Shown here: one piece after another, positions 1 to 64,000 of the stretch
How the letters are laid out: each line of letters begins with the position of its first letter
Position numbering within the stretch: position 1 is the first letter of the stretch
From: Limnothrix sp. BL-A-16
Lineage (GTDB): Bacteria > Cyanobacteriota > Cyanobacteriia > CACIAM-69d
Assembly (NCBI GenBank): GCA_041937175.2
Contig: CP166615.1
Span: 3,584,001-3,648,000, forward strand
DNA: 64,000 nucleotides
Direction of reading: 5' to 3'
Notes under the pieces: model-generated
Database searches by the model: none
What the model was told of the DNA's origin: nothing
Seen by the model: the letters and a program-made list of their open reading frames with translations, nothing else
Position numbers and translations under genes: made by a program

Positions 1-1554
1 CAGTTACGCGCGTTTTTGCGGGCCTGTGGCGATCGCCCCTGGCTGCATCACCTGACCTTGGCGCGGTTGGTGGCGCGGGTCTTGCGATCGGGCCGCAGTT
101 CCCTGATCCAAGGGGGCACGGCCGTGGCCGCCGGCCGCCATCGCCTCAGTTATCTGGCTCCGGCCCTGCTCTGCGAGCAGGCGGTGGTGTTGGTGGTTCC
201 CCCGGCGGTGCAACAGCGGCTTTTAGAGGTGGACTTGGCTCGGTTGCGGCTGTGGCTGGCCCAGAGCGATCGCCCCTTGCCGCCGGTGCATTGCCTGGTT
301 GATCAGCCCCCGGAAGCCGCGCAGTCCCTGGCCGCAAGCCTGCGGGCCGATCAACCGGGCCTCTGGATTTTGTCCCCCACCCAATGGCTGGCCGATCGCC
401 TGGAACTGTCGGGCCAGCGATCGCGCTTGGCCGGCCTGCCCACTCTGATTGATGGGGCCGATGATCTGGAGCGCTGGACCCAGGAAACCCTGCGATTGGC
501 CATTAGCCCGGCCGATTGGCATCGGTGGCGTTTGGCCTGTCCCGATCGCGCCCAGGTGATCCATGACCTGGAAGTGGCGATCGCCCATGGACTGCTGCAA
601 CATCCCCCCAATCCCTACGGCGCTTGGCTGTTGGATGAACCGGAAGCGGCGACCTTGCTGCAAACCTTGCGATTATTGGCGGCCCAACTGCCGCCCCTGT
701 GGCGAACGTTGCTGCACCGGGCCGGAGACCAGCAATGGCCGATCCTGGCCCAGCCCGATCGACAAACGGGGCAATTTCACCTGCAATGCCAACCGATCGA
801 TGTGGCCGAAATTTTGCGCCCCCTCTGGCAAGCCCAGCCGATCGCCCTGATTGGCAGCTTCCTGGACTTGGAAGTGGAGGCTCCCTTGTATCAAGCGCGG
901 TTGGGGCTGGATAACGGCGATGAACAGCGGCTGACCTGCTTGAAATTCACGCCCGATCGACATCAAGAGGCGATCAGTTTCTACTTACCCGAACAGTTGC
1001 CCCTGCCCAACACCCCACAATTCCAAGCGGCCCTCATGCAACAGCTCTATGCCCTGTTGGCTTGGCAGGGGCCCACCGGCTTCACCGTGGTGTTAGTGGG
1101 AGATGTGCCCCTCAAGGGCCGGCTGGCGGCTCAACTGGCGGCGGAATTTGGCTCCCGTGTCCAACTGGAACGCACCGCCCCCGATGACAACGGCATTTTG
1201 GTCACCGGGTGGGACTTTTGGCGCAACCACAGCGATCGGCTGCCCGCTCCCCACCTGCTGGTGATTGCGGCCTTGCCCATTCCCTCCCTTGAAGATCCCC
1301 TGGTGGCCGCCCGGGTCAGCGCCTACAAGCGCCAGCGGCGGGACTGGTTCCGCTGGTATTTGTTGCCCTCGGCCCTTAGTGATCTGCAACGGTCGATCGC
1401 GCCGTTGCGGGAGCGATCGACCCCTGATCCCAATGCGCCCCCGCTGTTGGCCCTGCTGGACACCCGGGTGGTGCGCCGCAGCTATGGCTCCCAGGTGCTG
1501 GCGGCCTTGGATCCCGTGGAGCGGATAAACGACCTCGAACCCCGTTGGCTTTAA
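1..1554 (+). CDS. DinG-like ATP-dependent helicase C-terminal domain protein (5' end probably outside the window)
   Basis: Long ORF with C-terminal 'LVIAALPIPSLEDP...LLDTRVVRRSYG' typical of the DinG/Helicase_C_2 region of cyanobacterial homologues. Confidence 0.75.
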   Translation, partial: QLRAFLRACGDRPWLHHLTLARLVARVLRSGRSSLIQGGTAVAAGRHRLSYLAPALLCEQAVVLVVPPAVQQRLLEVDLARLRLWLAQSDRPLPPVHCLVDQPPEAAQSLAASLRADQPGLWILSPTQWLADRLELSGQRSRLAGLPTLIDGADDLERWTQETLRLAISPADWHRWRLACPDRAQVIHDLEVAIAHGLLQHPPNPYGAWLLDEPEAATLLQTLRLLAAQLPPLWRTLLHRAGDQQWPILAQPDRQTGQFHLQCQPIDVAEILRPLWQAQPIALIGSFLDLEVEAPLYQARLGLDNGDEQRLTCLKFTPDRHQEAISFYLPEQLPLPNTPQFQAALMQQLYALLAWQGPTGFTVVLVGDVPLKGRLAAQLAAEFGSRVQLERTAPDDNGILVTGWDFWRNHSDRLPAPHLLVIAALPIPSLEDPLVAARVSAYKRQRRDWFRWYLLPSALSDLQRSIAPLRERSTPDPNAPPLLALLDTRVVRRSYGSQVLAALDPVERINDLEPRWL

Positions 1555-1769
1555 GTTTCCAGGGCAACGCTGACGGGCTAGAAATCTGAATCCAAAGTTG
1601 AAGAATTCTTGCGAAATGTTCGTCCAGGCTCATTTCTCTCGGGGGCGATCGGGCGAATTTTTGATCGCTCTGCTCCCCCATCGAACGGCCAGCCCAACCA
1701 TTTCGCGATCGTTTCAGGGTTAATTAACAGATATCCTTTATCTACAAAAAAACTGGGTGGAGATGAACA

Positions 1770-1985
1770 ATGGGTGAATCCAAACGCCGCAAATCCCTCC
1801 TTGGGGACGACTACGGCAAGGCTCAAGAAACGATTTTGCCCAACGTGCCAATTACCAAACAGCAAGCCGATCGGTTCGTGAAGATCACCAGTCGCGGGGC
1901 TTGGATTGGGATCGGTACGCTGTTGGCCGCTTGGCTCACCATTCGATTTGTGGGGCCGGCCTTTGGCTGGTGGCAGGTTAACTAA
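1770..1985 (+). CDS. DUF2839 family small membrane protein
   Basis: MGESKRRK N-terminus and C-terminal TM 'RGAWIGIG...RFVGPAFGWW'. Confidence 0.85.
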   Translation: MGESKRRKSLLGDDYGKAQETILPNVPITKQQADRFVKITSRGAWIGIGTLLAAWLTIRFVGPAFGWWQVN

Positions 1986-2800
1986 AATCAGTGGGGGCGA
2001 TCGCCCCAGAATCGCGTCATCATTGCGCCATTATTGATACCCTTGGAAAATCTTTGGGAAACATCTGCTCTGCTCCATTGGGCAGCCGGCCCCTGTGACC
2101 TGTTGCGATCGAATCCTAAGAATTCTCAACGGTTGTTCCTATCCCCCCGGATCCGAATCAAACCATGGGAAGATCGCAATAGTCCCCATCATGTCGGACT
2201 TTGAGCGCTTCCTTGGCTCAAAATATCTGTGCCAAGATCCGCGCCAATCCGTTGCGAAGAAGCCCTCAGGCAGTTCCGCATCCACTGCCATTCCCCCCTA
2301 ACCTGCCATCCCCATCGTCCATTCCTCGGGGACGGTCAATGTAACAATCCGAACAACGTAGACAAAAGTTTGGATCAGGGTTTTCAGGGGCAATTTCTAA
2401 GGGCCCAAGTTCTAGGATCCTTGGGAATTGATGAGCGTTTCTTCAGTGATTTTTCCGGAAAATCTGCTCAATGCTGATCAAAGTTTGATCCCGAAACCAC
2501 TCGAAGCACTGTGTTCTTTCATACGGACTGGTGACACCGATTAGTGGGATCTTGCCAGCAGTTTACAGGTCACCGATGCCGCCCTTGCACTAGGGATAAC
2601 CATCCCAAGCCAAGCATGGGGCAGACTAGGGCCTTTATCGTCTTCCATTGTTAAGGGGCAGCCCCGGGCGATCGCCCCAAGCATCACATCAATCGAATCA
2701 GCGAAACCAATCAATCCGTTGATTGCTTGCTGAAATTCTTAAGAGACTATAAAAATCGTAATCAGCCTCTACAATGAAACCAGAAGATCGAGGGTAAGCC

Positions 2801-3193
2801 GTGTTTCTCAGACTTGCCGAGCAACATCGCCAGTTTGTCAGGGATCTCGTCATGAGCCTGCAGGCTTTGGCCAATGTTCTAGAACGCCGGGGCTATTTGG
2901 CCTCGTGCTATACCTGTGGCGATCGCATGAACAGCGCATCGTTTATGGTTAGTCTCGGCGATAATCACCTGATCCGGTTCCTGGTGTCCGACTATGGAAT
3001 TACCTGGACGGAGATGCGCGATGATCGCGAACTCATGAAAATTGAAGGGGCTGAGGCGATCGGGCAGCTCCAGGAACTGGCCAAGCTGCTGAAGGTTTCT
3101 GAAAATTCCCCATTGGCCGATCGTTCCGTTCCCCAATCCCCCGTCATGGGCACAACGGCTCCAAACGCTTCAACCCAGATGTTGGTGGGCTAA
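2801..3193 (+). CDS. DUF1815 family protein
   Basis: MFLRLAEQHRQFVRDLVMSLQALA...ASCYTC...ASFMVSL signature; GTG start. Confidence 0.85.
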   Translation: MFLRLAEQHRQFVRDLVMSLQALANVLERRGYLASCYTCGDRMNSASFMVSLGDNHLIRFLVSDYGITWTEMRDDRELMKIEGAEAIGQLQELAKLLKVSENSPLADRSVPQSPVMGTTAPNASTQMLVG

Positions 3194-3506
3194 GGTAAAA
3201 CAGCAAACCGCGCTTGGTGGCCCGTACGCTGGGACGCTGCAAACGTTGCACCATGCAAACGTTGCACAATGGATGAGTCCAATTTCCCTCAGCGCGCCAT
3301 CAAGACCGGTGGCCAACCTGCGCGATCGCCCAGTCAGCACGCAGTCATGACTCAGTAATCACTCGGGTCGCTCAAGGTGCAGGTGGCAACTCAGGGGTGG
3401 TTGTGTGTATCGTTGGAATCCTCATGCCCCTAAGCTGAGGAGGGTGTCAAGTGTCTACCTCAACCTCTGCTCTTCGCGGTTGATTGCGTTTTAACATCCT
3501 GCCCCT

Positions 3507-4250
3507 ATGAACCCCCGCGCTGTCGATCCTCGCACTCCCGATCGCCCCCCGATCGATGCTGACGAGCATCGAGAGCAAGCCTATGAGCTGTTTCTAAAGC
3601 TTTACAACAACCATCGCGACTTCTTTGATGAGCTGCTTGATGCGGATCAGCAACAGGTGGGTGAACACCTCCGCAGCAGCCGTTATGTCCAAGGTATGGT
3701 GCGCGGTCAGCAAGCCTATCTGATCTCCAATCTGATTAACGGCAAAAGCCAATCCCTGCTGCAATACCAAATGATTTGGATGATGGGGCGCGATCCCCAA
3801 GCAGCATTGCCGATTCCCGATCAGCGCCTCTCCCGTCGTCATGCGGTGATTCAATATATTCCGCGCCGGGGTTTTTATTTGGTGGATCTGGGCAGCACCA
3901 ACGGCTCTTTCATTAACGGTCGGCTGGTGCGGGGTCGCCACCGGCTGCGGGATGGCGATCGACTGCGGTTGGGGGGCTTTTCGTTTGATTTCTTTATCTG
4001 CTATAGCTCCCAAACGGTGAATTCGGCCCCGGCCGATTTGATTGCCCAACTCCAAGCCATGCCGATTCCAGAGGAAACGGATTCCAGCTTGCGCTACAAG
4101 GATGCGTTATCCGTGCCGCTGGCGGAGAAGTTGGCGGCGGAGGAAACAATGCTGGCCAGTGGCGAAGGGGCCCGCGAGAACGATGCCCCGGTGGACAGTG
4201 AGGATGATTTAGGGCCGCCATTGCCGGATCCCGAGGGATTTGCGTTTTAA
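3507..4250 (+). CDS. FHA domain protein
   Basis: FHA motifs GR...SRRHA...DLGSTNGS. Confidence 0.9.
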   Translation: MNPRAVDPRTPDRPPIDADEHREQAYELFLKLYNNHRDFFDELLDADQQQVGEHLRSSRYVQGMVRGQQAYLISNLINGKSQSLLQYQMIWMMGRDPQAALPIPDQRLSRRHAVIQYIPRRGFYLVDLGSTNGSFINGRLVRGRHRLRDGDRLRLGGFSFDFFICYSSQTVNSAPADLIAQLQAMPIPEETDSSLRYKDALSVPLAEKLAAEETMLASGEGARENDAPVDSEDDLGPPLPDPEGFAF

Positions 4251-4307
4251 GTTCTTGTTTTCGGTTTTTTCGGCTGGTTGGTTGGATGGGTTGCGGCGGC
4301 CCCAAGG

Positions 4308-5957
4308 CTAGCAACCGCTGGGTTCCATGATTGTCACCAGATCCACGCTGAATTGGGTCTCGAAGATCGGACATTCACAGTCCAAACTCCACCGCTCGAT
4401 CGCGCAGTCATCGTGGCGATCGGCCGGTTCCAACAGCAATCGAAATTCGCGACTGGGGGGACGAAACTGGCATTGCACCCGGCGCACCGCTTGAATTTGA
4501 CGGCGATCGAGGGCGGCGGCCAGGCGCAAAATGGCGCTCAGCTCGTCCACCATTTGCCGATAGCGCTTGCCGGCCAGGGCCTGATAGCCCTCGTGGCGTT
4601 TTTTGGGAGCGCTCTTGCGGTGGTAGCGGGCCAGGTTGGCAATCACTTCAATTTCCGTTTCCGTGTAGCCCAGCAGTTGCCCGTGGCGGATCAGGTAATA
4701 GGCATGTTTGTGGTGGGCATCGTGGCCCACGTGATGGCCGCATTGGTGCAGGATAGCGGCGGCCCACAGCAGCTCGCGGCTATTGTCATCCCAGTTGTGC
4801 AAGAGACCTTGGGTTTGGTCAAACAGGGTGAGGGCCATGGCGGCCACATGCTCGGCGGAAGGTAGGTTCACCTGATATTTTTTGGCCAATGCCAGAACGC
4901 TGCGTTCGCGCACGGAGCTTTGGAACCGCAGGCGATCATCAATCAGTTGGTGCTGCAACATCCAGTCAACGATTACGCCTTCCCGAAGCGATCGCTCGCA
5001 CACCACCAGTCGATCGACCCCCAACAGATCCATGGCCTCTTGCAACACCACGGCTCCGGCCAGGATAATTTCCGCCCGCCGATCGCTCATTTCCGGCAGG
5101 GTCGATCGCTCCTCAATGTCCATGCGGCGCAGGCGATCGACCCATTCTCGCAAGGCCGCCAACGGCAACTCACAGCCCTGCAACGGGGAGGGAACATAGC
5201 CCGTGGTGTCCGCCGCATGGATGGCCGCCAAGCATTCCGCCGTGCCCGACGTGCCCACCAGGGTCAGTTGATCCGCGAGGGGATGTTTGACCAGTTCCCC
5301 ATGCAATTCTTCCACCGCCCGCTCCAACATGCCCCGGGCATAGGCCCGCAGCGCCTCGTAGTCCATGTCCGTGATCGGGTCGGTGCGGACAAATTCCGTG
5401 GTGAGCCGCACGGCCCCCACCTTGGTGCTGCTGAGATAAAGGGGTTCGCGCCCATCCCCCAAAATCAACTCCGTGGAGCCACCGCCAATGTCGATGATGG
5501 CGTGGGGCTTGCCATCCAGTTCCATGGCCGACAACACCCCCAGATAAATGCGGCGGGCTTCTTCGGGCCCGGCGATCGCATTCACCTTCATGCCCACATC
5601 CCGCGCCACCCGTCGCAAAAAGTCCCGACCGTTGGGAGCTTCCCGCACGGCACTGGTGGCCACGGCAATCACTTCATCCACCTGCAAACTCAGGGCCAGG
5701 TCATAGCACCGTTGCAGGGCGGCGATCGCCCGGTTCATGGCCGCCTCTGTCAAGTCACCGGTTTTAGGATCGCGCTCACCTAACCGCACCGTACTTTTCT
5801 CGCGGGAAATGATGTCGAAGGCGGGCAAACTGGGATCCACCCGCACAATCGCCATGTGAATGGAGTTTGTGCCGATGTCGATGGCGGCCACAACGGGGCG
5901 GCTCGATCGAAAAGCGAGCGGGGCAGGCGAAGGAGACAGGGTTTGCATGGTTTGCAT
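4308..5957 (-). CDS. ppx: Ppx/GppA exopolyphosphatase
   Basis: AAIDIGTNS, ATSAVREA, DIGGGSTE, LREG motifs plus HD-like C-terminal domain. Confidence 0.93.
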   Translation of the reverse strand: MQTMQTLSPSPAPLAFRSSRPVVAAIDIGTNSIHMAIVRVDPSLPAFDIISREKSTVRLGERDPKTGDLTEAAMNRAIAALQRCYDLALSLQVDEVIAVATSAVREAPNGRDFLRRVARDVGMKVNAIAGPEEARRIYLGVLSAMELDGKPHAIIDIGGGSTELILGDGREPLYLSSTKVGAVRLTTEFVRTDPITDMDYEALRAYARGMLERAVEELHGELVKHPLADQLTLVGTSGTAECLAAIHAADTTGYVPSPLQGCELPLAALREWVDRLRRMDIEERSTLPEMSDRRAEIILAGAVVLQEAMDLLGVDRLVVCERSLREGVIVDWMLQHQLIDDRLRFQSSVRERSVLALAKKYQVNLPSAEHVAAMALTLFDQTQGLLHNWDDNSRELLWAAAILHQCGHHVGHDAHHKHAYYLIRHGQLLGYTETEIEVIANLARYHRKSAPKKRHEGYQALAGKRYRQMVDELSAILRLAAALDRRQIQAVRRVQCQFRPPSREFRLLLEPADRHDDCAIERWSLDCECPIFETQFSVDLVTIMEPSGC

Positions 5958-6152
5958 GGCGGGTCTAGGCCGATTTTAATACCGCAGTTGATCAGATGCG
6001 CATTCCAGTTCGTGGATTGGCTGAACAGCAGAGAAACTCCGGATTGGGCACTTGATTTTGCGAAGTGTATTGCAACGCTGCTTTACACCCTGCGAGTGCG
6101 TCCGATGCTGTTGTCTACTCTTCGATCGATTACAGCCCATAGCCAATTGTGG

Positions 6153-7685
6153 ATGAATCCGATGATGGATCAGGCGGCGGCCACCCACTCGCAGCCCGAT
6201 CGCGCCATTGTCCTCGGCGGAAGTTTGGCGGGTCTGTTGGCCGCCCGAGTTTTGGCCGACCGCTTCCAAACCGTCTTGGTTTTAGAACGAGATCCCCTGC
6301 CCACCCCCTGGGAACGACCAGAAACCCCGGACGAAACCTGGTGCAATCGTCGCCCTGGCACGCCCCAGGCTGATCACGTACATGTGCTGTTGGCTCGGGG
6401 ACAGCAGATTTTGGAATCGCTCTTTCCTGGATTCGCCAATGATTTGGCCACATCCGGAGCCGTGGAGGTTAACTGGACAGCAGACTGCGCCATGATGGGC
6501 CTCGGCAGTTGGAATCCAAGGGTTTCATCGGATTTGGTGACCCGCACCAGCAGCCGATCGCTCCTGGAAAGCCTGGTGCGGCGACGGTTACAGGCAATTC
6601 CCAACGTGATCTTTATGTCGGGGGTCGCGGTTCAAGGGTTAGTGGTGGCGGGCGATCGGGTCACGGGAGTGCGCCTAGAAGGGAACTCTGCCCAAAACCT
6701 GGTGAGCACCTTGGCCACGGAAACCCTCTTGGGGGCCCAATTGGTGGTGGATGCCATGGGGCGCAATTCCCAAATGCCCCGCTGGCTGCAACAGTTGGGC
6801 TATGGCTCCGTTCCGGAAGTGACGATCGATGCCAAGTTGGGTTACGCCAGCCGTTGGTATCAAATGCCCGCCGACTATTTGGCCCAGGTGGCTCAGGATC
6901 CGGAAAACACCTGGAAATCGATTTTGCTGTGGGCCAAGCCGCCCCACCAGCCCCGCGCCGGGGTGCTCTATCCGGTGGAGGGTAACCGCTGGGTGGTGAC
7001 GGTTTCGGGAACCAATGGCGACTATCCGCCGGCCGATGAGGAAGGGTTTTTGGCCTTTGTCCGCAGCTTGCGGGATCCGGCCATTGCGCGGGCGATCGCC
7101 TCGGCGCAGCCGATTTCAGACATCAAGCTCTATCGGGGCACGGCTAACCGCTGGCGACATTACGAACAGTTGGCCACGTTCCCGATCGGGCTGGCCCTGT
7201 TGGGGGATTCGGTTTGTACCTTCAACCCGCTCTATGGCCAGGGGATGACCGGAGCCGCGATCGGCGCGGTGACCTTGGGTGATTGTCTCGATCGGGCCCA
7301 ATCGGAACTGGGCCTAGATTGGGGACAATTTACCCACCTGTTCCGGCAAGAGTTGGCCCGTGTGATTCAGTTGCCTTGGTTGATGGCCACGGGGGAAGAT
7401 CTGCGTTGGCCCGCCACCGAAGGGCCGCGCCCCGATCGCCCCACACGCTGGATGCAAGCTTATCTGGAGCGAGTCTTGCATCTCACCGATGCCCACAAGG
7501 ACATCCATGAGATCGTCTGGAAAATCCAGCACATGATCCTCTCGCCCCAAGCCCTGTTTCATCCCTCGATCGTGATGCGGGTGGGGGGCGCTTGGATCTA
7601 TCAACGGCTGCTGGCCAATTGGTTTCCCACCTGGGGGCCCGAAAACCTGAACCTCACGCCCTCGTTCTTGGGGGCCCGGCGCTAG
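6153..7685 (+). CDS. FAD-dependent oxidoreductase/monooxygenase
   Basis: Rossmann motif VLGGSLAGL, VVDAMGR, GDSVCTFNPLYGQGMT; start moved to ATG 6153. Confidence 0.85.
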   Translation: MNPMMDQAAATHSQPDRAIVLGGSLAGLLAARVLADRFQTVLVLERDPLPTPWERPETPDETWCNRRPGTPQADHVHVLLARGQQILESLFPGFANDLATSGAVEVNWTADCAMMGLGSWNPRVSSDLVTRTSSRSLLESLVRRRLQAIPNVIFMSGVAVQGLVVAGDRVTGVRLEGNSAQNLVSTLATETLLGAQLVVDAMGRNSQMPRWLQQLGYGSVPEVTIDAKLGYASRWYQMPADYLAQVAQDPENTWKSILLWAKPPHQPRAGVLYPVEGNRWVVTVSGTNGDYPPADEEGFLAFVRSLRDPAIARAIASAQPISDIKLYRGTANRWRHYEQLATFPIGLALLGDSVCTFNPLYGQGMTGAAIGAVTLGDCLDRAQSELGLDWGQFTHLFRQELARVIQLPWLMATGEDLRWPATEGPRPDRPTRWMQAYLERVLHLTDAHKDIHEIVWKIQHMILSPQALFHPSIVMRVGGAWIYQRLLANWFPTWGPENLNLTPSFLGARR

Positions 7686-7697
7686 GGGCCGATTTCC

Positions 7698-8300
7698 CTA
7701 ATCGTTCGTTACATCCGGCACATCCGAGAGCACTCGGCCGGGAGTCGAAGCCGCTGGGGCTGTTTCTGCCTCGGCGGCTTCGTTGTTGGGGGCATCGTTG
7801 GGGGCATCTTCCGCCGGGGCGGCATCTTCCGCATTCGACGCGGCTTCGCTTTCCGGGGCATTCTCCGCAGGCGTTGCCCATTCCTCCCCGATCGCCAGGG
7901 TGACCCGATCGGGGCCGGCGGCCCGCAGCTCACTGACCAACTGCAACACCTTTTCGTAGGGCAAGTTGCGATCGGGCTGAATCAGCACCACGCCCTTGGG
8001 ATTCTTGAGGTAGTTCTGAATATCCGCCTTGAGTTGATCCTTGGGAATGGCGCGATCGAGCACCACCGTTTGCCCCTGGCGATCCAGCTTAATCAACAAA
8101 GGCGGTGGCGGCGGCCCCTGATCGGGTTCCGCAGGTGCATCCTCACCGCTGGCGGGCAGGTTCACCTCCAAGCTGTTTTGGCTGCCCAACACCATGGACA
8201 AAATGATGAAAAAGGTAAGCACCGTCATCAACACGTCCAGCATCGGCACAAGGTTGACTTCCGGGGGCTTGTGGTGAGTCTGTCGATTGCGCGATCGCAT
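7698..8300 (-). CDS. exbD: ExbD/TolR biopolymer transport protein with acidic C-terminal tail
   Basis: EVNLVPMLDVLMTVLTFF motif; in an operon with exbB. Confidence 0.88.
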   Translation of the reverse strand: MRSRNRQTHHKPPEVNLVPMLDVLMTVLTFFIILSMVLGSQNSLEVNLPASGEDAPAEPDQGPPPPPLLIKLDRQGQTVVLDRAIPKDQLKADIQNYLKNPKGVVLIQPDRNLPYEKVLQLVSELRAAGPDRVTLAIGEEWATPAENAPESEAASNAEDAAPAEDAPNDAPNNEAAEAETAPAASTPGRVLSDVPDVTND

Positions 8301-8394
8301 GGTTGGGGATCCACTCCGGTGAAGGGGGGCAAGAGTGCCGAGGACAAGGGTTAATCAACGGAAGCGACAGGCAGCGGCCGGCAAAACCAACCGG

Positions 8395-8805
8395 CTAACC
8401 CTGCTCGAAGGAGAGACCGACCCGATCGCCCCCCACGGCTTTCAGGAGCGTCAAGACTTCTTCAATCGATCGAAACGGCAAGGTGCGATCGGCCTTCAAC
8501 ACCACCATCCCATCCGGCTGTTTGGCAAAATAGTCCGCCACGGCTTGATCCAGTTCCGCCGGGGTCACCGGTTTGTCATTCAGCAAAATCTGTTTTTTTT
8601 GGTCTAGTCCCACCAGCAGCGGATCCTTGGGAACCGTCGCCGCCGCTGAGGTTTTGGCCTTGGGCAACTGCACGTTGGGCATCTGCGCCCCGGTCAGGGT
8701 CATCGACACCAAAATAAAGAACGTGAGCACCGTCATCAACACGTCCATCATCGGCACGAGGTTGACATCTGGGAGCTGATTGGCCGATCGGGTCTTGGGT
8801 CGCAT
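8395..8805 (-). CDS. exbD: ExbD/TolR biopolymer transport protein
   Basis: DVNLVPMMDVLMTVLTFF and LKADR motifs. Confidence 0.9.
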   Translation of the reverse strand: MRPKTRSANQLPDVNLVPMMDVLMTVLTFFILVSMTLTGAQMPNVQLPKAKTSAAATVPKDPLLVGLDQKKQILLNDKPVTPAELDQAVADYFAKQPDGMVVLKADRTLPFRSIEEVLTLLKAVGGDRVGLSFEQG

Positions 8806-8834
8806 GGGGCCTGGTTTCCTGTCCTAATCCACTC

Positions 8835-9581
8835 CTAATCCACCAACGACGGCGGGCGATCGGCATAGGGTAAGGGGTCGAACCCATGGGTTGGCCGTTC
8901 CCCACCGGGCGATCGACCGCCACCGCTAGGCAAGTCCGGCGTGGGGAACAGGGGTTCATACCAAACCTGGCGATAGATCAGCTCCAAGCGACTGCCCACC
9001 TCGGTGAAATAGTCGATTTGCTGAGATTGCAGCACCACCAACACCCGAAACACCACCAGGGCCATAATCGCCACAATCATGCCAAAGGCCGTGGTCAACA
9101 GGGCTTCACCGATCCCCGCTGCGGCGGCCGTGGCGGCCTTGGTGTCGCCGCCCCCACCAATATTCAAGTTATTGAAGGTGGCAATTAGCCCCGTCACCGT
9201 TCCCAGCAGTCCCAGCAGGGGGGCAACAGCCACGATCGTTTCCAGCAATTTATCGCCCCGTCGCATTTTCACGAACTCCCGTTCGGCGGCCGTTTCCAGC
9301 GCCAAATTAAACGTTTCCGGGGTGGCTTGTTTCAACATCAAGGGAGCCAACAAAAATCGCCCGATCGGGAGGGTTTGGGCCTCGCGAGCCGTGATCGCCG
9401 CATCCTCTAGGCTATACTTCGCCGCCGCCAATACGTCATGGACAATCCGATCCTCCTGGGCCATTAACCGCACCCAAAACACCGTCCGCTCCAGGGTCAC
9501 GGCCACCGTCGCGATCGACATTCCCAGCAGGGGCCACATGACCGGCCCCCCTTTCACCAGCAAATCAAAAACCTGAGACAT
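8835..9581 (-). CDS. exbB: MotA/TolQ/ExbB proton channel protein
   Basis: KGGPVMWPL, APLLGLLGTVTG, GIGEALLTTAFG; start set at MSQVF. Confidence 0.92.
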   Translation of the reverse strand: MSQVFDLLVKGGPVMWPLLGMSIATVAVTLERTVFWVRLMAQEDRIVHDVLAAAKYSLEDAAITAREAQTLPIGRFLLAPLMLKQATPETFNLALETAAEREFVKMRRGDKLLETIVAVAPLLGLLGTVTGLIATFNNLNIGGGGDTKAATAAAAGIGEALLTTAFGMIVAIMALVVFRVLVVLQSQQIDYFTEVGSRLELIYRQVWYEPLFPTPDLPSGGGRSPGGERPTHGFDPLPYADRPPSLVD

Positions 9582-10460
9582 GGCCGCCCTAAAACCCAAA
9601 AGCGTTGTGATACTTAGCGTTGCCGATTCCCATTGATCCCGCTCGATCGCCCCCACCAGCCCCAAGCATCCCATTGGTTAGTCGATTTGGTCAGTCGATC
9701 GATGTCCTAACCGATCCCTGGGTAGCTGCAAGGTTCGATCGCACCCTTAACTCAAGACCATCGCTTGATCAGTTCAGCACGATGGCAGAGTCCGTAATCA
9801 ATCACAAAATATCAGAAAACATCAATCCTTCATCAGTTCATTCATGTCGTTGATTCACAGATCAATCAATTCACTGATCAACTCATCAACCAATGCAAGG
9901 AAAATCAAGAAATGAATGCGAGAAAAATCAGAAAATAAAATAAAAAATAATTGAAATTGATCCGAATTTCACCAGTACTGTTAAATGGACTTCTTAAATA
10001 AATTGACTTCTTAAACTAGTTTGCAATTTCTTGGCAATTCTTAGAAGAGAAATTTTTGAAAAAATGCTCTCTAGAATACCTCTTAAAATATTTTCTGAAG
10101 CGCCTTCTAAGAATCGTATGAAAGCTTTAGAAGTGCTCTGGCTTGGAAAAGTCTTGGAAGAAGCTCTCGAATCTGCTTTGATAGTTGCCTGTGAAATGCT
10201 CTTAACTCAGGCGATCCTATTCTGTCTTGCAGATTTTTAACTTGAAATGTGAATGTTGAGAGCTAATTAAGCACTTTGATCAATTGATTTAGACGTTCAG
10301 AGCTATTTGTTTAGACGTTTAGAGCTATTTTTGATTGCTCCTGCCTAAAGTCAATCTTGTTTAAATTAAGAAAAGTTTAAATGCAATTAAATTTTTGAAT
10401 AAGACGCAAAATTGCGTAGCTTTAGTCATTTTGTTAGGGGTTCACAACGAATCAGAATGA

Positions 10461-10490
10461 TTTAAATTTTCTTTAACCCATTCTTAATTC
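10461..10490 (+). promoter_or_regulatory. Pho box (SphR/PhoB site) upstream of pstS
   Basis: TTTAAATT-ttc-TTTAACCC-att-CTTAATTC: three YTTAAYYW-like 8-mers at 11-bp period. Confidence 0.75.
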
Positions 10491-10874
10491 AATAGCAGAC
10501 TTCTAATAACCGATTTCCGAAATAATGAGGCTGCTAAGTTGGAATTTTTTAACAACTTCTTGAAGTTTGCTTGCCTCTGATCACCCGCTTCAGACAGACA
10601 AGTGTTGAGTCGGTGATCCAACTGCCAGCAAATTTTCAATGAATTGCAAGCCAATCCAAGGCAATGTCGATGCTCTGTTGGCATCACACAAAATACTGAA
10701 TCGATTCCGCACCAATTGAGTGCGGCCAAGATCTGGGCCAGCAGTTCCAATCGCCAATGGTTTTAAGGTTTCGCTATTGGGCCAGAGCTTGGACATTGAC
10801 TGACGGCTGCGGGCTGGGTCTTGGGATGGGTTGCTGGTGTTCGTCATCAATCTTTGTGCTGGAGTGAAGTGTTT

Positions 10875-11852
10875 ATGATCTCTACGAAGTTGCGTCGTCG
10901 GAGCGCGATTTTGGCCGGAGCAGTGGCAGCGCTGGCATTTGTTACGAACTGGGGCACCCAAGCCGCTCAGTCCCAGAACAACACGATCGCCATTGATGGG
11001 TCGAGCACGGTGTTCCCCATTACAGAAGCAGTGGCCGAAGAGTTCCAAGCTTCCAAGCGGGGAGCTGTGCGGGTGACGGTTGGGATCTCGGGAACCGGCG
11101 GCGGTTTCAAGAAGTTCTGCAACGGTGAATTGGATATCAGCAACGCATCGCGGCCAATTAAGGAAAGCGAGCAACAGGCTTGCGCCGCTAAGGGAATTGA
11201 GTACGTGGAGCTGCCAGTTGCCTACGATGCGCTGACGGTGGTGGTGAACCCCCGCAACACTTGGGCCGCCAGCATGACCACCGCAGAATTGAAGGCCATG
11301 TGGGAGGGGGCTGCCGAAGGAAAAATTACGAAGTGGAGCCAAGTTCGTCCCGGCTGGCCGGATGTGAAGTTCACGCTGTTTGGCCCCGGTGCAGATTCGG
11401 GCACGTTTGACTATTTCAATGAAGTGATTTTGGGCAAGGACAACAAGAGCCGCACGGACTACACGCCCAGCGAAGATGACAACGTGTTGGTGCAGGGCGT
11501 TTCGCGCGATCAAAACGCCTTGGGCTATTTCGGCTTTGCCTACTATGACCTGAACAAGAGCCGCGTGAAGGCGGTGGCCATTGACTCGGGCAAGGGTGCT
11601 GTGATGCCGGCCGTCGCAACGGTGAATGATGGAACCTATACGCCGCTGTCGCGCCCTATCTACATTTACGTGAAGAAGTCGGCGCTCGATCGCGCTGAGG
11701 TGCGCGAGTTTTCGGAGTTTTACCTGAAGAATGCAACTCGTCTGGTGCGGGAAGTGGACTACGTGCCGCTGCCGGATGCGGACTACCGAGCGGCGACCCA
11801 GCGCCTGAGCCAACGGGAAGTGGGCCGCAAGCCGCTGCGGGCGGGCCTGTAG
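10875..11852 (+). CDS. pstS: Phosphate ABC transporter substrate-binding protein PstS
   Basis: [42 protein letters not shown] upstream of ATG 10875. Confidence 0.95.
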
Positions 11853-12011
11853 GCCCAATCGCTGAGATAGCAAGCGGCGCTGGGCAACTGTGGATCGATC
11901 GAACCCCACTGGGGATCATGGGTCGATCGCGACGGTGGCCCAGCGCCTGAGCTAATCAAACTGAGTGAACTGGGGCAAGCGGTCTGCCAATGGGGTCGAT
12001 CGCTTGCTCCT

Positions 12012-12953
12012 TTGATATCAAGACCTATGGCTTTGCGAGATTCAACTCCCCTCAACCCTTGGCGGCGATCGCGCGATCGACAGCGCTGGACTGAACGGGC
12101 GATCGAACTGTTGCTGTTGCTGGCGGCCCTCTCTTCGATCGCCACCCTGCTCGGCATTCTTTACGTTTTGGTGGGTGAATCCCTACAGTTTTTTCAGCAA
12201 GTTTCCCTTTGGGAATTCATCACTGGAACCCGCTGGACTCCCCTGTTTGGCGATCCCAAATATGGCATTTGGCCGCTGCTATCTGGAACCTTGACGACCA
12301 CCTTTGTGGCTTTGCTGATTGCCATTCCCTTTGGCACTGCGATCGCCATTTATTCCAGTGAATTTGCACCCACCATGGTGCGCGAAATTCTGAAACCGCT
12401 GCTGGAATTGTTAGCCGGTGTGCCCAGCGTTGTTTATGGCTACTTTGCCCTGTTGGTGGTCACGCCCCTATTGCAACAGGTGCTTCCTTGGCTCCCCGGC
12501 TTCAACATGATCAGCGCGGGCGCAGTCATGGGATTAGCCATTATTCCGTTGGTTAGTTCCATCAGTGAAGATGCCATGCAAGCCGTGCCCAATACCCTGC
12601 GCGAGGGATCCTATGCCATGGGGGCAACCAAGCTCCAAACGGCGTTGAAAGTGGTGTTTCCGTCGGCCATTTCTGGGATTATGTCCGCCTATATTTTGGG
12701 CACATCCCGCGCCTTGGGGGAAACCATGATCGTGACGATCGCGGCTGGTTTGCAACCCACCCTCACCTTCAATCCCTTTGAGCAAGCTGCCACGATCACG
12801 GCCTACATTGTGCAGGTCAGCATGGGCGATTTGCCCCACGGCACTTTGCAATATCAAACCATTTTTGCCGCAGGATTAACGCTGGTTCTTTTAACCCTTG
12901 TCCTGAACATTATTGGTCACTTACTGACAAAACGTTATCGCGAGCGTTACTGA
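12012..12953 (+). CDS. pstC: Phosphate ABC transporter permease PstC
   Basis: ELLAGVPSVVYG, SRALGETM; true start may be ATG 12027. Confidence 0.95.
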   Translation: MISRPMALRDSTPLNPWRRSRDRQRWTERAIELLLLLAALSSIATLLGILYVLVGESLQFFQQVSLWEFITGTRWTPLFGDPKYGIWPLLSGTLTTTFVALLIAIPFGTAIAIYSSEFAPTMVREILKPLLELLAGVPSVVYGYFALLVVTPLLQQVLPWLPGFNMISAGAVMGLAIIPLVSSISEDAMQAVPNTLREGSYAMGATKLQTALKVVFPSAISGIMSAYILGTSRALGETMIVTIAAGLQPTLTFNPFEQAATITAYIVQVSMGDLPHGTLQYQTIFAAGLTLVLLTLVLNIIGHLLTKRYRERY

Positions 12954-13894
12954 TGTTAGCTGCCAAGTTTTCAGACCTCATTACACCCCAACTGGGTCAC
13001 CAACTCCATCAACGTAAGCTGCTGAATTTGGGCTTTATGGTGATGGGCTTGGTGGCAATTTTGGTGGCATTGTTCACCCTGGCAGCCTTGATTATTCATA
13101 TGGCCATGAGTGGCTGGCCAAGGCTCAGTACCTGGGAGTTTTTCACGGCTTTTGCCAGCCGTCGCCCAGAACGCGCCGGTATTTTAGCCGCTTGGGTTGG
13201 CAGTTTGTTGGTGATTTCGGTTACTGCCATTGTTGCAGTGCCGATCGGGGTAGCAGCGGGTATTTATTTGGAAGAATATGCTCACAAGAATTGGCTTTCA
13301 GAATTGATTGAGATCAACGTCACCAACTTGGCTGGAGTTCCTTCCATTATTTATGGACTTTTGGCCTTGGGTGTGTTTGTCTATGAATTCAAGTTTGGGC
13401 GTAGTGTCTTAACGGCTGGTTGCACGCTGGCGCTGTTGATTTTGCCGATCGTAATTGTGACCACGCGAGAGTCCTTGCGATCGATTCCGCAAATGATTCG
13501 TGAGGCCGCCTATGCGGTGGGAGCCACCCAATGGCAGGTCATTTGGCATCATGTTTTGCCCTACTCGATCGGGGGCATTTTGACGGGAACCATCATTGGT
13601 TTGTCGCGGGCAATTGGTGAAACCTCCAGCTTGATTACGATTGGTGCTTTAACCTTTATTGCCTTTTTGCCCGAGTCTCCTTTTCAAGGCAAACCACCTT
13701 TTGTGTCCTGGGAATGGTTGAATTCTCCCTTCACCGTGATGCCAATCCAAATGTTCAATTGGGTTTCTCGGCCCAATCCTGAATTTCAGATCAACGCGGC
13801 AGCGGCAGGCACAGTGTTAATGACCATGACTTTGCTGATGAATGGCTTTGCAATTTATCTCCGCTATCGTCTGCGTCAAGGAATCAAATGGTAA
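12953..13894 (+). CDS. pstA: Phosphate ABC transporter permease PstA
   Basis: [24 protein letters not shown]. Confidence 0.95.
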
Positions 13895-14691
13895 CCAGCA
13901 GCTCAGAGACTATGCAGCGACTTGATAGCCAATTTCCCATTAAAGCGGAAGTACGATCGCTTGATTTTTACTACGGTCAGTCCCAGGTGCTGAACGATAT
14001 CAACCTTGCGATTCCCGATCGGCAAATTACGGCCCTCATGGGGCCATCTGGGTGCGGTAAAACAACCTTATTGCGGTGTTTTAACCGAATGCATGACCTA
14101 TATCCTAACAATCGCTATCGGGGTGAAATTCTCTTAGATCAACGACATAATATTCTCAGTCCCAGCATTGACCCGATCGAGGTGCGGATGCGAATTGGGA
14201 TGGTTTTTCAAAAACCAAATCCCTTCCCAAAATCGGTTTATGAAAATGTAGCCTATGGTTTACGGGTTCAGGGTCGTACTCAGCGATCGGACTTGGATGA
14301 AAAGGTGGAAGCGGCCCTCAAGTCAGCCGCCCTCTGGCATGAGGTGAAAGATCGCCTAAAAGAACCAGCGTTTAATCTTTCCGGTGGCCAACAACAGCGA
14401 CTTTGTATTGCTCGTGCCCTCGTAACTAACCCCGATTTAGTGTTATTCGACGAGCCAACCTCTGCGTTGGATCCCATGTCCACAGCCCATATTGAAGAAT
14501 TAATGCGGCAACTGAAGGCCCAAGTCACGATTTTGATTGTGACCCACAGCTTGCAACAGGCAGCACGATTTTCAGACTATGCCGCTTTCATGTATTTGGG
14601 AAAACTTGTGGAATTTCAAAGAACGACAAAGCTGTTTGCTGAACCACAAGATCCACTCACCCAATCTTATTTATCAGGCAGTGTTGGCTAA
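13888..14691 (+). CDS. pstB: Phosphate ABC transporter ATPase PstB
   Basis: [40 protein letters not shown]. Confidence 0.96.
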
Positions 14692-14806
14692 AGAGTTTTG
14701 AGATCCGAAGCATTCATTGCTCAACGGTTAATTAGCGTTGATTTTGATTTTGACTTTGATTGCTATTTAGACCGGTTGCCATTACTCATTTGGACGATCG
14801 CCTCCC

Positions 14807-15727
14807 ATGGGTTCTTCACCAATGCTGAACTTTAAACTTGATTCCCTACCCTGGGCTGCCAACCAGTGGAAACAGATTCAGCGATCGATTCCTTATTTGC
14901 TGAACCTTTGCAATCGGCCATTGCTGTTTGTGGCGATCGGGCTGCATGTGGCGGTGTTGATGTTGCCCACGCCCGATCGCACTGAAACCGAAAAACAGCC
15001 CCCCAAGGAAGTGATTAAGGTTTCCCAATTAAGCGCCGCGCCGCCAAAACCCAAGCCTCAAAAACCCAAAAACGCCAAGCCCAAACCCCAAAAACCCAAA
15101 CCCCAAAAACCCAAAGCCACGCCCCCCAGGCGCTCGCCCGCGTTGGTAGCCACGCCGCCCAAACCCAAGCCCACGGAACCAGCCAAGCCCACCCCCACCG
15201 CAAAGCCTGAACCCACCCCCAAGCCTGATCCCCAAGGCGAAGATCCCTTAGCCAATACGCCACCGGTCAACACGCCCCCCGTGAATCAAGCGGGCGGCGA
15301 CAGCACCGGCAGCGGCAAGGGATTGGTGGATGAATTAAGCAAAGAAATTCTGGCTAAATTGCTGGAAAGTGGCACTAATGATGAAGCCACGCTTCAGGAA
15401 TTTATGGTCAGTATTCCTGAAACCATTCCTGAGGGAATTTATGGTGATTTTGTGGGAGCCGATGGCCAAATTTTGGTCGATCGCGGGGCCTTTGCCTCGT
15501 TGGCGATTCCTCAAATGTCTGCCAGTGCTGCCTACTCGGACTACATTGAGCCAACCCTATCGCAAAAACTGGGATTTGAAGTCACGGAAATGGATCCCAA
15601 CTACGGTAGCTCTAAATTGTTTATGGCTAAAAATACCGGTGGCATTACTTTCTTTTTTAGCCTTGTGAAGCTGACCAATAGTAGTGGTGCTTTTATGGTG
15701 CTTTGGAAAACGGATCCAAGAACTTAG
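14807..15727 (+). CDS. Membrane-anchored Pro/Lys-rich protein with TonB-like N-terminal architecture
   Basis: TM 'LLFVAIGLHVAVLMLP' containing His, then a long KP/EP linker and an unrecognised globular C-terminus. Confidence 0.6.
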   Translation: MGSSPMLNFKLDSLPWAANQWKQIQRSIPYLLNLCNRPLLFVAIGLHVAVLMLPTPDRTETEKQPPKEVIKVSQLSAAPPKPKPQKPKNAKPKPQKPKPQKPKATPPRRSPALVATPPKPKPTEPAKPTPTAKPEPTPKPDPQGEDPLANTPPVNTPPVNQAGGDSTGSGKGLVDELSKEILAKLLESGTNDEATLQEFMVSIPETIPEGIYGDFVGADGQILVDRGAFASLAIPQMSASAAYSDYIEPTLSQKLGFEVTEMDPNYGSSKLFMAKNTGGITFFFSLVKLTNSSGAFMVLWKTDPRT

Positions 15728-15804
15728 AGGATGTCTGAGAGGTTACTTGGGATACTGGCAAAACACTAGTATTTGTGGAGACTGAGGGCCGGTCGCCAGT
15801 TCGG

Positions 15805-16218
15805 TTAAAAGCGTTGCCAGTGGGCACGGCCCCGCCAAAACACACCGACTAAAATTGCCATCACCATCGGCTCGCTGAAGGAAATCAGCAACACCGGCAA
15901 CGGCAGCAGGCTCAAAAGACCCAGTTCGCCCCCCACACAGGCCACCAACGTCCACAGGCTGCCCCCATTGAGTCGCACTTGCGGAAACAGCCGCTCGGCA
16001 CAATGCACCGCCAAGGCTCCCAAGCCCAGCCCGATCGCCAGGATTAAAAAAATTGACCAGGATCCCAACCCCATCAACCCCGCTGCGAGGGGCGGCCAGG
16101 CTTCGGCCAAGATAATTACCCCTTGGTCGATCGCCATGGCCAGGGCGAGGCTGAGGGCCGCCGCACCGGCCATGGATCCCCAGGGTTGTTGGGTAATTTG
16201 TCGCCAGGGTTGGCTCAC
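15805..16218 (-). CDS. Hypothetical membrane protein
   Basis: Four hydrophobic segments; immediately downstream of queF on the same strand. Confidence 0.7.
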   Translation of the reverse strand: MSQPWRQITQQPWGSMAGAAALSLALAMAIDQGVIILAEAWPPLAAGLMGLGSWSIFLILAIGLGLGALAVHCAERLFPQVRLNGGSLWTLVACVGGELGLLSLLPLPVLLISFSEPMVMAILVGVFWRGRAHWQRF

Positions 16219-16239
16219 GCGATCGACTCCGAAATGGGG

Positions 16240-16653
16240 CTAGGCTTGGGCGGGTTTTTGGTGGCGCACTTCCACCACGGTGTGGACATTGCCACGGGGG
16301 TTAAAATCACCCACGATCGTCGCTTCCAACGGATCGGCGGCTGCCACAAAGTCGTCCAAAATTTGGTTAATGGATTCTTCGTGGGAAATGTAGCGATCGC
16401 GGTAGCTGTTGATATAGAGCTTGATCGCCTTCAGTTCCACAACTTTTTGATCGGGCACATAGTCGATCGAAATTTTGGCAAAGTCGGGATAGCCGGAAAA
16501 GGGGCATTTGCAGGTAAATTCCGGCAAGCTAATTTGCACATGATAGATCCGACCCGGCCGCGGATTGGGGAAGGTGATCAGTTGTCCTTCTTCGATTTGG
16601 CGCTCACCGTATTTCACGGGTTCGTGGGCGGTGTCGGCGGTGGCTTGGCTCAT
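16240..16653 (-). CDS. queF: NADPH-dependent 7-cyano-7-deazaguanine (preQ0) reductase
   Basis: PEFTCKCPFSGYPDFA, VELKAIKLY, SHEE, FNPRG; start set at MSQATA. Confidence 0.95.
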   Translation of the reverse strand: MSQATADTAHEPVKYGERQIEEGQLITFPNPRPGRIYHVQISLPEFTCKCPFSGYPDFAKISIDYVPDQKVVELKAIKLYINSYRDRYISHEESINQILDDFVAAADPLEATIVGDFNPRGNVHTVVEVRHQKPAQA

Positions 16654-16890
16654 GGCTGTGGCTCTGTGAGGTTGCGAGACTGGAGAACAGTTTACAAAAC
16701 TTGATGGATTCACTCCAGCCAACCAGCCCCATTTAGACCACGGGCGATCGGCCGCGCGATCGAGCCAGTCCCGATCGGGAAATCCAGATCACGTGAGTTC
16801 GCAACCCAGATTGGGGAGTCGATCCTAAGGGCGATCGTTGATAATGGCCGGGAGTCTTTGCCGTTATTCAACGTTGGGTTGGGTTGAGCT

Positions 16891-17586
16891 ATGGATAGCA
16901 ACGTTTCGCCGAAGTCCCTTGTGTCGTCCGGGCCAAGCGGTTCCCAAGGCACAATTCCCGTGGCGGTTTATCGCCAATTGGCTTCGGAACTGCAAGCTAC
17001 CCGCGCCATGTTGGAAGCAGTGCAAAAGCACAATGCCCAACTGACCCAGCAGCGCGATCGCCTGCGATCGGACTTGGATGCCTTGGCGGAAGCCGTGGCC
17101 ACCCTGCGGGCCAATGCCACGCCCCAGGATGCCCCACGCCCCTTAGATCCCAATCCCTTGAGTGTTGCGCCCAGCGCCCCGATCGCCTCGCCGCCGCCGA
17201 TGGTGGCCAGGCCGCCGCAGCCCGCTTTGGCCCCCAACGCCCCGATCGCGGGAGATCCGTTCCAGCAAGCGGCCGTGAGTGATTGGAACGCCTTGCCGGA
17301 CTTGGAACCCATGGCGGAATTTTATGGAGCCGCCAACGAACCGCAACCGACCCGGCTGGGAGGCTTGGGCAACTTTGGGCGATCGACCCCCAACGGCGGC
17401 TCCGGCGAGTCCAGCTCTGGCATTTGGCCCATTTTGGCGATCGCCCTGATTGCCATGACGGCCTTTGGCATTAGCTTTGCCCTGGTGCGGCCGATCATGG
17501 ACAGCAAGCAAAAACCCTTCCAGCCAGCCCAACCCCAAATTCAGCCCAACCCCAGCCCCAACGCAGCGCCCGCCAATCCCCGCTAG
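16891..17586 (+). CDS. Hypothetical coiled-coil, Pro-rich membrane protein
   Basis: IPVAVYRQLASELQATRA coiled coil, Pro-rich linker, C-terminal TM. Confidence 0.7.
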   Translation: MDSNVSPKSLVSSGPSGSQGTIPVAVYRQLASELQATRAMLEAVQKHNAQLTQQRDRLRSDLDALAEAVATLRANATPQDAPRPLDPNPLSVAPSAPIASPPPMVARPPQPALAPNAPIAGDPFQQAAVSDWNALPDLEPMAEFYGAANEPQPTRLGGLGNFGRSTPNGGSGESSSGIWPILAIALIAMTAFGISFALVRPIMDSKQKPFQPAQPQIQPNPSPNAAPANPR

Positions 17587-17612
17587 CCATCACAACCGGC
17601 CTCAGACATCCC

Positions 17613-18095
17613 CTAAGCAACGGTTTCCAAGAGAGCCACGGCATAGGCACAGATGCCCTCCTCGCGTCCCGTGGGGCCCAATTTTTCGTTGGTGGTGGCC
17701 TTCACGCCAACGCGATCAGGTTCAATGCCCAAAACTTCCGCAAGGCGCGATCGCATGGCGTTGATGTGGGGTTTCAGTTTGGGCCGTTCCGCCACCACCA
17801 CGGAATCAATATTGCTGACTTGCCAACCCCGATCGCTCAGGAGTTGGTTGACCTGAGCCAGAAGCTTCAGGCTGTCTGCTCCCTTCCATTGGGGATCCGT
17901 GGGCGGAAAGTAGTGACCAATATCGCCCAGGCTGAGGGCCCCCAACATCGCATCCATAATTGCGTGGGTCAGCACATCCGCATCGCTGTGGCCTTCTAAT
18001 CCCAACTCGTGATCGATTTTGATGCCGCCCAAAATCAAGTCCCGATCGGGCCCCAGGCGATGAATGTCATAGCCATTGCCAATCCGAATTGCCAT
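17613..18095 (-). CDS. ispF: 2-C-methyl-D-erythritol 2,4-cyclodiphosphate synthase
   Basis: [36 protein letters not shown]. Confidence 0.97.
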
Positions 18096-18221
18096 CGATT
18101 TTCCTCCTGTATTTGCATCCCTAACTCAGCCATCGTTGAGAATGTCTGAACCGCCAAAAGTGATCCGCAACTGACCCAATTAATCAACGAACACAAGTCA
18201 ACGAACACAAGGCAACCAAGA

Positions 18222-18241
18222 CAAGGGGCTTAAGCCCCTTG
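18222..18241. repeat. REP-like palindrome CAAGGGGCTTAAGCCCCTTG
   Basis: Perfect 20-bp palindrome recurring across the window. Confidence 0.85.
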
Positions 18242-18242
18242 C

Positions 18243-18342
18243 TCCCCGACTGCTGGTGTTCTCTTGTTCCCCGACTGCTGGTGTTCTCTTGTTCCCCGAC
18301 TGCTGGTGTTCTCTTGTTCCCCGACTGCTGGTGTTCCCTTGC
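18243..18342. repeat. 25-bp tandem repeat x4 (TCCCCGACTGCTGGTGTTCTCTTGT)
   Basis: Three identical units and one variant, no spacers, directly after the palindrome. Confidence 0.9.
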
Positions 18343-18411
18343 CCCTGCGACGACTGGCATTTAGCCAGTGCTTCCAGACACTTTTCAGACATCCTTCCTT
18401 TCAGACATCCT

Positions 18412-20070
18412 TTAAGATTGGGTGGGTTGAATCAGCGGCAATAGCTCCGATCGCCGTTGATTCCAAGCAGCCAAAGCCGTCGGATCCGAAGCCGTATTCA
18501 GCTTCAGCAAAACCACCCCATCTTCCACCATTTGCACCCCATAGTAGCCTTGGGCCAGCACGCGATCGGCTAAGGGCACAAACTCCCGCAATTCACCCCG
18601 TTCCTTACTGAAAGCCACCTGATAGCGGGCTAAATGCCAAGTATCGGCCAGCAAATAATCAGCGGAATAAACCTGTTGATTATCACGACGAATTTCCGTC
18701 CAAGGAAGGCGAATAATCGCTCGGCGGCTGGACAGGGGTGGAACTAAATAAGTTGTGGCCGCAACGCTCGCATCTTCAGGAATTTGCGCGAGCACCTTGC
18801 GCACATGACCCACATGGTTCCACTGTTCCGGCAGCGACACATAAACCCAAGGCTGCACCGAATCAGGAATTAGAAAATATAAAACCCGATGGGGATTAGA
18901 CGTGAAGGAAAACAGCAACGAGAGGGCAATGCAAGCGGCCCAAAACCGCCGAAACTTCGGTTGTTTGAATCGATCGCCATGGGACTTCCACCACAAAATC
19001 GCCCCATAAAACATCCCCGGCACGATCGTGATCGCATAGCGAATGTTAATAGACAGAGCCGATTCCCCTTGCTGCAAGAAAATCTTCAGCAATCCAAACC
19101 CAGAAATAATCCAACTGGCGGGAGACAGGGCCGGCACGAAAGCCAAGGGCAACCAATGACCTGCTAAATATTTCAAGGTTTCAAAGGGCGGATTCACTAG
19201 CTCCCAAATCAATAGCCAAGGCTGAGTCAGCATGGCTTTCAAAATGTCAATCGAGGAAGCTTCCTCTTCACCCACATATTGCCCAAAACGCTCAATCATG
19301 AATCGTTTGGAAATATCTGGCGAAAAGAAGGGCATGAATACATTAGTACAGGTCACCACATACAGAAACGACAGGGTGCAAAGCCCCAATCCTTGGGATG
19401 GAAACCGGCGACTCAAGACCATGTAAGCCCCAATGCCAAATAACCCAATTCCTTGATCTTCACGAACCAATAAACTGAGACCTGCCACCAGCCAAAACAA
19501 CCACCAAATCCGCCTTTCCATGGCCAACAAAATGGTGAAGAAAAAGAGCGGAATTTGGCACAGGTCGTGGAAGTTGGAAAAGGTGGGGCCAATGACGGCG
19601 TTGGCGGCATAGTAGCCCGTGACAATCCAAGCGGAAACGGGGCCACTGAGGTGTTGCCGGGCCAGGGCATACAGCACAAAACCAGCGGCGGTAATTAGCC
19701 CCACTTGCAAAAACACCAGGGTGACGGCCTGGGAATGGAGGGCATAAATCGGCAGCCACAGGAGCAAGGCGGGGGTAAAGTGTTGCCCCAGACGACGATA
19801 GAACACTTCGGCGGCTTGTCCATCTTGTTTGACGGCGCTGGAGAGGGAGGAGGACAGGGAACTTTCAAACCAGCGCCCGTGCAGGTTATTCCAAAAAACC
19901 TGGTTAAAGATGCCCTGGTCGTAGGAAGCGTAGAGGGTGAAGTAGCGGTGCAAACCCAGGATGAGGGTCACTGCGCCGAACAGGGCGGCCACGATGCAAA
20001 CATGGCGCAGATTGGGGCGATCGCGCAGGGTGTTGCGCCCGAGGGTGAACCATTGGTTAACGACTTGCAT
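18412..20070 (-). CDS. DUF2079 family integral membrane protein
   Basis: SYDQGIFNQVFWN, GQHFTP, NFHD, LLVRED motifs; many TMs. Confidence 0.85.
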   Translation of the reverse strand: MQVVNQWFTLGRNTLRDRPNLRHVCIVAALFGAVTLILGLHRYFTLYASYDQGIFNQVFWNNLHGRWFESSLSSSLSSAVKQDGQAAEVFYRRLGQHFTPALLLWLPIYALHSQAVTLVFLQVGLITAAGFVLYALARQHLSGPVSAWIVTGYYAANAVIGPTFSNFHDLCQIPLFFFTILLAMERRIWWLFWLVAGLSLLVREDQGIGLFGIGAYMVLSRRFPSQGLGLCTLSFLYVVTCTNVFMPFFSPDISKRFMIERFGQYVGEEEASSIDILKAMLTQPWLLIWELVNPPFETLKYLAGHWLPLAFVPALSPASWIISGFGLLKIFLQQGESALSINIRYAITIVPGMFYGAILWWKSHGDRFKQPKFRRFWAACIALSLLFSFTSNPHRVLYFLIPDSVQPWVYVSLPEQWNHVGHVRKVLAQIPEDASVAATTYLVPPLSSRRAIIRLPWTEIRRDNQQVYSADYLLADTWHLARYQVAFSKERGELREFVPLADRVLAQGYYGVQMVEDGVVLLKLNTASDPTALAAWNQRRSELLPLIQPTQS

Positions 20071-20395
20071 GGTCGATCGCGCCTTGAGCCTGTTAATGGG
20101 GAACTGAAGCGAATGGGGAATCCGGGGGCTATTGTGCCACGCGGGGTTGTCCTTCGTGGGGATCGGGAAGCCAAACCGGTCTGGGGCGCGGCTGGGGGCG
20201 GGCGATCGGGCGATCTCGGGCGATCTCGGGCGATCGGTCTAGGGGATCACAAGATTCGCAGGGCCGCTTAAGGGATTGCTGGAACTCTTCAAAGAAACGT
20301 TAAATCTTGCAAACAAACTCCACCGTTCCCCAAGGTTTCGGTTCAAGATAGCCTCAAATTTGCTGTGTTTCGGGCGTTTCACCCCTTCAGAATCT

Positions 20396-20662
20396 ATGTT
20401 GAACGTTTCTTTGTCCCTGCTGGCGGCTGTACCCACGACCCTCGAATGGAGTCCGAAGGTGGGTGCGGTGATGATTGCTTGCAATGTGCTGGCGATCGCC
20501 ATCGGCAAATACTCGATCAAGTATCCCAGCGCGGCTCCGGCCCTGCCCTCGCCCGCTTTGTTCGGTGGGATGGGCTTCCCGGCCCTGCTGGCCACCACGA
20601 GCTTTGGCCACATTCTCGGGTTAGGGACAATCTTGGGCTTGTCCTATCTGGGCGCAATGTAA
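20396..20662 (+). CDS. psaK: Photosystem I reaction centre subunit PsaK
   Basis: WSPKVGAVMIACN...LLATTSFGHILGLGTILGL. Confidence 0.93.
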   Translation: MLNVSLSLLAAVPTTLEWSPKVGAVMIACNVLAIAIGKYSIKYPSAAPALPSPALFGGMGFPALLATTSFGHILGLGTILGLSYLGAM

Positions 20663-20938
20663 GGGGCGATCGCCCGATTTTGAAACTACCTGGTCATTCA
20701 GGGTGCATTGAACTCACCCAGTTTTTGACAGAGCGCGCGCCCAAAGGAGACCTGCAATTTCGCAAGACTCGGGCCGCAATGTGCTAAAAATTGGTGTGCC
20801 AAAACTAGTTTCCACTCCTCGCACCGCCATCGTCTAGCAATCGTTTATGTGCCGATCGGGTAGGGTTGCGTTTTGAACTTCAAAGCGACTCCTCTAATCC
20901 AGAGCTTCTTCAGAACTGATTGATAACGAATGGTTGAA

Positions 20939-20985
20939 GCGCCAAACTTCGGGACAGCATCCCCTGGGTTTGGCGCATTTTTTTT
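20939..20985 (+). terminator. Rho-independent terminator
   Basis: GCGCCAAAC...GTTTGGCGC stem followed by A and T8. Confidence 0.75.
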
Positions 20986-21052
20986 GGCTGGCCAGGGCGA
21001 TCTGATCCCGCATCCACTGCGAGATCCCCAGGGATCACAGGATCCTTGGGGG

Positions 21053-21130
21053 CAAGGGGTTTAAACCCCTTGTCTGGTGTTCTGGTGTTCTGGTGTTCTG
21101 GTGCTCTGGTGCTCTGGTGCTGGGGTGCTC
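21053..21130. repeat. REP-like palindrome variant (CAAGGGGTTTAAACCCCTTG) followed by 8-bp TCTGGTG(T/C) tandem repeats
   Basis: Seen directly. Confidence 0.8.
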
Positions 21131-21149
21131 GGAGCAGCAGGGCAAATGC

Positions 21150-23000
21150 TTAGTGGGTGAGGCGATCGATCACGGCCGGTAGCCATTGGCCGGGAATGCT
21201 GGAGAGGGCGCGGCTTTGTCCCTCAAGGCCCAGGTGTTGATAGATGGCGCGAATGGTGGCGATCGCCCCGCTGAGGGCCCGATCGCGCAGGGGGGGCTGA
21301 TCCCCATGGGCGGTCAGAATCTGCACATAGGTCGCAAGGGCCCGATCAAGCTGGACTGCCCGATCACTCCCCGTCAAGGGCAAGTAAGAATCGATGCCCA
21401 ACTGTAGGTAAATCCAGGCCAACTGGCTGGCGGCGGCGGCGCGATCGAACCCAAGAGGAATAGCGGGATCAATAGCCAAAGCTTGGGCATAGGCTTGGGC
21501 CGCCCGTTGCCAGCAGTCTCGCCGCCGCTGAGGATCCAGCGGTTGCAGTTGTCGCCCCAGTTGCCAATAGGTTGTGCCCAGGTTGTTTTGGGTGGCCGCA
21601 TAGGCGGCGGGGCGATCGGCCGGGTTGCGATAGGGCAAGGCCGCTTCAAAGGCGCTGGCGGCCAGCAGCAACCACTGTTCTTGGACATCCACTTGGGCCA
21701 AGTTTAGGTAAGCGGTTCCCAAATTCGCCTGCACCGTGCCGTAGAGCAGGTCGGGTTGCAGGCGATCGTCACCGGGATGCGATCGCCCGGCGGCCGGTTC
21801 AGTCCCCAAAGATTCTGCATATTCTGCCAAAGCCGCTCGGTAACTGTCGATCGCCCCCTGCAACCGGGTCACCGAGTCGCCATAGCGGGCCCAACTCCAA
21901 AGGGCCGTACCCAAATTATTTCGCGCCGCCACTCGCCAAGCCCGATCGCCGCCGGAACAATCCCCGATCGCCGCTCGGTAGGCCAACACTGCCCGCTCCC
22001 AAGCCTCGGCCGGATCGCCCCAGCGCACCCAATCGCCATAAACTCCGCCCAGGTCGTAGTACAGCGATCGCAGGGCGGCCGGCTCCCCGTGGGTTTGCAC
22101 CCAGTCGATCGCCCGTTGATAGCATTGGGCCGCCGTTTCCAAGCTGGCTCGGGCCACTTCCGCCGTCACCCCCTTGGCCGCAGCTTTGGCGCGGGCCGCC
22201 GTGGCTTCCATCACCCACCGCTCCCAAACCGTCGGCGCGGGCGGACAGGGCGGCACAATCGGCTTGGCTCCTTCGTTGGGCCGGGGCAACACCGTCAGGG
22301 TCGGCCGTCCCCGATCGCGCCCACCAATCCAAGATCCAGCCCGATCGACTCCCGACAAGGGATTCAGCAACACCGCTGGCTGGCCTTCAAACTCAAACGT
22401 GCCCGTACAACAGGCCCAAAACTGCGGAGCCGATTCCCGAATCGTGTAGAGCCAAGGGCGGGGAACCCACAATAACAGACTCAAATTTCCGTTGGCCCAA
22501 TTGCTGGCCAGCGCTTCCAATTCCGCTAAAAATTGCCGTTGCAGTCGGGCCGCTTGCCGGGTCAGTTGTTCCACCCCCAACAGTTGCACCGTGGTTTCGG
22601 AAAGGGACTCGATCGCCCCGGAGAGGGTGGGTTGATGGGGTTCCAGGCGCAAGGTGGTGAGCTGCGGCGCGGGCAACTCCTGGGCCAACCGTCCCGCCAG
22701 TCGATCGCGCAGGGGCAAATCATCACAAACCACCAAAAACACCTGCCGCCGCAACCCCAACCCCAGGGACAGCCGCAACCGTTGATATAGCTCTTGGTTC
22801 CAACTGCCGGCTGCAGCGGAACGGGCGATCGAGCGGCTGGCCCGAGGGCGATCGGTCAAACTCTGGCTCGATCGACGGGCAGACCGAGCAACCCCCGGCA
22901 CCTCCAGCAAGGACGAACCGGAATCGGCAAAACTTGACAGGATAGGCAGCAAAGTGGGCATGGCCAGCGTCCAGAAGCACGAGCGTAATCTCCTCTTCAA
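21150..23000 (-). CDS. Tetratricopeptide repeat protein
   Basis: Repeated NNLGT/ANLGTAY TPR helices; exact start uncertain. Confidence 0.8.
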   Translation of the reverse strand: MKRRLRSCFWTLAMPTLLPILSSFADSGSSLLEVPGVARSARRSSQSLTDRPRASRSIARSAAAGSWNQELYQRLRLSLGLGLRRQVFLVVCDDLPLRDRLAGRLAQELPAPQLTTLRLEPHQPTLSGAIESLSETTVQLLGVEQLTRQAARLQRQFLAELEALASNWANGNLSLLLWVPRPWLYTIRESAPQFWACCTGTFEFEGQPAVLLNPLSGVDRAGSWIGGRDRGRPTLTVLPRPNEGAKPIVPPCPPAPTVWERWVMEATAARAKAAAKGVTAEVARASLETAAQCYQRAIDWVQTHGEPAALRSLYYDLGGVYGDWVRWGDPAEAWERAVLAYRAAIGDCSGGDRAWRVAARNNLGTALWSWARYGDSVTRLQGAIDSYRAALAEYAESLGTEPAAGRSHPGDDRLQPDLLYGTVQANLGTAYLNLAQVDVQEQWLLLAASAFEAALPYRNPADRPAAYAATQNNLGTTYWQLGRQLQPLDPQRRRDCWQRAAQAYAQALAIDPAIPLGFDRAAAASQLAWIYLQLGIDSYLPLTGSDRAVQLDRALATYVQILTAHGDQPPLRDRALSGAIATIRAIYQHLGLEGQSRALSSIPGQWLPAVIDRLTH

Positions 23001-23389
23001 GACGGGTCACGCCGCTTCGGGATTTCCCAGGGCGATCGCCCGCCAATCGCCATTCAATTGTCATTCAATAGAAAATATTGGCGAAAATTGGCGAGAATTG
23101 GCGAAAAGATATTGGCGCGTCGGCCACAGCCCCTGAACGTTTCGCGATACTTTGATCGCAGGACTCGATCGCGCCGCTTTTCTGTTTCCCTGCCTCAAGC
23201 CGTCCCTGTAACAATACTTACCTCCAACTGGGCCGCCTAGATCCTGCCTTTTCTGTCACGATTTCAACAGAGTGCCCCGAGGAAACCGCCAGTCAGCCGC
23301 AGCAAAGTAATCACTGCTTGATCACTGTTTGATCATTGTCTAGCCCCTGTTCAATTCCTGTTCAATCGCTGTTGATTGGCCCCCTTGGC

Positions 23390-25966
23390 ATGAAACTTTC
23401 GCCCAGCAACCGTTTACTATTTGCCATTGCCCTTCGCAATTGGCTTTGGATTCTTGGGACTGTGATTCTAAGTTTCTGGAGCGGCATCTTTAACGGTGTC
23501 AGCATTGCCCTTTTGGTTCCGGGCATCCTGGCTTTTTTGGGTCGCAAAATTGACCTCGGAGCCGATGCCCCAGAACTGGTGCGCAACCTTCTTTCCACCT
23601 TTGATGCATTGCCCGAAGAGCAGCGGGGTGCTGCCATGGTGGCCACCATCGTGGGAGCCATTCTGATTAAAAACGTCCTGGCTTTTTTGAGCACTGCCGT
23701 TGGGGGGCACTTGTCCCGGGCCCTGGTCAATGACGGCACATTTCAAGGAATTCGGATGCTCCTCGGGGTGGGTTTGGATTTTTATAGCCGCACCAAAGCT
23801 GGCGATTTAATTCAACGCCTTGGCTCGGAAATGAGCGGAGCCGTGGGCACAATCAACACCGTGGTGCAAATTGTGGCCACGATGGTCACCTTGCTCACCT
23901 TCATTGGTTTATTGGTGGCCATTTCCTGGCAGCTCACGATTATTTCTAGTATTTTTGCCCTGTTGGTGGTGCTGAGTAACCAACGATTTGCCAAAAAACT
24001 CAAGGAATATGGCAAACGGGGGGTGCAGCTCAGTCGGCTTTACACCAGTCAACTTCTGGAGGCGATCGGGGGGATTCGGTTAATCAAGGCCACCAGCAGC
24101 GAGGATTTGGAATATAACCGCTTAACGGGCACGTTGCTGAAGCGGCAACGGGTGGATTTACATTCCCAAACCTTCAGCTCTTTTGTGGCTTCGGTGAATG
24201 AATTTTTAGTAGTGGCTTCGTTGCTCTCGATCGTCTGGATTGGACGATTTGTGTTTCCCGGATCCCTCGAAGCCTATGCGGCCATTCTATTAACTTACCT
24301 ATTCTTAATTTCGCGAGTTTTTGCCTTTGTCACCACCCTCGGGAAGGCGCTCAATAACTTAGCCCTTTGCTCGGCGGCCGTGGATGCCATGGTGCGTTTT
24401 TTAAGCCGCCAAGGCAAACATTTTGTGCCCGATGGGGCAGTGCCCTTTCCCGGTCTGCGGCAAGAAATTCGATTTGAAAATGTGTCCTTTGCTTACCCCA
24501 GCCGCGACAAAAGCCGGGTGCTCGATCGGGTTAATTTGCGCATTCCTCGGGGGACAACCCTGGCCCTGGTTGGTTCCTCAGGGGCCGGCAAGTCCACCCT
24601 GGCGGATTTGATGATTCGGTTTTATGACCCCACGGGCGGCCGGATCACGATCGATGGTCAGGATTTGCGCACGTTTTCCCTCCGCAGTTTGCACCAGTCC
24701 ATGGGCATCGTTAGCCAAGACACCTTTTTGTTTAACGACACGGTGCGGGCCAATATTGCCTATGGCTGCGAGGAGTTAACAGACAAGGCGGTGATGGAGG
24801 CGGCCAGGCGGGCCAATGCCTATGACTTCATCATGGATTTGCCGGAGCAGTTTGAAACCATGCTGGGCGATCGGGGGGTGCGCCTGTCTGGGGGCCAACA
24901 GCAGCGAATTGCGATCGCCCGGGCCCTGTTGCGCAACCCCGACATTTTGATTTTGGATGAGGCCACCAGCGCCCTGGATACGGTCTCGGAGCGCCAGGTG
25001 CAACAGGCCATTAACGAATTAAGCCGCGATCGCACCACGATCGTGATTGCTCACCGCCTGTCCACGGTGCAAAATGCCGACCAAATCGCCGTGCTCGATA
25101 AGGGGCAGGTGGTGGAGGTAGGAACCCATGCGGAGTTGTTGAGCAAGCGGGGTTACTATGCTCGCCTTTACGCGGTGCAGTTTTCCGAAAGCGCCACGAA
25201 AACCCCCGTCCGCTGCGAAAACGCCATGGAAAAACTGGTGATGGAGGAAACCATTTCCCAGTTGGGGGCACTGGAAGCGGAGGGGATCAAGATTGCCTTC
25301 GATCCGGGCAGTGTGATGGCTTGGGCCCTGAACCGATTGCCATCGCTCTATGCGGCCACCCAAGAGGGGGCTGCATTCCAGCGCTATGTGGCGGAAGATG
25401 TGTGGCGATCGACAGTCAGCGATCGGGTGGCGGAGGCGATCGAGCAAGTCCAGCAATCCCATTGGGAGGATGAGCGACATCCCCTGATTGAACAAATTCG
25501 GATGCGATCGGCGGTATTGGTGGAGCGGTTGTCCTATGAGGGACGGTTGCGGTTGAATGCGGTGATTGGCACGTTGGCGCTGTTGGCGGATGGGTTGGTG
25601 GAGTCGCCCCAGGAGGAATACGAGTCCCTGAAGGAGGCCTATCGAGCCACCATGCAGTTGCTGGCCACGCTGGAGTTGTTGGAGGATGCCACCGGGGGGC
25701 TGGAGTTCAAACCCCGATCGGGCAAAAAGGGCGATCGCGATGAGGCGCAAACCTCCATTTCCCGCGCGGTTTATCCACAGGTGAAACAGTTGGCGGAAAT
25801 GCTGGAGATTTTGGCCAGTGAGCTGATTGATGAATTACTGCCCGATCAGTCCATTTCCCAACAGGTCAGCCGCCAAACCGACTATCGCGCGGCCTACGAT
25901 GTGTCGATTTCGCTGCTCGATCGACTAGCGGCCATTGAAACCCGCGCCACGTCCTTAAGTGCTTAG
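23390..25966 (+). CDS. ABC exporter (HepA/MsbA-like TMD+NBD) with C-terminal ComFB-like domain and HisKA-like helical tail
   Basis: [32 protein letters not shown]; ~250-aa extension containing 'NAMEKLV...WALNRLPSLYA'. Confidence 0.88.
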   Translation: MKLSPSNRLLFAIALRNWLWILGTVILSFWSGIFNGVSIALLVPGILAFLGRKIDLGADAPELVRNLLSTFDALPEEQRGAAMVATIVGAILIKNVLAFLSTAVGGHLSRALVNDGTFQGIRMLLGVGLDFYSRTKAGDLIQRLGSEMSGAVGTINTVVQIVATMVTLLTFIGLLVAISWQLTIISSIFALLVVLSNQRFAKKLKEYGKRGVQLSRLYTSQLLEAIGGIRLIKATSSEDLEYNRLTGTLLKRQRVDLHSQTFSSFVASVNEFLVVASLLSIVWIGRFVFPGSLEAYAAILLTYLFLISRVFAFVTTLGKALNNLALCSAAVDAMVRFLSRQGKHFVPDGAVPFPGLRQEIRFENVSFAYPSRDKSRVLDRVNLRIPRGTTLALVGSSGAGKSTLADLMIRFYDPTGGRITIDGQDLRTFSLRSLHQSMGIVSQDTFLFNDTVRANIAYGCEELTDKAVMEAARRANAYDFIMDLPEQFETMLGDRGVRLSGGQQQRIAIARALLRNPDILILDEATSALDTVSERQVQQAINELSRDRTTIVIAHRLSTVQNADQIAVLDKGQVVEVGTHAELLSKRGYYARLYAVQFSESATKTPVRCENAMEKLVMEETISQLGALEAEGIKIAFDPGSVMAWALNRLPSLYAATQEGAAFQRYVAEDVWRSTVSDRVAEAIEQVQQSHWEDERHPLIEQIRMRSAVLVERLSYEGRLRLNAVIGTLALLADGLVESPQEEYESLKEAYRATMQLLATLELLEDATGGLEFKPRSGKKGDRDEAQTSISRAVYPQVKQLAEMLEILASELIDELLPDQSISQQVSRQTDYRAAYDVSISLLDRLAAIETRATSLSA

Positions 25967-26109
25967 GGCTTGTCGTCATTTCCTAGGACCAGACGGAAAC
26001 AATTGATTTTCCATGTCCCAGTCGTTGTAACAAGGGGCTTGAGCATCTTGTCCCCCACGATCTACTAACGGCGGAATCAGGGTTTCAGGCGATTTGACGA
26101 CACACCCTA
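25964..26109 (-). mobile_element. ~146-bp MITE with TIRs (TAGGGCTTGTCGTCA / TGACGACACACCCTA) and a degenerate internal REP palindrome
   Basis: Terminal inverted repeats and TA ends; homologous to copies at 27094 and 62612. Confidence 0.8.
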
Positions 26110-26143
26110 GGAGAAGAAGGTTGTTGGGTCTTGCGGATTTGAG

Positions 26144-27109
26144 TTAGCTGAATCTGGACAAACCCGATCGCGACCACAGGCGATCGAACCGCGTTGGCCC
26201 CAAGAGGATCGTGAGGCCAATCTTGCCGCCGAGGATTGCCAAAAAGCGCCATTCTCGCCACAGGTGCGGCCCAAACCACAGGGCCAACAACAGCAACCGA
26301 GCCGATCGCCACCCACGCCCCCGATCGCGCGGCCCCGCCGTCAGGGCTTTGCAGGCTAACCCTTTGTAAAACCGCGATCGCGCCGATCGCCCCACAGCCT
26401 GAGACCTTGGCCCCGCCTTGGCCAAATGGCACTCTAACACCGCATTACAAGCCCGCTCCAGCCGCCGCAAATTGGCCGAGGACGATCGATCCGAAACCCG
26501 GTAGCGCACTTGGGCCTCGGGAATCAGCACAAATTCACCCAACCCAGCCAGGCGCAACCACAAATCCCAGTCTTCCGCCGGAATGAGTTCCGTTTGGAAG
26601 CCCCCCACCTGCTCCAGGGCCGATCGACGAATCAGGGGATTGGAGCCATTTTCAATGAAATTATTCAGCAACAGGGCGGTGAACACCTGGCCCTGATGGC
26701 GATCGCGAAAGCCCGGGTGACGCAGTTGATTGTCATCATCCACATAGTCCGTCCAACTGTAGGCCAACACAGCGGCCGGGTTGTCCGCCAAGGCAGCCAC
26801 CCGATCGGCCAAGGCCGTTGGAGTCCACCAATCATCCGCATCCAAAAAGGCAATCAGGGATCCCCGAGCCGCCGCCAAGCCGCAATTTCGGGCGATCGCC
26901 TGACCCCCGTTGGTCTGTCGCAACACCCGAATTCGCGGATCAGCCGTTTGCAGGGCAATCTCCCCCGTCTGATCCGTGGAGCCATCATCCACCACGATCG
27001 CTTCCCAGTCCGCCCAAGTCTGCGATCGCAAGGCGGCGAGGGTTTCGGGCAAAGTGGCCGCCGCGTTATAGGCCGGAATGATGACTGAAACCTTAGGGCC
27101 TGTCGTCAT
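26144..27109 (-). CDS. GT2 family glycosyltransferase
   Basis: VSVIIPAYN, VDDGSTD, ARN.G, FLDADD, EDWDLWLR. Confidence 0.93.
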   Translation of the reverse strand: MTTGPKVSVIIPAYNAAATLPETLAALRSQTWADWEAIVVDDGSTDQTGEIALQTADPRIRVLRQTNGGQAIARNCGLAAARGSLIAFLDADDWWTPTALADRVAALADNPAAVLAYSWTDYVDDDNQLRHPGFRDRHQGQVFTALLLNNFIENGSNPLIRRSALEQVGGFQTELIPAEDWDLWLRLAGLGEFVLIPEAQVRYRVSDRSSSANLRRLERACNAVLECHLAKAGPRSQAVGRSARSRFYKGLACKALTAGPRDRGRGWRSARLLLLALWFGPHLWREWRFLAILGGKIGLTILLGPTRFDRLWSRSGLSRFS

Positions 27110-27241
27110 TTCCTGGGATCCAGTAAAAATAGTTGATCTTCCATACCCTAACCACCCCAGACAAGGGGCTTAAGCCCCTTGCCCCCCCATGATCTCGTCC
27201 CGATGGAATCCAGGTTTCAGCTAATTTGACGACACCCCCTA
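27094..27241 (-). mobile_element. ~148-bp MITE copy with an intact internal REP palindrome (27162-27181)
   Basis: TAGGGCCTGTCGTCA ... TGACGACACCCCCTA. Confidence 0.8.
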
Positions 27242-27293
27242 GGGATGATCTACTCATACCAGGAATCAATTCAGAAATTAACGTTATGGGCGA

Positions 27294-27751
27294 TTATGGG
27301 CGATCGCTCCATTCCGCAAAATCTACAGTCATAGCCTGTTCAAAGTTTAAGACTGGGGCGGTTGGGAACTGGTCGATCGGCAGATCGGTTTCAGCTTCTG
27401 CCTGCGAGCCTTCGCATAGGCTTTATCGACGAACTCCGAGAGTCGAGCTTGCAGGCTGGGATTATCGGTTAGCAGGTCTTCAATCTCGATCCGTGCATTT
27501 TTGATCGAAATTGACCATGAGCGCGATCGCCTGTGAGCTTGATAGTGCCACTTCAGGAGATGCAGATAGAGGCGTGCAAGCTGATTAACGAGTGCGTCTC
27601 GTTTCGATGCCCCCAAGCTCTCGATCTCCTCAATCAGATTTTCTAGATCAATATCTGCCAAACGACCGGATTTCAGCAACTCAACTTGCTGCTGAATCCA
27701 GCCGTGGTAATCCGTTTCGTAGGTGTTGGCGGCAATGGTTTTGGCTGTCAT
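27294..27751 (-). pseudogene. DUF29 family protein, frameshifted near the C-terminus
   Basis: YETDYHGW...LIEEIESLG...HLLKWHYQ...SW; the expected 'EAETDLPIDQFP' tail lies in another frame from ~27398. Confidence 0.75.
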
Positions 27752-27826
27752 GGGCGATCGCTCCTAAACCCGCTTTCAGAGGATGTTTGAGCAGGAACTG
27801 GGGCTACTAGCAAGATACGAGTAGTC

Positions 27827-27853
27827 GTAGGGGCAAGGGGCTTAAGCCCCTTG
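27827..27853. repeat. REP-like palindrome preceded by GTAG
   Basis: GTAGGGG-CAAGGGGCTTAAGCCCCTTG. Confidence 0.8.
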
Positions 27854-27987
27854 TCTTCGTCGATCGAGGCAACCCGCAAGGTAACAACTTTGGCTTTAGG
27901 GCAGACCACGATCGCGCGGTTGGGGCCGTCACCATCAACGTTGTTTTGACATCCTCTCCAGTTTAAGCGGTGTCAGAGTTGCCAACC

Positions 27988-28173
27988 CTAATTGCCGCAA
28001 TTCGTACAGGTACAGTTCGCGCCGCAGGTACAGGAACCGGAACCACCACAACCACAGCCTGAAGCATAGGCAGCGGTCGGCGCGATCACGGTCAAAGCAG
28101 CAGCCACAGCACCCAAAATCTTGATCGTGCGGCGACCTTTGGACGATTGCGATGTCGAAGTCTGTTGAGTCAT
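27988..28173 (-). CDS. Secreted Cys-rich metallothionein-like peptide (61 aa)
   Basis: AGGAG RBS; signal peptide ending AYA; predicted mature SGCGCGGSGSCTCGANCTCTNCGN with 7 Cys. Confidence 0.75.
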   Translation of the reverse strand: MTQQTSTSQSSKGRRTIKILGAVAAALTVIAPTAAYASGCGCGGSGSCTCGANCTCTNCGN

Positions 28174-28220
28174 GGGTTTGTTCTCCTGCTTGCACAAGGG
28201 CAAGTTTGACTAATAATTCA

Positions 28221-28252
28221 ACTCTATTCTCTCTAGTAAGCTATAGAGTCAA
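28221..28252 (-). promoter_or_regulatory. MerR-family (ZntR/CadR/PbrR-like) metal-responsive promoter
   Basis: TTGACT-N20-TAGAGT with dyad CTCTATAG-ctta-CTAGAGAG overlapping the -35 and spacer. Confidence 0.7.
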
Positions 28253-28314
28253 GAGGCGGCGCGATCGAGTAAGACAATGGGAATGAAGCAGCCAGTTTTG
28301 ATGGAGCAGCCCCC

Positions 28315-28896
28315 GTGACTTCGGGAAATTTGACCCAACAACCCAATCACCCAACCGAGTCCGCCATTCCGCCTCACTGGGTGTTCACTCAGGTCGATCG
28401 CCCGGAACAGCCCGAGACCCAAACCCAGGATGCCGCCGCTGCCGATCATGGCCTGCGCCAGTTGGCCCTGGTGGCCGAGGATCGGGTGAAGGTGCGCCGA
28501 CAGGTCACCCTTGATGATGGGACGGTGGCTTGGTTGCAACTGGCCCGGGGCACAGTGCTGCGGCCGGGCGATCGACTGCGCACCGTCCAGGGAGACTGTT
28601 GCCGGGTGGTGGCGCAACCGGAACCGGTGCTGACGGTGCGATCGCCCGATCGACTGTCCCTGTTGCAAGCGGCCTATCATTTGGGCAACCGCCATGCGCC
28701 CCTGGAAATCACGATCGATTATTTGCGGCTCGCGCCGGATCCAACCCTGAAAGATTTGCTGGAACGACGCGGCCTCCAAGTGATTGAGGAAATCGCCCCC
28801 TTTGTGCCGGATCCGGGAGCCTATTCAACGGTCGATCGCGCCCACCATACCCACCACCATCACCACGACCACGCCAATTCCCATCACCATGAGTGA
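28315..28896 (+). CDS. ureE: Urease accessory nickel chaperone UreE
   Basis: LARGTVLRPGD, AAYHLGNRH, His-rich tail; start may be GTG 28381. Confidence 0.92.
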   Translation: MTSGNLTQQPNHPTESAIPPHWVFTQVDRPEQPETQTQDAAAADHGLRQLALVAEDRVKVRRQVTLDDGTVAWLQLARGTVLRPGDRLRTVQGDCCRVVAQPEPVLTVRSPDRLSLLQAAYHLGNRHAPLEITIDYLRLAPDPTLKDLLERRGLQVIEEIAPFVPDPGAYSTVDRAHHTHHHHHDHANSHHHE

Positions 28897-29581
28897 GCCA
28901 TTGTCCCGATCGCTTGCCCTGTTGCAATTGGCTAGCCCGGCCTTGCCCGTGGGAGCCTTTAGCTATTCCGAGGCGATCGAAACCTTGGTGGACAAGGGCC
29001 AGGTGAGATCGGCTGCCGATTTGACCGACTGGTTGCGACAGGAGTTACGGGTGGGCAGCATCCGTCTGGAAGCGGCGGCCCTGCTGAAGGCGCGACAGGC
29101 GATCGATCAGGGCAATCGGGACTCCATTCACCACTGGAATCAATGGATTTCGGCCTTGCGAGAAACGGAAGAATTGCGGTTACAAAGTTGGCAAATGGGG
29201 CGATCGTTGGTCACCTTGGCCAAGGATCTCAACCCAGCCGATACCACCTTAGTGACGCTGAATCTGCAACCAGTGAACTATGCGATCGCCTTTGCCAGTT
29301 TGGCTGCCCATTGGCAACTGAGCCACGCGGAAATGTTGACCGCCTATCTACAATCTTGGGCCAGCAATTTGGTGAGCGCTGGGGTTCGTTCCATCCCGAT
29401 CGGTCAAACCCAAGGTCAGCAAACATTACTCAATTTATGGTCTGACTTAACCGCCGCCATCACTGAAATTCAGCAACTCGCCACCGCTGATACGGATGAT
29501 GATTGGTTTGCTTGTGGTTGGGGCCTCTCGATCGCCAGCATGACCCACGAAACCCAATACAGCCGCCTCTTCAGAAGCTAG
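28889..29581 (+). CDS. ureF: Urease accessory protein UreF
   Basis: LQLASPALPVGAFSYSE ... HETQYSRLFRS. Confidence 0.95.
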   Translation: MSEPLSRSLALLQLASPALPVGAFSYSEAIETLVDKGQVRSAADLTDWLRQELRVGSIRLEAAALLKARQAIDQGNRDSIHHWNQWISALRETEELRLQSWQMGRSLVTLAKDLNPADTTLVTLNLQPVNYAIAFASLAAHWQLSHAEMLTAYLQSWASNLVSAGVRSIPIGQTQGQQTLLNLWSDLTAAITEIQQLATADTDDDWFACGWGLSIASMTHETQYSRLFRS

Positions 29582-29657
29582 TTAGCCGCTTGGCTGATGT
29601 TTTTCTCATCGACCTGAAGCACAATAGAATTAGCTCGAAAATACCAGAGGAAAAAGA

Positions 29658-30230
29658 ATGGTTGCCGCCAGAGAGAATCAGCCCCATTTCACACCGGAAG
29701 CCTATTTTGAGTGGGAAGCCCAACAGCTCGAACGGCATGAGCTAATCGATGGTCATGTCTACGCCATGAGTGGCGGCACAAAAAACCACAGCGAGATCGC
29801 TAGCAACATTCTCATGATCATCAAGCCTCATTTACGAGGTGGTCAATGCCGAGTTTTTAATTCTGATGTAAAGATCAACATTCTTAATACATCTAACTAT
29901 ACCTATCCAGATCTCAGCGTGACTTGCGATGATCGAGACCAGAAAACTCCCCTTTACAGTACTTATCCTTGCTTGATTGTTGAAGTTCTCTCCCCCAGTA
30001 CTGAGTCCTACGATCGCTGGAAAAAGTTTGAAAAATATCGCCGCAATCCAAATCTGATTGACTACGTGTTAGTTAGTTCCGAAGAGGTGGCGGTTGATAT
30101 CTACCACAGGAATAGTGCGGGAGATTGGGTGATTTTGAGCTATCGATCGGGCGATCAGGTTGAACTGCAAAGTATTGGGCTAACCGTGGCGATCGAGGAA
30201 TTCTATGAAGGAATTATGTTTGAAGAATAG
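29658..30230 (+). CDS. Uma2 family (PD-(D/E)XK-like) endonuclease
   Basis: HELIDG, AMSGG...H, YPDLSVTCD, IVEVLSPST. Confidence 0.92.
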   Translation: MVAARENQPHFTPEAYFEWEAQQLERHELIDGHVYAMSGGTKNHSEIASNILMIIKPHLRGGQCRVFNSDVKINILNTSNYTYPDLSVTCDDRDQKTPLYSTYPCLIVEVLSPSTESYDRWKKFEKYRRNPNLIDYVLVSSEEVAVDIYHRNSAGDWVILSYRSGDQVELQSIGLTVAIEEFYEGIMFEE

Positions 30231-30260
30231 TCAAAGTCCACCGACACGAAATCATGAGGG

Positions 30261-30280
30261 TAAGGGGCTTAAGTCCCTTG
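30261..30280. repeat. Degenerate REP-like palindrome
   Basis: TAAGGGGCTTAAGTCCCTTG. Confidence 0.7.
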
Positions 30281-30335
30281 TAACAAAGCCTGAGAGCAAG
30301 ACAATCAATCACTCTATTTTTACCAGGAGTGTTGA

Positions 30336-30695
30336 ATGATTAATTCATCGATTCGTCTGATTACCGATCAACAGATTTCAGAAATTTGCCAGACTATTGT
30401 TGAGCAGTTTCAACCTGAAAAAATTATCTTGTTTGGTTCCTATGCCTACGGTCAGCCCCACGAGTGGAGTGATCTAGACTTATTAATCATCATGGACTTT
30501 GAGGAACGGGCGATCGATTTAGCAGTGGAGCTTTGGCAAGCAACAAAGCCAGAATTTCCAGTAGATTTTATTGTCAAAACCTCTTATGAAATTCGATGGC
30601 GATATCAACAGTTTGATCCGCTAGTACGAGTGGCAATTGATCAAGGCAAGGTTCTTTATGACGCAAGTTCTTCAAGAGTGGCTGAAGCGATCTGA
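30336..30695 (+). CDS. Minimal nucleotidyltransferase (MNT) antitoxin
   Basis: ILFGSYAYG...SDLDLL. Confidence 0.9.
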   Translation: MINSSIRLITDQQISEICQTIVEQFQPEKIILFGSYAYGQPHEWSDLDLLIIMDFEERAIDLAVELWQATKPEFPVDFIVKTSYEIRWRYQQFDPLVRVAIDQGKVLYDASSSRVAEAI

Positions 30696-31032
30696 AGAAG
30701 ATTGGCAAATTGCAAGCCTTCTCATTCAGTCAGATTTAGATAGCTACGGATCAATTTGCTTTCATGCACAATAATGTATTGAAAAGTTGATGAAAGCACT
30801 CTTAATTCAAGCTGAAGTTGTGCCGCCCTACAGCCATGACTTATCGACACTCGATCGAATGCTCAGTTCCAGTTATCCAAACTGGCAAGTTAACACCCAG
30901 GACTTAGCCTTTTTGACTCAATATGCTGTTGCGGCGCGATATCCAGGGCTGGAGGTTGATCGCAAAGATGCTCTAGATTGCATCAGTAAGTGTGCCAAAT
31001 TACGATCAACTGCTTTAACTTTCTTGCAATGA
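30658..31032 (+). pseudogene. HEPN domain protein with an in-frame nonsense codon
   Basis: ATG 30658; FHAQ*CIEKLMKA with TAA at 30772-30774, then HDL...ARYP. Confidence 0.85.
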
Positions 31033-31160
31033 TTTAATGACTGTGAGCGTTGCTTGCAAATTGCTGCACAGATACAGCCCTACTAACTTTGATTCACCAA
31101 TATTTAACGATTGTTCCAGTAATCTCTTCAACCTCAGTTGTCAAAATACTCCGCTAGCTC

Positions 31161-31412
31161 GATCGCGCGGAATTTGTGGAGAGTGGGTTCCCTGAGGGTG
31201 GGTAGTTCATAAACAGGAAGTACCCCCACGATCGGGTAGAGCATGGGCCGCATACTGGATTTATTCGCGATCCGGCGTTCTGCCAAGTTTTGAAGGCCCG
31301 GCTGCTCACCATCAGGAGATGCTGCCATGAAAACCAACCGATTTTTCTCGATTTTGACCGCCAGCCTGGCGATCGTTACGATCGTGCCTTGGGCAGCGCC
31401 AGGCCAGGCCGA
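31161..31412 (+). repeat. 252-bp direct repeat, copy 1 (upstream region plus signal-peptide start of the 32375 gene)
   Basis: Nearly identical to 32209-32460. Confidence 0.9.
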
Positions 31413-31485
31413 AAGGAGTTGTATTTGAAGTGTAAGATATGATTTGCTCAGAACCCCAAATAACATTAACTAAAAAGACACAAGC

Positions 31486-31728
31486 ATGACTTTATTGGAG
31501 CTTCGTGAGGCAACCTTAGCCTTGCCATGGCGAGATCGGTGGTTACTTCTTTGGACTGTCATTCGATCACTCTTCAGTTTCAAACAACAGGAAATGCCAC
31601 CGACGATCCTTGAGCGCATGGGTGGATTACCAGAGCATTGGCTGCATGATGGTGACTTGGCTGATCGAGATTTAAGGCGAGTAGCCTTGGCCGATCGACT
31701 CCATCAATCCACTACAGATCAATCATGA
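31486..31728 (+). CDS. Putative antitoxin (VapB-like small protein)
   Basis: 80-aa ORF overlapping the PIN toxin start by ATGA. Confidence 0.65.
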   Translation: MTLLELREATLALPWRDRWLLLWTVIRSLFSFKQQEMPPTILERMGGLPEHWLHDGDLADRDLRRVALADRLHQSTTDQS

Positions 31729-32144
31729 AGCCAGCAAAAGTGCTAGTGGACTCAGGCGTTTTAATTGCTTTTTATAATGCTGAGGATCGATACCACAGTC
31801 GAGTTGTTGATTTCTTTGGCGCTTGTCGAAGTGAACTGATTACAACTTTGGCTTGTGTCACGGAAGTACTTTGGTTATTGAATAAAAGTTGGCAAGTTCA
31901 AAATATTTTTCTGAACCATTTAGCACAGAATATTGATCGCTGTGAGTCATTAAATCGTCATGATTTTCAAAGAATTGTAGAACTCAATGAACAATACTCA
32001 GATTTACCTGGAGACTTTGCAGATTTAGCATTGGTAGCTATTTCAGAACGATTACGAATTGCAGAAATTGCAACTTTAGATAAGGATTTCGATGTGTATC
32101 GTCGCTACCGCAAAGAGCCTTTCATTCGGGTCTTTCGCCCCTAA
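31725..32144 (+). CDS. vapC: PIN domain VapC family toxin
   Basis: VLVDSG, VTEV, DFADLALV, ATLDKDF. Confidence 0.9.
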   Translation: MKPAKVLVDSGVLIAFYNAEDRYHSRVVDFFGACRSELITTLACVTEVLWLLNKSWQVQNIFLNHLAQNIDRCESLNRHDFQRIVELNEQYSDLPGDFADLALVAISERLRIAEIATLDKDFDVYRRYRKEPFIRVFRP

Positions 32145-32208
32145 CTTGATCAAACTCAGGTTACACATTACCCAACTATCTGCTCGCTAGTGAAGTCTAG
32201 CGGCATGA

Positions 32209-32460
32209 GATCGCGCGGAATTTGTGGAGAGTGGGTTCCCTGAGGGCGGCCAGTTCATAAACAGGAAGTGCCCCCGCGATCGGGTAGAGCATGGGCCGCA
32301 TACTGGATTTATTCGCGATCCGGCGTTCTGCCAAGTTTTGGAGGCCCGGCTGCTCACCATCAGGAGATGCTGCCATGAAAACCAACCGATTTTTCTCGAT
32401 TTTGACCGCCAGCCTGGCGATCGTTACGATCGTGCCTTGGGCAGCGCCGGCCCGGGCCGA
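32209..32460 (+). repeat. 252-bp direct repeat, copy 2
   Basis: Nearly identical to 31161-31412. Confidence 0.9.
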
Positions 32461-32791
32461 TTTGATTGCCCTGGGGCCGGGCATGAGTGAACCGATTCTT
32501 CGATCGGGCACGGCCGGCGGCAGCACCAGCACCAGTTGTGGCTTTGTGGCCGGTGCGCCCAACCATCGCTTGGCAGTGGGTCAGGATTTTGGCTCTCTGC
32601 GGGTGAAGGTGCAGGGGGGTGATGGGTTAACGCTGTTGGTGGTGGGGCCGAGCGGTCAATTTTGCATTCCGGCGGCTAATGGGGTGGCGGAAATGCCGGG
32701 CTATTGGAGCGCGGGCAACTATGAGATTTTTGTGGGCGATCGCAACCCCAGCGGCCGCCAACCCTATCAACTCTCGATTTCCACTAATTAA
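32375..32791 (+). CDS. Secreted hypothetical protein (PPC-like beta domain)
   Basis: AGGAG RBS, signal peptide ending ARA, CGFV...PNH...TLLVVGP...FC...GNYEIFVG. Confidence 0.75.
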   Translation: MKTNRFFSILTASLAIVTIVPWAAPARADLIALGPGMSEPILRSGTAGGSTSTSCGFVAGAPNHRLAVGQDFGSLRVKVQGGDGLTLLVVGPSGQFCIPAANGVAEMPGYWSAGNYEIFVGDRNPSGRQPYQLSISTN

Positions 32792-32834
32792 TTGCCTAGT
32801 GCTCAAGATTAGGGATCGAAAACTGCATGAGCGT

Positions 32835-33248
32835 TCAATAGCGTTGGTCGGGTGGGGTGGCATCCCGTAGCTCTCGTTTGCCCACCTCCACCGCTTGCAC
32901 ATCGATCGTGCCGGGAGCCGATTGGCGCTGCACCGTTTGCCCCAACCCACTCAGGGTCGTGCCGCAGTTGGGACAGTTGCTGCTGAAGCCGCGCAGGGTG
33001 GTGACGGGATAGCCACAGGCGGGGCAGGGGCCGGCCACCAAGTTGCGCCGCAGCCACCATAAACCGACCACACTGAGCACGATCGGGGTCAAAATCACCA
33101 GCAACAGCAACCAACCGATCGCCTGTACCACCACCCCTAAGCCGATCGCATTCAGCAGCCCGATCGCCCCTAAAATCAGCAACCAGGGCCCCAGGGCCGC
33201 GATCAGAATGGGCCAAGCTTGGGTTGATTTCCAATTAAAACGGTTCAC
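32835..33248 (-). CDS. Membrane protein with a zinc ribbon
   Basis: Two TMs, then CPAC...CPNCG and GTIDVQA tail. Confidence 0.75.
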   Translation of the reverse strand: MNRFNWKSTQAWPILIAALGPWLLILGAIGLLNAIGLGVVVQAIGWLLLLVILTPIVLSVVGLWWLRRNLVAGPCPACGYPVTTLRGFSSNCPNCGTTLSGLGQTVQRQSAPGTIDVQAVEVGKRELRDATPPDQRY

Positions 33249-33478
33249 GATCGGGTCAGCCTCTCAGCGAAACAATAGGGGCGATCGGGGTTTCTCAGAA
33301 TTTGTTATTTAACTGTTAATTAGCCCCAACAATAATCCCAAGGTGCAGCAATGCCATGTTCAGCGCTGAGCCGTCTGGAATGCAGAAAATACCCCATTTC
33401 CAGTATGGGCCGCAGGGGTGGCCAACCCAAGCCGATCGGGGGTGAGGTTGCCCGGCGAGATCGGGCGGGATCGCCCCC

Positions 33479-34774
33479 CTAGCGAAGGGTAGTTTTTGAG
33501 GCAATGCGGGTCTTTTTGCGATCGGCCTCCGACAGGTCATCGCCCGCCTGGAGTTTGGTGGCCTGGGTTTGCAGCACCGTCGCCGCGTTGCGATCGCCCA
33601 TTTGCAAAGCCGTTTGGGCCGCCGCTTGCAGCATGGTCACCGCCCCTTGGCGATCGCCCGTTTGCAGCTTGGTTTCAGCAATTTGGGTTTGGCGATATTT
33701 GGCCAATGCGCCGATGTGAGCCTGTACTGGGGCATTGGGAGCCGGGTGAAAGAGTTCGAGCGATCGCCCCATCACCGCGATCGGTTCCGACAGCACATCC
33801 ACCTGACCCGTCGCCGGATCGTCATAACAAACCTGCACCTGAACCAACCGATGATCCCCCGGCGGCACCTGGGCCACATAGGCATTCACCAACACCACCC
33901 GCGGCCCATCCACCATCAAATCGCCCAACCGCACCTCCAGCCGACCATCGGGCAACTCCTGCGCCGTCAGTTCCACCGTTTCCGGGGCCACCTGGGCGAT
34001 CGGCTTCAGCTCCGCCAAGCGCACAGGTGACTCCAACGCCAACAACAACCGCGCATTGGTTAACTGCACCGACTGCACCCGAGCCAAGAGCGTTTCAAAG
34101 GCGGCGGGTGCATCTTCCGGCTGTTCGATGTAGCAGAGGGCCCCGGCTCCCGCGTCGGCAATCTGTTCCAGGGTGTCTTGGTTCCAATGGCTGCCGAATC
34201 CGAGGCAATGGACTGAAATGCCGTAGCTCGCGGCCAATTCCGCCATCTTTAAGCAGCGGGGATCGTTGCCATGCTCGTTTTCCCCATCGGTTAGCAGGAA
34301 AATTTGCGACACCGAGGGCGCAGTGGGCAAAATTCCGCTGTGATCGACGTTGACGTTGCCCAAAAGGCCCGATTCCTTACGCGATCGCGCCAGTTCTTCA
34401 ATGCCCAGCTTCAGGCCTTCATCAATGCAAGTGCCGCCGCCGGCCGCTAAACCCTCGATCGCCTGCAAAATTGACAGCGGCTCCGGGGCCACTTCCTGAC
34501 AAGGCAAAATCACTTGGGCCTCGTGGTCAAAGGCCACCAACGACAGGCGATCGCCCAGGGCCAACTGACCCACCAACTGACGCGCCGCCGCTTTCACCAT
34601 CTCCATCGGTCGGCCGCGCATGGAACCGCTGCGATCGAGAATCAAGCACAGGTTCGATCGCACCCGCCCATGGCCGGCCTGGGCCGCCACCGAAATCGCC
34701 AGTTGCCGCTGGTTACGGGCCAACTTGGCATCCAAATTGGCATCACTGAGGGCACATTGCACAAGGGCTGGCAT
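33479..34774 (-). CDS. von Willebrand factor A domain protein
   Basis: MIDAS DRSGSM, GGT, LLTDG. Confidence 0.9.
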   Translation of the reverse strand: MPALVQCALSDANLDAKLARNQRQLAISVAAQAGHGRVRSNLCLILDRSGSMRGRPMEMVKAAARQLVGQLALGDRLSLVAFDHEAQVILPCQEVAPEPLSILQAIEGLAAGGGTCIDEGLKLGIEELARSRKESGLLGNVNVDHSGILPTAPSVSQIFLLTDGENEHGNDPRCLKMAELAASYGISVHCLGFGSHWNQDTLEQIADAGAGALCYIEQPEDAPAAFETLLARVQSVQLTNARLLLALESPVRLAELKPIAQVAPETVELTAQELPDGRLEVRLGDLMVDGPRVVLVNAYVAQVPPGDHRLVQVQVCYDDPATGQVDVLSEPIAVMGRSLELFHPAPNAPVQAHIGALAKYRQTQIAETKLQTGDRQGAVTMLQAAAQTALQMGDRNAATVLQTQATKLQAGDDLSEADRKKTRIASKTTLR

Positions 34775-35076
34775 GATTTGCACCTCCTGCCGGAGAAAAA
34801 ACGCATTGAACGCTGGCGGGCCCCAACCATCGCCATCCAAACGATAGCAAGGAACCCAACGCTGAAACCTTCAACCGCACTGAAGACCACTCATCACCCC
34901 AGCAACCGACGCGCCGGCAGCCCAAGGAATCGCCACCCCCAGCAAACCACCCACAGCAACAATTGATTGAGAACCATTGAGCAGCCACAAGCGATGGCTT
35001 TTTTCTAGGCTATGACTGAAGCGCGACCGGAATCTATTCTGAATCGTCCCGCTTTCTCCGGTTCTAACAAAATTCT

Positions 35077-35625
35077 ATGCAGAAGATTCACCCGAATCTG
35101 CGGCGATGGTTGCTTGGCCTCGTGAGTCCCATGGTGATGATCGGGGCGATCGGGCTGCCGGCCCAAGCGGAGACCGTTGCGCCCAGCTTTTTTCAAGGAT
35201 CTACTCCCCTCAGCCTCACACTTCAGGAATTGGACGATCAGTGGCGTGTATTCAGCGTCACGGGGCAAATTGAAACCAGCAACATGCTGTCCCTAACGGC
35301 GGCAATTTTCGGCGCATCGCCCAGCGACTATTACACCAAGGGCGAGATTGCGGAGGTGGGCGGCGAGCGCTTTTTGGTTGCCTACCGTGTCATGCCCGGC
35401 AGCATTACGGAACCGGCCGCCGTCAATGGCAGCACGCCGATTCATGTGTCGCTGATTCATCTCGATCAGGTGGCTTCTTTGAATGATTTCCGGCCCTTCA
35501 GCCTGGTGACGGAGATCGATCGCCTCAAGGCCCTCATCCAAAGCCGCGCCGCTTCGCCGTTCAATATGTTCAACGGTGGCGGCCCACCGCGCTCTTTGCC
35601 GCCCCTTCCCCGATCGACTCCCTAA
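35077..35625 (+). CDS. Secreted hypothetical protein
   Basis: Signal peptide ending AQA; YYTKG...FLVAYR. Confidence 0.7.
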   Translation: MQKIHPNLRRWLLGLVSPMVMIGAIGLPAQAETVAPSFFQGSTPLSLTLQELDDQWRVFSVTGQIETSNMLSLTAAIFGASPSDYYTKGEIAEVGGERFLVAYRVMPGSITEPAAVNGSTPIHVSLIHLDQVASLNDFRPFSLVTEIDRLKALIQSRAASPFNMFNGGGPPRSLPPLPRSTP

Positions 35626-35697
35626 AACCTTTTCCGAAAACTTTTCAGGGCGATCCAAACCGATCGCCCTTCCGATCGCCTCAGAGCAGCCCAACCG

Positions 35698-36678
35698 CTA
35701 CAGACCTTCCACAACGGGTTTACCAAACCAGCGATCGCTCAGCTTCACGTACCAAGCCGCCGCCTGTACCTGGATGATGTAGCTCATAGAAATAATTAGG
35801 GCAATTTCAGCGCCCGCCTTAGCCCCAAATACCGTCATTGCAATAGCCAGGGCGATCGACAAATTACGCATCACCGTGCCATAGACCAGAGCGATCGCAT
35901 CTTCGCGGGAAAACCAAATTTTGCCCACCACCGTACTCAACACAAAGTTGATCAGGTAAATCAGCATCAACGGCCCGAAATAGCCCAGAAACACGAGCGG
36001 TGAAGCCACAATCGCCTTCGCTTTCAGCGCCATTGCCACAAACACAATTCCCAACACGCCTAGGGTTGAAAAGACTGGAAACTTTTTCTTCAGGTTTCCC
36101 TCATACTTTTGTTTTCCCACCGTTGAAATCAGCACTTTTTTCGTGACCAAACCCAAAATCATGGGCAAAAACACCACGATCGCAATTTGCTTAAAGGTTT
36201 CCATCAAGGGAATTTCAATGGCTCGTCCTAGCAAAGCTTGGGCATAGAGGGGCGTGGCCAGAGAACCTAAAATCAAGCCAATCACGGTCATTTGAATTGC
36301 GGCTGTCAGGTTTCCCTTCGCAAAGCCTGTCCAAGAAATGGTCATGCCGCTGGTGGGAAGCAATCCCGTTAACAACAACCCCAGCCAAATCAGCGGTTGA
36401 TCGCGGAAGAAAAGCCAGCCAATACCATAAGCCAAAAATGGCACAAGTCCAAAGTTAATAAACTGGGCAACCCCTTGCAGTTTCCAGTTTCCCCCAGCCA
36501 CCAACTTGCCAAATTGCAAGTTGATCATCATTGGATAAACCATGAGAAAGGTGAGGGGAACAATTAGATCCTTGAGTCCCCCCGGATCAGTGACGAGTCC
36601 AAATAAAATTCCTGCAGCCATGAAAATTGGCACTGACCAAATCAGTTGATTTTGCAGCAGTGCTAGTAATTTCCACAT
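35698..36678 (-). CDS. Acr3/bile acid:sodium symporter family transporter ('arsenic resistance protein'-like)
   Basis: MVYPMM, PTSGMTISWTGFAKGN, MRNLSIALA; ~10 TMs. Confidence 0.82.
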   Translation of the reverse strand: MWKLLALLQNQLIWSVPIFMAAGILFGLVTDPGGLKDLIVPLTFLMVYPMMINLQFGKLVAGGNWKLQGVAQFINFGLVPFLAYGIGWLFFRDQPLIWLGLLLTGLLPTSGMTISWTGFAKGNLTAAIQMTVIGLILGSLATPLYAQALLGRAIEIPLMETFKQIAIVVFLPMILGLVTKKVLISTVGKQKYEGNLKKKFPVFSTLGVLGIVFVAMALKAKAIVASPLVFLGYFGPLMLIYLINFVLSTVVGKIWFSREDAIALVYGTVMRNLSIALAIAMTVFGAKAGAEIALIISMSYIIQVQAAAWYVKLSDRWFGKPVVEGL

Positions 36679-36939
36679 ATTGATTGTTCTCCAAATTCTT
36701 GATGCTTGAATGACCTAACAGGGCAAATAAATTGAAGCATTGTTCAACCGGTTTAGGCTTTACCCGATCGCCCTTGATCACGCTTTCCAGTCAGATAAGA
36801 AACTAGACAACCAGCAACAAGACCACCGTCCCCCACGATTACCGTTTTGCCTGCAAGCAACTTTGGAGCGGGGGGTGAGACATGCGGGTTGCGGGCCGAC
36901 TCACGCGGGCGGTTCACTCAGCGGGCGATCGGGCAGGAG

Positions 36940-37323
36940 CTATAGCTGTTCCATCACCTTGTCCATCAAGGTTTTGGCTTCCAGAGCAAGACCCTTGGCC
37001 TCTGGGTTTTCAAGGGCTGCAAACATGACTGTGGGGTCGATCGCAGACACTTCCACAGTTCCGCCCGCCTGTTCTTGCACCACCACATTGCAGGGATAGA
37101 AAACGCCGGCTTTGTCTTCCGCTTGCAAGATGCCGTAGGCAATGCGTGGATGGCAGGCTCCCAGGATGGTGTAGCGCCGGAATTCCGCATCGAGTTTTTG
37201 TTTAAAGGCCGCTTTGGCATCAATTTCCGTCAGCACCCCAAAGCCTTGCTGTTTGAGGGCTTCTTTGGTGTGGGTAATGGCTTCATCAAAGGGCAGATTC
37301 AGAACTTTGCTGAGGTGATACAT
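36940..37323 (-). CDS. DUF302 domain protein
   Basis: GFGVLTEID, YTILGACHP, PCNVVV. Confidence 0.9.
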   Translation of the reverse strand: MYHLSKVLNLPFDEAITHTKEALKQQGFGVLTEIDAKAAFKQKLDAEFRRYTILGACHPRIAYGILQAEDKAGVFYPCNVVVQEQAGGTVEVSAIDPTVMFAALENPEAKGLALEAKTLMDKVMEQL

Positions 37324-37560
37324 CTGAAAAAACTCCGCAATGGGTAATAGAGGTGGTTTGGGGCAATTCCGTCAGCCCCAGGGCAAAAACCCAGCAGATG
37401 GGAAAAGACGGGGCGATCGCAGGCAAGACAATCAACCCCTGGAAATCTTGCCAGCCGGGGGATTTGGGGATTCGGAGGAATTGCGATCGGGACTTGCTGC
37501 TTTCTGTATAATAAACTATATAACTAAATAAGCAAGTACGAAACAAGGGAGCACCCGGCA

Positions 37561-38883
37561 ATGGCACAGGTAATCGTGATCGGTGCAGGATTAGGCGGTT
37601 TGCCCACGGCCTATGAACTGCGACATTGGCTCAAGGGCGGGCATCAAATTACCTTGGTGTCTGACCGTCCCCAGTTCACCTTCATTCCGGGCCTGATTCA
37701 GGTGGCCTTGGGCAAAATTCCCCTGGAGCATGTGCAGCTTGATGTGGCTTCCCTCTGCCAGCGCCATGGGTTGGAGTGGGTGGACAGTGCGGTGGTGCGG
37801 GTGGATCCCGATCGACAAACGGTGCAGCTCGCCAATGATCAGGTGCTTTCCTACGACTACTTAGTCATTGCCAGCGGCCCTTCATTGGCTTTTGATGAAA
37901 TCCCCGGTTTGGGGCCCCACGGGGGTTATACCCAGTCTGTTTGCAATCCCGCTCATGCGCTGATCGCCCGGGAGGCCTGGGCAGCTTTTCTGGAAAATCC
38001 GACGGATTTGGTGGTGGGAGCCGCGCCGAAAACCGGTTGCTTGGGGCCGGGTTATGAGTTTGCACTGCTGGCCGATGAGGAATTGCGCAAACGCGGCCTG
38101 CGGGATCAGGTGACGATTACCTACATCACACCGGAACCCTACGCGGGCTATTTGGGACTGCCGGATCTGTATATGGCTCGCGAGCTAACGGAAGGAGCTC
38201 TGGCAGAGCAGGGGATACAGGTGGTGACCAATGCGGAGATCGATCGAGTGTTGCCCGATCGAGTGGAACTCGCCGATGGTCGCCAATTCCCCTTTGGCTA
38301 CGCGATGATTTTGCCCGCTTTCCGGGGAGCGGAATATGTGCAGGCTTCTGGGTTAGGGAACGATCGGGGCTTTATTCCGATCCTGCCCACCCAGCGCCAC
38401 CGAGACCACGAGCGGATCTATGCCCTGGGGGTGAGTGTGCATCTGGAGCAGCCCTATCACACACCTGTCCCGATCGGGCTACCCAAGAGCGGCCAAATGA
38501 CCGAAGCCATGGGCGCAGCGGTGGCCTACAACATCGCCGTGGACTTGGGATCTTTGCCCCGTCCACACCAAGTTCCTACCCTCGAAGCCCTTTGCTTTGC
38601 GGAATTTGGCCAAACCGGCATTGCCTACATTGCTGCCCCAATTTTGCCTGATCCCGTTAGTGGCCAACGACGCTATTCCTACGCCACCCGAGGCGCTTGG
38701 GTGAATTGGGCAAAAGCAGCCTTTGAACGCTACTTCCTACTCAAAATGCAATGGGGAATTGGGCTACCCTGGTTTGAACTGTGGGGGCTAAAGCTTTTAT
38801 TTGGCCTTTCGCTCCTGCGGCCCATTTCCCAATCCTTTGAGCCAAACACTGGCTCTCATCTTCATGCCCCGCACCACACCTAA
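37561..38883 (+). CDS. sqr: Sulfide:quinone oxidoreductase (type I-like)
   Basis: GAGLGG FAD motif; Cys in SVCNP, GCLGPGYE and LCFAEFG; PKSGQMTE. Confidence 0.88.
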   Translation: MAQVIVIGAGLGGLPTAYELRHWLKGGHQITLVSDRPQFTFIPGLIQVALGKIPLEHVQLDVASLCQRHGLEWVDSAVVRVDPDRQTVQLANDQVLSYDYLVIASGPSLAFDEIPGLGPHGGYTQSVCNPAHALIAREAWAAFLENPTDLVVGAAPKTGCLGPGYEFALLADEELRKRGLRDQVTITYITPEPYAGYLGLPDLYMARELTEGALAEQGIQVVTNAEIDRVLPDRVELADGRQFPFGYAMILPAFRGAEYVQASGLGNDRGFIPILPTQRHRDHERIYALGVSVHLEQPYHTPVPIGLPKSGQMTEAMGAAVAYNIAVDLGSLPRPHQVPTLEALCFAEFGQTGIAYIAAPILPDPVSGQRRYSYATRGAWVNWAKAAFERYFLLKMQWGIGLPWFELWGLKLLFGLSLLRPISQSFEPNTGSHLHAPHHT

Positions 38884-39238
38884 TTCCCTGTTGAACTTGT
38901 CGGCTGAAATGACTCTCGCTGCGGCCAGCCCTGATTTAGATCGACTCGCTGACCTGTTCAAATTGTTGGGCGATCGCAGTCGATTGGGAATTCTTTGGCG
39001 CATTTGCCAAGGTGAGTGCAATGTTACCGAAATTAGCGAATCAACGAGTCTGAGCCAAGCCAACGTTTCCAAACATTTGCAAATGTTACGAATGGCTCGG
39101 TTGGTAGCCTGTCGGAAGGAAGGAAATGCGCGAATTTACTTTCTTTCTGATCAGAAATATTTAGGGCTTTGTGCTCAATCATTGATTGATCTTTCCACTT
39201 TTTCCCCACCGGAGATTTCCACATGCGACGAATCCTAA
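38864..39238 (+). CDS. ArsR/SmtB family transcriptional regulator (Cys-rich)
   Basis: LFKLLGDRSRL...LSQANVSKHL...RKEG. Confidence 0.9.
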   Translation: MPRTTPNSLLNLSAEMTLAAASPDLDRLADLFKLLGDRSRLGILWRICQGECNVTEISESTSLSQANVSKHLQMLRMARLVACRKEGNARIYFLSDQKYLGLCAQSLIDLSTFSPPEISTCDES

Positions 39239-39822
39239 TGGTTGGTATCAGTCTGATTTGGGCGATCGCCCTCAATTGCGCGATCGCCCCGGTAGCCCAA
39301 GCCAACGCCAGCCCCGAGCAATTGACCAAAGCGGTGGAAGCCATTGAAAACCTCGATGCTCTGCGATCGGGACTCGCCTCCACCTTGGAAGGCCAAACCG
39401 CTCCCCCCACTGCCGAAACCATGAAAGCCGTGTGTAAGCCAGTGGGAATGGAAGCCAAACGGATCGCCCAAACGGAAGGTTGGCAGTTGCGCCAAGTTTC
39501 CCAAAAGTATCGAAACCCAGAACATCGGCCCCAGAACGCCACAGAATTAGCGGTCTTAGAACAGTTTTCAGCCAATCCCGAATTACAAGGTTTGTGGCAG
39601 CGAGGCCAGGTGAATGGCCAGCCTGGAATGCACTATTTTCGCCGCATTAATGTATCGCCTGGTTGTTTAGCTTGTCATGGGCAAAAATCCCGCCGGCCCA
39701 AATTTGTAGCCGACAACTATCCCGAAGATCTGGCCTACGATTTCAAGCCCGGTGATTTGCGAGGAATGTACGCCACCTTTATTCCCGATTTAGCGGCCGC
39801 TTTGACTGAATCCGGATCATAA
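39223..39822 (+). CDS. Tll0287-like (DUF3365) c-type heme protein
   Basis: Signal peptide, VCKPVG, KYRNP, CLACHG, GDLRG. Confidence 0.88.
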   Translation: MRRILMVGISLIWAIALNCAIAPVAQANASPEQLTKAVEAIENLDALRSGLASTLEGQTAPPTAETMKAVCKPVGMEAKRIAQTEGWQLRQVSQKYRNPEHRPQNATELAVLEQFSANPELQGLWQRGQVNGQPGMHYFRRINVSPGCLACHGQKSRRPKFVADNYPEDLAYDFKPGDLRGMYATFIPDLAAALTESGS

Positions 39823-39957
39823 TTTTCAGTCCACCATATTTGGCCTGTAGGGCGTTAAACGCCTGACTGAATCCCGGGTTGAAGCTTGATGATCACGCCT
39901 TTCAAAAGTATTTCCAAGCGTCACAAAAGATTCCCAAACAATTGGCAGGAAAAGACC

Positions 39958-40200
39958 ATGCAGATTCAAGCGCTCGTGACCCATGACATGACATTAATGA
40001 GCGATCGCACCAGTATGACGATCGTGGGGCAACGGATCTGTCATTTGACCAACGAGGTGCATTTGAGCTTTGCGTTAAAACAGCCTCAATCACTGGATGA
40101 TTGTTTGGGGCAAACGGAATCGCTGTGTTTGGTAATGTCCGATGAGGACGCGCGGCTGTTGGGGCGATTGCTGTTGGATTTGGCGACGACAGAGGATTGA
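39958..40200 (+). CDS. Hypothetical protein
   Basis: AGGA RBS before ATG; 80 aa; no recognised motif. Confidence 0.45.
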   Translation: MQIQALVTHDMTLMSDRTSMTIVGQRICHLTNEVHLSFALKQPQSLDDCLGQTESLCLVMSDEDARLLGRLLLDLATTED

Positions 40201-40711
40201 CTTAGGCCATAGGGCGATCGACCGTCGCAGCCCATTGCTCGATCGGCTCGATCGTCCACAATTCCACTCCTGAGTCACGAGCAGCCAAACCGTCTCTCAG
40301 TCCCCAATCAGCAGAAAATCAAGTCATGCAGACTCGAACAGCATCAAGATCCTGACTTGAGTGCTGTTCTTTCGGCATGGGAGGCTGTAACAAAGTTGAC
40401 TCATCCCTCAACAGAAAATAATCCCGCCCTTGCGGTTTAATAGATCGTTGTAGTGGCTCAAGGGGTAGTAGTGATTTATACATTCGCCATGTCATCATTT
40501 GCCAAATTGTAGTAACAACAGAGGGTAATGAGCTGGATATGCCCCCTATCGCAGATTAGACAAAGCATTTATTATTTTTCGCTCATGAAACTTAACTTGA
40601 TCGTCAGTGTCGGTCAGGTAATAATTCCTGTTGAAAGATGACTGACATCGTAAAGCTTTCAGGGCACTCAAGCCAATCACATTGATCAGTCCCCTTGCGG
40701 AGGAAAGGCAC

Positions 40712-41878
40712 ATGCTCAAAACAATTCTTGGTCATAGCGATGATCCTGACTCCCAAGATGCTATTGAAGAAGTGCTAGAACAATGTACCCGTGAATTAGC
40801 GGGAATGCTGCCCAAGGCAGGACTATTATTTGCGGCTATTGATTTTGATCATGCCTTAATTTTACAAAAAATCAATCAGACTTTTCCGAATTTGCAACTC
40901 ATTGGTTGCACCACTGATGGAGAGATCTCTTCGATTTTAGGGTTTCAACAAGACTCGCTGACCCTAACGTTGTTTTGCTCAGACACCGTGGAAATTTATG
41001 CGGGTGTGGGTCGCCAAACCGAACAGGACGCGATCGCCGCTGCTCGCCAGGCCGTGCAGCAAGCCACCGAAAAAAGCCTAACCCCCGCAAAGCTCTGCAT
41101 CACAGTTCCAGCCAGTTATACGGCCGATGGTTCAACAACCAGCGGCGAGCAAATTCTGAAAGGATTGGAGCTGGCTTTAGGGAAAAATGTCCCCGTTGTG
41201 GGTGGCACCGCAGGCGATCAATTTCGATTCAAAAAAACCTATCAATTTTTTGGAACAGAAGTTTTCACCGATGCTCTGCCGGTTCTGATTTTTGCTGGAG
41301 ATTTGCGCTTTTCCCATGGCACGGGCTGCGGTTGGCAGCCCATTGGCTCCAAGAGCACAGTCACCAAATCTCACAACACAGTTTTGTATGAAATTGATGG
41401 TCAATCGGCACTGAAGTTTTATCAAAAATACTTGGGCGATCGCTCTCCTACCGCAGAGCATCCTCTCTATGTTTATGAAGGAGATAGCGATCGCTGCTAT
41501 CTACGAGTCCCCAACACCTGCGACCTAGAAACCGGCAGCATTAATTTTTTGGGAAATATTCCCCAAGGCGCAACTGTGCAACTGGCTGAAATTAGCCGAG
41601 ATCAAGTGATTGCTGCCTCTGAAACTTCTTTCAAAATGGCTCTAGACAATTATCCTGGAACAGAGCCAGAGGCAGTGTTGCTTTTCTCTTGTTGTTGTCG
41701 TCGTTGGTTGTTGGGAACCCGAGCCAAGGAAGAATATGATTTAGTCAAAAATGCGCTACCTAAAATTATGCCGATCGCGGGCTTTTATACCTATGGCGAA
41801 TTTGCACCGCTTCAACAACAGGGTTCTAATTACTATCACCAAGAAACTTTCATTACCTTGCTTTTAGGCACAGCATAA
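40712..41878 (+). CDS. FIST (NosP-like) signal transduction protein
   Basis: IGCTTDGEI, GGTAGD, GWQPIG, YEIDG, FSCCCR, GFYTYGE. Confidence 0.92.
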   Translation: MLKTILGHSDDPDSQDAIEEVLEQCTRELAGMLPKAGLLFAAIDFDHALILQKINQTFPNLQLIGCTTDGEISSILGFQQDSLTLTLFCSDTVEIYAGVGRQTEQDAIAAARQAVQQATEKSLTPAKLCITVPASYTADGSTTSGEQILKGLELALGKNVPVVGGTAGDQFRFKKTYQFFGTEVFTDALPVLIFAGDLRFSHGTGCGWQPIGSKSTVTKSHNTVLYEIDGQSALKFYQKYLGDRSPTAEHPLYVYEGDSDRCYLRVPNTCDLETGSINFLGNIPQGATVQLAEISRDQVIAASETSFKMALDNYPGTEPEAVLLFSCCCRRWLLGTRAKEEYDLVKNALPKIMPIAGFYTYGEFAPLQQQGSNYYHQETFITLLLGTA

Positions 41879-41885
41879 AAGTCCC

Positions 41886-42965
41886 ATGGAAGCCAATGCT
41901 GATCAGCAAAAGCTACGAGAGTTAGAGAAGCAGGTACGAGTTCTCACGAAAAAATTAGAGCGTTCAGAGGCCGATCGGCGACAACTGGAAGATACAAGCG
42001 AAGAAAGAGAACGTATCCTTAAAGGTGTTATTCGAGATTTTGAACTAGCCCAAGCCAATCTAGAGCATCGCACTCGCGAACTAGAGGTGGCGCTGAGGGA
42101 TCTCAAGCAGTTACAAGTCAAACTAATTGAGTCTGAGAAAATGTCAGCCTTGGGTGTGCTGGTGGCTGGTGTTGCCCATGAAATCAACAATCCCATTAAC
42201 TTCATCCATGGCAATTTAACCTATATCAAAACTTACACTCAGAACCTATTAAAGCTTGTTACTGCCTATCAAAAATATGTTTCTAGCCCTATTCAGGAAT
42301 TACAAGATTTGAGGGAAGACATTGATCTTGACTTCCTGCAAGATGACATGATTAACATTCTCAGATCAATGCAAACCGGGAGTGAGCGAATTCAAAAAAT
42401 TGTGCTCTCGTTACGTAACTTCTCACGGTTAGATGAATCCAAGTTCAAAGCAGTTGATATCCACGCAGGAATGGATAATACTCTGATGATTTTGCAGCAT
42501 CGGCTTCAGGCAACTGCAACTCGTCCGGCAATTCAAGTTAGAAAACAATATGGCAACTTACCCTTAGTGGAGTGCTATGCCGGATCGCTCAATCAAGTAT
42601 TTATGAATCTGCTGAATAATGCTATTGATGCGATTGAAGAATCCAATCAAGTCTGTACTGATCAAGAAATGCAGCATAGTTCTCATGCAATTTGGTTGCG
42701 CACGGAAGTTAATGATCAAGATCAAATTAAAATTACGATCGCTGATAATGGTCAAGGAATTCCTGAAGAGGTGCGATCGCGTATTTTTGACCCCTTCTTT
42801 ACAACGAAACCCGTCGGTAAGGGTACAGGTTTGGGACTTTCCATTAGCTATCAAATTATTACTGAAAAACATAAGGGTAAACTCTACTGTCATTCAACAA
42901 GAGGAGCAGGCACGGAGTTTATGATTGAAATTCCAGTGCGGCAACAGTCCCCAACCTCTCGATGA
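41886..42965 (+). CDS. Soluble histidine kinase
   Basis: AHEINNP H-box, NAIDA, DNGQGI, FFTTK, GTGLGL. Confidence 0.95.
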
Positions 42966-43010
42966 TGCAATAGCGCTGTATAGAAGCCAAGACAACTGAG
43001 GTGATGATTA

Positions 43011-43349
43011 ATGACTACACGGCAACTCGACCCTAAACTGCAATCTCGATTAGGCATTACCCCAAAGCAGCTTGCTGACTTTTGCCAACGATGGAAAGTT
43101 GTTGAACTCGCGCTCTTTGGCTCGGTTCTCAGAGATGATTTTTCCGTGAATAGCGATGTGGATTTTTTGGTCAAATTTAGCCCTCATCATTCTTGGGGTT
43201 TAGAATTTATTCAAATGCGAGAAGAATTGGCAGTGCTCTTGCAACGCCCAGTGGATTTATTGACTCATCAAAGCGTTATGAATAGTCATAATACCCTCCG
43301 TCGTCAGGCTATTTTAGATTCGGCAGAGGTCATTTATGCAGCGAGATAA
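43011..43349 (+). CDS. MNT antitoxin (nucleotidyltransferase)
   Basis: LFGSVLRDDF...SDVDFLV. Confidence 0.92.
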   Translation: MTTRQLDPKLQSRLGITPKQLADFCQRWKVVELALFGSVLRDDFSVNSDVDFLVKFSPHHSWGLEFIQMREELAVLLQRPVDLLTHQSVMNSHNTLRRQAILDSAEVIYAAR

Positions 43350-43677
43350 GCAGACATTAATAGATATTTCTACAGCGATTCAGCAAGCATTGCTGTATTC
43401 TCAAGGGATTGATCAAGATAGTTTGAAGCAAGATGACGAGAAGCAAGCTGCTATTTTATATCGACTCATTATCATTGGAGAAGCGACTAAACGTCTATCT
43501 AATGAATTTCGTGATCAATATCCAATGATTCCTTGGCGGCAAATGGCTGGCTTGAGAGATGTTGTGATCCATGATTACGATGAATTAGACTTTGATATTC
43601 TCTGGAACGTAGTTCACCTCAACTTGCCTGATATGCTGCCCAAAATTCAAGCAATTCTAGAAAGTTATGACAGCTAG
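43336..43677 (+). CDS. HepT-like (DUF86) HEPN RNase toxin
   Basis: IIGEA, IPWRQMAGLRDVVIHDY (RxxxxH). Confidence 0.92.
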   Translation: MQRDKQTLIDISTAIQQALLYSQGIDQDSLKQDDEKQAAILYRLIIIGEATKRLSNEFRDQYPMIPWRQMAGLRDVVIHDYDELDFDILWNVVHLNLPDMLPKIQAILESYDS

Positions 43678-44011
43678 GGCGATCGCGCTACCTATCGAAC
43701 TACCCATGGAGAAGGTCACTGAGTTTTGTCACAAGTGGCAAGTAACAGAGTTTGCCCTTTTCGGCTCTGTCCTTCGCGACGATTTTCGCCCCGACAGCGA
43801 CATCGATATTATGGTGGAGTTTGATCCAGCGGCCTGCCCCACTTTCAGCACCTTAGACCGTATGGAAGCGGAGCTGAACATTATTTTTGGTCGCGATATT
43901 GATCTAATTACCCGCCAAGGGATTGCCAGCAGTCGAAACTATCTACGCCGCCACGAAATCCTGTCTTCTGCCCAGGTGATTTATGCCACGGGATCTTCAA
44001 TTCCTGCTTGA
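43667..44011 (+). CDS. MNT antitoxin (second copy)
   Basis: LFGSVLRDDFRPDSDIDIMV. Confidence 0.92.
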   Translation: MTARAIALPIELPMEKVTEFCHKWQVTEFALFGSVLRDDFRPDSDIDIMVEFDPAACPTFSTLDRMEAELNIIFGRDIDLITRQGIASSRNYLRRHEILSSAQVIYATGSSIPA

Positions 44012-44306
44012 CATGTTGCAATCCGCAGAGCTGATCTTGACCTACACTGCTCAATGCTCGAAGGATGAATTTATTGCAAATGTACAACTGCAAGATTCAG
44101 TGATTCGGCGGCTATTGGTGATTGCTGAGGCTGCAAGACGGATTTCCAAAAATACTTGGCAGTCGTTACCGAATATCTCTTGGCAAGAAATTCATGGAAT
44201 GCGAAATTGGTTAGTGCATGACAGCGATCAATCTGCATTATCTCCTGATCGTGACCTCGTCTTGCTCAAGATAGCAGCTAGTGATCGCAGTACAAAACCC
44301 TACTGA
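43983..44306 (+). CDS. HepT-like (DUF86) toxin with an atypical C-terminus, possibly disrupted
   Basis: IAEAA...WQEIHGMRNWLVHD, then loses the usual Y...W helix. Confidence 0.7.
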   Translation: MPRDLQFLLDMLQSAELILTYTAQCSKDEFIANVQLQDSVIRRLLVIAEAARRISKNTWQSLPNISWQEIHGMRNWLVHDSDQSALSPDRDLVLLKIAASDRSTKPY

Positions 44307-44415
44307 GAGAAGTTATCTTACTATTTATGGTTTCATGCACAAACATGTGCATAATCATACCAAACAAGTAATTATCATAAGAATGATTGATTTTGTCTTT
44401 CTGAAGTTGTTAGGC

Positions 44416-44970
44416 TCACCGTATTGATTTTTCCCACCAACCTAACAAAGGATGATTCCTGTGTGGTTTGTATCTTCCTTTAGCTCGTATAGACTTAAGC
44501 ACAGCACATAATTCATCCAGACTAAGATTGTCTTTGTCTGACCAAGCTTTAATTATTTCTAAAGTTGATAGAACTTGTAAATGATTCGCTTCCTTTTGAG
44601 AGAATGAAATTGCTTTTTTGTCATCAGTAGCAATTGCCCATCCTCGACTAATCGCAATGGCACAAGTTGCAGATTCTCCATCATCACCTAGCTCAAAAGT
44701 GTAGTTTACAAATGCCTCTTCCTCAGACTCCGACTCAAAATCTACTACTGAAAGAAGTCCCTGTGCGATAGCTGTTTCAAACTGAACTGCACCTTCATTA
44801 TTCTCATTTGTAAGGCGTTGAAGAGTTATAAGTTCCTTGTTTTTCACAACTTCAGTAACTACAACTTGAGCAGGTATAGATTTCAAAATTTCAATGAAAT
44901 ACTCCGAAGCGCAAAAGTTCAGGATGCAACAAGCGTCAAGAACTATATGGGAGTGTCTAATTTGCATCAT
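44416..44970 (-). CDS. PIN-like domain protein
   Basis: IVLDAC, KEL, LGDDGESATCAIA, ATDDKKA acidic PIN residues; AGGGAG RBS. Confidence 0.75.
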   Translation of the reverse strand: MMQIRHSHIVLDACCILNFCASEYFIEILKSIPAQVVVTEVVKNKELITLQRLTNENNEGAVQFETAIAQGLLSVVDFESESEEEAFVNYTFELGDDGESATCAIAISRGWAIATDDKKAISFSQKEANHLQVLSTLEIIKAWSDKDNLSLDELCAVLKSIRAKGRYKPHRNHPLLGWWEKSIR

Positions 44971-44986
44971 CAATCTCCCTACTTTT

Positions 44987-46180
44987 CTACGCTTGACACA
45001 AGTCCAAGTGAGCAGTCCCCTCCGTAATTTCACTTGAATGCTCACGCAGTTCCTCTGCAATACGTCGAGCATCCAAACGGTCAACATTTAGAAGGTCTGC
45101 AAATCGTCCTTCAGTTATAAGCCCCTGATCTAACGCATCAATAGCAAGATGTTGATAGTGAACAGGGACAGTGTCAGTGCGCTGTGGAATACTTTCTAGA
45201 CCTAGCTCTTGCTGTACTTCTCTCACTTTTAAACCTCGATTTTTTAATCGGTCTCCAGTTCCCGAGGGAATAAGTCTAATACTTTCTAGACGATTAATCA
45301 AAGCCTCAATAGAGACTCCATAATAGTGAGCCAGTGTAAATAAGTTGGTAGGAGTAAACTTGCCATGCGCCTGGTACATATCATTAAAGCGCTTTAACAA
45401 GCCACTAGTTGGCATTAGAAAATAGTTGGGAAAGGCATCTCCCAAGCGCTCACTCTCTGGCTTTCTTTGATATTTTTCCTGGTAGTCAATAACTGGTTTT
45501 CTTCGATGTGCAAGAAAATGCAAATATTCATGAGCTAAAGACCACCGTCGCCGCTCTTCTGGGTGGTTGGAGTTAATGGCTATACACCCACCTAGCTTCT
45601 CGTCATAACTATAAAATCCTGAGTATTTAGACGGCATCTTCAAATAGAAAATGCGGAGTCCTACACTTTGCTCTAAAATATCTCTAAGAAGTGGAACTGG
45701 GCCATCGCCCAATCCCATCCTTTGGCGTTCAGCGATTGCAATACTTTCTGCTGCAGCCTCTATGGGCATCCTGGTCACATCATACTCTTGAGGGTAGTTT
45801 CGAGGAAGCGGAGCATCCACAATCTTCTCAAGCTCTAGATAATTGCGACATAGCTCCTCCAAGCGCTGAATAATTGGGGCAATTTGTACCTCTTCTTGTT
45901 CACTACGTTGATAAGCAGCACGAAACTGAACACTGAGAGGCTCAATGACAGGGCTAGGGCGAACAAAATCACTAATAGGTCGTCCGTAAGCACGAGCTAA
46001 TTTAATCAACTCATTTGGCTTTAGGCGACGTTCTCCTTTCTCAATTGCAACAATGGTAGTACGTGCAGCCTCAATAACCTTGGCCGCATCCGCCTGAGTC
46101 ATTCCACATTTCTTACGTGCTTGTTGCAGCAGCTCTCCTAGCTGACGCAAATCAATATTACCTAGAATATTAGTAGCCAT
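44987..46180 (-). CDS. XRE-family HTH fused to an ImmA/IrrE (DUF955) zinc metallopeptidase
   Basis: N-terminal Cro/C1 HTH; RRWSLAHEYLH (HExxH); E...FLMP; GGAGGAG RBS. Confidence 0.9.
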   Translation of the reverse strand: MATNILGNIDLRQLGELLQQARKKCGMTQADAAKVIEAARTTIVAIEKGERRLKPNELIKLARAYGRPISDFVRPSPVIEPLSVQFRAAYQRSEQEEVQIAPIIQRLEELCRNYLELEKIVDAPLPRNYPQEYDVTRMPIEAAAESIAIAERQRMGLGDGPVPLLRDILEQSVGLRIFYLKMPSKYSGFYSYDEKLGGCIAINSNHPEERRRWSLAHEYLHFLAHRRKPVIDYQEKYQRKPESERLGDAFPNYFLMPTSGLLKRFNDMYQAHGKFTPTNLFTLAHYYGVSIEALINRLESIRLIPSGTGDRLKNRGLKVREVQQELGLESIPQRTDTVPVHYQHLAIDALDQGLITEGRFADLLNVDRLDARRIAEELREHSSEITEGTAHLDLCQA

Positions 46181-46224
46181 AGCGTTTTCTCCTCCAGCCT
46201 TATTAAACAATGACCAGATGATTA

Positions 46225-47628
46225 TTAAAATGGCTGCTGATCATTTACTTCATTCAAGAGCAACGAGATACGGGATTCTACAACATTCCATTCGGTAACA
46301 TAAGATTGATAGAGACGAATCAAATTTTTCCGCATGTCGCTATGTAGTAGGACTTCTATCATAGCCATTCGATCCACAATGTCATCTAAATCTGGAAATC
46401 TTCGGGTTAAAGATTTCCATTGAAGATTAAAGTTATCTGAGACACTTAATAAATCTCTGAGAGTAGAAACTTGTGCCAGCATATGTTGAAAATATGAGCT
46501 AGTATCGCCTGCTGGCTTCTTGACATGGGGAACGATATATTGAGTTTTATCTTCTATTCGTGAGGCAGCAAGCGCCTGCCTTCTTAAGATACAAGAAGAA
46601 CAATACCCGCACTGGATGGGTTGCCGTCGATGTGGACTATCGCATGACATCGTTAGCTGCGGCAGGTCGTCCCTTTTATCTTCAGCCAAGGGTATGCACA
46701 TTTCAGCTTTAGTCTGGAAAAGGAAAGGGTTTTGTATTTTGAACTTCTCTCCTAAAAGCTCTGAAATAACGTCACTGACTCTTGACAAGGTTAATGGATG
46801 AACTGATCGAGAATGATCAAGTCCTATGGCAGACTTTCGGTATGGAAGATTGATTGCACCAACACCATTTTCATACAGGTAAAGAATTCGCTGCCCCATT
46901 AAGTATGCACAGGCTGCTCCTAGTAACATAAATACAATGCCTCGTGCGCGCGAAATTTTGCTCTTTCGATGCAAACTACTATCAGAGAAGCGAATTGGAA
47001 CCCGACATAAGTTCAAGCGGCTAGGGAAAGAGAATTGTAGTTCATGGAATACTTGTTTCTGACGAGCAAGGGTACTTTCATTACCACCTGTTCCAAACAG
47101 CATGAACGATGCTTCATTACTGGCTTTAAGTCGGCTGTAAAGACCAGCAAGCGCATCAAGTCCCCCACTCCATAGTGCTACCTCTTCTACATGAGAATTT
47201 GGTGATAATAGAAGGGGTTGACACTCAACAACGCGCCCTGAGTCAAGCCTCTTACAAAAATCGAATACCCATCGACTTCCAGTAGCCCATTCAAGTAGGC
47301 CAGAAAGTTTATCTTGAAAGGAGTTGGTATTCAATAATTCTGGGTGGCGTACTGGGAGACACACACAAATATAGGTCTGTTCTTGTCGGAGGTTTTGAAT
47401 AGTCAGACGATCAGTGGCATGAATAGCGACAGCAAGATCAATAATATCGGCAATGATTGATGGAAATCCTTGTTGTACCCGACACCTAAACTCTCTATCA
47501 TCTATAGTAATTCCTACGTTGCTTTCCTTCCCTTTGGAACGGTTAATGCAACGAACATTCCCATTACTATTCACGATGGGATCAAAAATCAAGGTATAAT
47601 TTTTGCTATACATATCATGCTCATCCAT
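46225..47628 (-). CDS. QueC-like (QatC-type) PP-loop ATPase
   Basis: WSGGLDA PP-loop, YENG...INLP, SRSVHP, NPF..TKAEM, SC-x10-CGYCSSC zinc site. Confidence 0.85.
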   Translation of the reverse strand: MDEHDMYSKNYTLIFDPIVNSNGNVRCINRSKGKESNVGITIDDREFRCRVQQGFPSIIADIIDLAVAIHATDRLTIQNLRQEQTYICVCLPVRHPELLNTNSFQDKLSGLLEWATGSRWVFDFCKRLDSGRVVECQPLLLSPNSHVEEVALWSGGLDALAGLYSRLKASNEASFMLFGTGGNESTLARQKQVFHELQFSFPSRLNLCRVPIRFSDSSLHRKSKISRARGIVFMLLGAACAYLMGQRILYLYENGVGAINLPYRKSAIGLDHSRSVHPLTLSRVSDVISELLGEKFKIQNPFLFQTKAEMCIPLAEDKRDDLPQLTMSCDSPHRRQPIQCGYCSSCILRRQALAASRIEDKTQYIVPHVKKPAGDTSSYFQHMLAQVSTLRDLLSVSDNFNLQWKSLTRRFPDLDDIVDRMAMIEVLLHSDMRKNLIRLYQSYVTEWNVVESRISLLLNEVNDQQPF

Positions 47629-47633
47629 AGCAT

Positions 47634-48266
47634 TTAACCTGCCAAGAGATTCTCGTCTAAATCTATCCTTTTATGTGAAAAACGCCTAGGTAGAGACAAG
47701 TTGGCTATACTTTGTTTGTTAATCGCATCTTTAGAAAATTTACTAATGCCATCCCTCAATTTTGGCTCTATTTCCTTAATACGCTCTGAAAGAGTTACTT
47801 GATCAATGCCCGCGTGGTGCTCGAAAGTAAGTGGAATGCACTCCTTAAATTCTGATTCATATACTTCATTTATATAGCGAAAAACTAGTGAAAATGAAAG
47901 GTTATCAATATCCATTTTTTGACCGTATCTCAGATCACAAATAACACTCTTGCCTGCACGAAGGGCAAGCTCCTTAAGATCCGGTCTTCCGTCAGATTGT
48001 TGCACCAACTTATCAAAATTCATACTCAAATCAGCATAGTCTCTTGACCCAAGTTCGTTGCTTGAAGTAAGAGCTTGATCAAGCATGTCTGCCATACTTT
48101 GACAAAGCCTGATAGGAAGATCACCTTTTTGAATTAAGTCTCTTTTAAGAGACTCCAGTAAAGCCCGAGAGCATTCATCGCTAGTTGCATTTCCCTCGCA
48201 AAGCCATTTGTATGGCCGCTGGTAAAGCGTTCTGAGCCGGTTATGAACAATATCTCCATCGGGCAT
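47634..48266 (-). CDS. Hypothetical protein, first gene of the QueC-like operon
   Basis: 210-aa ORF ending 5 nt before the QueC-like start; no recognised motif. Confidence 0.75.
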   Translation of the reverse strand: MPDGDIVHNRLRTLYQRPYKWLCEGNATSDECSRALLESLKRDLIQKGDLPIRLCQSMADMLDQALTSSNELGSRDYADLSMNFDKLVQQSDGRPDLKELALRAGKSVICDLRYGQKMDIDNLSFSLVFRYINEVYESEFKECIPLTFEHHAGIDQVTLSERIKEIEPKLRDGISKFSKDAINKQSIANLSLPRRFSHKRIDLDENLLAG

Positions 48267-48304
48267 AGCAGAACCTTTGTTGGTTAGAGTTTGTTTCCAA
48301 TATC

Positions 48305-48367
48305 AAGGTAGCTCGTGTTTCTGACATTGTCAATTGCTAGCATTGATTTTTAGAAAAAATGTCAGAA
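48305..48367 (-). promoter_or_regulatory. Sigma70-type promoter with overlapping palindromic operator candidates
   Basis: TTGACA-N17-TACCTT; TGACA-T-TGTCA palindrome over the -35; TTCTGACATT...AATGTCAGAA inverted repeat. Confidence 0.6.
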
Positions 48368-48634
48368 CTGGGGAGCGTGCAGGGGTCAAAATGGTTTTTG
48401 CGAGAAAAGCCAACTTTAAAATCACTTTTTGGGAAATTTTCATATTCTCACTTGAAGAACAATATGCATAACATATACACTTGGCTCCTGAAAGGCAGTT
48501 TGTTATACGATTGGGGCGGACTGCGGCAGGTGATAGACATTGCTAGATGGCAAAGCGTGGGCTACTGCCGTTAGAAGCTTTTGTCTCTTTTAGGAGACAG
48601 TCCTATCTAGACCCGTTGCTCAATTATTCGACAC

Positions 48635-48663
48635 AAAAGGGGCTGAGCAAATGCTCAGCCCCT
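48635..48663 (-). terminator. Rho-independent terminator of metH
   Basis: AGGGGCTGAGCA/TGCTCAGCCCCT stem with a T-run on the minus strand. Confidence 0.8.
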
Positions 48664-48686
48664 GGTCATTTAGATAGGAATTGTGA

Positions 48687-51600
48687 CTACGCTGTGAAGT
48701 ACTTCGCGATCGGGTGGTAGGCAATAATCGCCGTCGTGGACTGCTCTGGATAGAGCTGCTCGCTCTCGTCCATATACATGTTGATTCGATCGGTTTGCAA
48801 CAACTGCAACTGAATCAACTGATCCTGAATATTCGGACAAGCCGGATAGCCAAAGCTATAGCGTGACCCCTGATAGCGTTGCGCCAAAATGTCCCGCAAA
48901 TTGTCCGGCTCCTGCGCACCAAACCCCAACTCCCGCCGGATGCGCGCGTGCGTCCATTCCGCCAGCCCTTCCGCCGTTTGCACCGCCATCCCGTGGAAGT
49001 ACAAATAATCGGAATATTGATTCGCCCCAAACAGCTTTTGGGCATATTCCGTGGCAACTTCGCCCACCGTCACCGCCTGCATTGGAAACACATCAAAGAT
49101 GCCCAACTCCTTCGGTGCAAAGAAATCGGCAATGCAAAGACGACGCAACGATCCTTGGCGCGGAAATTCCAATTGGGCGATCGGCTCTAGGTTGGTTTGC
49201 CCCGCGCTGACCGCTTCCGGATCGTAGATATAGAGCGTATTCCCCTCCGAATTGCAGGGAAAATAGCCATAGATCACTTGCGGTTGCAGCAGGTTTTCCG
49301 CGATCACTTTCGCCTTCCATTCCGCCAAAATCGGCCGCACTTTCGCATCAATAAAGGCATCATAATCGGCGCGCGATTGCTCCTTGGGTTTGCGGAATTG
49401 CCATTGCCCCACAAACAACGCTTGCAAGTCGAGATAGTTGAAAATTTCCTCGATCGCAATGTCCGCCGGGTTCAACAATTGGGTTCCCCAGAACGGCGGT
49501 TGGGGGCGATCGATATTCGGGTCAACCGCTTCCGATCGCCGCGTATCAATCACCTTCGGTTTCTCGGCCTTGGCGGGTTTCTCAGCCCCATCATCACCGT
49601 CGGTCTTAGCTTGGCCATAGCGCCCCAATGCCGCCGGATCATCGGCAAATTCCCCTAAAAAGCCCTCAGAATCGTCCCATTTTTCAGCGGCTTTCGCGGG
49701 CATCAACTTATCCATAAAGCTGAGATCCGAGAAGGCATCTTTGCCATAGATCACCCGACCGCGATAGGTCTTTTGGCAATCCTCATAGACAAATTTCGGC
49801 GTGAGGGCCGCACCGCCCAAAATCACAGGCACGGTGATGCCGCGATCGTTGAAGGTCTCCAGATTTTCCTTCATGAACGCCGTGGATTTCACCAACAAAC
49901 CGCTCATGGCAATGCAATCGGGTTTGTGTTGCTCATAGGCATCAATGATATTTTCCACAGGCTGTTTAATGCCCAGATTAATCACCCGATAGCCATTGTT
50001 GGTGAGGATAATATCCACCAGGTTTTTGCCAATGTCATGCACATCGCCCTTGACCGTAGCGATCACGAAAGTGCCCTTGGCGTTGTTGCTGGTTTCGGAT
50101 TTCTCCATGTGCGGCTCCAAAAAGGCCACCGCCGCTTTCATGGTTTCCGCCGACTGCAACACAAAGGGCAACTGCATTTGACCTGACGCAAACAATTCGC
50201 CCACCACCTTCATCCCATCTAACAGATAGGTGTTGATGATTTCCAGCGGGGGATATTGGGTCATGGCCTGCTGCAAGATTGTTTCGAGGCCCAGCCGTTC
50301 GCCGTCGATAATGTGGCGTTTGAGCTTCTCTTCCAAGGAGAGATTTTCATCCACGCCCGCCGCTTTTTTGGTAGTGGCTCCTTCAAAGAGCTGCGTCAGT
50401 TCAGTTAGGGGATCATAAACACAAACATCCCCCTCAAACCGGCGACGATCGAAGATCAAATCCCGGCAGACTTCCTGATGTGCTGGCTCAATTTTAGCCA
50501 GGGGCAAAATCTTGGCGGCACTGACGATCGAGGAGTCCATTCCCACTTGCATACATTCATGCAGGAACATGGAGTTCAACACCTGCCGCGCCGCCGGATT
50601 CAGACCAAAGGAGATATTGGAAACGCCGAGCAAAATGTGGCAGCCGGGTAGGTTTTCCCGAATCAGTCGAATCGATTCGATCGTGGCGGCTCCGTTTTTG
50701 CGGTCTTCTTCAATCCCGGTGGAAATCGGCAGAGCCAGGGTATCGAAGAAGATTTCATGGGCAGGAATCCCAAACTCCACCGCCTGCCGATAGGCCCGCT
50801 GGGCGATCGCGAATTTCTTCTCGGCGGTGCGGGCCATGCCGTCTTCATCGATCGTCCCGATCACCACCCCAGCGCCGTAGGTTTTCGCCAGTTCCAGCAC
50901 TTTCAAAAAGCGCTCTTCACCATCTTCATAGTTGGTGGAATTTAGCAAACATTTGCCGCCGGCCACTTTCAAACCGGCTTCCATTTTTTGCCATTCCGTG
51001 GAGTCCAACATCAACGGCAAAGTGACATTATTCACCAGCCGCGACACCAGCTCCCGCATATCCCGCTCGCCATCGCGGCCCACATAGTCCACGTTCACAT
51101 CGAGCACATGAGCGCCTTCCCGCACTTGGGCTTTGGCTAGGGAAACCAGCCCATCCCAATCTTCAGCATTCAGCAATTCTCGACATTTTTTGGAACCGCT
51201 GGCGTTCAGGCGCTCACCTACAATCAGGAAGGAATTATCTTGCTGATAAAGCTGGGTTCCATAGATCGAAGCGGCGGCGGGTTCGTAATGCAATGGGTTG
51301 CGATCGAACCGGCCCGGCTCCAGGTTTTCGGGAACGCGAATATCACGGGCTTTTGGTTGTAGAGACTCGGAAATACCGACCAATTCCTTGATGTGATCGG
51401 GGCGCGTCCCGCAGCAGCCGCCCACCACTTGCACGCCCCAATCTTCCACGAATTTATGCATCGCCATCCGCAGTTCCATCGGCGTTAGGCGATAGTGGGC
51501 ATGGCCGCCGACGTTTTCGGGCAGACCCGCGTTGGGAATGCAGGAGACCACAAAGGGCGATCGCTCGCAAAGGTAGCGAATATGTTCCGCCATTCGATCG

Positions 51601-52295
51601 GGGCCGGTGGCACAATTCAGCCCCAAAATATCGATCGGGTAGGGTTCCAAAATCGCCACCACGGCGTTAATATCCGTCCCCACCAACATCGTGCCGGTGG
51701 TTTCCATGGTCACGGAAACCATTAATGGAATCCGCGATCCTTTCTCCGCAAAAACTTCCTCGATCGCATTCAGTGCTGACTTAATTTGCAACACATCCTG
51801 GCAGGTTTCCACAATGAATAAATCTGCCCCCCCATCAAACAGGGCCGCCGCCTGTTCGGCATAGGCCGCTTTCATCGTGTCGTAGTCAATGTGGCCGAGG
51901 GTGGGCAGCTTGGTTCCCGGCCCCATGGAACCGGCCACAAAACGCGGTTTGTCGGGGGTGGAAAACTCGCGGGTCAGCTCTTTGGCCAGCTCCACGGCCT
52001 TGCGGTTGAGTTCATAGGCTTGGTCGGCTAAATCGTATTCCGCCAAGACGATCGACGTTCCCCCAAAGGTGTCGGTTTCGATTACATCTGCGCCCGCTTT
52101 CAGATATTCCCGATGCACATAGGCAACAGCTTCCGGCTTGCTTTGCACCAAATACTCATTACACCCCTCATACTGCGGGCCGCCAAAGTCTTCGGCCGTC
52201 AGGTTTTGCGCCTGGAGGAGCGTCCCCATGCCGCCGTCAAAAACGATCACCGGGCGGGAAGGATGATGCAACCGTTCCAAAAAGGGATGAGTCAT
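48687..52295 (-). CDS. metH: B12-dependent methionine synthase
   Basis: [20 protein letters not shown], pterin-binding domain, [11 protein letters not shown] cobalamin motif, [10 protein letters not shown]. Confidence 0.98.
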
Positions 52296-52526
52296 GGTCA
52301 GGGATGGAGCAGCAATTGGAATGCGAATGGGTTGGGGCGTGGCACTGTACTGTTGACCAGCACGGTTGATTAGCCCACGGGGCCAATGTTCCTATTGTGC
52401 CGGATTTGGCCGAGAGGTCTAGGCCCGGCGTGATTTCCACAACCCAGCAGCACCGATCGCCCAGGAAGTCTGAACAGCCCAAACGGCTACCGGGTGGGTT
52501 TGATCGATCGACAGAGACAAGGGGCT

Positions 52527-52630
52527 GAGGGGCGATCGTCAAATCGCCTGAAACCCTGGTTCCACCGTGGCGAGATCGACAGAGACAAGGGGCTTAAGCC
52601 CCTTGCCTAGGGCGGTGAGGGGATGGAAGA
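52527..52630 (+). mobile_element. Partial/degenerate MITE copy with internal REP palindrome (52586-52605)
   Basis: CGTCAAATCGCCTGAAACCCTG..TCCACC matches the 62612 copy; preceded by half-palindrome CAAGGGGCT. Confidence 0.65.
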
Positions 52631-52638
52631 ACTGTTGA

Positions 52639-55600
52639 TTAACCTTCAGCGATCAGGGCCTGGTGAATGAAGCTGGCCAGGTCGGCGCGGGTGGTGGGCT
52701 GATTGGGATTCAGGCGATCGGGACTGGGTTGCCCTTGCAGGATTTGGCGCTTGAGGGCGGCGGCAATTTTGCCCTGCACGGCACTGGGAATTTCGGCGCG
52801 ATCGTCCAGCACCGCCAAGCCTTCGGGGGACTCATCGGGCCAAGCCAGCCCTCCGGCCAGGGCCGCGGCCAACTGCCAACGGGGCACGCCCAGCTCGGGG
52901 CCAAATCGATCGGCATCCATACCCGAGAGAAATTGGCCCCGGTAGGCGCGATCGATCGCCTCAGCGGCCCAATAGCCCGCAGGCACATCTTGAAAGACCT
53001 TGCTCGATCGTCGATCGCTCGGATCAAAAGCCTTGACCAACACCGCCGCCAATTGGGCCCGGTTAATCGGCTCATCGGGATGGAACGAGCCATCCTCGTA
53101 GCCGCTGAGGATGCCCTGTGCCGCCAGGGTATTGATGAAGGGGGCGGCCCAATGGTTAGCGATGTCGCTGAAGGGGCTGCTGGACGGGTCGCTGTTGGTG
53201 GTGTTGCTGCCCAAATCGACAATGTAGGGCGATCGCAGGGCGCTGGCCAGACCCTTGGTGACCAGGGCTTGGTAAAGGAAGGCCGATACTTCCCCCCGGG
53301 TGATGGCCCGCTCGGCTTCCAGGCGGGTGAGGTCTGGATAGTTCACCACCATGCGCCGCACCGTGGCCGTGGCGATCGCATCGCGGGCAAAGTTGGGAAT
53401 CCGAATCGCATCGCTGTAATAGCTCAAAACACTCAAGGTTCCCCCCGTCAAACCCAGGCCATTCACCAGGGCGACCAACGCTTGGGCCCGGGTGAGGTTG
53501 GCATTGGGCTTAAAGCTGCCGTCGGGAAACCCTGCCAATAGTCCGCGTCGATAGCATTGGTCGATCGCCCCAGCGGCCCAAAAACTGGCCGGCACATCCC
53601 AAAATTTCGCCCCCGATCGCAGGTTAGGCAAGCTGGGAAAAGCCTTCACCAACAGGGCCGCAAACTGCCCCCGCGTCAGGTTGGTGTTGGGACGAAAGGT
53701 GCCATCCTCCTTGTAGCCGCTCATGATTTGCCGTTGGATCAACTGGCGAATAAACGCTTCGGCCCAATGGCCGGTCACGTCATCCCCCAGCGGGCCGGGA
53801 CTGGGCGTTGGGCCAGGGGTCGGAACCGGACTGCCGCCGCCCGCCCGTCGCCGGGCCTCCAACACCGCCTTGTAAGCGTTCACCTTGCCATAGCCAAACC
53901 ACCGGGAAAACCCGCGACTGTCATAGGAACCATAGCGAAATCCAAACTGTGGATCGGCATTGGTGTCCACAATTTTGTCCGTCGTTGATTCCAGAATCTG
54001 TTTCACCTCCCGCGCCGTCAGGTTGGGATTCGCGGACAACACCAGGGCTGCCACGCCCGCCACCACCGGGCAAGCGCTGGATGTGCCCCCAAAGTCGGCG
54101 GTGAAGTCCGTGCTGCTGTAGCCTGCGGATCCCAGGCGATCGGTCGTGAACACTCCGGCTCCGGCCAGGTTGCTGGTCACCTGGGGCGGAGTCAGAATGG
54201 CACCGGTTTCCGGCAACCAAATTCCCGGCGGTGCATTGTTGCTGGGGGCGCAAACGGAAATGTTATCGCCCCAATTGCTGTAGGCGGCTTTGCGGTTCAA
54301 GCTGGTGGATGCAGAAACGGCAATCACGTCCGGATGGGCCGCAAACCCCGACAGCCATTCCGTGGATCCCGACAACACCTTGTTGGGCCAACCCTGTTCA
54401 TTCACCGTGCCATTCACGGGCCGATTGGCATTGCCGGCCGCAAACACAATCACACAGCCCTTGCCATTGCGGCCCTGGGTGGCGGCCCGGCTGAGGGCGG
54501 CCCGTTGCCGGGTGGAGAGGGGAAAGTAAATGCTGCCTGGGCCCCAGCTACAGGAAACGACGGCGGCCCCCCGAGACACACACCAATCAAACAGTTCTTC
54601 CACCGCTTGGTCATCTAAGTAGCCGGTGGTGCGAATGGGCATCAAGGCACAACGGGGAGCCACCCCAACGATGCCGCTGCCGTTTTCTTCGGCCACGGCA
54701 ACCCCGGCACAGGCGGTTCCGTGGCTGTCGTCCCGCGTGCCGGGCAGGGGGTTAAAGTCATTGTCTTTAAAGTCTTTGGGGCTGACGATTTTGCCGGTTC
54801 CCTGAAAGTCCGGGTGGCTGAGGTCAATGCCATCGTCGGCGATCGCCACGATGACGGATCGATCGCCCCGGGTAATGTCCCAGGCCTTTTCCGCATCGAT
54901 ATGGGAACCGGCGGTGATGCTGCTGCCCCCGTTGTTTTGCAAATACCACTGGGAACTGAAAAACCCATCCCGCGGCCGATAGAAGGGCTGGCTTTCAAGG
55001 ATGGCATTGGGTTCGGCACTCAGAACGGCCGGATTTTCCAGCAGGGTGTTGGCAATTTTCAGGGGGTTCAGGGGCGTTCGATCGCTCAGGCGATAGATAA
55101 ACGCATTGGGAATGCCGTCCAGGGGTTTCACCAACACCAGCCCCAACCCTTGGGCGATCGCGTCCACCGCCTGGGCCACCAGGGTGGGATGAAACACGAT
55201 CGTCACCTCATCCCCCAAATAGACCCGCGTGGCTCCCCGGCCTTGGTATTGGTAAACGTGGCTCACGTAGTCAAAGGCTCCGGAGCGGCGAGCTTCGTCC
55301 ATCACCGGATCCAACCGGGCTGGAGCCACCAGCAACTCCACCAGGGGCACCCCCCGCCCTAGCGGCCGCACCTGGGTTACGTCGGGCCAGCGGGTGGGAT
55401 CGATCGGCTGGGCGGCTTTGGGGCGCACCACGAAGCGATCGGGCACTTTTTCCAGCAGCACCTCATCTCCGCCCCGTTGCAACACCAGGCCCAGAAACTG
55501 GGGCGGCACACCAACGGCCCCCACAGAGTCCAAATCGGACGGCACGGGATGAGAAGAAGGTTGCAAATCCGCCACGGGGAATATCTCCTGAAACAGGCTT

Positions 55601-55653
55601 GGAACGGGCTTGGAAGAAGATTGCGCTGCAAACGACAGGACGCTACGCCACAA
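52639..55653 (-). CDS. S8 subtilisin-like serine protease with C-terminal SLH domains
   Basis: ADDG, HGTACAG, AAGN, GGTSSACP catalytic motifs; multiple SLH repeats. Confidence 0.93.
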   Translation of the reverse strand: MWRSVLSFAAQSSSKPVPSLFQEIFPVADLQPSSHPVPSDLDSVGAVGVPPQFLGLVLQRGGDEVLLEKVPDRFVVRPKAAQPIDPTRWPDVTQVRPLGRGVPLVELLVAPARLDPVMDEARRSGAFDYVSHVYQYQGRGATRVYLGDEVTIVFHPTLVAQAVDAIAQGLGLVLVKPLDGIPNAFIYRLSDRTPLNPLKIANTLLENPAVLSAEPNAILESQPFYRPRDGFFSSQWYLQNNGGSSITAGSHIDAEKAWDITRGDRSVIVAIADDGIDLSHPDFQGTGKIVSPKDFKDNDFNPLPGTRDDSHGTACAGVAVAEENGSGIVGVAPRCALMPIRTTGYLDDQAVEELFDWCVSRGAAVVSCSWGPGSIYFPLSTRQRAALSRAATQGRNGKGCVIVFAAGNANRPVNGTVNEQGWPNKVLSGSTEWLSGFAAHPDVIAVSASTSLNRKAAYSNWGDNISVCAPSNNAPPGIWLPETGAILTPPQVTSNLAGAGVFTTDRLGSAGYSSTDFTADFGGTSSACPVVAGVAALVLSANPNLTAREVKQILESTTDKIVDTNADPQFGFRYGSYDSRGFSRWFGYGKVNAYKAVLEARRRAGGGSPVPTPGPTPSPGPLGDDVTGHWAEAFIRQLIQRQIMSGYKEDGTFRPNTNLTRGQFAALLVKAFPSLPNLRSGAKFWDVPASFWAAGAIDQCYRRGLLAGFPDGSFKPNANLTRAQALVALVNGLGLTGGTLSVLSYYSDAIRIPNFARDAIATATVRRMVVNYPDLTRLEAERAITRGEVSAFLYQALVTKGLASALRSPYIVDLGSNTTNSDPSSSPFSDIANHWAAPFINTLAAQGILSGYEDGSFHPDEPINRAQLAAVLVKAFDPSDRRSSKVFQDVPAGYWAAEAIDRAYRGQFLSGMDADRFGPELGVPRWQLAAALAGGLAWPDESPEGLAVLDDRAEIPSAVQGKIAAALKRQILQGQPSPDRLNPNQPTTRADLASFIHQALIAEG

Positions 55654-55779
55654 CGACGGACATTGGCCAGCCAGAAATCAGCCAGCCAGGACGGTCAACG
55701 CCGCCCCCAATCTAGGCTGATCCGACGCGGAGGGGCCCAAGGGCGATCGAACCTTGTCGTAGAATAGAGCCGATTTGAC

Positions 55780-55989
55780 CATCACAACGGGTACAAGCCT
55801 CGCCCTCGGAGGGTGGCTTGATCCCAGTCGCGGGCGGGCAGTCCGAGACTCAAAACGGACGCGGGGGCCAGCGTGAATCCAGTTCGCTGGTAGCGACCCC
55901 TGAAGCGTCAACCCATGGTCTAGTCGAGCAACTCCGGTTGCTTGGTTAGCACCAGAATCCCCACGCCCTTGGGGTGGGGAGGATGTCAA
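55780..55989 (+). mobile_element. Miniature IS200/IS605 (TnpB)-derived element, putative omegaRNA locus
   Basis: TTGAC then left-end hairpin CAAGCC...GGCTTG; TnpB-like C-terminal tail coding; right end AGAATCCCCACGCCCTTGGGGTGGGGAGGATGTCAA. Confidence 0.75.
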
Positions 55990-56016
55990 GCGGCTCCTAA
56001 TCAATCCACCCAGCCC

Positions 56017-56595
56017 ATGCTAGCCCTTCGATTCCCCCGGTTGCTGCCTGTTGTTTTACCCCTGTTGGCAGTTGCGGCGCTGGCCCCCAGCGTGCGGGCC
56101 CAAGAAACGAATCTGCCCGATGCCACTCCAGCCAATCCTGAACCGGCGGTGGTTCAAGCAACGGGACTGTTGAGCATGGCCGGCGGTCAACGCTTGATGG
56201 ATGAAGCCGCCCGCGCGATCGAGTCCCAAAACTACGGTTTGGCTCAACAGCGCTTGCAGCAAGCTCGGCAGGTGTTTAACCAGTTGTCGAACTTCCATCA
56301 GCAATTGTCTGGTGCATTTTCCGCGATCGACAACCGCATTTCCCAAGAACAGCGCAAGAACGCCCTTGAAGCGGCCCAAATGCGCGATTTATCGACCTAT
56401 CAGCTTGCCTTGGTTCACCGGGCCCAAAATCAACCGGAATTAGCCATTCCTCTGTTGGTGCAGATTGTTTCAAGCCAAAGCCCCACGCGAGATTTGGGAA
56501 CCAAGGCCTATCAACAACTGGCGGAGCTGGGCTTCATCAGTCCGGGGGCCCTGCGTCCAGCGCCCGCACCGGCTCCCGCTGCCACACCTCGCTAG
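56017..56595 (+). CDS. Secreted helical (TPR-like) hypothetical protein
   Basis: Signal peptide ending VRA; ARQVFNQLSNF...YQLALVHRA...QLAELGF. Confidence 0.8.
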   Translation: MLALRFPRLLPVVLPLLAVAALAPSVRAQETNLPDATPANPEPAVVQATGLLSMAGGQRLMDEAARAIESQNYGLAQQRLQQARQVFNQLSNFHQQLSGAFSAIDNRISQEQRKNALEAAQMRDLSTYQLALVHRAQNQPELAIPLLVQIVSSQSPTRDLGTKAYQQLAELGFISPGALRPAPAPAPAATPR

Positions 56596-56610
56596 CGGGA
56601 GTAGGGGCAA

Positions 56611-58083
56611 TTGAGCCGACCGCCAGCCTTGAACAATCGGCAGCGCTGGTTCCAATCCCAGTGGCTGGAGGTTGATCGGGCCCTGCGAGATGGGGCCACC
56701 TTGGCCCAACGGCGCGATCGCCCCTGGTGGGATCAGTGGGTTTTGGCGGGCCGGCAGCGCGAGTTGCGGGCGGCCCGCTCGGTTTTGAGCTGGTTGGCAG
56801 GCGGCATTCCCGACCCATCGATCAATATGGATCCAACCAATATGGATCCAACGAATCGGGACGGGAGCGGCTGGGATCCAGAGGACGATACGGCATCGGC
56901 AGCATCGGCGCTCAATTCGCCCCTGGGTCGATCGGCAACAGGCCCGATTAACCGCCCACCGGCCAATTCAGCCGCTAATCAAGCTGCGGGTGGGGGCAAT
57001 CCATCGGCCAATTCGCCACCCAATCGCCCGATCGGCTCCGGCGCGATCGACCCCAGCCGCAATCCGCCCCCGCCCCCCGAGGATCCGGCGGGTGGCTCCA
57101 CACCGACCGCCCTAGACCTAACGCTCTGGCGATCGACCCTCTTTGACGATGCGGTGGCCCGGCTGACGGTCGATCGACTGGTGAACTTGACCGGTTCTCC
57201 CCTGGAAATTGAAATTCTGCATCCCGATCGCCGCCGGGAGCTGTTGGCCCTAGTGTTGCGACGGGTGGAACGGGGTCTGGAGGAAGTGCGCCGCGATCGG
57301 CTGCGGGGCGATCGCTTATTGGCCCAACAGGAAGCCTTGCTGCAAACCTGGTGGGTTCAGCTTTTGGATGACTTTTTAGGCGACTGGCTCACGGATCGCT
57401 CAACCCTGCGATCGGGCAATGGGGCCCTGCGGCTCCAGCGCGATCGACTGCTTCAGGATTGGGCGATTGTGGCCGCAGACATTTTGAACCGGGCCGTGGA
57501 ACTGGGCCCCTTGCTGGAACACCTGCTTTGGGGGTTGCCCTTAACGGTGGATGGGGTGACGGTGGAGGCGGGAACCGGGGCTGCCCTCGATCGGGCCAGT
57601 GCCCTGCTGCATAACCTGGTGCTTTGTTTGGCCTGTGCCGTGGTGCAACCGGTTTTGAATCGCTATGGCGATCGGGAAGGTCTGAAGCTGGCCCTGTTCG
57701 ATCGGCGCTGGTTACCCACCCGGGAAGTGGAACGGTTTCGCAATGACCTGGCTTGGAAATATCGAGTGCAACGCTGGGTCAGCGAACCCAAAGCCATCTA
57801 CGAAAGTCGCTATTGGCTGCTGACGGCCAGCGATCGGGGCATTGTGGCCTTGCCGGTTTATGCGCCCCGCAACCAGGAATGGCGGGCCCTGTCCGGTGTG
57901 CCCTTGGGGGTCACGTTGCTGATTGAAGCCCGCGACGCGATCGCCCCTCGGGTGCGGGCCACGGTCACCCTGGCCGGTCGTGGGGCCCTGATGGTGCTCC
58001 AGGCGATCGGGCGCGGCCTTGGCTTCATCGGCCGCGGCATCATTCAAGGATTGGGCGATGCGCTCGATCGCCGCAAGACTTGA
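56611..58083 (+). CDS. DUF3685 domain protein
   Basis: NLTGSPLEIEIL, TREVERFRNDL, EPKAIYES, EARDAIAPR, IGRGLGFIGRGIIQG. Confidence 0.85.
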   Translation: MSRPPALNNRQRWFQSQWLEVDRALRDGATLAQRRDRPWWDQWVLAGRQRELRAARSVLSWLAGGIPDPSINMDPTNMDPTNRDGSGWDPEDDTASAASALNSPLGRSATGPINRPPANSAANQAAGGGNPSANSPPNRPIGSGAIDPSRNPPPPPEDPAGGSTPTALDLTLWRSTLFDDAVARLTVDRLVNLTGSPLEIEILHPDRRRELLALVLRRVERGLEEVRRDRLRGDRLLAQQEALLQTWWVQLLDDFLGDWLTDRSTLRSGNGALRLQRDRLLQDWAIVAADILNRAVELGPLLEHLLWGLPLTVDGVTVEAGTGAALDRASALLHNLVLCLACAVVQPVLNRYGDREGLKLALFDRRWLPTREVERFRNDLAWKYRVQRWVSEPKAIYESRYWLLTASDRGIVALPVYAPRNQEWRALSGVPLGVTLLIEARDAIAPRVRATVTLAGRGALMVLQAIGRGLGFIGRGIIQGLGDALDRRKT

Positions 58084-58192
58084 TGGATCGCGAGTCAAGA
58101 CTTTTCTTTGGGGCTGCCGGATGGGCATTGCTCCCCTGCGACCCAATGCCCTTGATCGCTAGCCTTCGAGGGTAATCACTAGCCCCGATCGG

Positions 58193-58657
58193 CTAATCCG
58201 ACACAATTTTCAGCAGCCGCACAAACAACACCCCCAACAAGAAATAGGTCAGCATCGCCACGATCGAGTTCAGATCCAACGCATTGAACTGACCAAACCG
58301 AAATACCGGGAATAACGTTGAAAAAGGGCCAATGTAGGGACTGGCCAAAAACTCAATGCCCTGAGCAAAGGGACTGCGGGGATTCGCTCCCGTTAGTTGC
58401 AACAGGAATCGCATCCCAATCAAAATTTCCAGGGCCACAATCAGGTAATAGGTTCCCTGTTGCACCCGCCGCAACACCTCATTGCGCCGTGCGATCGCCA
58501 TTTGCCGGGCATCTTCCCGCAAGCGGCGCTCTTCCGCCCGCAACTGCATTTCATAGAGCTTGCGGGCGTAGTCTTCGGGGGGCAGTTGGTCACCCGGCAG
58601 GCTATCAGCGCCCGATTCAGAGGGGCGATCGTGAAACGGATTGCCGTTGGTGCTCAT
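58193..58657 (-). CDS. YggT family membrane protein
   Basis: LEILIGMRFLLQLTGANP...PF... Confidence 0.75.
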   Translation of the reverse strand: MSTNGNPFHDRPSESGADSLPGDQLPPEDYARKLYEMQLRAEERRLREDARQMAIARRNEVLRRVQQGTYYLIVALEILIGMRFLLQLTGANPRSPFAQGIEFLASPYIGPFSTLFPVFRFGQFNALDLNSIVAMLTYFLLGVLFVRLLKIVSD

Positions 58658-58774
58658 GGATTCGGGATCAGGCCCTAAAAACAGCGATCGAATCCATGCA
58701 ATCGTTTTGCGGCTCCGTCGTCAAGCGATCGCCCCTCCCAACCCATCATCCAAGCAGCGGCCATTGGCTCGGCC

Positions 58775-59524
58775 TTAAGCCAGGTCAAACAGCAACAGCT
58801 CCGCACTCTCTGAAGCCGTAATTTCCACCTGCTCCAGGGCCGTGATGGCCGCCGCGTCGCCCGCCTCCAGCGTCACCCCATTCAGGGCGATCGCCCCACG
58901 AGCCACCTGCAACCACCCGCCGCGTTCAGGGCTGGCAAATTGATGCACCACCCGATCGCCCGCCGCCAACGAACTGGCAAAAATCAGCGCATCCTGATGA
59001 ATCGTCACCGAGCCATCGCGACCATCGGGCGAAGCCACCACCCGTAACCGGCCCTGCTTGTCTTCCGGCGCAAAGAACACCTGCTCATAGCCCGGCTGCA
59101 AGTTGTTGCGATCGGGCAAAATCCAAATTTGCAACAGGTGCAGCGGCTCCGAATCCGACGCATTAAATTCGCTGTGCAAAATGCCCGTTCCGGCGCTCAT
59201 CCGCTGCACGTCGCCCGGCCGAATCAGGGAGCCGTTGCCAATGCTGTCCCGGTGCTCCAGCAACCCACTCAGCACATAGGTCACGATTTCCATATCGCGA
59301 TGGCCATGGGTGCCAAACCCTTGCTTGGGGGCAATCACATCCTCATTGATTACTCGCAACGTCCGAAAGCCCATGTGATTGGGGTCGTAGTAACTGCTAA
59401 ACGAAAAACTGTGATAGCTATCCAACCAACCGTGATTGGCATGGCCCCGATCGCCCGATCGCCGAATCGTGATGTTGCCCGCAGTGGTCGGGGCGATCGA
59501 GGCAGCAGAAGACGAAATAGTCAT
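58775..59524 (-). CDS. Pirin family protein
   Basis: [31 protein letters not shown]. Confidence 0.95.
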
Positions 59525-59729
59525 GGCTCAATTACTCCACCGTTTAACCTAATCAAACCGTGCAAAATCCAGAAATGCAAAATCCAGAAACGCAAAATTC
59601 AGCAATCAGCAAATCACATCAACAACCGAAGCCACCGGTAAGGCCAGTTCACCTCAGGAGGATGATTTGATCAGCATTTGACCATTTCAATACACCAAAA
59701 AAATCAGCCATTTTCACCAAATTTGAGTC

Positions 59730-59984
59730 CTAATTAGCCATTAGCGGCTGATGGGAACCATCACAGAAGGGCGGATTTTGAGTTTGTTTGCAATTACAAA
59801 TCGCGACCTTCTTCGTTTCTGTCACCTCAAAGGCAAAAGGCGTGAAACTCGTTCCCTGGTGGGAGCCATCGCAGAATTTCTGAGAAGCCGATCGACCGCA
59901 AGTACACCAGAAATATTTCCCCGGTGTCAGTTCAATCACCTCAGGCTTTGTATCAGCAATCACAGCCTCATTGGGAGCAGTCAT
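59730..59984 (-). CDS. CDGSH iron-sulfur domain protein (two motifs)
   Basis: WCTCGRS...FCDGSH and ICNCKQT...FCDGSH. Confidence 0.92.
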   Translation of the reverse strand: MTAPNEAVIADTKPEVIELTPGKYFWCTCGRSASQKFCDGSHQGTSFTPFAFEVTETKKVAICNCKQTQNPPFCDGSHQPLMAN

Positions 59985-60058
59985 GCTTAAAATTCTCTCT
60001 CGGTTCAGTAAACTAGGCGATTGAATTAATCCTAGGGGCTTCTCTCGGCAGCAACAAG

Positions 60059-60079
60059 TACGCACAAAAAAGTGCGGTA
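60059..60079. promoter_or_regulatory. Palindromic operator candidate for the HxlR regulator
   Basis: CGCAC-AAAAAA-GTGCG between the divergent CDGSH/pirin and hxlR genes. Confidence 0.5.
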
Positions 60080-60379
60080 GTTACCAAAAAGAAACCATCC
60101 GGCAACCCAATCCACTGAATCACCCCAATTAACCAATTCAATGAAGAGGCTTAAGAATAGAAGAAACTTGAGAATATTTTTGAGTCAAAACTCAATTTTA
60201 GATTTTCTTGAAAGTGCAATTTTTAAGTGTAATTTCTAAATGCAGTTTCTAAAAAATTCAAGAGAGCATTCAAGAGTATATTCAAGAGACATTTCAACTA
60301 TCAACTTGAAGAAATTGATCTATATTGCTTTTGATATGGTCTGCTATGGCTTCCTTCGCTGTATGAGGATCGATCGCCC

Positions 60380-60838
60380 ATGATTACCCCGAATCCAGCA
60401 CCCACCACGGGCTTCACGCGCCTCAGTTGTGCCGTTGAGACAACACTCAATATCATTGATGGGCGCTGGAAAGTGCTGATTTTGCGCGAGCTATTTGCAG
60501 GAACCATGCGCTTTGCTCAACTGCGCCGAGCGCTTCAGGGCGTGACGCAAAAAATGTTGACTCAGCAGCTACGGGAGTTGGAAGCCGATGGCATTGTTCA
60601 CCGGCAAGTTTATCCAGAAGTGCCGCCCAGGGTGGAGTATTCCCTCACGCCCTTGGGTGAATCCCTGTGGTCAGTCCTGGAAGCGATGCACAACTGGGGA
60701 CTGCACTATCAAACCTCCCAAGGTATCGTTGATCATCCTGCTCATGGGGAGCCAGCGTTGCCACGCTTACCGATCGACTATGACGCTCAAAACTATGGCG
60801 CTCAAGACTTGGACAATCACCAAAATTTAAGCCCCTAA
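60380..60838 (+). CDS. HxlR family winged-helix regulator
   Basis: CAVETTLNIIDGRWK, LTQQLRELE, VPPRVEYSLT. Confidence 0.93.
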   Translation: MITPNPAPTTGFTRLSCAVETTLNIIDGRWKVLILRELFAGTMRFAQLRRALQGVTQKMLTQQLRELEADGIVHRQVYPEVPPRVEYSLTPLGESLWSVLEAMHNWGLHYQTSQGIVDHPAHGEPALPRLPIDYDAQNYGAQDLDNHQNLSP

Positions 60839-60963
60839 AACACCCAGATTTCAGAATACAGAAATTGCAGGACACAGGAGCCTAGCACGCCCAATTATGA
60901 CCAAAGGTTGGCTCAATGGATTTCCACTCAGCCAACCCCTAATTTAGGATCATTATTCACAGA

Positions 60964-61419
60964 TTAAAGCGGCAAGAGCGATCGCTGACAGGAAGGGCAA
61001 ATGGCGTGGATGGTTAACTGGCAATCGAGCAGATGGTAGCCCTCTTTTTCCGATTGCTTAATTCCCATTTTCAAAACCGAATCGTTCTTGAATTCGATCG
61101 TTTTATTGCACTTAACGCAAATTAAGTGATGGTGATGATGGGGATAGGGCTGATTCAGTTCGTAGTGCTTGTGGCCCTCTGCTAATTCTAGTTCGCGCAA
61201 AATGCCCATGCGCGACATTAATTTCAGGGTTCGATAGATCGTAGAAAGGCTGATGCCTTGGTCTTGCTCTTCAAGCAAGTGATACAGATCTTCGGCGCTG
61301 AGGTGGCGACCTTCGGGCAGATCCTTGAAGACATTGAGGATCACTTCGCGTTGGGGAGTCATCCGCCAACCGCGCTCGTTTAACTCGGCTTTTAGGGACT
61401 GTGGTGTGTAGGAAAACAT
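60964..61419 (-). CDS. fur: Ferric uptake regulator (FurA-type)
   Basis: GWRMTPQRE, HLSAED, STIYRTL, HHHHLICVKC, CPSC. Confidence 0.93.
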   Translation of the reverse strand: MFSYTPQSLKAELNERGWRMTPQREVILNVFKDLPEGRHLSAEDLYHLLEEQDQGISLSTIYRTLKLMSRMGILRELELAEGHKHYELNQPYPHHHHHLICVKCNKTIEFKNDSVLKMGIKQSEKEGYHLLDCQLTIHAICPSCQRSLLPL

Positions 61420-61500
61420 AGGGGTTGGCGAGGTTTGACCTGAAGCGTTTCCCTCTGCCAAATGGTAACAGGTATAAATGAGCATTTGCAAGAAGCTCGT

Positions 61501-61516
61501 ATTATTGAGAATAAAT
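61501..61516. promoter_or_regulatory. Possible Fur box upstream of fur
   Basis: ATTATTGAGAATAAAT resembles the AT-rich cyanobacterial FurA site. Confidence 0.45.
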
Positions 61517-61820
61517 CTTAAGTCTAGTTTTAGGGAATGGGTCGCTTGGGTCTCCCCGGGCCGATCGCCCTAACGATCGGGTGGGCCATCAAGTTGTTGG
61601 GGGGTGGGGCTTTAGGGCGATCGCGCCGGAGTCGGGCCGGGCAAATTGGGGGTCGATCGACCCTTTGCAAAAGTTGACATATCCCAAGGGATCAGAGCGA
61701 TTAACTTGCGATTAAGGGCTAGAACCGCCCTGTTTAAATGCAGATCTTTGCAAATATGGGCGCGATCGAGCTGCCTTTACAGCTCGATCGGGGAAGATTT
61801 CAGCGATCGCCTGGATTGGT

Positions 61821-62498
61821 TCAGGAGGGGTTCAAGTCCCGGAATTTGGCTTGCTTCAGTTGCTCATACCGAGCCTGGAGCGATCGAAAGTTGTGCTGAA
61901 TGAGGGGAAACAGCTTGGACGGAAAGGGTTCGTTTAAATCCATTGGGTTCACACCGCGCATGGATTCGATCGATCGCACAGCTTTGTAAATTGCCACATG
62001 TTTCAGATATTTCAGCAATTCTTCAATCAGCTCTTGGCTATTTTCTGCCTGTTCAGCCAGGTGAATTTTGGATTCGATAATTGCAACAATTTCATCGTGA
62101 TTTTTTAAAATAAAGTCTCGCTCAATAATTTCTCCGGCAGAATCCGGTAACGCGTGATCTCTTGCGCCCAAAGTGGCGATTCGCTGCCACATGGCGTTGT
62201 CTTTTTCAAGGCGTAAATAAATTGGCCAATAGAACTCGGCAATTTGGCGCTCCAAGAATTCCAGTTCCGCCTGATGACGAGCCAGCACGATTTCTTGTTC
62301 TAATTCGGCAACGCGCTGTTTCTGCTGATTTTCCAAATCGACTAGGATTTGGCGCTGGCGATATTTTTCATTGATGTCGCTTTTAAAAATTTCAAATCGC
62401 TTGTTTAACCAATAGCCAGCAATCAGCACAATGCCGCCAATGAGCACTTTATCAACAACCAGTTCAATTAGTTTTTCAGAAAGGGCCATGGTGATCAT
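61821..62498 (-). CDS. Hypothetical protein (N-terminal TM, coiled coil)
   Basis: TM, then QIAEFYWPIY; no family recognised. Confidence 0.7.
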   Translation of the reverse strand: MITMALSEKLIELVVDKVLIGGIVLIAGYWLNKRFEIFKSDINEKYRQRQILVDLENQQKQRVAELEQEIVLARHQAELEFLERQIAEFYWPIYLRLEKDNAMWQRIATLGARDHALPDSAGEIIERDFILKNHDEIVAIIESKIHLAEQAENSQELIEELLKYLKHVAIYKAVRSIESMRGVNPMDLNEPFPSKLFPLIQHNFRSLQARYEQLKQAKFRDLNPS

Positions 62499-62611
62499 GC
62501 TCCGTTGGCGATTTCAAGCTATTTTGAGAGAGATTTTTGAGAAGCTATTTGATTAGAAAAATTACTTTGGAAGGTTGATTCAAAGAACAACAACCACAGG
62601 GGCAAGGGGCG

Positions 62612-62757
62612 TAGGGTCTGTCGTCAAATCGCCTGAAACCCTGATTCCACCCTTGGCAGATCGTGGGGGACAAGGGGCTTAAGCCCCTTGTTATAACGAC
62701 TGGGACATGAACAATCAATCGTTTCCGCCCGATCCCAGGAAATGACGACAGGCCCTA
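62612..62757 (+). mobile_element. 146-bp MITE inserted into the centre of a REP-like palindrome
   Basis: TAGGGTCTGTCGTCA ... TGACGACAGGCCCTA, flanked by CAAGGGGC(G) and AGCCCCTTG; internal palindrome 62671-62690. Confidence 0.85.
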
Positions 62758-62844
62758 AGCCCCTTGTCTTCGGTGATTGCTAGCCCCTTGTCTTCGACGA
62801 TCGATCGGGTCAGCAGAGTAATCATCTAGGCTGCTCCACCATAC

Positions 62845-63741
62845 TCATTCAAGCGGAGCAGTAACTTTGGGCAAGTCGGGATAGGAACACCAGTCACTCC
62901 AACTGCCGGCGTAGAGACGAGCTTGGGGCAGTCCAGCGCGGGCCAGGGCCCACAGGTTAACGCAGGCCGTCACGCCAGAACCGCAGTAGACGATCGGGGG
63001 CGGATTGGGGGGCAAATCCTGAAAGTGGGATTTTAAGGCGGCGATCGAGTGGGCGCGGCCTTCTGGGTCGCAAACCTGCACCCAGGGATAGTTAATGGCT
63101 CCGGGAATGTGGCCCGCTACGGGGTCGATCGGCTCCACTTCGCCGCGATAGCGAGCGGGTTCTCGGGAGTCAATGATGGTTCCTTCTGCCAACCGTTGGG
63201 CTTGTTTGATTGTGTCGATCGAGGCCAGCAGTTCCAAGCGCGGGCGGGGCACAAACTGACGGACGATCGGGTGGCTGGGTTGGCTGGTGGTGGGCAAACC
63301 AGCTCTTCGCCAGGCCGACCAACCGCCATCCAGCAGCACCACCCGATCGTGGCCCAAATAGCGCAACAGCCACCAGAACCGGGCCGCAAACCCAAATTGG
63401 GAATCGTCGTAGACCGCAACCCACCGATCGGTATCAATGCCCCAAAAGCCCAGTTGATCCACCAGGCGATCGAGCACAGGCAGCGGATGCCGACCGCCAT
63501 GGGGGCCAACGGGCCCAGACAAATCCCGCTCCAAATCCGCATAGACTGCGCCGGGAATATGGGCGGTTTGATATTGCTGTTGTCCCAAGTTGCGATCGCC
63601 CAAGGAAAACCGACAGTCCACCACCACCCAATCCGGATCCGACAGCATTGGGGCCAACTGTTCCGGAGAAATCAGTTGCTCCAACAGCAATTTCGCGGCC
63701 ATGGTTGAGTTTTCCATGCTGCCCCCCAGAGCATTTGCCAA
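62845..63741 (-). CDS. Two-domain rhodanese / 3-mercaptopyruvate sulfurtransferase
   Basis: HIPGA, GRHPLP, LDGG, YCGSGVTAC, LYAGSWSDW; start uncertain. Confidence 0.92.
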   Translation of the reverse strand: MANALGGSMENSTMAAKLLLEQLISPEQLAPMLSDPDWVVVDCRFSLGDRNLGQQQYQTAHIPGAVYADLERDLSGPVGPHGGRHPLPVLDRLVDQLGFWGIDTDRWVAVYDDSQFGFAARFWWLLRYLGHDRVVLLDGGWSAWRRAGLPTTSQPSHPIVRQFVPRPRLELLASIDTIKQAQRLAEGTIIDSREPARYRGEVEPIDPVAGHIPGAINYPWVQVCDPEGRAHSIAALKSHFQDLPPNPPPIVYCGSGVTACVNLWALARAGLPQARLYAGSWSDWCSYPDLPKVTAPLE

Positions 63742-63784
63742 AAATGGTATTACGATTAGTTGAAACTTCCACCCCTGCTTGATC

Positions 63785-64000
63785 GTGTCAGTTCTCCTTG
63801 AAGTCCAAGACGTATACGCTGGCTACCTGAAGGGCCTCGACATCTTACAAGGGGTGAATTTAACCCTGGCCCCCGGTGAACTGGTGGCCATCATTGGCCC
63901 CAACGGTGCGGGTAAATCCACCTTGGGCAAAACGATCGCGGGGCTGCTGAACCCCAATCGGGGCCAGATTTTATTTCATGGCGAGTCGATCGGGCACTTG
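63785..64000 (+). CDS. Branched-chain amino acid ABC transporter ATPase (LivF/NatE-like), truncated by the window end
   Basis: [14 protein letters not shown]...GPNGAGKST. Confidence 0.85.

What the first reader, a model, noticed from the sequence alone, without database searches (positions are those of the whole stretch)
27988..28173. Secreted metallothionein-like peptide with fungal Cu-MT cysteine spacing
Seen: RBS, a 37-aa signal peptide (basic GRR region, hydrophobic core, AYA cleavage site) and a 24-aa mature peptide SGCGCGGSGSCTCGANCTCTNCGN with pattern C-x-C-x5-C-x-C-x3-C-x-C-x2-C. Recalled knowledge: Neurospora crassa Cu-MT (GDCGCSGASSCNCGSGCSCSNCGSK) has the same spacing, whereas cyanobacterial SmtA is cytoplasmic, His-containing and spaced differently. 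Inference: an exported (Sec, or Tat via the RR) metal-binding peptide for the periplasm or thylakoid lumen, possibly a new bacterial MT class. It is divergent from the nickel-urease accessory genes ureEF.
Basis: partly seen in the sequence, partly recalled or inferred. Interest (0 to 1): 0.85.

Follow-up and report, generated by a model that had tools for sequence, protein, structure and literature searches.

The report
Exported copper metallothionein of a cyanobacterium
A cyanobacterium carries a tiny cysteine-rich gene behind a switch that in its relatives sits in front of copper-defence genes, and it likely makes a copper-trapping metallothionein that is exported out of the cytoplasm, a form we did not find described for bacteria.

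Summary
The ORF is real (27988-28173, minus strand, 61 aa): a signal-peptide-like 37 aa plus a 24-aa core with the 7-Cys spacing of Neurospora-type Cu-thioneins. It is conserved in 3 of 3 genus genomes and lies on RNA contigs of 5 of 8 runs. Its operator is the best of 9.1 million genome positions for a published cyanobacterial matrix. In other cyanobacteria this operator precedes Cu-ATPases, Atx1, CopM, multicopper oxidases and signal-less metallothioneins related to this core. The only second intact operator found in the genus precedes a ~59-nt candidate sRNA complementary to the petJ ribosome-binding region and the petE 3' region, and PetR was not found. So the metal is likely copper, not nickel; ureEF is probably only a neighbour. 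The genome has no PacS-like exporter. Export route (Tat consensus not met), cleavage and metal binding are untested. One related strain has the gene deleted. Verdict: a likely exported Cu-thionein, a new variant of a known kind. The scan noted an analogous ArsR-controlled exported Cys peptide elsewhere (e1-347687).

The parts
27988..28173 (-). ORF, 61 aa: predicted exported metallothionein precursor
   Evidence: 3 of 3 genus genomes; 7 of 8 differences to G001 at third codon positions
28063..28173 (-). predicted signal peptide, residues 1-37 (GRR, h-region 19-31, A-Y-A)
   Evidence: sequence; hydropathy; architecture kept in G002; cleavage not tested
27991..28062 (-). predicted mature core, 24 aa, 7 Cys (C-x-C-x5-C-x-C-x3-C-x-C-x2-C), about 2.1 kDa
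   Evidence: all 7 Cys kept at 74% protein identity
28183..28187 (-). ribosome-binding site AGGAG
   Evidence: conserved in 3 of 3 genomes
28221..28252 (-). MerR-type promoter: -35 TTGACT (28247-28252), 20-nt spacer, -10 TAGAGT (28221-28226)
   Evidence: geometry as in PMC5045206 and PMC3431237 (passages)
28228..28249 (-). 22-bp dyad operator of the cyanobacterial HMRTR (MerR-family) type
   Evidence: rank 1 of 9,111,252 positions, score 5.76; G001 5.67, G002 5.68 (matrix)
28315..29581 (+). ureE and ureF, divergent neighbours; probably not part of the unit
   Evidence: adjacent in 3 of 3 genus genomes, not beside the 4 signal-less relatives

Best explanation
The gene likely encodes a copper-induced, exported Cu(I)-metallothionein that would trap copper outside the cytoplasm. 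Shown: a conserved ORF with a signal-like N-terminus, the 7-Cys core and a MerR-type operator-promoter. Inferred steps: (1) the genome's single MerR-family regulator (C1:786409-786993) senses excess cytoplasmic copper and activates the 20-nt-spacer promoter; (2) the precursor is exported, more likely by Sec than Tat, and cut after AYA; (3) the 24-aa peptide folds around about five Cu(I), by analogy with the Cu5-(7-Cys) units of fungal MTs, in the periplasm or thylakoid lumen; (4) it serves as the inducible copper sink in a genome with no PacS-like exporter, while a co-regulated sRNA would shift electron transport from cytochrome c6 to plastocyanin.
For: The operator is the top matrix hit in the genome and is conserved in 3 of 3 genus genomes although G002 has a 92-nt insertion between it and the RBS. 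The operator-promoter pattern occurs in 83 of 201 class genomes; the reversed control gave 1 hit. Of 129 recovered sites, by my motif classes 47 precede copper-type genes (16 Atx1/CopZ-like, 18 HMA-led ATPase-like, 10 CopM, 3 multicopper oxidase), 29 the regulator itself, 14 Grx/MauE and 39 other; Pfam confirmed HMA, DUF305 and Cu-oxidase among 24 picked ORFs. Signal-less 10-11-Cys MT-like ORFs sit behind the same operator in 4 genomes of another genus and 4 metagenome loci. The second operator precedes a candidate sRNA complementary to petJ and petE regions in 3 of 3 genus genomes, which lack the PetR family. One Cu-ATPase only, orthologous to the operator-less paralogue in 4 of 4 two-ATPase genomes. 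No DUF692 enzyme or Csp; a separate SmtA is present. RNA contigs confined to the gene in 5 of 8 runs, 4 studies, 5' ends 28160-28192 (weak hint).
Against: No metal-binding, localisation or induction data. The match to 1t2y is not significant (E 0.27). The exported form is found in one genus only: 0 credible hits outside it among 400 phylum and 400 class genomes and 1.84 billion representatives. A contig of run X19 joins 27608 to 28199, so a related strain lacks the gene; X3 has no cover there either. Free thiols may oxidise outside the cytoplasm (established knowledge). The regulator passes no NCBIfam cut-off (CueR 91 of 147 bits, MerR 90 of 151), and the Synechocystis MerR-family protein Slr0701 responds to mercury (PMC6741143, abstract and passages). 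The operator scores below the matrix's training minimum of 5.9. The genome's copM and atx1-like genes were not among the 30 best operator scores printed.
Confidence: 0.6

Rival explanations
1. Tat-exported copper shuttle: the peptide would load Cu(I) in the cytoplasm and be exported folded, acting as a disposable efflux vehicle in place of the missing PacS-like pump (or delivering Cu to the lumen).
For: RR is invariant in 4 of 4 sequences; long polar n-region; TatC present; no PacS-like ATPase, no HME-RND over cut-off; metal loading before export would protect the thiols (inference); Csp1 is a Tat precedent (PMC7558416, passages).
Against: G-R-R-T-I/M-K fails Z-R-R-X-phi-phi (PMC13673990, passages); the plastocyanin precursor of this genome also has RR and A-x-A (its Sec route is recalled); the four sequences are close kin.
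Confidence: 0.14
2. The hydrophobic stretch would stay uncleaved as a membrane anchor that holds the Cys core at a membrane surface.
For: Best 18-residue window has mean hydropathy 1.8-2.3; a weak Pfam hit to a single-helix protein (PsbM, E 0.27).
Against: Hydrophobic core is only about 13 residues and is followed by P and A-Y-A in 4 of 4 sequences.
Confidence: 0.08
3. A disulfide-bonded or enzymatically modified secreted peptide (bufferin-like RiPP or redox buffer), not a thiolate-cluster protein.
For: Signal peptide plus small Cys core is the bufferin layout (recalled); other small secreted Cys peptides follow the same operator (L202, L255, L258, L305).
Against: No DUF692/MNIO in the genome; neighbours are DUF29, a glycosyltransferase and ureEF; 7 is an odd Cys number; cytoplasmic relatives share the core.
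Confidence: 0.08
4. A broad soft-metal (Hg, Ag, Cd) sink under a mercury-type MerR rather than a copper device.
For: The regulator has a Cys in the 'APC' segment after the coiled-coil start and one C-terminal Cys, not the CueR layout (recalled); Slr0701 precedent (PMC6741143).
Against: No merA-like first gene was recognised among the 129 sites (by eye); the sRNA complements are at the two genes of the copper switch.
Confidence: 0.07
5. A nickel store for urease maturation, linked to ureEF.
For: Divergent from ureE in 3 of 3 genus genomes.
Against: The promoter geometry points at the MT only; signal-less relatives are not beside ure genes; urease maturation is cytoplasmic (established); the core has no His.
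Confidence: 0.03

Closest known systems
Fungal family 8 Cu-thioneins (Neurospora crassa, Agaricus bisporus MT; PDB 1t2y, organism recalled)
   Same: Identical 7-Cys spacing, small Gly/Ser/Asn/Thr linkers, 13 of 23 identities (PMC4755600 passages).
   Different: Bacterial, has a signal-like leader and a MerR operator; similarity not significant (E 0.27); descent versus convergence unresolved.
MymT of Mycobacterium tuberculosis
   Same: Small, easily missed, copper-related bacterial MT (PMC7558416, passages).
   Different: No export signal described there; repressor-controlled (PMC11672702, passage); no sequence match found in my searches.
SmtA/BmtA (PF02069) and Pseudomonas PmtA
   Same: Bacterial Cys-rich metal sinks; PmtA is found on the cell surface (PMC11237414).
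   Different: No PF02069 hit; the genome has its own SmtA elsewhere; PmtA lacks a signal peptide (PMC11237414, passage).
Csp1 and CopM
   Same: Exported copper-binding proteins; CopM often follows the same operator.
   Different: Folded helical proteins; CopM binds one Cu (PMC4894872, passage); no Csp in this genome.
Signal-less MT-like ORFs of another cyanobacterial genus (L330, L331, L334, L335; no Pfam family)
   Same: Same operator; shared C-x-C-G-x2-C-x-C core.
   Different: 10-11 Cys, no leader, apparently cytoplasmic; themselves uncharacterised.

Membership tests
Metallothionein (general) | Small, Cys-rich core in CxC motifs, no aromatic residues | tested here: met
   24 aa, 29% Cys, three CxC, no aromatic or His in the core
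Metallothionein (general) | Binds several metal ions in a thiolate cluster | not testable with these tools
   needs ESI-MS or spectroscopy
Metallothionein (general) | Induced by metal | tested here: inconclusive
   operator predicted; no induction data
Fungal family 8 Cu-thionein | CxC-x5-CxC-x3-CxC-x2-C spacing | tested here: met
   PMC4755600
Fungal family 8 Cu-thionein | Significant sequence homology | tested here: inconclusive
   E 0.27
Fungal family 8 Cu-thionein | About 26 residues without leader, in a fungus | tested here: not met
   61-aa precursor on a 4.5-Mb bacterial contig
SmtA/BmtA (PF02069) | Profile match, His ligands | tested here: not met
Tat substrate | Z-R-R-X-phi-phi motif | tested here: not met
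   G-R-R-T-I/M-K against PMC13673990; does not exclude Tat use
Sec/SPase I substrate | Basic n-region, h-region, A-x-A | tested here: met
   by inspection and hydropathy; SignalP not available
MNIO-modified RiPP (bufferin type) | DUF692 enzyme encoded nearby or in the genome | tested here: not met
   0 hits, control rang
Cyanobacterial HMRTR (MerR) regulon | 22-bp dyad centred 8 bp after -35, 19-20-nt spacer | tested here: met
Cyanobacterial HMRTR (MerR) regulon | Cognate regulator in the genome | tested here: met
   one MerR-family gene in each of 3 genus genomes; binding not tested

The most novel reading that the evidence does not exclude
This genus runs a different copper system: having lost the PacS pump and PetRP, it uses one MerR sensor to induce a metallothionein that is loaded with Cu(I) and shipped out as a disposable export or lumen-delivery vehicle, together with an sRNA that throws the cytochrome c6/plastocyanin switch.
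Probability: 0.2. Interest if true: 0.9.

Novelty: new variant of a known kind. Interest (0 to 1): 0.72.

Why it matters
The bacterial metallothioneins described in the papers I read (SmtA, MymT, PmtA) have no export signal, and the exported copper stores (Csp1, CopM) are folded proteins. A natively exported minimal Cu-thionein would add a new way to buffer copper outside the cytoplasm. It is a 24-residue peptide, so the test is cheap. It would also bear on whether the 7-Cys 'primeval fungal' unit arose more than once. The analysis ties a widespread cyanobacterial MerR operator to copper genes and gives a testable candidate for the petE/petJ switch in genomes without PetRP; bioRxiv 2020.07.31.226407 reports petR in 75% of genomes holding both genes.

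Tried and rejected
Homologue searches that found nothing beyond the genus: (only P0002, 97%). Four weak class hits and two were inspected and rejected; one weak hit in G003 (E 0.005) was not inspected. The sigma-70 scan found no promoter because it allows only 16-18-nt spacers. My first dyad score did not single out the site; the published matrix did. One search used a mis-spaced pattern and is void. Rfam: no hit for the candidate sRNA. A first duplex test of the sRNA on seven 5' regions, including the MT and petE leaders, was no better than random windows; by duplex energy alone the petE 3' site ranks 6th of 1262 seeded candidates, so the case rests on contiguity and conservation. A third 11-mer complement lies antisense inside a gene and is treated as chance. 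Missing RNA cover over ureEF is not used as evidence. The structure job had not finished after 7 collections; no model was used. Paper searches for an exported bacterial MT, for the regulator and for a petE sRNA (116) listed none that describes this; subscription papers and bioRxiv supplements are not covered.

Full report
Observation. AGGAG lies 9 nt upstream. Pfam and NCBIfam give no family above cut-off. The 7-Cys codon pattern occurs once in the window, in 0 of 100 shuffles, and once in the genome's six frames. The best PDB sequence match is a 25-aa metallothionein, 1t2y, with the same spacing and 13 of 23 identities, at E 0.27. PMC4755600 (abstract and passages) gives this spacing for Neurospora and Agaricus MTs and Cu5 clusters for 7-Cys units of Cryptococcus MTs. 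The host is a cyanobacterium (inferred from plastocyanin, cytochrome c6 and SmtA genes).

Is it a gene? It is present in 3 of 3 genus genomes, always divergent from ureE. At 74% identity all 7 Cys, RR, the hydrophobic core and AYA are kept. Against G001, 7 of 8 base differences are at third positions; against G002 the counts by codon position are 12, 4 and 19. Of 8 runs laid, five RNA runs from four studies have a contig confined to the gene, with 5' ends at 28160-28192 and none reaching the promoter (X1, X2, X5, X6; X7). These are unstranded contigs of runs found with this stretch, so this is a weak hint. X9 covers the neighbours as well. Against essentiality: an X19 contig joins 27608 to 28199, removing the gene but keeping the operator, and X3 has no cover over it.

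Distribution. The exported form was not found outside the genus: 5.8-billion and 1.84-billion protein libraries gave only a 97% relative, 400 phylum and 400 class genomes gave no credible hit, and metagenome, viral and plasmid scans were empty. These sets overlap and are samples.

The promoter. The DNA alignment shows a conserved island upstream: TTGACT, 20 nt with a dyad, TAGAGT (28252-28221), although G002 has 92 extra bases between it and the RBS. PMC3431237 (passages) gives TTGACT and 19-20-nt spacers for metal-sensing MerR promoters. PMC5045206 (passages, supplement 1 whole, rows of supplement 2) gives a 22-bp cyanobacterial HMRTR matrix centred 8 bp after the -35 box. With that matrix this site ranks first of 9,111,252 positions (5.76; G001 5.67, G002 5.68); the paper's threshold is 3.5 and its training minimum 5.9. 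Each genus genome has one MerR-family gene; it passes no NCBIfam equivalog cut-off, so its metal cannot be read from the protein.

What the operator controls elsewhere. A pattern built from the matrix and this site occurs in 83 of 201 class genomes, the reversed control once. I fetched the listed sites and classed the first genes of 129 sites by hand-written motifs: 29 the regulator, 16 Atx1/CopZ-like, 18 HMA-led ATPase-like, 10 CopM, 3 multicopper oxidase, 14 Grx/MauE, 39 other, including the three MT sites. Pfam on 24 picked ORFs confirmed HMA, DUF305, Cu-oxidase_3, MauE, YtkA and an RND domain; ten small Cys/Met-rich ORFs and two longer ORFs had no family. Among the 'other' group are signal-less 10-11-Cys MT-like ORFs: 4 genomes of one other genus (one was in the query alignment) and 4 metagenome loci, all behind the same operator, one beside the regulator gene. 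They share C-x-C-G-x2-C-x-C with the exported core. A bacterial origin of the core is therefore as plausible as a fungal one; I could not decide this.

The second regulon member. The only other high-scoring site with TTGACT geometry in G000 is C1:1489548 (5.37, weaker -10). In 3 of 3 genus genomes it precedes a ~59-nt element with 57 of 58 columns identical, ending in a hairpin and T-run (fold z -2.96; no Rfam hit). Its best trans BLAST hit in G000 is a ~25-nt complement 150-200 nt after the petE stop (E 0.011), conserved in 3 of 3 genus genomes in otherwise diverged DNA and not found at four petE-family loci of three relatives. A 12-nt complement lies 8-19 nt before the petJ start in 3 of 3 genus genomes, not in 2 relatives, and nowhere else in trans in G000. 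The PetR family is missing in 3 of 3 genus genomes and present in 2 of 2 relatives tested; PetRP is the known copper switch for these genes (bioRxiv 2020.07.31.226407, passages). This is independent support for copper as the inducer. The sRNA itself is a prediction.

Copper equipment of the genome. One P1B-1 ATPase per genus genome. It matches the operator-less paralogue at 50-55% over its length and the operator-controlled one only over the C-terminal half in 4 of 4 two-ATPase genomes. Calling these CtaA-like and PacS-like rests on recall and PMC4284471 (passages). CopM, plastocyanin, an Atx1-like gene, SmtA and TatC are present; Csp and DUF692 are not found; no heavy-metal RND passes the cut-off.

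Export. Residues 19-31 are hydrophobic and are followed by P and A-Y-A. G-R-R-T-I/M-K fails the Tat consensus Z-R-R-X-phi-phi (PMC13673990, passages), and the genome's plastocyanin precursor also has RR. Sec is more likely, but Tat is not excluded, and it would explain how seven thiols escape oxidation. Periplasm and lumen cannot be told apart here.

Mechanism. Most likely (0.6): copper activates the MerR protein, the precursor is exported and cleaved, and the peptide binds about five Cu(I) as an inducible sink. ORF, conservation, operator and regulon context are shown; induction, export, cleavage and binding are inferred. Rivals: Tat shuttle 0.14, membrane anchor 0.08, disulfide or RiPP 0.08, Hg-type sink 0.07, nickel/urease 0.03.

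Comparison and novelty. It likely works like a fungal family 8 Cu-thionein but is not filed as a member; it is not SmtA, Csp or an MNIO RiPP. Reviews read in passages (PMC7558416, PMC11672702, PMC4894872, PMC11237414) describe SmtA, MymT and PmtA without a signal peptide; PMC4894872 notes metallothioneins detected in marine Synechococcus exoproteomes with unclear role. Searches listed no paper on a signal-peptide bacterial MT; this library lacks most subscription papers. Leader-bearing Cys-rich ORFs also turned up in two planctomycete MAGs and other records (L019, L081, L100, L316-L319), so exported MT-like peptides may be wider than this genus. Verdict: new variant of a known kind, interest 0.72.

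Noticed in passing
G000:C1:1489548-1489642 (+); L169, L157, L150: Second MerR operator with a near-invariant ~59-nt candidate sRNA, complementary to the petJ ribosome-binding region (C1:2615945, -) and the petE 3' region (C1:724294, +) in 3 of 3 genus genomes that lack PetR: a possible RNA-based cytochrome c6/plastocyanin copper switch. Deserves its own follow-up.
   Followed up: partly
L330, L331, L334, L335, L312-L315, P0010: Signal-less 10-11-Cys MT-like ORFs without a Pfam family, behind the same operator in another cyanobacterial genus (operator not seen for P0010).
   Followed up: partly
L202, L255, L258, L259, L305, L237, L229, L304, L256, L265, L267: Small leader-bearing Cys- or Met-rich ORFs behind the same operator (C-x6-C-x4-C, GC-x-CC and Met-rich types); those scanned have no Pfam family.
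   Followed up: no
L186, L191-L193, L197, L203, L307-L310: Glutaredoxin-MauE and MauE-like genes are frequent first genes behind the operator (14 of 129 sites), suggesting a role in copper stress.
   Followed up: no
L019, L081, L100, L316-L319: Signal-like leader plus MT-like Cys arrays in planctomycete MAGs and other records.
   Followed up: no
L029, L118: Short signal-less MT-like ORFs; L029 (archaeal MAG) lies just before a heavy-metal ATPase-like gene.
   Followed up: no
window 27608-28199: 590-nt deletion in a related strain (run X19) removes the MT gene and part of DUF29 but keeps the operator.
   Followed up: partly
window 27347-27751 (-): DUF29 gene; several runs carry 4 extra bases at 27397 and G001 has a longer frame, so the window copy seems frameshifted near its end.
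   Followed up: no
window 27825-27862: Palindromic multi-copy repeat downstream of the MT gene (74 matches over both strands of C1 at up to 4 mismatches); may form the transcript's 3' end.
   Followed up: no
G000:C1:4488165 (+): Second P1B-like ATPase without the CPC motif; matches an earlier scan note on a ferrosome-like cluster.
   Followed up: no

Follow-up and report, generated by a model that had tools for sequence, protein, structure and literature searches.

A four-gene cassette of Limnothrix, probably a Qat-like anti-phage system not described before

Limnothrix sp. BL-A-16 carries, on the minus strand of the window (the whole 64,000-nucleotide stretch of contig CP166615.1 that was analysed), a four-gene cassette that appears to be related to, but not described as part of, QatABCD, an anti-phage system reportedly described by Gao et al. 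in 2020. The reading we favor, with a probability of about 0.6, is that the four genes are one operon autoregulated through an HTH protein and encode a variant Qat anti-phage system made of two coupled modules, genes 1-2 and genes 3-4. This combination of genes corresponds to no PADLOC model, and no description of it was found in the literature searched.

The co-oriented open reading frames were called at 48266..47634, 47628..46225, 46210..44987 and 45087..44416, and encode 210, 467, 407 and 223 aa (genes 1 to 4, respectively). An earlier note on this DNA had described four tightly packed co-oriented genes, which are indeed real, the starts of genes 3 and 4 being corrected here. Since gene 4 orthologues start at residue 41 of the 223-aa frame, and an identical 183-aa form of the protein is present in the database, gene 4 was placed at 44967..44416. 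Gene 3 orthologues start at about residue 8-11 of the 407-aa frame, which makes the ATG at 46180 the likely start of gene 3, the frame itself extending upstream as far as a TTG at 46210. The gene 1 stop and the gene 2 start mostly overlap by 4 nt or lie 5 nt apart, and genes 3 and 4 are spaced by ~15-23 nt across loci. The G+C content of the operon is 0.39-0.44 versus 0.52-0.62 in its flanks. A terminator-like hairpin (48638..48663, minus strand; 11 pairs, 8 of them G-C, then a T run), a consensus match only, stands 3' of metH, between that gene and the cluster, and marks the upstream boundary of the operon. Two MntA/HepT pairs adjoin the operon.

Gene 2 (46225..47628, minus strand) encodes a 467-aa QatC-like PP-loop enzyme of the QueC family that forms a distinct subfamily. 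It matches the PADLOC QatC model over residues 57-378 (E 2.8e-44) and the solved QatC structure 9zee_B (2e-23), shares about 27% identity with a canonical cyanobacterial QatC, and scores 161.6 bits against NCBIfam QatC, under the cut-off of 280. The PP-loop SGGLDA and the motifs RARGxxF, ENG, SRSVHP, P(x)4TK and four Cys are kept, with conservation of SGGLD, R227/R229/F233, E253-N-G, H277-P278, T306-K307 and C329/C340/C343/C346. The QatC-type motifs reported earlier for this enzyme are borne out by the PADLOC and 9zee_B matches and by the conserved residues. Compared with QatC, the last Ser of SGGxDS is changed to Ala and two invariant Thr are changed to Ser, the substrate motif being S-R-S instead of T-R-T.

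Gene 1 (47634..48266, minus strand) encodes a 210-aa all-helical protein of an undescribed family, for which no Pfam, PADLOC, NCBIfam or PDB sequence match was obtained. It has 164 homologues, and a profile search yields 389 representative clusters. The AF2 model (pLDDT 87) displays seven helices and disordered residues 1-8, and a fold search returned no convincing match. The N-terminus is MPDGD, not Gly, as had been read before; across orthologues it is M-[P/A/T/S]-D-G-D, with M1, D3, G4 and D5 invariant in 108 sequences, and a small second residue (P, A, T or S) permits Met removal by Met aminopeptidase. The C-terminal tail is acidic and conserved, IDLDE(N/D)LLAG. The product of gene 1 is presumed to be the candidate substrate or partner of the QatC-like enzyme, which fits with its occupying the position of QatB, with the tight gene 1/2 junction and with the invariant N-terminus. 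This disordered N-terminus parallels the MGTS tail of QatB, which is reported to be essential and to insert into QatC (PMC13279940, PMC13376578). However, QatB starts with G-T-S and gene 1 with x-D-G-D, the two proteins show no detectable homology (hhalign probability 0.6% against canonical QatB), and they differ in length (about 260-296 versus 210 aa) and in tail (30-90 versus ~12 residues). Because the N-terminal residue is not Gly, gene 2 carries Ala and Ser changes and no relation to QatB was found in either sequence or fold, the chemistry may differ from deazaguanylation.

Gene 3 (44987..46180, minus strand) combines an XRE-HTH, an M78 (ImmA/IrrE) and a C-terminal domain in an RmrA-like protein, presumed to act as repressor and antitoxin. 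It matches HTH_3 (4e-15) and Peptidase_M78 (1.7e-23) in Pfam, and RmrA (1.8e-25), capP (1.4e-14), PDC-M69B (1.2e-10) and capH (3.8e-8) in PADLOC. Its HExxH motif reads HEYLH (residues 227-231). All 58 orthologues compared share H227 and E254, and 56 of them retain H231, while position 228, the catalytic Glu of HExxH, is G in 37, E in 19 and D in 2; Gly also stands there in 22 of the 39 intact cassettes. This substitution in 37/58 suggests that a proteolytic switch is not the general mechanism, and that proteolysis by gene 3 may not be a general regulatory step. Gene 4 (44416..44967, minus strand) encodes a 183-aa PIN-fold protein, presumed to be the nuclease toxin and effector. The protein of the window has no Pfam or PADLOC match, and some homologues carry PF11848. 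The AF2 model has a pLDDT of 93.4, and Foldseek ranks PIN/VapC proteins first (1y82, 5ecw, 3tnd; probability 1.00, E 3e-4). In 75 sequences D11, E45, D95/D96 and D115/D116 are invariant, the acidic tetrad being complete. The XRE-ImmA peptidase and the PIN nuclease that the earlier note had recognized are therefore both found again. Pairs of an ImmA-type antitoxin and a PIN toxin have been reported in the NetFlax work (PMC10440598).

The claim that the cassette has its own promoter fared differently in two analyses. A scan against the promoter consensus gave no hit in front of gene 1 (the -10-like TACCTT was not listed) and overall fewer sites than in shuffles (8 versus 10.9). The comparison of loci, in contrast, supports it: upstream of gene 1 lie TTGACA (48333-48328), 17 nt and TACCTT (48305..48310, minus strand), and the arrangement TTGACA-17-TAnnnT occurs in 30 of the 39 intact orthologous loci. 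The -35 hexamer is overlapped by a proximal box, TTGACAATGTCAG (48321..48333, minus strand), which holds the 5+1+5 palindrome TGACA-A-TGTCA; TTGACA[A/T]TGTCA is found in 29/39 intact loci, including those of Rubrivirga and Anaerolineae, and this palindrome is presumed to be the candidate binding site of the gene 3 HTH domain. A distal operator-like box, CTGACA(TTT) (48360..48365, minus strand), was read in the sequence ~99 nt upstream of the gene 1 start and is visible in all 13 sequences compared (the window and 12 loci). A [C/T]TGACA box precedes the proximal TTGACA by 31-34 nt in 33/39 intact loci, versus 40 of 7800 random 150-nt control windows taken from the same loci. These comparisons support the view that one promoter, with two CTGACA-type boxes, serves the cassette from upstream of gene 1.

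Conservation of the neighborhood was followed in two sets of loci, a sample of 401 cyanobacterial genomes and 63 loci obtained with a gene 1 profile, which overlap, being drawn from genomes of the same species. In the 401-genome sample, each of the 13 full-length QatC-like orthologues has the other three genes around it in unchanged order (gene 1 is frameshifted in one, and one locus is cut by a contig end). The 63 loci span Cyanobacteriota, Chloroflexota and Rhodothermota; 39 keep the four genes intact in the same order, 4 more keep all four but with one gene split, 15 carry internal deletions of genes 1-2, and 5 are contig-cut or interrupted. The order is kept at only 25-30% gene 1 identity in six Chloroflexota loci (L128, L130, L131, L135, L137, L138) and in the Rubrivirga locus L125. 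The same layout was seen in five of the six plasmid regions examined from Alphaproteobacteria; their QatC-like proteins (H2, H6) are 23-24% identical, gene 1 starts with MSDGP in 4/5, and the copies adjoin Eco57I-type RM, AbiE/AbiJ and Shedu genes. The metH or MNT/HEPN flanks of the window occur in none of the 63 loci. Together with the low G+C of the operon and the genes beside it and beside the plasmid copies, this points to a mobile, defence-associated setting. The four genes, found together in one order in dozens of genomes and across four phyla, are thus one cassette and a joint unit of inheritance. Since a single ancestral cassette gave rise to all loci, the conserved order reflects long co-inheritance and not many independent assemblies.

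The cassette shares several features with QatABCD: a QueC-family enzyme of ~460 aa bearing QatC-type motifs; upstream of it, a gene for a small all-helical protein whose N-terminus is flexible and conserved and has a small residue following Met; tight coupling between these genes; and a nuclease encoded in the same operon. Unlike QatABCD, the cassette lacks the KAP NTPase QatA and the TatD protein QatD, its accessory genes encoding instead the HTH-M78 antitoxin-like protein and the PIN nuclease. PADLOC gave component matches to QatC and RmrA only and no whole system, none of the four proteins matching QatA, QatB or QatD, and no QatA, QatB or SMODS CD-NTase was found in the whole genome (100% complete). 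The sole TatD-like match lies ~585 kb away, and its model also matches in 13 of 14 control genomes. Apart from this distant match, the earlier statement that QatA, TatD and CD-NTase partners are missing is confirmed, and the cassette is independent of QatA, QatD and CD-NTase. With no whole-system match in PADLOC and a conserved neighborhood, these results support the interpretation given in the earlier note.

CapH/CapP, and the PADLOC candidate PDC-M69A/B, are HTH repressor and M78 protease regulators of defence operons. Gene 3 has the same two domains and a presumed operator overlapping the operon promoter, but it fuses both domains and is encoded inside the operon, not divergently, with a PIN toxin gene following. 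The pair also recalls VapBC by its PIN fold with four acidic residues, its antitoxin gene in first position and a presumed autoregulation through the DNA-binding domain of the antitoxin. However, VapB is small whereas the antitoxin-like gene 3 product is a 397-aa HTH-M78 protein, and VapBC PIN proteins have ~130-140 aa whereas gene 4 has 183 aa, an extra C-terminal helical region and no Pfam PIN match. In Rosmer RmrT/RmrA and NetFlax node D25, an HTH and ImmA/M78 antitoxin-like protein is likewise followed by a toxin gene (PMC10440598), and gene 3 scores best in PADLOC against RmrA models. In contrast to these systems, the pair here makes up the second half of a four-gene operon with its promoter in front of the QatC-like module, the gene 4 PIN matches no PADLOC RmrT model, and the catalytic Glu of gene 3 is often Gly. 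In type IV CBASS, the QueC-family ligase Cap9 acts on the N-terminal amine of its adjacently encoded partner CdnD (10.1101/2025.04.06.647259, PMC13279940, PMC13329287), which is reportedly the sole case with established chemistry, NDG on Gly2 (PMC13279940, PMC13329287). The cassette similarly has its enzyme gene beside that of a putative partner, but no CD-NTase was found in the genome, and Cap9 is minimal (~185 aa) with canonical QueC substrate residues whereas the 467-aa gene 2 enzyme is QatC-like.

A different reading, possible but rather doubtful, is that two independent systems travel together, a QatBC-like pair and a Rosmer-like HTH-M78/PIN pair that shares the promoter and stabilizes or transcriptionally controls its neighbors, with no protein-level signaling between modules. 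QatBC alone reportedly suffices against some phages (PMC13279940, PMC13434339), which speaks for the Qat-like core of the favored reading as well. Seven of the ten two-gene loci of the 401-genome sample are deletion derivatives keeping the promoter and genes 3 and 4 intact, as do the 15 deletion loci among the 63. On the gene 3 tree, 13 deletion rows need 12 changes, at least 5 of which are forced by well-supported branches. Moreover, the two-gene loci L067, L072 and L075 hold no remnant of genes 1-2, and a stand-alone gene 3-4 pair stands on the Salinibacter plasmid pSR56. The survival of genes 3-4 through many independent deletions argues that the HTH-M78/PIN pair is an autonomous, self-sufficient module; genes 1-2 would then be dispensable for toxin control and could be a separate system. 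Against this, genes 1-2 stand without genes 3-4 in none of the 58 loci that remain once cut or interrupted ones are set aside, and in none of 5 plasmid regions, and order, spacing and the gene 1 promoter persist down to 23-30% identity and across four phyla. Canonical QatBC is also accompanied by the nuclease QatD, reported to bind the N-terminus of QatB (PMC13639016), so a nuclease partner fits the logic of the Qat family.

We consider it unlikely that the cassette is a stress-response or addiction module and not an anti-phage system, with the TA pair as its core, tuned by genes 1-2 on a metabolic cue such as a deazaguanine or nucleotide pool. XRE-M78 pairs do control non-phage responses, such as IrrE/DdrO and ImmA/ImmR (PMC10440598), and no relative of the cassette was found in viral contigs; but the QatC family and RmrA-type antitoxins both come from validated defence systems, plasmid copies lie among RM, Abi and Shedu genes, and the patchy, HGT-like distribution with frequent decay is typical of defence genes. 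It is highly improbable that gene 2 is a metabolic QueC paralogue making deazaguanine for tRNA or DNA modification beside unrelated neighbors. Proteins of this type are publicly annotated as '7-cyano-7-deazaguanine synthase', and Pfam QueC matches gene 2 weakly (5.5e-7, C-terminal zinc region only). However, gene 2 scores 12.6 bits against TIGR00364 QueC (cut-off 150), a true housekeeping QueC (212.9 bits) is encoded elsewhere in the host genome, the best matches of gene 2 are QatC, and genes for QueD, QueE and a transglycosylase are all missing from the cassette. A queC deletion is reportedly not complemented by E. coli QatC (PMC13329287).

In the favored reading of one Qat-variant operon, module 1 (genes 1-2) would work like the QatB-QatC core. 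The gene 2 enzyme would hold the helical gene 1 protein, whose free N-terminal tail, x-Asp-Gly-Asp after Met removal, would enter the active site and be modified in an ATP-dependent, adenylate-mediated reaction. The likely acyl donor would be the host's own 7-carboxy-7-deazaguanine, as in Cap9 and QatC, the housekeeping QueC making the CDG pathway available. Module 2 (genes 3-4) would be a Rosmer-like toxin-antitoxin pair, in which the gene 3 HTH domain would bind both CTGACA boxes to repress the operon and the remainder of the protein would neutralize the PIN nuclease. Upon infection, the M78/C-terminal part of gene 3 would sense whether the gene 1 product is modified, unmodified or bound by phage, freeing the nuclease and derepressing the operon, and RNA cleavage would lead to growth arrest or abortive infection. 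Gene 1 diverges fastest of the four proteins (32-52% identity versus 69-81% for gene 3, the most conserved), as expected for a component meeting phage proteins.

The four co-oriented genes that the earlier note had described are on the minus strand, flanked by the metH terminator and by two MntA/HepT-type pairs. Gene 1 (48266..47634) encodes a 210-aa protein without a Pfam, PADLOC, NCBIfam or PDB-sequence match, gene 2 (47628..46225) a QatC-like enzyme of 467 aa, gene 3 (ORF 46210..44987, with a probable start at 46180) a protein with the Pfam domains HTH_3 and Peptidase_M78, and gene 4 (44967..44416) a 183-aa protein with a PIN fold. Gene 4 was listed as a 223-aa ORF with a 40-residue extension overlapping gene 3; this longer form was rejected as the real gene since the orthologues and an identical database entry start at M41. 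Between the stop of gene 1 and the start of gene 2 there is mostly a 4-nt overlap or a gap of 5 nt, genes 3 and 4 are about 15-23 nt apart, and the G+C content of the four-gene stretch is 0.39-0.44 versus 0.52-0.62 in the flanks. Directly downstream, the two tandem MntA/HepT-type pairs (43011-44306, plus strand) converge on the cassette, with their NTP_transf_2 members at 43011-43349 and 43667-44011 and their HepT-like members at 43336-43677 and 43983-44306, all on the plus strand. Together with the cassette, they form a small TA/defence islet. A gene for a FIST-domain protein followed by one for a HisKA/HATPase_c histidine kinase (40682-42965, plus strand) shares the low-G+C stretch (0.41-0.48).

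We compared gene 2 with three QatC yardsticks: the NCBIfam equivalog NF041925, the PADLOC model PDLC02214 and Cluster 2 of PF06508 as described in PMC13329287. The PADLOC QatC model matched at E 2.8e-44 (149.7 bits) over residues 57-378 only. NF041925 gave 161.6 bits, below its cut-off of 280, and the same model scores a canonical cyanobacterial QatC at 399 bits. Matches to solved QatC chains were also obtained (9zee_B, 2e-23; 9vlk_A, 6e-22). Gene 2 carries all the Cluster-2 motifs, namely RxRxxxF, ExG, HP, P(x)4TK, the Cys4 zinc site and the PP-loop, and the QatC-type motifs read earlier from the sequence (PP-loop, ENG, R(S/T)xHP, TK and four Cys) were recovered. Among 103 sequences, R227/R229/F233, E253-N-G255, H277-P278, P301...T306-K307 and C329/C340/C343/C346 show little or no variation. 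In the PP-loop, S154-G-G-L-D158 is conserved and the last Ser of SGGxDS is replaced by Ala159. The two invariant QatC threonines of the substrate site (T278/T280 of P. aeruginosa QatC) are absent from gene 2, where they align to S273-R-S275 in the 9zee_B alignment; at least 90% of the 103 sequences have S275, and S273 is less conserved. Extensions at both the N- and the C-terminus have no match to the QatC models. Judged by its sequence, the enzyme departs from QatC by SGGLDA in place of SGGxDS, by S-R-S in place of T-R-T and by these unmatched extensions.

Gene 1 belongs to a family of 164 close homologues, and a profile search of 1.84 billion representatives returned 389 clusters at E <= 0.001, nearly all of 200-220 aa. 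The MPDGD N-terminus pointed out in the earlier note is present, and M1, D3, G4 and D5 are invariant in 108 sequences while residue 2 is P, A, T or S. Some homologues begin GTG-GAT-GGG, i.e. M-D-G-D; from the specificity of Met aminopeptidase we expect x-Asp-Gly-Asp at the start of the mature protein with both kinds of N-terminus. Further conserved residues (Y15, P18, Y19 and W21..C23-E-G) form a second block. In the last ~25 residues (47634-47710), which are predicted to be disordered, I-D-L-D-E-D-L-L is kept, and this acidic tail motif ('IDLDEDLLAG', with P193, D202, L203, E205 and L207 conserved) is also found in a plasmid version from Roseomonas. It is likely a short docking motif for one of the partners. 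The predicted model (pLDDT 87, pTM 0.83) consists of seven helices with a disordered N-terminus; a fold search gave no convincing match, and the best score in the ESM Atlas was 0.82, which is at noise level. PADLOC gave no QatB match at E <= 0.1, and the genome has none either. A canonical QatA-QatB-QatC cluster is present in another cyanobacterium (locus L034, G264:C1:154235-165233), with QatD on the opposite strand directly after QatC (PADLOC: QatA 4.5e-140, QatB 9e-42, QatC 4.9e-120, QatD 4.4e-102), and its QatB starts (M)GTSKSY. The gene-1 profile aligned by hhalign to this QatB, a single sequence and not a profile, with a probability of only 0.6%, and because of this gene 1 is an analogue of QatB in position and, we infer, in function, and not a demonstrable homologue. 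After QatD, the L034 cluster carries a PDC-S02 / PD-(D/E)xK-like gene.

For gene 3, the best PADLOC matches were the RmrA (Rosmer) models, from 1.8e-25 down to 4.7e-7 over residues 24-322, followed by weaker matches to capP, capH and PDC-M69B. The protein has the HTH domain and M78 zinc peptidase that characterize the RmrA antitoxin. Its HExxH motif is intact in the window (E228, in the region of 45524-45526). Among 58 orthologues from the 63 loci (L081-L143) of a gene-1 alignment scan, residue 228 is G in 37, E in 19 and D in 2, and in intact cassettes it is E in 15, G in 22 and D in 2. H227 and E254 do not vary, H231 is present in 56 of the 58, and all five plasmid versions carry HExxH. Such recurrent switching between E and G at the conserved M78 zinc site is unusual. 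Since the catalytic Glu is Gly in 37/58, the M78 domain of most members may serve for binding and not as a protease. Gene 4 of the window had no Pfam PIN match and no PADLOC match at E <= 0.1. Its AlphaFold model (pLDDT 93.4) gave PIN/VapC proteins as first structural matches, with a Foldseek probability of 1.00 and target TM values of 0.64-0.70 in the top six rows. Four acidic positions (D11, E45, D95/D96 and D115/D116) are invariant in 75 homologues, so that the PIN assignment made earlier was borne out by both fold and acidic tetrad.

The QatC-like protein was searched in 401 genomes of the phylum (the genome G000 included), and 19 of them contained a match: 14 full-length orthologues (54-63% identity, G000 included), two remnants and three distant proteins. 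Tblastn with all four proteins showed the four genes in the same order at 13 orthologous loci, gene 1 being frameshifted in one (L025) and another being cut by a contig start (L029). Relative to the window, gene 1 is 32-52% identical, gene 2 54-62%, gene 3 69-81% and gene 4 49-62%. The gene-1 alignment scan, with one genome per species, gave 63 loci, a set that overlaps the 401-genome sample through genomes of the same species. With profiles of the four proteins, 39 of these loci have all four genes intact and in order, which answers the question of neighbourhood conservation raised earlier in favour of the cassette. Four more have all genes with one split, in 15 an internal deletion affects genes 1-2 while genes 3 and 4 are intact, and five are cut by contig ends or interrupted; in none of the 63, as far as the contigs reach, do genes 1-2 occur on their own. 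Among the intact loci are six from Chloroflexota (L128, L130, L131, L135, L137 and L138), one from Rubrivirga (L125) and one from Microcystis (L127), whose gene 1 is 25-31% identical to that of the window and still starts with MPDGD. The metH or MNT/HEPN flanks of the window do not recur at any of the 63 loci. Cyanobacterial families are intermingled in the gene-3 tree, and the cassette therefore moves horizontally. At an Anaerolineae locus (L134, about 7440-10696), an insertion of ~3.2 kb, possibly a mobile element, lies within the QatC-like gene (between profile positions 252 and 252). A scan of viral contigs with the gene-1 alignment found no relative, and in genome contigs a search with the single QatC-like protein confirmed none.

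On plasmids, tblastn with genes 2 and 3 led to six inspected regions. Five of them (L145-L149, from Pannonibacter, Methylocystis, two Agrobacterium and Roseomonas) contain a hypothetical protein of 182-192 aa, a '7-cyano-7-deazaguanine synthase' of ~458 aa, an XRE/ImmA protein of ~390 aa and a hypothetical protein of ~190-210 aa, adjoining Eco57I-type RM, AbiE/AbiJ, Shedu or DUF3800 genes. Genes 2, 3 and 4 were recognised there by the cassette profiles (gene 3 at 1e-66 to 1e-77), and the gene-1 profile did not detect gene 1 in these five loci. Their gene 1 starts with MSDGP in four of the five and has a similar C-terminal tail, ending INLDEDLTGVL in Roseomonas, and the PP-loop of this clade is S-[D/E/N]-G-x-D-S in place of SGGxDS. 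These alphaproteobacterial loci are a sister clade with the four-gene layout. The sixth region, on Salinibacter pSR56, has only the last two genes.

The PIN protein was matched in 27 genomes of the 401-genome sample, and ten loci of this sample have genes 3-4 without genes 1-2. A two-gene locus could represent the ancestral state; this was rejected, seven of the ten loci (L068-L071, L073, L074 and L076) being deletion derivatives that retain gene-1 promoter boxes or gene-1 fragments, two of them as in-frame fusions to gene 3. The 15 deletion loci of the 63-locus set are L109, L112, L113, L118, L122, L124, L126, L129, L132, L133, L136, L139 and L141-L143. The breakpoints differ while promoter, gene 3 and gene 4 are left intact, and some deletions fuse in frame the gene-1 N-terminus to gene 3 (L073/L142 and L076) or to the C-terminal part of gene 2 (L133). 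The gene-3 tree included 13 deletion rows and requires 12 changes to explain them, of which no fewer than five are forced by well-supported branches. Differing breakpoints and tree together indicate that genes 1-2 were lost again and again while genes 3-4 stayed, a persistence that resembles that of an addictive module. Genes 3-4 are thus autonomous, and the putative toxin can be kept in check without genes 1-2. At two other loci, where the gene 3-4 pair is more distant (62-64% identity), there are no remnants of genes 1-2. Directly upstream of gene 3, they carry a gene for a 519-aa protein with a weak NsnA/PD-T4-2 match (L075, 7792-9351, minus strand) and one for a 415-aa protein without match (L072, 3439-4686, plus strand); these large genes may be alternative partners.

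Upstream of gene 1, we found CTGACATTT (from 48365) and, after ~26 nt, TTGACAATGTCAG (48333-48321), with TACCTT 17 nt after TTGACA. Two boxes 31-34 nt apart precede gene 1 in 33 of the 39 intact loci versus 40 of 7800 random windows from the same loci, the palindrome TTGACA[A/T]TGTCA is found in 29 of the 39 and TTGACA-17-TAnnnT in 30; Rubrivirga and Anaerolineae loci are among them. A consensus scan for sigma-70 promoters and terminators gave 8 promoter-like sites versus 10.9 expected, none of them upstream of gene 1. The operon's own promoter, proposed earlier, is thus upheld by comparison between loci but not by the consensus scan, and for that reason the call rests on comparative evidence. 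A putative operator overlaps the -35 and the HTH protein is very conserved, which suggests that gene 3 represses the whole operon, its own gene included, with putative binding to the boxes. In a wastewater metatranscriptome (one run, 11% of sampled words), three short contigs that differ from the window at 0-2 positions cover 47168-47352, 47990-48276 and 48480-48640, that is parts of genes 2 and 1 and non-coding sequence upstream of the promoter. The sample therefore contained a near-identical organism. An RNA library of this kind may hold DNA and gives neither strand nor start information, and the contigs cannot count as evidence of transcription or operon structure.

By their definitions, neither QatABCD nor type IV CBASS nor Rosmer includes the cassette. 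Unlike QatABCD, it has an HTH-M78/PIN pair instead of QatA and QatD, and its gene 1 starts MPDGD where QatB starts MGTS. None of the four proteins matched QatA (KAP NTPase) or QatD (TatD nuclease), and no QatA was found in the genome, which is 100% complete. The absence of TatD claimed in the earlier note holds for the operon; the only TatD-like match in the genome is ~585 kb away, with a model that is positive in 13 of 14 control genomes. Type IV CBASS comprises a CD-NTase substrate, Cap10 and a minimal Cap9 with canonical QueC substrate residues. The absence of a CD-NTase noticed earlier extends to the genome, which has no SMODS match, and the 467-aa enzyme is QatC-like and not a minimal Cap9. 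Compared with Rosmer, the cassette has an RmrA-like protein but consists of four genes instead of two, and its putative toxin, gene 4, has no match to the Rosmer models. ImmA-type antitoxins are confirmed in Rosmer and linked to PIN toxins in the NetFlax network (PMC10440598). Full-text searches of one literature library found no paper describing a QatC-like enzyme combined with an HTH-M78/PIN pair, and a survey of qat clusters gives seven forms, all of them qatA-D combinations (PMC13434339). The expectation that no complete described system would match therefore held. In the cassette, a Qat-type core whose partner is non-homologous and has another N-terminal motif is connected to a Rosmer-like pair of HTH-M78 and PIN proteins, and the interpretation first proposed as a candidate new defence system is supported as far as sequence analysis goes.

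According to the QatBC papers, QatB and QatC form a 1:1 complex sufficient alone against some phages, and the QatB tail (MGTS, P16 and W18), the QatC PP-loop and the two invariant threonines are essential (PMC13279940). The QatB N-terminal loop sits in the QatC active site with Met1 removed (PMC13376578), and the QatB N-terminus also holds QatD (PMC13639016). A low-abundance NDG-modified GTSKAY peptide was detected (PMC13639016), and in vitro reconstitution of the QatC reaction failed (PMC13279940, PMC13639016).

By analogy with QatBC, Cap9-CdnD and Rosmer, from which all steps from binding onward are inferred, the cassette could work as follows. At rest, the HTH domain of gene 3 would repress the operon at the two boxes and the gene-3 protein would keep the PIN nuclease inactive. 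The QatC-like enzyme may bind the gene-1 product, as predicted from the coupling of their genes and the invariant, disordered N-terminus, and would conjugate an activated carboxylate to this N-terminus with ATP. The donor is likely 7-carboxy-7-deazaguanine from the host pathway, a host QueC being present in the genome. A phage cue would then alter the state of gene 1, which is the fastest-evolving component and the likely sensor, and the gene-3 protein would read this change, so that the PIN nuclease is released and the operon derepressed. A four-component immune pathway in which a QueC-family ligase marks the x-Asp-Gly-Asp N-terminus of a helical, fast-evolving sensor, and an M78 receptor, often HGxxH, reads the mark and frees a PIN nuclease is a tentative proposal, to which we give a probability of about 0.2. 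A nucleobase or some other adenylate-derived group might serve as the mark. The invariant Asp-Gly-Asp also leaves room for a chemistry other than Gly2 deazaguanylation, such as PP-loop activation of an Asp carboxylate.

If the proposed pathway is true, N-terminal (deaza)nucleobase conjugation would act as a toxin-antitoxin switch. How QatC acts and how modified QatB stops phage are stated to be open questions in all three 2026 QatBC structure papers. The cassette is a second, naturally simplified wiring of a QatBC-like core, whose effector, unlike the enigmatic QatA and QatD, follows a well-understood logic: an antitoxin-repressor with a PIN effector gives simple read-outs of the modification step, namely toxicity and operator derepression. 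Its x-DGD N-terminus, set against GTS/GGS, tests the generality of N-terminal conjugation by the QueC family. According to PMC13329287, only ~34% of the genes in the QatC cluster are found with QatA or QatD in their neighbourhood, and the entries covered of Supplementary Table 2, whose lowest values are ~20%, give no other Pfam neighbour for this cluster; the cassette explains at least some of the roughly two thirds without QatA or QatD neighbours. Its genes are now mislabelled '7-cyano-7-deazaguanine synthase' and 'hypothetical protein', and with their recognition cyanobacteria, Chloroflexota and rhizobial plasmids gain a further defence candidate that is widespread and unannotated.
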